Source: Chrysemys picta bellii | Lineage: Eukaryota | NCBI RefSeq assembly: GCF_011386835.1 | Contig: NC_088800.1 | Location: 69,068,001 to 69,132,000, forward strand | Reading direction: 5' to 3' | DNA length: 64,000 bases | Part shown: positions 1 through 64,000 of the stretch, one piece after another | How positions within the stretch are numbered: position 1 is the stretch's first letter | How the letters are laid out: every line of letters begins with the position of its first letter | Notes under the pieces: generated by a model | What the model was told of the DNA's origin: nothing | What the model saw: the letters and a program-made list of their open reading frames with translations, nothing else | Databases searched by the model: none | Program-made: the position numbers and the translations under genes

Positions 1-1397
1 TGTGCCCCCGCCTAGTGCCAGGCAGGGGAGAGAAGCTGCGGCCCCGTGCCTGCTGGGGACAGAGCACCGGCGTCCACAGCCCTGTTGTTCTCTGTCCCTG
101 GCAGGCGCGGGGCCGCGGCTCCTCTGGCTTGGAGAGAAGCCTCAGCCCCGCGCCTGCCAGGGACAGAGAGCTCCAGGGCTGCAGGTGCCGGTGCTCTCTG
201 TCCCCGACAGGCGCGGGGCCGCAGCTCCTCTCCGGCTCTGATACTTGCCATGCCCAGGTCCTCACAATGTGGTTTGATACTCACCTTCACAGGCCAGACC
301 TGGCCTCCCTGCTTCACTGTTTGTTCCCTGCCCTTCCTCTTGGTGTCTAGTACCTGCCCTCCCCGCCCCTTCATTGTTCAGTGCTTGCTTTCCCAGCCCA
401 GTGCCCCCTTTATCTGTTTATTCCCTGCACTGCCCAGGCACCATGCCACTTGCTAGTTGTTTCCCTACTTGTCCTGCTCTGCCCAGCCCTGCTTACCACA
501 TGGACCTGTTTCCCCAGTGCTAGTGATTGCCCCCCACCATTTTGTTTTATTTCCTACTCACTGCTCCCAATAGACTACCCTGCCTGCTGACAGTGGGGAG
601 CACAACCACTGTCAGCCATGCCCCCCTCCTTCCTGGCAGCAATCTCCCCTTCTGGAAAGCAGTCCCCGCTCTGGAAAACAGTGGCCCCTCCATGCAACTC
701 CCAGCTATTCCTTTGCCTCTCCTGGCAGAGTTAAAGCAGCGGAACTTCCAAGCAACTCCCAACTTTTCTTCTGCTCCTGCTTCCACCTCCCCCTGCCTGG
801 CACAGCTCCTTGGCTCACACCATGTGACCGAGCAATCTGGAGAGCTCCAGGGCTGCAGGTGCAGGTGCTCACTGTCCCGGGCAGGTGCAGGGCTGTGGCT
901 TCTCTCTGGTTTCTCTGGGGCTGCAGGCACCAGTGTTCTGTCCCTGGCAGGCCGGAGAGAAGCCGCGGCCCCGCTCCTGCCAGTGACAGAGAACTCCAAA
1001 ATAAGTCTGGAAAAATTGTTCGCTTCCGCCACAGTCTTCTCAAAATATGAATGTGCTACTGGCCACACAAAGGTTGGGGACCACTGCTGTAATACTGTTC
1101 GTTTTGCCACTTTTTACGACATTTATAAATAAACCGCGTTTTTCCAGTCCTAGAAGCCGCCCCGCGCCTGCCGGGGACAGAGAGCACCGGCGCCCTCAGC
1201 CCTGGAGCTCTCTGTCCCCGGCAGGTGTGGGGCCGCAGCTTCTCTCCCCTGCTGGGCACTAGGGGCACTAAGCGGCGCACATCAATGCACCGCCTTGGGA
1301 CCACTGACGGGCTTGAAACCCTGCTATACCACGACCCCACATTTAGTGCAATGTAACTTTTTGGACCCCAAACATCGTGGTATAGCGGGTTTCACTG
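1..1397. mobile_element. Tc1/mariner (Tigger/pogo-like) non-autonomous element, right part, with GC-rich internal repeats
   Basis: Ends ...TCGTGGTATAGCGGGTTTCACTG followed by TA (1398-1399). An inverted sub-terminal copy lies at 1314-1334. A unit GAGCTCCAGGGCTGCAGGTGCCGGTGCTCTCTGTCCCCG..GGGGCCGCAGCT recurs in both orientations. Left end is outside the window. Confidence 0.5.
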
Positions 1398-2473
1398 TAG
1401 ATACAAACTGACTATTTTTGGCTGTATTCAGCCTCCTTAAGAATGTTTGTTTGTGTGCAGAATTCCTTCTGGGTTAAACACTGAACAGCTCTGCATACAT
1501 GGAAACATTATTGCCCAGACTAAGAAAAGGTATTTCTTTAAGGGAAAAAAGGCATTTGATTTGTGTGTGGGAAAACTATGAAATATAAATGTGTCGGGGT
1601 CTGATAGCCGCACTAGACACTGTTACATAGAGTTTCATTAAACTGCCTAGAGAAAGCTTTGAATTTAATTCTTGTTGTTTATCTTTACTGTTTCACAAGC
1701 TACATAAACTTCAAATTTTAATTTGGTTTTCGAAGCATTTCGGGTTAACTTGCGTAAATGCAATACTGCCTCTTGTTAATCAAATGGATTTATATAGCTG
1801 TATTAAGGGGAAATGTAACACCTATTTTTTGCTTAATGTTAAATTCGTAGAAAGGCCTTTCTAGTTACTCACCCTCAGTAGCATGTACTTGATTAATGCT
1901 ATTGGAAAGTTTGTTGTTGTCTGCTGTGTAGTGTGTGTTGTTTTAGGGTGATGAAGGAAAGCCAGCATTCTCCAAGTTACTCTGAATGTATCTTCTACCT
2001 TTGCACTAAAAATCCAGAAAAAGCTTTTGTGTGGTTTCTGGTTTGCTCTAAAATAAAAATAACTTTTTGCCTCTTTAATGAATAGTCAAGGCATGAATTT
2101 TTGAAGAGTAGAAAAAGCTTAGAGCATCCTCTAAATTAGCCGTAGCATGTTCTGTACTATGAAGTTGATGTGTGCTTTACTATCAAACACTTCTCATAAC
2201 CCTATTTCAAACTACTAAAATTAGTGTGCATTGAGTAGGGAAAGGAGCATAATATTCTATCATCTTTGCATTTGCCTAGTAAGATTAAGATTCAAACTAG
2301 TGCTAAAAAGTATGATTGTTAAAACCTATTAGAAATAATTACCATATAGAGTATTAATTGCTTAATTGTGTTCTCCCCTTTGGGTGCAATTTTGGTGTGC
2401 AAATATTTGACTGGGTTTTGACTATGACTTCTCTAGCTCTGGCCAACTTTGTTCATCTTTGCTTTTCCTACAG

Positions 2474-18709
<16,236 letters not shown>

Positions 18710-19989
18710 TACAAGAACTTAGCTTGTACGAGTGGGGAAAAAGTGTGGAAATTGACTGACTATACACATTGAGAGGATTTTGAGAATTCTGACTTCCTTT
18801 GTTCTGCTACTCAAACCAAATGCTTCCAACTCAGACCCGGAAAAATCTAAGTTTAACATGAAGAAGATAAAAGTAACATAAATGCAATGTCTTTTTTCCT
18901 TAAAGATTTATTTTGCAAGAAGTAGAAGTTCTGAATGTACTGTGCTAAAGACCAAACTTAGACCTGTTTGATAGATTTGAGGCAAAAGATGAAACTGCAG
19001 TCCAAAAATGTTTGTCTTCTGAGAGCAAGAAAAATCCTTTGTTTTGAGTTGCTTATGTTCTGAAGGTCATTTTGTTTGAAAAATCTTTGTAAAATGCTAC
19101 CTATTTGTTCAGTTGAGATTTACCATTTTTAGAACCATCTGCCTTGGGATGCACTCGGGACATTTTATGGAATAGCAATATGAGTTCACGTTTTTATTCC
19201 TTATGAAATACTGTCATGTACCAGGCCTTATCTTGGCACTTATTGTATGGGTCAGTGCTTTTATGCATCATGTTAATTTTCATATGTGTTTATACTTTGT
19301 AGCAGCAAGTTTGCAGAAATGTGTCCATCTCATTGATGTGAAAAAGCACAATCATCATCAACAGTCACTATAACACCAAACTCCTGTGTGAATGCAAAAA
19401 TTAATGTATTTCAATATTAAGTACCCAATTCTGAGTGAATAGAGTACAGTGGTTCTTACTTATGTGAAAAGTACCAATGGGGGACGCGGGGGGAGGGTTA
19501 CACTTCTGAGTAAGGATTTACCTGATTGAAGGCTTCAGAGTCCGTTATAATTTGGTTGTAGTGTTATTGGTCATTGCATTTCACTGTCTCATATTTCATT
19601 CAGAAGCCCTGCCACATCCAGGACTGTTAGCCCTACGGAAACAGTGAAACCTTCTTTAGAGGCTGCTGCTACTAATTCTTAACTGTTGTGCAAAATGCTC
19701 TTACTGTTCCCAAAAATATACACATTTTTACTAATGCGTGGATGTCAGAGTAGCCTGACAGAGCTTAATTTATAATGGAGTCTAGTTCCAAGAAACTCAA
19801 GTGTTTTCTGTTTTTTGTTTTTTACTTAGTAGGAAAAAGAAAAGTTCCATACAGTCTTATTTTATAGAACAATTGCTGAATGACTGCAGTTTGAGTTCAG
19901 ATGGATCCAGATATCTACCACTTTGGAAATGTGGACTGTTGGGAGTTTTATGTTGCCGACCTTAAAACTAGACAAGTGTCTTCTCTTAG

Positions 19990-19995
19990 AATAAA
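19990..19995 (+). promoter_or_regulatory. candidate ABCC1 polyadenylation signal AATAAA (second candidate at 20586-20591)
   Basis: AATAAA hexamers 1.3 and 1.9 kb downstream of the stop in AT-rich sequence; usage cannot be determined from DNA. Confidence 0.3.
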
Positions 19996-22977
19996 AGCTA
20001 TTTATTTTTTTTTGTAAATTATGATTCTTTAAAATTGAGTAAACTGAAAATGTCTTTGGTATTTTTTGTAATGACTGTACTGGAAGAACTCGGAGTAAAC
20101 TTTCTTTGTTTGAAAATGATTGTCCCAATTTTTATACTCCTTTGTAATCTTTTAATGACAAAAGTATCAGTGCCATTATTGACAAAGGGTTTAAGGCCCG
20201 GAGAACTGTGGGTGCATCGGAGGTTGATGTTCATGCCTTGAAAACTAAGCCTCTAAAATATCATCGCCAGTTAAAGAATTAATAGATGAGAATAATCAGC
20301 CTTGTTCTGAGGCCTGTTTTGAGGGGAATATGTGGAAGTGTGCGCTTTGGATAAGCAGATCATAGTACTCCGATTACATGGTAACTCTGTTACTATGGCA
20401 GTACTACAATGGGAAATAAGCAGAGAGAGCTTCTCAGAGGTGGCAAGTAAAAAGAATTGGCTCCCACATATGGGTGCTAAAGATGCTTTGCAGTACCCAA
20501 CATGCCCAATTGATGTTTGCTGCTCTTTTCAGGTGGCGCTATCACTGCGTAGCTGTTCTATGAAAATAACATTTTAACATTTGCAAATAAAAGTGGTTCT
20601 TCTGGTTACCAAGGGCCAACTTTTAGACTAAGGGCTGTGGTTATTGATCACCAGGTGTAGTCTCCAAGGCCTTTCCTGGACTTTTACCAGACCTCCCTGC
20701 TCCACAGCCAGGGAGTTGTTCTCCTGCATGGTCTGTTGGTAAATTATGCTCTAAACACACTCTAGAAATCTGTAGTTGTAGCATAATTAGTCATGATGGA
20801 GGGGCCGCTGGGCCAGACATGAGTGGTGTTGCCACCCCATGTGCTAGGTCACTACAATACTCGCTCAGATTTGGCCCAGCTTGCTCATCTGTCATGAGGG
20901 AGGAATGGCCAAGCCAAACCTGAGTAGAGCTGCAACCCTGTACCATTTGGAAGTAACATCTGAATCCAGGAAACCCTCAGATAACTGAAATATCTCAAAG
21001 TTCAAGAGTTATAGGGTATGAAAAAAGTGAAGTCTGACTGGTGGGAGAGGCCCTTCACCTTTAATCTTTCTGGTTCCTGTCTGTAACTTGCTCCTTATCT
21101 GCAGGAGTTATAAAATCAGCATATTGCAAGCACCGTTCCTTAAGCCTTTCCCTCGCCAAAGTCAATTCTCTTGTACCTATATTTCAACAGTACCTAATGA
21201 TGTCACATGCTTTAAGACTTAGTTTCCTATTGGTGTGTTATGCACAGTCCTGATACGAATTATGACTAGAAAGGAGTGGTGTTGAATCATACAGCACTGC
21301 TTAAAAAGGACTTAAAAATAATTACATCCCATGTCATGTCTAACTTTCTCTTTTTTTCCCCTTTTTTGGGGTCTGCTGAATGTTTTTGTGTGTTGCACAT
21401 GCAAGCCTGGCCTGGGTGAAAGATACATTTTCCCACTTCACCGCCTCTTCCTTTTGATGGTGGTTGGTAAGGGGGCACAGTCCTGGTATGAGGGAGGTGA
21501 ATTAGAACAGTACTGTTTGTTCTGTTCCCTTGATTCCGAACGCCCACCGCCAACTTTTGTTCCTGTGTAATGCTTACCGTGTTTGGTCTCCTCCTGTGGG
21601 GCTGCTGCCTTGTAAAAGTCTCATCAAATCTCAACTCTGTTCTCTCCTGGCAGCATATAAATTCCACTACAGCCACTTCTGTTTGTTGTTTGGATCCTGT
21701 GCAAGACCTGTTGGCTCCATGGAGGAAGAGACAATCCCATATGCAGTATTAAGAAGGTCCAACCTTGTTGTAAAGCTATTAATGCGAACTTCTTTGAAGG
21801 GGGGAAGGTTCTCCATTTCTAGGGGGATTTTTCCTATTGGTGTGCATTTTGATGGGGCTGGGAGCTCTCAATATCCCCCCTTTCTGTGGGGAGCAGAGGG
21901 AACCATGTTTTGAGGCAGACGAGTCACCATATCAAGAAAAGTACAGGATATAGAGGATGAGTTGCCACCTGAACCAGGAGTGTCAGTCGGTATTGTGCAG
22001 TGATAAAAGACAAACCAAAAACTGAACAAAACAGAAGTTAATATCTTAGAGGTTGGGATCCAAACCTACAAGAGAAACTCAATAAAAAGACCCGTAGATG
22101 TTTCTGCACTGGCTGCTCCAAGAGTGAGACAACCCACATAGAAGCAACGTTTACAATATAACCTATTGTTTTGAATTTGTCTCCCAAATTGACAGCACCT
22201 GTGCAGTGTAATAGGAAAAAAAAAAAATCCAGCTCCATGCTGCCCTGTCAAACCCCTTATAATCTTGCTGCTTAATTCCTTGACTTCTCATACACAGAAT
22301 TGCAGCAGAACACGGTGGCATCTTCTGCAGAGCTGGGATTGGGACACAACATGTTGGGGGCAGCACTTGAGGCATTTTGTTCTATGTACCATTCATGAAT
22401 TCCGCTGCATTCAAGTACCCTTTTGAGCTTGCACTCTCTCATTATAGCATGTTCGTTACTCTTCTCTGTGTTCCACAACCTCAAAGCAGTATTACACACC
22501 ATAATCTATAAAGCCCTATTATTATATTGCTTGCATCCTGGGTACGAACCACCTTTATTTGCTGTTTTAACAGCTGAGATCAGATGGGGGTGCTCTTCAT
22601 TTGAAAGTGGGAGCAGGAGCCTTGTCCTCTGGAACTGGCTTCTCGTACAGCTCCAAGGAGCTTGCATCAGACTTTTGGGGCACATTTCAGACATTTGCTA
22701 GAAGGGATCGATGGGGTAATGTGTCGGGTGGGAGGCTTTCAGGTTGCGTTCTAAACATCTCTTGTTGGAACGGAACAATCTCTTTAGTGCAAGCTCTTGG
22801 AACATATTTCTAGGTTTAACTAATTTAATAGAATTTAAAGGCACGAAGGACCAGCAGTTCATCTACTCTGACTTTCTGTAATATCACAGATCATCCATGC
22901 TAGCTGTCCATTCACCTTTAGGATTCCTACCAAACCATCTCCAATGCATCTGTGAAATTTGTAGTTTCATATGCAGT

Positions 22978-23009
<32 letters not shown>

Positions 23010-23704
23010 TTTAAAGGACTGCAGTACGTGTTCTATGAACTAAGTACCAATGGCCTCTTAAATGCAAGTTTATAGTAAGAAAACTATCTACCTTTTAGGC
23101 GCACAGTGATATGTAAATGTATAGGAATAATGTGAGATAGGGTCATGTTAATGCAGGCCTTTGCTCTGGCTATTTTTAGAGTTCTTGTTAACTACTAACA
23201 AGTAAACTGCAGATGAAAGCCTGAAATAAGACAAGCTTTGAAAAACAATCCTCCCAGATCTTGTCTGCACACGAATCCAAAAGCATTTTGCATGTAGTGA
23301 ATGGCAATTACTTTTCATTATGATGGCTTTGTAGCTTAATCGATTCAGAAGAAATATGGGTAAGTTAGTTTTGTTCGTATTTAGTGTTGAAAAATTAATT
23401 CCCTAGTTTAGCAAATTACTTCAGGCTTTCAGCAAGGATTAGGAGTCTGATAAAGTCCCGTTACAGTTTCTTTTGTACTGAATCCTTGTTACTGTATCGG
23501 AATAACATGCATTGCTAATAGAAATCTTACATATTATGAGGGTTGACTTTTATTTCATCTATTATGTATATAGCTCATTCTAGTCCATGTTTCAAAGTTA
23601 CTTAGAGGTGGAATGACTTGCCCTGTTTTCCTTTGTATGTAGTCCTTTTGTACACTTCTGAGTAGAGAAAGCAAAGCAGTCTCAACCCTAAAATATTTTA
23701 ACTT

Positions 23705-23960
23705 GGGGCTTGTCTACACTACCCTGTGGTCTGTACTGGGGGGGGGGGGGGCGGTGACTAGAAGTGTGCGCCCAAGTGCTAGGCTGTAACTGTGGGTGTG
23801 AACTAAAAGGTTCCTAGTTCACATTGTCCTCTTCAGACAGGATTACATTTATGTGAACCTTTTAGTTTGTGCCCTCAGCATCCACATGGGGGAGTTACTT
23901 GGGTTTGCACTGCAATTCACACCCGCATAGTCCGAACTATGGGGTAGTGTAGACATAGAC
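23705..23960. mobile_element. non-autonomous PIF/Harbinger MITE
   Basis: termini GGCTTGTCTACACTACC ... GGTAGTGTAGACATAGAC share the GTCTACACTAC core with the full element at 37010-41206; followed by TTA. Confidence 0.7.
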
Positions 23961-24665
23961 TTAGCTTGTAAGCTTCTGCCATGGAATGAAGTGCATTGGG
24001 ACAGAAGGGGGGAAAATTGCATTTGTCTGTGCTAGGCACAGGGGAGTCCGCAGCTGTTGTGGTGGGACCTGGCAGCTCCCATGGTGCTGGCTCCCACCAG
24101 TCTTACACACTGTCCAACTATCCCATACATGTTCTCCTTTGACATACATGTGTCCCATAGTGAGATGTTTCCTACTTTTGGGTGGGCACTTTCCTAGGGC
24201 ATTTCCCATTAGAATTGGCCTTTTACCGCTTTCATGTTTCAATGGCCTGTCAACATGGGACAATGTACAAAATGAAAGGCCATGCTCTTGGACCCACTGG
24301 CCTAACTGGGTTGGGGGAATGTAGCTGTTCAGTGCTAATAGTATGCCAGCCACTACCGTTTTAAGGCACTGAAGTCATTTTGACTGATTCTTGCCCTAAG
24401 AGGTTAGAATTGGGGTTAATGGATGGCATCGAGACCTGTTTTCTGTACTTCGTAAAATACATGCAAGTATTTTGTGTATGCCTTCAGAGTGGTTTTGGCT
24501 GGTCTGAGGGGATGTTCCATATAGAACTTGGGTGGAACATTCCCTTTCCACGCAGGAGTATAAACAAACTTGGGCTCTGATGGGCCAGTAGTGAAAGCTA
24601 ATTCCAGAGACCCATGAATACCTTTGTCCCCACATTGCGGTGAGAACACCCCGTCTCCATCCTAG

Positions 24666-24985
24666 GAACTGTTGGCAAGTGGGTGTCTGCGGATCTCTAA
24701 TCTCAGGATGGAGTGATGAGCAAAGAGGTAGTCTCCAGTTCAGCTTTAAAGTGATCCTCTTCTTTGTTTAATTCCCATGACCGAACAGCAACCCAGTGTC
24801 TTACCACAGAGCAGGAGAAAGAAGCTGATGAAGCAGATATTCCCCAGAAAAGCCAAAGGGTGCAGTTGGGGTCTATTTTCACTCCTGCAGATCCTGTGTA
24901 AAGTATTCAGAGCTCAGTACCTGAAGAGCTCGCTCTTCGTGGCCCTACATGTTGTGCTTTTATTTTGCAGCCTGTATTTGAGGAT
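24666..24985 (+). pseudogene. relic ABCC exon 7/8-like segment
   Basis: ADL*SQDGVMSKEVV (cf. ABCC1 SDLWSLNKEDTSEQVV), then EQEKEADEADIPQKSQ (cf. ANEEVEALIVKSPQ), frameshift, then SLLQILCKVFRAQYLKSSLFVALHVVLLFCSLYL (cf. ABCC1 [35 protein letters not shown]; ABCC2 LMKALFKTFYMVLLKSFLL). Confidence 0.65.
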
Positions 24986-25148
24986 GTAATTCATGCAGGT
25001 CAGCAGACCACAAAATAAATTCTGTGTTAAGGAAAAGGAAGTAAAAAGGTTTTACTTTGAGACTGAGTCAAGTTCTCAAGCTTGGAGACACTGATCACAC
25101 TTCTCTTTTGTGGGGATGAGTGTCAGGTCACAAGGAGCCAATCCCCAC

Positions 25149-25310
25149 CCTGTGAGGAATTAGAGCCATATCTGTACAACTTATGAAAGCTGATTTGATA
25201 TTGTGAAATTGTATTATGAAAAAAATTGAAGTGTGTCTCTCTCTCTCTCTCGAGATGGACGCTTCAACATACATATATAAAAAATATGTCTCCACCATTG
25301 TTGATAGGAC
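25149..25310 (-). pseudogene. relic ABCC exon 13-like segment
   Basis: ctacag acceptor and in-frame gt donor, phase 0/0. VLSTMVETYFLYMYVEASISRERERHTSIFF vs V..TFSVYVLVD..ILDAQKAFTSITLF; an (AG)n expansion sits inside. Correct position after the exon 12-like piece. Confidence 0.45.
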
Positions 25311-25355
25311 CTGTAGCATGTATACCCTAGATAAATACCATCCCAAAAATTTTAC

Positions 25356-26126
25356 TTAAAAACTCAGTATCTTCTCCAGACTATATTAAGCATAGTGCAG
25401 GGATCTCAAACTCAAATCACCATGAGGACTAGTACATTGGTCTGAGGGCTGCATCACTGAAACCTTTTTCATACAATGATACAAAAATATAGTAAAAAAT
25501 GAAAAGTAATACAGTATGCTATTAAGTCAATGTATTAACTTTTTAAAAACCTGTAATGCGAAGAGGGGTTTTAATAAAATATACACACTCAGTAATGCAC
25601 CTCCCTCAAATGACAAAACACGCATTTACTTTTAGAATTACTTCAGTTAAAGCCCCCCTCCCCCCCCACCCCTGGCTCTTCTCCCACTCCACCACTTCCA
25701 TGAGGCCCCGCCCCTGCCCTGCCTTTTCCCACCCCTTCCCCAGCCCTGCCTCTTCTCCTGAGCGCGCTGCATCCCCACTCCTCCCCCCTCCCTCCTGGGA
25801 AGTCCTAAGTGCTGGGAGGGAGGCGGAGGAGCGGGGACCTAGCACGCTCAGGGGAGTGGGGACAGGGGTTATGGAGAGCTTGGCTGCTGGTGGAGTCGGC
25901 ATCTATGGTGGGCTGCAGGAAATAACTCTGCGGGCCAAATGCAGCCCGCAGGCCGCATGTTTGAGACCCCTACCGTAGCGCTTTATCAGCGGCATCTTTG
26001 TATTTTGTTATGGTTGGATCGTTCTTCATAAAAGTTATCTCCCAGGCATAGAACACAAGTCAATTAATCCCTGAAAGAATTTCATTGGTCAGGTTGATTG
26101 ATATGCCTTGGTCTCACCTGTCATTC
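25356..26126 (-). pseudogene. relic ABCC exon 12-like segment, split by a hAT insertion (25398-25972)
   Basis: tttttctgacag acceptor, then E*QVR.K.. and LTNEILSGIN*LVFYAWEITFMK (cf. ABCC1 [23 protein letters not shown]). After the transposon it resumes ...TEFL before a gtaaaa donor. Confidence 0.85.
25398..25972. mobile_element. hAT (Charlie/Buster-type) non-autonomous element inside the relic exon 12-like segment
   Basis: TIRs CAGGGATCTCAAAC / GTTTGAGACCCCTA; degenerate 8-bp TSD GCATAGTG / CCGTAGCG with central TA. Confidence 0.72.
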
Positions 26127-26191
26127 CTGTCAGAAAAACTCATATTTCAGAAATAAGTTGAATAGGTTGAATTCTAGTTGCAGATCAATAC

Positions 26192-26251
26192 TTGGACAGC
26201 TCTGCTAAGCTTAATACAGTCATTTAGCACAGGATTTAAATGGTCCTATAG
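26192..26251 (-). pseudogene. relic ABCC exon 11-like segment
   Basis: ctcag|CT ATA GGA CCA T[ttaaatc]CT GTG CTA = IGPSVL once a 7-nt insertion is removed (cf. LGPSVL). Ends NDCIKLSRAVQ|gtattg in frame (cf. NAVMAMKTKTYQ|gt); needs an internal deletion. Confidence 0.5.
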
Positions 26252-26450
26252 CTGAGATTGGAATTAATCCTAACCCACAGCCAGTAGAAACCCACAGCCA
26301 GCTGAAAGATCAACCTCTACGTTTTAAACCCCCTACCTAGCAACCCCTAAAAACTCAGTTCCCATGGAGGCAGGTTGAACACATCTGCACACAAATCAGG
26401 CCACCACCAATAGAGTCAGCATCTTGGAAAAGGTCATTGATTGTCCTCGC

Positions 26451-26604
26451 CTGCTGGAGCATCTATATTGCCACAGCTCTGATCAGAGGCTTGGACCATG
26501 AAGGCATCACAAGAATTCATCAGTTTCTGCACATCAGAGGAGATTGGATTTATAATCTCCCCAGAAGGTGAAGTCTTTCTTGCTGCTTTTATAATGACCA
26601 AGGA
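26451..26604 (-). pseudogene. relic ABCC exon 10-like segment
   Basis: SLVIIKAARKTSPSGEIINPISSDVQKLMN..., frameshift, WSKPLIRAVAI*MLQQ (cf. ABCC1 [45 protein letters not shown]). 154 nt vs 162 expected; acceptor ctgcaa and donor gcgagg are both one base off consensus. Confidence 0.82.
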
Positions 26605-26639
26605 TTGCAGGAAAATAACTTTATGAGGTAAAGTTTTTA

Positions 26640-26733
26640 AAAAACAAAACAGCAACCCTAAATGCATTCTTCATACCTCAGGCTAATGCTTTTGTGCACA
26701 GGCTACATAGCTATCCAGGGGTCATTCATTACC
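26640..26733 (-). pseudogene. relic ABCC exon 9-like segment
   Basis: ttcag acceptor, then VMNDP / WI(G)YV (cf. FVND..APDWQGYFY) and GMK..(R)VAV (cf. GMRIKTAV). Heavily deleted but in the expected place upstream of the exon 10-like piece. Confidence 0.42.
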
Positions 26734-27490
26734 CTGAAGGATGAAGACGGGTCTGCTAGCTATGTCACTGCCGATCGTTCCTCCCTGACCCCCTAAGCAC
26801 TTTGTTGGCCAGAGCAAGAGACAGTGGGCTAAGAGGGCAAAGGCCAAACTATTACCTCTTGCTGCTGAATTTCTTTCTTTGTGAACACATTTCTCTTGCT
26901 GTTTGGAGTGCACATGTCTATAGCAGAGAACAGCATATTGGATACAAAAACAGCCTTCATAACCTTATTGTTTGAGTCCCCCATGCACTTCGCTGCTGTT
27001 TACCAAAAGTTTTGTATATGTACAGTGGGTGCTCATAATGCTACCAGTCCATTTTCTTTTTGGGGTTTCTATAATGTAACCTGCTGGCACAATTCTTTTC
27101 CCTCAAAGTCATTTGTCTCCCTGAAGTGTCTGGCTGAATTTTTCTTGCATATGATAGATAAAGGCTTCAATGTGGACAGTGGGTATCAGAGTTAAATAGG
27201 AGGGAAGCTGCTCTGTTTAACTGTTCTCAATGGCCCCAATCCAGCAAAGCACTTGCACTCCTGTTTAACTTTAAACATACCGACTTCGAGCATGTGAGCA
27301 GTTCCACTGAACTTAAGCACATGCTTTGTAACCAAATCTTTGAAAACCTATTTCAGCAGCACAAAAATGTGGTGACAAATATCTGAGAAACAACTGGATA
27401 GCACAAAAGGGTGTCTGAATGCCATGTAGTTGACATGGAGGGATGCGGGATCTTCCAAAAAACACTTTAAAATGGGTGTGATGTCTACTT

Positions 27491-27553
27491 TTGCACGATC
27501 GTAGGATTTTTTTTGAAAGAATAGACATTCAGCCTAGTGCCCTCGTTAAAAAC
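27491..27553 (+). pseudogene. relic ABCC exon 14-like segment
   Basis: LHDRRIFFERIDIQPSALVKN vs ABCC1 [21 protein letters not shown]; a weak match supported mainly by its position just before the exon 15-like piece. Confidence 0.35.
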
Positions 27554-27803
27554 AAACAAAACAACTTTCCCTGCCCTGCTTTTGAGCTGATGTTCTGCCG
27601 GGCTGCCCTCCCCTCGTTCATCTCAAATCTGGTAGGATGCCACCTGGCAGTCAGTAGGCATTTTTACTTTGAGGTAAGGTGCTTTGGAATCCTGTGGAGG
27701 TAAAAGGTATTGTATATTAATGTAAAAGCCTATTGTTACTCTAAAAACCCTGTTCTCCATGCTGTGCTTTTATTTCCCCCTTTGACTGTTTTCGTTTGAG
27801 CAG

Positions 27804-28006
27804 GTGAGATTGCTATAGAAGATGGGACGTTCTCTTGGTCTTCATTGGATTCTGTCTCAGAAGGTACTTACGTGCTGTCACTTAAGGAGATCTCTCTCCC
27901 TTAGTTACAGGCAAAGAGCTGCTACTAGCAATCATGGAAGTTATGCACCTGCATATATAATGATTTTCAGCCCAGCCAATGTTCAGGCAGATGTCAGACT
28001 TCCTTG
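27804..28006 (+). pseudogene. relic ABCC exon 15+16-like segment (start of NBD1)
   Basis: gagcag acceptor in phase 1, then EIAIEDGTFSWSSLDSVSEGTYVLSLKEISL (NBD1 entry motif I.I.(N/D)GTFSW...LK.I.L), frameshift, then GKELLLAIMEV (cf. KGELVAIVGEV); ends at a gtaaga donor at 28007. Confidence 0.7.
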
Positions 28007-28026
28007 GTAAGATTAAGAATAATAAC

Positions 28027-28994
28027 TAGGGCCCTACTAAATTCATGGTCCATTTTGGTCAATTTCATGGTCACAGGATTTTTAAAATCCTACATTTCAT
28101 TATTTTGGATATTTAAATCTGAAATTTCATGGCCGTTGTAATTGTAGGGGTCCAGACCCAAAAAGGAGTTGTGGGGGGTCATAAGGAATTGTAGAGGGCG
28201 GTTGTGGTACTGCTACCCTTACTTCTGTGCTGCTGCTGGCAGGATGCTGCCTTCAGAGCTGGGCCCCCGCCAACAGCCGCTGTTCTCCAGCCAACCAGCT
28301 CTGAAGGCAGCACAGAAGTAAGGATGGCAATACCATGAACCCCCCTCAAAATAACCTTGTGACCAGGGCCATCCTTACCCTGATGCAAACTAGGCAGCTG
28401 CGTGATGCTCCAGCGGCCACCCCAATCCCCTGGCGGGCTGAGCTGGCCAGGAAGGCTGCCCCGCCCCCACTCCACCCCTTCCCCATAGCCTCTGTCCCCG
28501 CCCTGCCTCTCCCCACCCCACTGTGCCCCAGCCCGGTCCCAGCTCCATCCCCTCCCCTGAGCTACGTCCCGGGGAACTGCAGCAGGGGTCGGGCGCAACC
28601 TGCACTCACTGGGCGGTGGGAAGTGGAGCGACCTAACCCCAACCTGCTCTGCCGGCTTGTGCTGGGGGGTGGTTTCCCCCTGCCTTCCAAGCCTGCTCTT
28701 GCCCCTACAGACCTTGGGCACAGCCCTCACCCCATGGAGGCCTGGGGTCAGCCTCCCCACCCATGGAGCGGGGGCTGCATGTTGCACCAAAATGTCTAGG
28801 GACAGCCCTGCTTGGGACCCCCCCCCCGCAAGTTCCTTTTGGGTCAGAACCCCCAATTTGAGAAATGCTTGTCTCCCCCATGAAATCTGTATAGTATAGG
28901 ATAAAAGCACACAAAAGACCAGATTTCACAGAGGGAGACCAGATTTCACAGTCCGCGATGCGTTTTTCATGGCCATGAATTTGGTAGGGCTCTA
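28027..28994. mobile_element. hAT-like non-autonomous element (~970 bp)
   Basis: long TIRs TAGGGCCCTACTAAATTCATGG / CCATGAATTTGGTAGGGCTCTA, GC-rich interior; no clear TSD. Confidence 0.7.
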
Positions 28995-29169
28995 AAAAAT
29001 TATTGCAGCCTCTGTTCCAAACCACTGCTTCACTTGCACTAACACTGGAGAAGAGAAAGGGGTCTGATTCAGGAGACAAGTGAAAGAAGAATAAACTGAG
29101 TGCAGGCTGAAGAGATCTGGGCTGCTGCTAAATCAAGTCAAATTAAATCTTCCTTGAATAATATCGGTT

Positions 29170-29380
29170 TTCTTAATAATAATATAATAGCAAGCTCTTA
29201 GTGCCTTTTTCATATCATCAGTAGATCTCAAAATGCTTTACAAAGGTAAGTATTTTACAGATGAGGAAACTGAAGCACAGAGAGGTGAAAGTGATTTGCT
29301 CAGTCACCCAGCAGGCCAGGGGCAGAGCCAGGAATATAAACCAGGTTTCCTGAATCCTAATCCAGTATTTTAGCAACTAG
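29170..29380 (+). mobile_element. MIR/CORE-type SINE
   Basis: CORE-like TTTTACAGATGAGGAAACTGAAGCACAGAGAGG..GTGATTTGC..GTCACCCAGC..GGCAGAGCCAGGAA. Confidence 0.75.
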
Positions 29381-31585
29381 GCAAACCTGCCTCCCAATTT
29401 AACTGGGTATGGCTAGCTTGCTACAAAACCCTAAAACACAAAGTGGATTTTTCCCCCCCGGCTGTAGAAATATTTTATTGTTTAATGGGAAATGTTGCTT
29501 GGAAATTTAGTATTTTTGTTGGGTGGCATGTATTTCATGAAAGAATTTGAACCTATGGTTTTGACAAATTGTTGGGCTGGATTATTTCTTGACACCACTC
29601 CTCTGCCAGTGGGGGGAAAAAGGTACTAAATTTCAGTTGAAATGCAATGTCAGTAACTTTGCACAGTATTAGTCTTACAAATAAAACAGTTTGGCAAAGC
29701 CACCAAAGTTAATTTCCTTAGTCTTGTAACAAGTATAATCCTATCTTTTTACTAGAATCTACATATTCATGAATATACTTCCTCGAATTTCCTGTTTCAA
29801 AATACTCTTTGTTGCTGTGTTTTTGATTAGAGACTAGACCTATTTCATTCTTGCTAGAAGTGAGAATAATATATCATTTTATTCTCTTCACTGGGATTAA
29901 AGAAAATGACTCTGAACAGCTACTCTGTAATCAGAGGAAATGTAACAATTCGGCCACATCTCCAGAGCAATAAATATTCAGGACAATTGTTTAAGCTGAA
30001 ATGGTAAATTAAGGCTGTGCTCACAAAGTATAGTGATAGTAACACTGCAAGGATCTGAAAGAGCTTTATTAGCTTGTAAGGAAGATAATTAGTCTAAAAT
30101 GTCATTATGTTTATTAAATGTTAAGCAAAAATAAGCAATACATGGAATCCAGATTTTTGTGCTCCTGTTAATTAGGCTGTTCTGGGATTCAGCACAGGAA
30201 TACATTTTACTTAACCTTTTTATTTCTTTTAAAGACACATTCCATTTGTGAAATCCTTTTGGTAATTCCTGGGTCACTGAAGCTATTCTAGTTAGTGCTC
30301 AGCACAGAAATCTGTTCTGAAGCTGGAAAACAAAACAGAATAACTCAATTTTCAATCTCTAGATCTCTCTTAGGTATTTGCCTGAGACATCTTTCTTAGG
30401 CAACCTTTCTTTCCTGCTTTTTCACCCAACCTTCAAGCCATAATCAAATCTCAGTAGTACATAAACTGCTTTATACACTTCGTTTAACTTTTGTGTGCAA
30501 CAGATTTGAGTTCCTTGTTTATGCTTAGGTAGTGGGGTTTTTTGGTTCACATTATCAGTGGGGTCATAAAATCAGGCACTTGTATTTATCTAAAAGATGG
30601 TGTTTCATCACCATGATCAATCCCTTCCCAAAGTCCTTTCTTTTTCAACCTTTCCTTACAACTTAGACTAGTGGTATTTTGTCCTGCTGCATTGGCCAAA
30701 CCAGTTAGAATATCTGTTCTGTTTTCAAAAGCCTGGTCGCCTCTGTGATTCACTGGGCTACAAATCTGCAGAGATTAAAAATTACAATTGTGAAAGATTA
30801 GTTTTTATTTCATATGGGAGAGTGCTAGGTGAGCAGCTGAATCCATGGGTAACTACCTGATGGACATCTTAAAAATGACTAACATATTCATTAAAATGTG
30901 CATGGGATTGAAAACACTTGTGTATTCATTTGTTACCAATTAAAACGCTATTCATTGTCTATTAGAACATTACCTATCTAGTATGATTTCTTTGGCATTC
31001 CTAGAAATATCCACAGCACGCCCATAAATGTTGCAATGTGTATTTTACCATTATTTATATTCTAAACAGAGCTGATTGGAAAGTTCAGTTACTTTGCCAT
31101 AAATGCGTAAAATGTGAGTACATATTTTTTATGCTTACTCTAGATTTCTAATGGGCTCATCTGATTAATTGGACTTAACTGAGTTTTTGGTATTTCATTT
31201 TGAAAACGAAGCCAATTAATTTGGAGCTGCATAAAACTTTATACAGTGGTCATGACTCCGTCAAGAGAGTGACCACAAACTCAGTAACTAACATTCAGTT
31301 GCAACCATAATTTAATATACTCCAGTGACTGAACGTGAAAACAAGACTCGTTCTCCGTAGCCATCATCTCAGCTATAGCATGTGATATACACAGGCATAC
31401 ATGGATCATTTTCCAAATACACCAAGGCAGTTTCCCTTCACATATCCAGTGTAGTTTGGGGTTCAGTTTCAAATCAGATTTGGTTAAGTATCAGGCATTT
31501 TCTAGCCAAACCGATGTAGCTGAATTAAGAACAGATCTGTTCTCTCAGACAGTGCTGGTAGTATGGTGTGTTCCTTGGGTGACAA

Positions 31586-63101
<31,516 letters not shown>

Positions 63102-63459
63102 CTGCAAGAGAACGTTGAGCGGATGGATACAAACTGAGATTACAAAATACATGTCCCTTACAGCAGGCAGTATTTTTAGAAAGGCCTAAACAGTGGGGAT
63201 TTTTTGTCTTGTCTTTAGCAAGGCTACAGGCTTTGTAACCCTCACTGGCTGATATTTGTCAGTAAAACAATAGAAGGCTGGGCAAACAGCTCAGCATCCC
63301 AAGTATGTAAAATGGCAGCACCCAACCTAGCTTTTGTTTTATTTTACTGCAGGTCAGAACATTCAACTGCTCCTTCTCATGCTGGAGCAGAGATGTCCTA
63401 GCATCACACTTTCCCAGCACGGTACGGTGCAACTGCAGTGTAAAATGATCTACTGCATT

Positions 63460-64000
63460 TAGGGCTGTTGATTAATCGCAGTTAACTCATGCGATTAACA
63501 CAAAAAAATTCATCGCAATTAAAAAAATTAATTGCGATTAATCACAGTTTTAATCACACTGTTAAACAATAGAATCCCAATTGAAATTTATTAAATACTT
63601 TTGGATGTTTTTTTTCTACATTTTCAAATACATTGACTTCAGTTACAACACAGAATACAAAGTGTACAGTGCTCACTTTATATTATTTTTATTACAAATA
63701 TTTGCACTGTAAAAATGATAAAAGAAACCGTATTTTTAATTCACCTCATACAAGTACTGTAGTGCAATCTCTTTATCATGAAAGTGAAACTTACAAATGT
63801 AGATTTTTTTGGTTACATAATTATACTCAAAAACAAAACAGTCTAAATCTTTAGAGCCTACAAGTCGACCCAGTCCTACTTCTTGTTCAGCCAACCGCTA
63901 AGACAAACAAGTTTGTTTACATTTACAGGAGATAATGCTTCTTATTTACAATGTCACCTGAAAGTGAGAACAAGCGTTCGCATGGCACTTTTGTAGCCAG
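63460..64000. mobile_element. hAT-like element, left part
   Basis: starts TAGGGCTGTTGATTAATCGCAGTTAAC with repeated GCGATTAA sub-terminal motifs; runs off the window. Confidence 0.7.

Follow-up and report, generated by a model that had tools for sequence, protein, structure and literature searches.

ABCC1 is a multidrug pump and ABCC6 is the gene mutated in pseudoxanthoma elasticum. Two partial copies of the latter, ABCC6P1 and ABCC6P2, contain its 5′ exons and are transcribed. In human and great apes, these non-coding copies share the chromosome of ABCC6 and lie close to it, one of them inverted (PMC5902450), and they represent young, primate-specific segmental duplications. Outside primates, no ABCC6-like pseudogenes were found (PMC5902450, Parreira et al. 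2018). The tail-to-tail arrangement of ABCC1 and ABCC6 is attributed to a tandem duplication followed by an inversion (PMC5902450). A single ABCC6 is reported in tetrapods, and extra ABCC6-type paralogues, such as the teleost abcc6a and abcc6b, survive in some lineages only (PMC5902450). Those teleost genes are functional, derive from the teleost genome duplication, and are located on different chromosomes.

The window considered here is a stretch of 64,000 nucleotides from Chrysemys picta bellii (NC_088800.1, positions 69,068,001 to 69,132,000), in which ABCC1 and ABCC6 are separated by a gap of 12.9 kb. Judged by its sequence, this gap evidently contains what is left of an additional, decayed long-MRP gene of ABCC6 type. 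The relic is probably the unitary fossil of a gene of the ABCC6 lineage, a third long MRP that once stood between ABCC1 and ABCC6. It resembles ABCC6P1 and ABCC6P2 in being a non-coding ABCC6-type remnant near ABCC6. Unlike them, it is ancient and common to two distantly related turtles, lies between ABCC1 and ABCC6, comprises exons 8-16, evolves neutrally, and has no spliced RNA seen. With the ABCC1-ABCC6 pair it shares the locus, the family, and a local duplication with a change in orientation, but both of those genes are intact and retained in bony vertebrates, whereas the third member is dead and was previously not known. In contrast to abcc6a and abcc6b, it has decayed at the same locus as ABCC6. 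The published statement that ABCC6-like pseudogenes occur only in primates is thereby corrected.

The homology of the relic was assessed with a profile built from 120 long MRPs, which was scanned over the gap and the whole window. Matches to long MRPs are confined to 24.7-27.9 kb; the five profile matches in the gap, all at 24.8-27.9 kb, correspond to exons 8, 10, 12a, 12b+13, and 15. The scores of these pieces, ranked from highest to lowest, are 19.1, 11.2, 4.1, 0.8, and -5.1 bits in the whole-window scan and 18.4, 10.5, 3.4, 0.0, and -5.1 bits in the interval-only scan. The best score among 200 local dinucleotide shuffles was 5.5 bits, with no domain at or above 10.5 bits, one at or above 3.4, and two at or above 0.0, and four of the five matches exceed nearly all of the shuffles. 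Taken alone, the exon 15 piece lacks significance, with 0.45 such matches expected per shuffle, but it scores better in the leatherback. The profile scan of the remaining ~45 kb of intron DNA in the window returned no comparable false match. The original prediction had described an ordered set of ABCC-like remnants in this interval, and the shuffle-controlled matches do follow the order of the protein, with TMD1 homology collinear across exons 8, 10, 12a, 12b-13, and 15, as in the family. It had also proposed a tblastn search of the interval with long MRPs, which yields significant matches: full-length proteins against the whole window recover exon 10 (E=1.2e-6, the best), exon 12a (1e-3), and exons 12b-14 (1e-3). 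The 31-aa exon 10 piece, compared with the whole PDB, retrieves long MRPs only, at the homologous residues 408-436 of MRP1 (best E=0.012); searches of the PDB with the exon 8 or exon 15 piece alone retrieve no ABCC protein. Collinear profile matches above a shuffled background had been named as the touchstone of the prediction. They were obtained with the long-MRP profile, whereas the Pfam models ABC_membrane and ABC_tran stayed silent, as none of nine stop-free pieces (22-79 aa) matches an ABC model at E up to 10. The only Pfam match, of the leatherback exon 8 piece to ALN (E=0.09), is below the cut-off of that model and is due to chance. Such generic models are blind to the relic because its pieces are too short and decayed. 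The recognisable features of the gap are as follows.

24707..24965, plus strand: exon 8-like remnant at profile positions ~250-335, with one stop (ALK*) and a frameshift at 24878
25399..25975, no strand: lineage-specific, MITE-like transposon with terminal inverted repeats, beside the left inversion junction
25976..26838, minus strand: inverted block with exons 12a, 11 (tentative), and 10 reversed, recognised by the strand and order of the matches
25979..26127, minus strand: exon 12a-like remnant, INLTNEILSGIN*LVFYAWEITFMKN, 11.2 bits against a shuffle maximum of 5.5, tblastn E about 3e-4
26193..26302, minus strand: tentative exon 11-like remnant, read from the sequence, with an alignment unstable between the two turtles
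26451..26604, minus strand: exon 10-like remnant, SLVIIKAARKTSPSGEIINPISSDVQKLMN, a frameshift, then WSKPLIRAVAI*MLQQ; tblastn E=1.2e-6, 19.1 bits
26839..26975, plus strand: exon 12b-exon 13 fusion, KGQTITSCC*ISFFVNTFLL/LFGVHMSIAENSILDTKTAFITL, profile match 535-592
27108..27190, plus strand: exon 14-like remnant, SFVSLKCLAEFFLH..., 15.2 bits in a frameshift-aware alignment, found in the leatherback too
27804..27870, plus strand: exon 15-like remnant (NBD1 entry), EIAIEDGTFSWS, a frameshift, then FCLRR
27871..27945, plus strand: possible exon 16/Walker A remnant, tentative, YLRAVT*GDLSPLVTGKELLLAIMEV, with frames read in both turtles
28021..28995, no strand: transposon with terminal inverted repeats and a nested insertion (28365-28817), at the 3′ limit of the recognisable relic

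All four peptides quoted in the original prediction were located in the sequence. SLLQILCKVF...LKSSL occupies 24879-24965 (+), where a frameshift-aware alignment gives 28 bits, within the profile match 24846-24983 of exon 8; the leatherback orthologue of this exon scores 15.7 bits over profile positions 248-343, and the length of the remnant agrees with exon 8 of ostrich ABCC6 (276 nt). INLTNEILSGIN*LVFYAWE lies at 26101-26021 on the minus strand, with its stop common to the leatherback. The quoted IAIEDGTFSW...LSLKEISL stands in its first half, at 27809-27838 (+), but LSLKEISL is probably out of frame: the homologous continuation after the exon 15 frameshift is FCLRRYL, which is PCLRR in the leatherback. 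The leatherback version of this exon, IEDGTFSWSLLDFPCLRR, reaches 29 bits in a frameshift-aware alignment. The predicted co-orientation of the lost gene with ABCC1 agrees with the main orientation of the remnants, except that exons 10-12a are inverted onto the minus strand. The right end of the inverted block meets exon 12b exactly at profile position 534/535. Two further candidates were rejected. The sequence taken for "exon 7" (DL*S...) precedes the acceptor of exon 8, and ostrich exon 8 spans the same profile range in one exon. A minus-strand exon 9 candidate at 25272-25421 (tblastn E=2.2) is without profile support, and a simple inversion would not account for its order; profile and tblastn searches found no exon 9 in the turtle relic.

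Several splice signals are retained at positions homologous to those of the family, in line with the original prediction. A cag acceptor directly precedes exon 8 (24704-24706), a pyrimidine tract with AG lies immediately upstream of exon 14, and a strong pyrimidine tract with cag (27801-27803) precedes exon 15 at the position of the ABCC6 intron 14 acceptor. Exon 10 ends with the donor-like CAG|GCGAGG, and the tentative exon 11 is flanked by intron-like sequences at 26303-26450 (148 nt, GC..AG) and 26128-26192 (65 nt, GT..AG). Such signals at homologous positions indicate that the source was genomic DNA, not cDNA. Contiguous alignments across 7/8, 8/9, 9/10, 13/14, and 15/16 had first been taken as missing introns and therefore as the mark of a retrocopy. 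Anchored junction tests place the supposed intron losses at 8/9, 9/10, 13/14, and 15/16 at chance (p=0.30-0.74). The absence of intron 12 is real: exons 12 and 13 are continuous (anchored junction test p=0.0013), with 3 codons lost at the junction. Relic introns 10, 11, and 13 measure about 148, 65, and at most 75 nt, against 0.3-2.7 kb for their living ABCC6 counterparts. The relic is thus oddly compact, which counts against the favoured explanation.

An orthologous relic with the identical inversion arrangement is present in the leatherback. The two turtles have in common four stops (ALK*, AVAI*, GIN*, and AVT*) and the frameshift after DVQKLMN. On these lesions, the gene was evidently already dead in the common ancestor of Chrysemys and the leatherback. 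The stops, frameshifts, and internal inversion, common to the leatherback, interrupt any open reading frame and make the remnant non-coding, as had been predicted. Only exons 8-16 survive in both turtles: no trace of TMD0, TMD2, or NBD2 was found in either (profile positions 1-248 and > ~690 are without match), and of the two nucleotide-binding domains of a complete long MRP only the tentative Walker A trace is left. Identity between Chrysemys and the leatherback is 89.1% in the relic blocks and 87-93% in the flanks. The relic is conserved no better than its flanks, and therefore it is neutral DNA. In public runs presumed to be RNA, the contigs are scattered and of low depth and none has a spliced joint, which speaks weakly for silence. 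No function of the relic can be detected today, as it evolves at the neutral rate and no spliced transcript was detected; because of this, its practical consequence is small.

The position of the relic in the family was examined in a tree of 193 columns (about 190 degenerate codons), rooted with one partial annelid sequence and built with ABCC2 and ABCC3 left out. The relic groups with the ABCC6 clade against ABCC1 and the annelid outgroup (UFBoot 100) on a very long branch (about 1 substitution per site). A sister position to turtle ABCC6 (p=0.0015), to ABCC1 (p=0.005), or to tetrapod ABCC1 (0.004) is rejected by the AU test, as is placement outside both ABCC1 and ABCC6 (p=0.04). The test does not reject a sister position to all, sarcopterygian, actinopterygian, or sauropsid ABCC6, and four basal placements, sister to all ABCC6 among them, lie within <=1 log unit of likelihood. 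On these tests, the relic is not a recent copy of either neighbour, ABCC1 or ABCC6. The tree contains two teleost ABCC6 groups, and the AU test gives no specific placement of the relic with abcc6a or abcc6b. Both synteny in Amia and the tree identify the fish "MRP1-like" proteins as orthologues of ABCC6.

The ABCC1-ABCC6 gap of the alligator contains a separate pseudo-exon 30 (NBD2) with two stops, on the strand opposite to ABCC6 and thus in the orientation of the turtle relic. Its score is 18.9 bits, whereas shuffles reach at most -0.3, and both splice sites, an acceptor and an AG|GTAAGT donor, are retained, which argues for a once-complete, intron-containing gene. The alligator and turtle gaps show no DNA-level homology except for 73 nt near the ABCC6 3′ end. 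NBD2 is too conserved, and the gaps share no such DNA, for this exon to be assigned to a paralogue or to the turtle relic as its orthologue. Together with the leatherback relic, the alligator exon supports a third gene that was once complete, in line with the prediction that an extra ABCC paralogue decayed in this slot. No third gene was found in the gap of ostrich (4.2 kb, empty) or of Amia, and these two gaps yielded no intact counterpart. The lungfish gene spans 786 kb.

Other explanations differ in how much of the evidence they accommodate. A partial segmental duplication, in which only about exons 8-16 of an ABCC6-type gene were copied no third gene was ever complete, and alligator exon 30 is an unrelated second fragment, is rather unlikely. 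It would explain why exons 8-16 alone are detectable in both turtles, the 3.7 kb from exon 16 to the ABCC6 stop (including a 1 kb transposon) is too small for exons 17-31 with their introns, and the primate ABCC6P1 and ABCC6P2 prove that partial copies arise (PMC5902450). However, neutral DNA of such age is expected to suffer deletions, and the alligator exon occupies the same gap and orientation with intact splice sites. The relic is also about 40-47% identical in amino acids to every living member, which fits a long independent history. An origin in which the relic is the remnant of the original head-to-tail ABCC1 copy (proto-ABCC6), and the living inverted ABCC6 its fold-back copy, is likewise improbable. 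If true, the relic would be a physical trace of the step of tandem duplication then inversion, a third long-MRP transporter would have been active from early bony vertebrates to stem reptiles, and the gene could persist intact in an unsampled lineage.

The loss of intron 12 and the very short remaining intron-like gaps would suit a processed or semi-processed retrocopy, or a fragment carried by a transposon, that landed by chance between ABCC1 and ABCC6. This is very improbable, as only that intron is absent, splice signals stand at homologous positions before exons 14 and 15 and after exon 10, and the alligator exon has both of its splice sites. Moreover, it is very unlikely that a copy would land by chance in a 13-kb spacer beside the parent family, the pieces of the relic are single copy, and the other tested junctions lack exon-exon continuity. 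Chance likeness of hydrophobic, T-rich translations to transmembrane helices is hardly credible for the relic as a whole and is ruled out by the controls for the core pieces (exons 8, 10, 12a, and 12b-13). Two single pieces without an ABCC match in the PDB, the silence of Pfam, and several apparent junction continuities no better than chance speak in its favour, but they are set against the shuffle and window-wide controls, the collinearity, the PDB matches of exon 10, and the independent recovery in the leatherback and the alligator.

For the favoured third gene of the ABCC6 lineage, the most economical origin would be a fold-back duplication that placed an inverted copy of ABCC6 in the ABCC1-ABCC6 spacer. 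The 3′ end of the third gene would then have faced that of ABCC6, and the two would have formed a tail-to-tail (palindromic) pair. The duplication may have occurred after the origin of ABCC6 and by the time of the common ancestor of turtles and archosaurs, and stops and frameshifts would then have disabled the duplicate. In the turtle lineage, a block of ~0.86 kb with exons 10-12a was presumably flipped, and the sequence on either side of exons 8-16 was probably deleted or decayed past recognition. The ABCC1-ABCC6 locus would thus have undergone one duplication or more beyond those evident from its living genes, and a lost member is added to a gene cluster that is studied in medicine. Turtles and crocodilians have a slow molecular clock, with which gene fossils can last for >100 million years, and fossils of such age escape ORF-based annotation.

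The insertion of transposons would be a later step. The element at 25399..25975 is absent from the leatherback, shows high multicopy depth in public runs, and is not sequence of the old gene. The nested insertion at 28365-28817 is also missing from the leatherback, and the surrounding element reaches depths in the hundreds to thousands and has loose ends at 28022/28027 and 28994. In the same runs, the pieces of the relic have the low depth of single-copy DNA.

Roughly the last ten exons of ABCC1 lie on the plus strand of the window, covering positions ~890-1510 of a profile built from 120 long MRPs, and the final one ends at 18706. Exons 9-31 of ABCC6 occupy 63193-31589 on the minus strand. 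Identity is 82% between the plus-strand exons and marmot MRP1, and 92% between the minus-strand exons and painted-turtle ABCC6. NOMO is located upstream of ABCC6 in leatherback, alligator, and ostrich, in agreement with the published synteny (PMC5902450). Therefore, the interval from 18.7 to 31.6 kb is the ABCC1-ABCC6 spacer. The UniRef Chrysemys ABCC6 model (P0199) continues, at residues ~590-615, into the intron after exon 13 and skips exon 14; the intron-derived stretch is identical to the intron translation at 57760-57712, which looks like an annotation error.

The ABCC-like coding remnants that the original prediction placed in this spacer are real, as judged by tblastn, a profile scan with shuffled controls, and a PDB search. 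A set of full-length long MRPs was gathered by searching with a single ABCC6 exon from the window and was then enlarged by two more searches. In tblastn against the window, the spacer matches were 26667-26515 (minus, E=1.2e-6), 26128-26021 (minus, E=1e-3), 26839-27303 (plus, E=1e-3), and 27809-27898 (plus, E=2). The profile, applied in six frames, found exactly five domains in the spacer, all within 24.8-27.9 kb and in protein order (profile positions 296-340, 389-430, 495-531, 535-592, and 635-650). The two strongest pieces scored 19.1 and 11.2 bits against a best of 5.5 in 200 local dinucleotide shuffles, where at least 3.4 bits was reached once and at least 0.0 bits twice; the fifth domain, at -5.1 bits, is at background level. 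Across the 64 kb, the scan returned nothing beyond the true exons and the relic except for an artefact at a 130-N run (11526-11655) inside an ABCC1 intron, the spurious matches at 11373-11768 having arisen from the substitution of A for N. The exon 10 piece (31 aa), compared with every PDB sequence, found only long MRPs, at homologous residues. The expected collinear profile hits were thus obtained with the subfamily profile, but not in the literal form of the prediction, as generic Pfam models gave no match to the relic pieces.

The pieces were delimited by a frameshift-aware profile aligner, which recovered the true intron positions on the real ABCC6 gene.

Pieces of the relic
24707-24965, plus strand: exon 8, cag acceptor immediately 5′
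26127-25979, minus strand: exon 12a, within the inverted block
26302-26193, minus strand: tentative exon 11, within the inverted block
26604-26451, minus strand: exon 10, followed by CAG|GCGAGG
26839-26975, plus strand: exons 12b and 13, fused without intron 12
27108-27190, plus strand: exon 14, acceptor retained
27804 to ~27870, plus strand: exon 15, strong pyrimidine tract and cag at the homologous site
to 27945, plus strand: possible Walker A trace (tentative)

The inverted block spans 25976-26838, and its break splits exon 12 in mid-exon, precisely at profile positions 534/535. Several introns had seemed to be missing, but intron 12 is the only one whose absence was upheld by anchored junction tests (p=0.0013). 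The intron-like gaps of the relic (26128-26450, 26976-27107) measure only ~65-150 nt, against 0.3-2.7 kb at the corresponding sites in the ABCC6 genes of living turtle, alligator, and ostrich. A weak match resembling the end of exon 8 and exon 9 (25272-25421, minus strand, ..EKILSF*VKFL..YLSRVYMLQVLSTMVETYFLYM, tblastn E=2.2) spans the boundary of the MITE-like element at 25399-25975 and is probably due to chance; if real, it would make the rearrangement more complex than one inversion.

The affinity of the relic was determined over 193 columns. Its identity is 42-47% to fish ABCC6-type proteins, 36-43% to sauropsid ABCC6, and 36-44% to ABCC1 proteins (marmot 33%). Maximum-likelihood trees place it within an ABCC6 clade of fish 'MRP1-like' proteins, lungfish, coelacanth, and sauropsid ABCC6, which branches as the species tree and is separated from ABCC1 and the annelid outgroup with UFBoot 100. 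AU tests rejected placements next to ABCC1, tetrapod ABCC1, or turtle ABCC6, as well as one outside both clades; they did not discriminate among the basal ABCC6 positions and a sister position to sauropsid ABCC6. Thus, the relic represents an old paralogue of ABCC6 type rather than a recent copy of a neighbouring gene. The decayed extra long-MRP gene originally proposed is supported in a refined form, namely as an ABCC6-type gene, partly inverted and represented by exons 8-16 only.

An orthologous relic with the identical inversion is present at the leatherback ABCC6 locus, where exons 8 and 15 are better kept. This leatherback relic scores 14.7, 10.7, and 6.7 bits, and shuffled sequence reaches at most 1.2. 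Four stops and one frameshift are common to both turtles, and the relic blocks are 89.1% identical between them, compared with 87-93% in the flanks. Therefore, the gene was dead before the two turtles split and has drifted neutrally since. No function is detectable given this neutral divergence, and public runs guessed to be RNA gave no spliced RNA over the relic, just unspliced contigs that were scattered and of low depth. In the alligator spacer, a long-MRP pseudo-exon 30 (NBD2 Walker B region; positions 55996-56180 of alligator sequence L002) lies ~6 kb past the ABCC6 stop, on the opposite strand. Two stops interrupt it; its acceptor and its AG|GTAAGT donor are both intact. It reaches 18.9 bits, and shuffled sequence no more than -0.3. 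The 4.2-kb ostrich spacer is empty, and no gene is called in the 6.7 kb separating ABCC6 and ABCC1 in Amia.

Parreira et al. (2018, PMC5902450) described a single ABCC6 in tetrapods and traced ABCC1 and ABCC6 to a tandem duplication with a subsequent inversion; outside primates they detected no abcc6-like pseudogenes. The relic thus adds a hitherto unreported case to a known class, the duplicated-gene pseudogenes. It records a lost member of the ABCC1-ABCC6 cluster, without present function, and its significance is modest.

The relic pieces show single-copy-like depth in public runs, in contrast to the multicopy transposons of the spacer. One of these is a 577-bp MITE-like element at 25399-25975 (terminal inverted repeats ..GGGATCTCAAAC / GTTTGAGACCCC..), multicopy in the runs and missing from leatherback. 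The other, at 28021-28995 (terminal inverted repeats GGGCCCTACTAAATTCATGG / CCATGAATTTGGTAGGGC), reaches very high depth and contains a nested insertion at 28365-28817, which leatherback lacks. A GC-rich core is common to the 25399-25975 element and 28466-28534. A short interspersed repeat lies at 27234-27340, within the gap between relic exons 14 and 15, and contigs from other loci stop in it, with loose ends at 27234 and 27309.

Follow-up and report, generated by a model that had tools for sequence, protein, structure and literature searches.

A probable inversion of a ~0.9 kb block inside an ABCC gene relic between ABCC1 and ABCC6 of Chrysemys picta bellii

In human, the partial pseudogenes ABCC6P1 and ABCC6P2 lie beside ABCC6 (PMC5902450, PMC2329642), and a published survey did not report ABCC6-like pseudogenes outside primates (PMC5902450). 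Like these two human copies, the turtle relic described here is a non-functional ABCC6-related copy in the ABCC1/ABCC6/NOMO neighbourhood. However, ABCC6P1 and ABCC6P2 are recent primate segmental duplicates, which are ~95% identical to ABCC6 and have kept their introns, whereas the turtle relic is ancient, with a protein-level identity of only ~35–50%, fused exons and a probable internal inversion.

Gene relic between ABCC1 and ABCC6

The window (the whole stretch of DNA analysed, 64,000 nucleotides) contains the 3' part of ABCC1 on the plus strand, with exons at 4908–18706, and ABCC6 on the minus strand (63103–31589), the exons of which are mostly 92–100% identical to the Chrysemys picta protein. 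A run of N is present at 11526–11655. Between the two genes, on the plus strand, lies a heavily decayed relic of a long-MRP (ABCC1/3/6-type) gene, in which TMD1 and pre-NBD1 segments are recognisable and keep the order of the family. We interpret this sequence as the remnant of a further long-MRP gene, in addition to ABCC1 and ABCC6. ABCC6-clade proteins were the top scorers for the relic pieces, on the plus and minus strands alike, by small margins and with a profile that is rich in the ABCC6 clade. The exon-like pieces and the spacers are equally diverged between turtles, and the relic pieces on both strands evolve neutrally.

The exon-like pieces (Table 1) were evaluated in a targeted long-MRP profile test, with a profile of 23 vertebrate sequences and z-scores calculated against shuffles of the local sequence; this profile was used instead of one built from 40 ABCC proteins of metazoans and fungi, which recovered the exon 9/10 piece only. 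Gap costs in the protein-to-DNA alignment were recalibrated on reversed-sequence nulls; cheap long gaps chained noise on both strands.

Table 1. Features of the relic and its surroundings in window coordinates; aa, residues of the Chrysemys ABCC6 protein P0290
Feature	Position	Strand	Remarks
Exon 8-like	24876–24965/24980	+	aa ~307–341; HMM iE 0.009; profile z 10.5; left flank of the inversion, in gene sense
Spacer	24981–25397		Neither strand with a significant profile match; aligns to three other turtles
hAT-like non-autonomous transposon, high-copy	25398–25972 (575 bp)		Later insertion, outside the inversion event
Flipped block, most parsimonious extent	25973–26838 (866 bp)	-	Minimal 26024–26640; maximal 24981–26871
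Exon 12a-like	26098–25973	-	aa 498–522 robust, possibly to 536; z 15.7; left end of the flipped block
Possible exon 10-end/11-like	26304–26188	-	aa 446–486; weak; placed by collinear alignment, alone z 1.2
Exon 9-end and exon 10-like	26667–26484	-	aa 377–445; robust core 26515–26640 (aa 391–432); z 19.6
Right breakpoint zone	26668–26838		Last robust minus-strand residue 26667/26640, first plus-strand residue 26839
Exon 12b and 13-like	26839–26967/27027	+	aa 537–602, robust core aa 537–582; z 12.7; right flank, in gene sense
Exon 14-like	27103–27201	+	aa 603–635; core VSLKCLAEFF; collinear alignment; z 3.9 for 27106–27150
Exon 15-like	27803–27898	+	aa 636–664; GEIAIEDGTFSWS...; z 10.0 (27803–27841)

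A preliminary description of this DNA had placed exon 7/8-like sequence on the plus strand at 24666–24985; exon 8 was found within this range, with a tblastn E value of 1.7e-4 for its Dermochelys ortholog, but exon 7 was at chance level in the comparison of the profile with shuffles (z -0.7). The exon 12b/13-like piece obtained a profile score of 55.5 (null 20.8 ± 2.8) and tblastn E values of 0.006–0.1 against all references, and its Dermochelys ortholog scored 38.8 with the profile (null 19.6). Exon 14–16-like sequence had been claimed at 27491–28006, also on the plus strand. Exon 15 was retrieved there, with tblastn E values of 0.2–0.5 in the window and 0.001–0.003 for the Dermochelys ortholog, and exon 14 was located at 27106–27150, but neither exon 16/17 (z 0.5) nor the segment 27440–27720 (z 0.1) rose above chance in the profile test against shuffles. 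The plus-strand pieces are significant in the targeted profile test and in orthologs only, and not in database-wide single-piece searches. A Pfam scan of five relic pieces found no ABC family; in the PDB search, the match of the plus-strand exon 13 ORF (human MRP1 residues 562–594, E 0.38) was not significant and the exon 15-like piece had no match.

On the minus strand, the exon 9/10-like piece matched bovine MRP1 residues 395–437 in the PDB (E 0.004; HMM iE 1.9e-7), and its alignment is gapless through aa 403, inside the ORF 26667–26434. The coordinate first proposed for exon 10 (26604) proved to be the exact exon 9/10 boundary. For exon 9, previously placed at 26733, the end was confirmed up to 26667, but the first half, expected in 26668–26838, is unrecognisable, with a chance-level score at ~26733 (z -0.8). 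The exon 12-like sequence claimed at 26126 agrees with the exon 12a-like piece (26128/26098–26024/25973), which had tblastn matches to several proteins of the ABCC6 clade (E 5e-5 to 2e-4) and is also antisense in Dermochelys and Pelodiscus. The sequence at 26251, described as exon 11-like, falls where the collinear alignment places aa 446–486, but is weak by itself.

The fifth minus-strand piece of the preliminary description, an exon 13 at 25310, had a profile score of 22.7 (null 19.9 ± 2.9; z 1.0) and was at null level in Dermochelys too, where a long tblastn extension that seemingly supported it brought no gain in score under the profile. This assignment was rejected, the significant exon 13 being on the plus strand in both the window and Dermochelys.

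Flipped block and its ends

Along the window, the pieces follow each other as exon 8 on the plus strand, exon 12a and exon 10/9 in reversed order on the minus strand and exons 12b–15 on the plus strand, the arrangement of a two-break inversion. With the block re-inverted in silico, the profile-to-DNA score was 135, versus 64 for the plus strand, 96 for the minus strand and 35 for the reversed-sequence null, and a single collinear model spanning aa 307–648 was obtained (aa 307–341, 377–445, 446–486, 498–536, 537–602, 603–635 and 636–648), with resolution gaps at aa 342–376 and 523–547. Collinearity was judged by local profile alignment to the window's own DNA, database searches being conducted piece by piece, and the inverted state is taken as derived on the grounds that all ABCC genes share one exon order. 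The flip of one block restores a collinear exon 8–15 model, and a single inversion, as proposed in the preliminary description but here of a ~0.9 kb block inside the ABCC relic, is the best reading of these sequences, and in our view a probable one. The block is most simply 866 bp long, and not 1.6–2.5 kb as initially estimated, because exon 13 lies on the plus strand and the minus-strand piece at 25310 does not exceed chance; part of the length claimed corresponds to the later 575-bp transposon.

Alternatively, two independent fragments may be involved, a copy of exons 9–12 from a neighbouring ABCC gene having been inserted backwards into a relic missing those exons. The region does hold tandemly related ABCC genes, and the assignment of decayed pieces to paralogues has little power. 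However, the amino acid ranges of the two strands are complementary, the minus block (aa 377–536) filling the gap in the plus series (aa 307–341 and 537–648) with no overlap and no large gap, and no second copy of exon 12b/13 was detectable on the minus strand in the profile tests of the window and Dermochelys. Furthermore, the pieces on both strands lack introns that ABCC6 has, and they rank the ABCC clades alike rather than grouping with different paralogues. We therefore consider an origin from two fragments to be very unlikely.

The transposon abuts the flipped block on its left side and has TIRs CAGGGATCTCAAAC... and ...GTTTGAGACCCCTA and a decayed 8-bp TSD (25390–25397 and 25973–25980). 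Word depth is 600–84,000 in the element and ~19 in the flanking DNA, and unique contigs end at 25421 and resume at 25942. In Dermochelys, Carettochelys and Pelodiscus the element is absent and its flanks abut; it was therefore rejected as the cause of the inversion, being missing from three turtles that are already inverted.

The block ends are placed only to within ~170 nt on the right and, strictly, ~470 TE-free nt on the left, because neither exon 11 nor the first half of exon 9 can be recognised. On the right, the re-inversion score is flat for breaks at 26650–26825 and drops past 26850; the range of 26740–27470 originally given for this breakpoint is said to contain the revised zone. On the left, the score is flat for breaks at 24950–25950, and the breakpoint could lie anywhere from the spacer, probably what is left of intron 8 or else DNA inserted long ago, to position 26023. 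The former placement at 24990–25150 is compatible with the spacer, which carries no orientation signal, but would need a 0.4-kb insert in exon 12 before the inversion. Most simply, one break would lie inside exon 12, at about aa 522–548, rather than in an intron.

In a repeat search of the window, no repeat pair, inverted or direct, was found to join the two break zones, and the local alignment of the left zone with the reverse complement of the right zone scored 16 (null 18 ± 2.2), in agreement with the preliminary description, in which no obvious pair of inverted repeats was seen by eye at the breakpoints. NAHR between inverted repeats appears unlikely. A staggered-break signature, with inverted duplicates of the exon 8-end/exon 9-start or of exon 12b, was suggested by resemblances seen by eye and was rejected, all of them being at null level.

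The arrangement among turtles

The arrangement is not an assembly artefact, a possibility raised in the preliminary description. Contigs from three organisms bridge the right junction (X1, 25942–28048; X6, 25942–27369; X8, 26673–26975), and, for Dermochelys, Carettochelys and Pelodiscus, single blastn HSPs cover both junction zones and are collinear with the window, each of these turtles repeating its strand pattern. In Chrysemys itself no unique contig passes through the transposon, and the link across it is provided by the assembly and by the three species without the element. The lack of short-read contigs crossing the transposon, together with the chance-level scores of several of the pieces first claimed, could be taken in favour of an artefact or of chance similarity. 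However, minus and plus pieces occur together in single contigs of three organisms and in single alignment blocks of the chromosome-level assemblies of three other turtles, and the core pieces have z-scores of 10–20 and recur in orthologs. For the right junction and the core pieces such a reading has been refuted, and its overall probability is close to nil.

With the turtle topology of PMC8622242, the collinearity of the three other assemblies over the two junction zones dates the fixation of the inversion to before soft-shelled turtles (Trionychia) split from the other cryptodires (Durocryptodira); the Early Cretaceous fossil record of trionychids follows PMC10020266. The 10-kb flank in alligator contained only an NBD2 relic piece and the egret intergenic region no recognisable relic, and neither of these two outgroup regions showed the uninverted arrangement.

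By itself, the inversion is of little importance; as a neutral scar, its main use is as a rare genomic change common to all sampled cryptodiran turtles. It also calls for caution in annotation, since a spliced aligner working on one strand would recover only half of the relic exons and could miscall two fragments.

Missing introns, proposed history and known inversions

Introns 9 and 12 are both present in the window's ABCC6 and both absent from the relic, in which the minus piece reads through the canonical exon 9/10 boundary and the plus piece through the exon 12/13 boundary. This fused-exon architecture is shared by the two strands of the relic, and the fused exon 9/10 junction is also found in Dermochelys and Carettochelys. 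The relic keeps a spacer at the exon 14/15 boundary and another separating exon 8 from the block, and its 3' end is too decayed to be located. The fused exons are a hint that cDNA played a part in the history of the relic, and a plain DNA inversion leaves them unexplained.

It is conceivable that the relic, or its exon 9–14 tract, came from cDNA by reverse transcription and that a twin-priming-like switch put exons 9–12a backwards before exon 12b. The two introns are precisely missing in the relic of every turtle examined, and the topology matches that of twin priming, an inverted segment from the 5' side meeting a direct one from the 3' side at neighbouring points of the RNA (aa ~536/537). 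However, in the window, Dermochelys and Pelodiscus, exon 8-like sequence in direct orientation lies upstream of the block, which twin priming does not yield. Furthermore, the exon 14/15 boundary keeps a ~600-nt spacer, with a pyrimidine tract and CAG before it, which argues that the relic was not fully processed, and it would take a great coincidence for a retrocopy to land precisely between the two paralogues closest to it. We regard this origin as quite unlikely.

Under the preferred reading of a single inversion, a block corresponding to exons 9–11 and the first two thirds of exon 12 would have been excised at two points, one just upstream of or within exon 9 and the other inside exon 12, and re-inserted backwards. 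Given that the breaks lack inverted repeats, we infer that the likeliest mechanism would be either a template switch during replication or the end joining of two double-strand breaks, and the inversion would have been carried passively since its fixation. It shows no sign of function and is an ordinary structural scar in a pseudogene.

As one break probably lies inside coding sequence, the inversion would have destroyed the gene, if this was still alive. The break in exon 12 might even have inactivated a third ABCC1/ABCC6-type transporter gene in an ancestor of the turtles, after the loss of several introns through recombination with its own cDNA. This scenario is an unlikely one; if true, the relic would bear witness to an intron-loss event as well as to the death of a vertebrate ABCC paralogue not recognised before. 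For the separate question of whether a third long-MRP gene has been lost between ABCC1 and ABCC6, the inversion provides a datable character.

The relic resembles the twin-priming 5' inversions of LINE-mediated retrocopies in its inverted upstream segment, which meets a direct downstream one at neighbouring transcript positions, and in the lack of some introns, but differs from them in its direct exon 8 upstream, at least one intron-like spacer at a canonical boundary and its site between paralogues. Micro-inversions in neutral vertebrate DNA likewise consist of a sub-kb to kb segment flipped in place by two breaks and end joining and, like the turtle block, have no flanking inverted repeats, are fixed, are common to related species and are functionless. 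Unlike the usual micro-inversions, the turtle block is recognisable only through the interrupted exon order of the relic.

Exon-like pieces in the ABCC1-ABCC6 spacer

The tblastn search with full-length ABCC proteins, gathered via a search with a single ABCC1 exon, placed ABCC1 and ABCC6 tail-to-tail, with the relic located in the 12.9-kb spacer between them. Most exons of the minus-strand ABCC gene were 92–100% identical to the Chrysemys picta bellii proteins P0290 and P0293, and these two proteins and P0306 all fell within the ABCC6 clade in our tree. The three are isoforms of one turtle ABCC6 gene, and their public names alternate between "multidrug resistance-associated protein 1" (partly "MRP1 isoform X4") and "ABCC6". 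The window is of turtle origin and also carries a SINE typical of turtles.

A profile HMM from 23 vertebrate long MRPs, used in a six-frame search of positions 19–31.5 kb, yielded the matches listed in family order in the table. The same picture was obtained by tblastn with nine references, and is independent of any single reference; the minus-strand exon 10 piece also matched solved MRP1 structures (residues 395–437). Each candidate stretch was further aligned with a position-specific profile (P0290 numbering) and compared with 200 shuffles. In this test exon 7, the first half of exon 9, exon 10-end/11, exon 16/17 and the stretch 27440–27720 were at chance level. The minus-strand exon 13-like piece at 25310 reported in the preliminary description did not hold up (z 1.0; null level in three tests and in Dermochelys), and exon 13 is clearly on the plus strand, at 26839–27027. 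Word depth was moderately raised, to 3–15 times the single-copy level, in 27114–27381 and 25104–25371; both stretches thus belong to repeats that are old or of low copy number. Within the former, 27262–27303 resembles the exon 16 start, probably by chance.

Features of the relic and of the flanking ABCC genes (aa numbering of relic pieces on P0290)
Feature	Position	Strand	Method or score
ABCC1 3' part, exons	4908-18706	+	tblastn, full-length ABCC proteins
ABCC6, aa 343 to end	63103-31589	-	tblastn, full-length ABCC proteins
HMM match, profile 302-334	24870-24968	+	iE 0.009
HMM match, profile 390-430	26634-26512	-	iE 1.9e-7
HMM match, profile 494-520	26101-26021	-	iE 0.76-7
HMM match, profile 550-595	26887-27015	+	iE 0.059
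HMM match, profile 634-650	27806-27856	+	iE 0.23
Exon 8		+	z 10.5, significant (200 shuffles)
Exon 9-end/10		-	z 19.6, significant (200 shuffles)
Exon 12		-	z 15.7, significant (200 shuffles)
Exon 12b/13		+	z 12.7, significant (200 shuffles)
Exon 14		+	z 3.9, significant (200 shuffles)
Exon 15		+	z 10.0, significant (200 shuffles)
Collinear model, aa 307-341	24876-24980	+	
Collinear model, aa 377-445	26667-26484	-	
Collinear model, aa 446-486	26304-26188	-	weak
Collinear model, aa 498-536	26098-25973	-	
Collinear model, aa 537-602	26839-27027	+	
Collinear model, aa 603-635	27103-27201	+	
Collinear model, aa 636-648	27803-27841	+	

Extent and origin of the flipped block

With our own profile-to-DNA aligner, which permits frameshifts and long gaps, the region as assembled scored 64 on the plus strand and 96 on the minus strand (null, sequence reversed but not complemented, 35). 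The in-silico re-inversion that had been proposed as a check, here of 25960–26789, raised the score to 135 and gave one collinear model in the traceback, in which the amino-acid ranges on the two strands are complementary and fit like a jigsaw. In a breakpoint grid, the score was flat for right breaks at 26650–26825 and dropped past 26850; it was flat for left breaks across 24950–25950, because the spacer 24981–25397 has no readable orientation. Exon 12 is in two parts, at the block end (about 25973–26023) and in the plus-strand piece from 26839, so a flip of 25973–26838 (866 bp) is the most economical solution, which puts one break within exon 12 and a second one within exon 9 or shortly before it. 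The flipped block initially described is real, but it is smaller than the 1.6–2.5 kb proposed, and exon 13 lies outside it.

The minus-strand ORF 26667–26434 passes the exon 9/10 boundary without a gap (26605/26604), and a plus-strand piece passes the exon 12/13 boundary (about 26895). The ABCC6 gene of the window has introns 9 and 12 (528 nt and about 750 nt), with normal GT/AG ends (62921/62392 and 58680/57924). The relic lacks exactly these introns, with exons fused on both strands, and the fused junctions were also found in other turtles. For the pieces of both strands, ABCC6-clade proteins scored best, followed by ABCC1 or ABCC3, in a comparison of low power. The fused-exon architecture on both strands and the non-overlapping amino-acid ranges argue for the plus and minus pieces being parts of one gene copy. 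Given the exact absence of introns 9 and 12, the relic is intron-poor, yet not fully processed. This points either to cDNA-mediated loss of introns from the ancestral gene or to a partly processed origin.

The missing introns led us also to consider a reverse-transcription origin of the flipped block by twin priming, which yields an identical junction topology. This explanation fails for three reasons: exon 8 is in direct orientation upstream of the block, exons 14 and 15 are separated by a spacer at their canonical boundary, and the relic sits between its paralogues. The two break zones share neither inverted nor direct repeats, in agreement with the preliminary description, which saw no inverted repeats at the breakpoints, and recombination between repeats is therefore unlikely. 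The inversion probably arose by two breaks and end joining, or by a replication template switch.

Assembly support and age of the inversion

Logan contigs of four runs were placed on 24300–28300. Contigs X1 (25942–28048, 1 mismatch) and X6 (25942–27369) each contain the minus-strand block together with plus-strand pieces, and the right junction was crossed by a contig from a third organism (X8, 26673–26975). No unique contig in these runs spanned about 25392–25971, an extremely high-copy repeat (depth 600–84,000 vs about 19). About 23% of the words of 24300–28300 were found in patchy low-depth contigs of X15 and X16, two small runs that may be RNA and come from a fourth, slightly diverged organism; these contigs could stem from transcription of the relic or simply from DNA sequenced at low coverage.

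For other species, the sequence downstream of ABCC6 was obtained via their ABCC6 proteins. In Dermochelys, 23877–25398 and 25976–28364 of the window aligned as two abutting blocks, as they did in Pelodiscus and Carettochelys, with single HSPs over both junction zones, and the strand pattern of the exon-like pieces was identical in all three. The inversion is thus common to Testudinoidea, Chelonioidea and Trionychia and is older than the Trionychia/Durocryptodira split. This split is bracketed by the origin of Cryptodira in the Early Jurassic and by trionychian fossils of Early Cretaceous age (PMC8622242; PMC10020266). Exon-like pieces and spacers were equally diverged (identity of 86–91% with Dermochelys and 75–85% with Pelodiscus), so the whole region drifts neutrally. 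We conclude that this is a genuine inversion, of ancient origin and neutral.

Positions 25398–25972 are occupied by a 575-bp hAT-like non-autonomous transposon, with hAT-like terminal repeats (TIR CAGGGATCTCAAAC...) and an 8-bp target duplication that has decayed (GCATAGTG / CCGTAGCG), extremely high-copy in three related organisms. The element is not at this site in Dermochelys, Carettochelys or Pelodiscus, making it a lineage-specific insertion marker; it was inserted later than the inversion, and its contact with the block end is fortuitous. A second very high-copy element (28027–28994; depth up to 290,000), with 22-nt terminal inverted repeats (28027–48 and 28973–94), comes just after the relic's final exon-like piece.

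Outgroups and previous descriptions

The sole relic piece in the alligator 10-kb flank was an NBD2-like sequence (L003, the Alligator mississippiensis locus, 55993–56654, minus strand of the locus), decayed, with in-frame stops, some 6 kb downstream of ABCC6. It is on the strand expected for the same third gene, so the relic may be older than the split of turtles and archosaurs. Nothing recognisable of the relic was found in the egret spacer (L001, 34470–43125). The uninverted arrangement was found in neither the alligator flank nor the egret spacer, so the change is polarised by the exon order, which does not vary within the family.

A survey of vertebrate ABCC6 reported one ABCC6 in tetrapods, and ABCC6-like pseudogenes in primates only (PMC5902450). 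The turtle relic, and hence also its inversion, appears to be undescribed.
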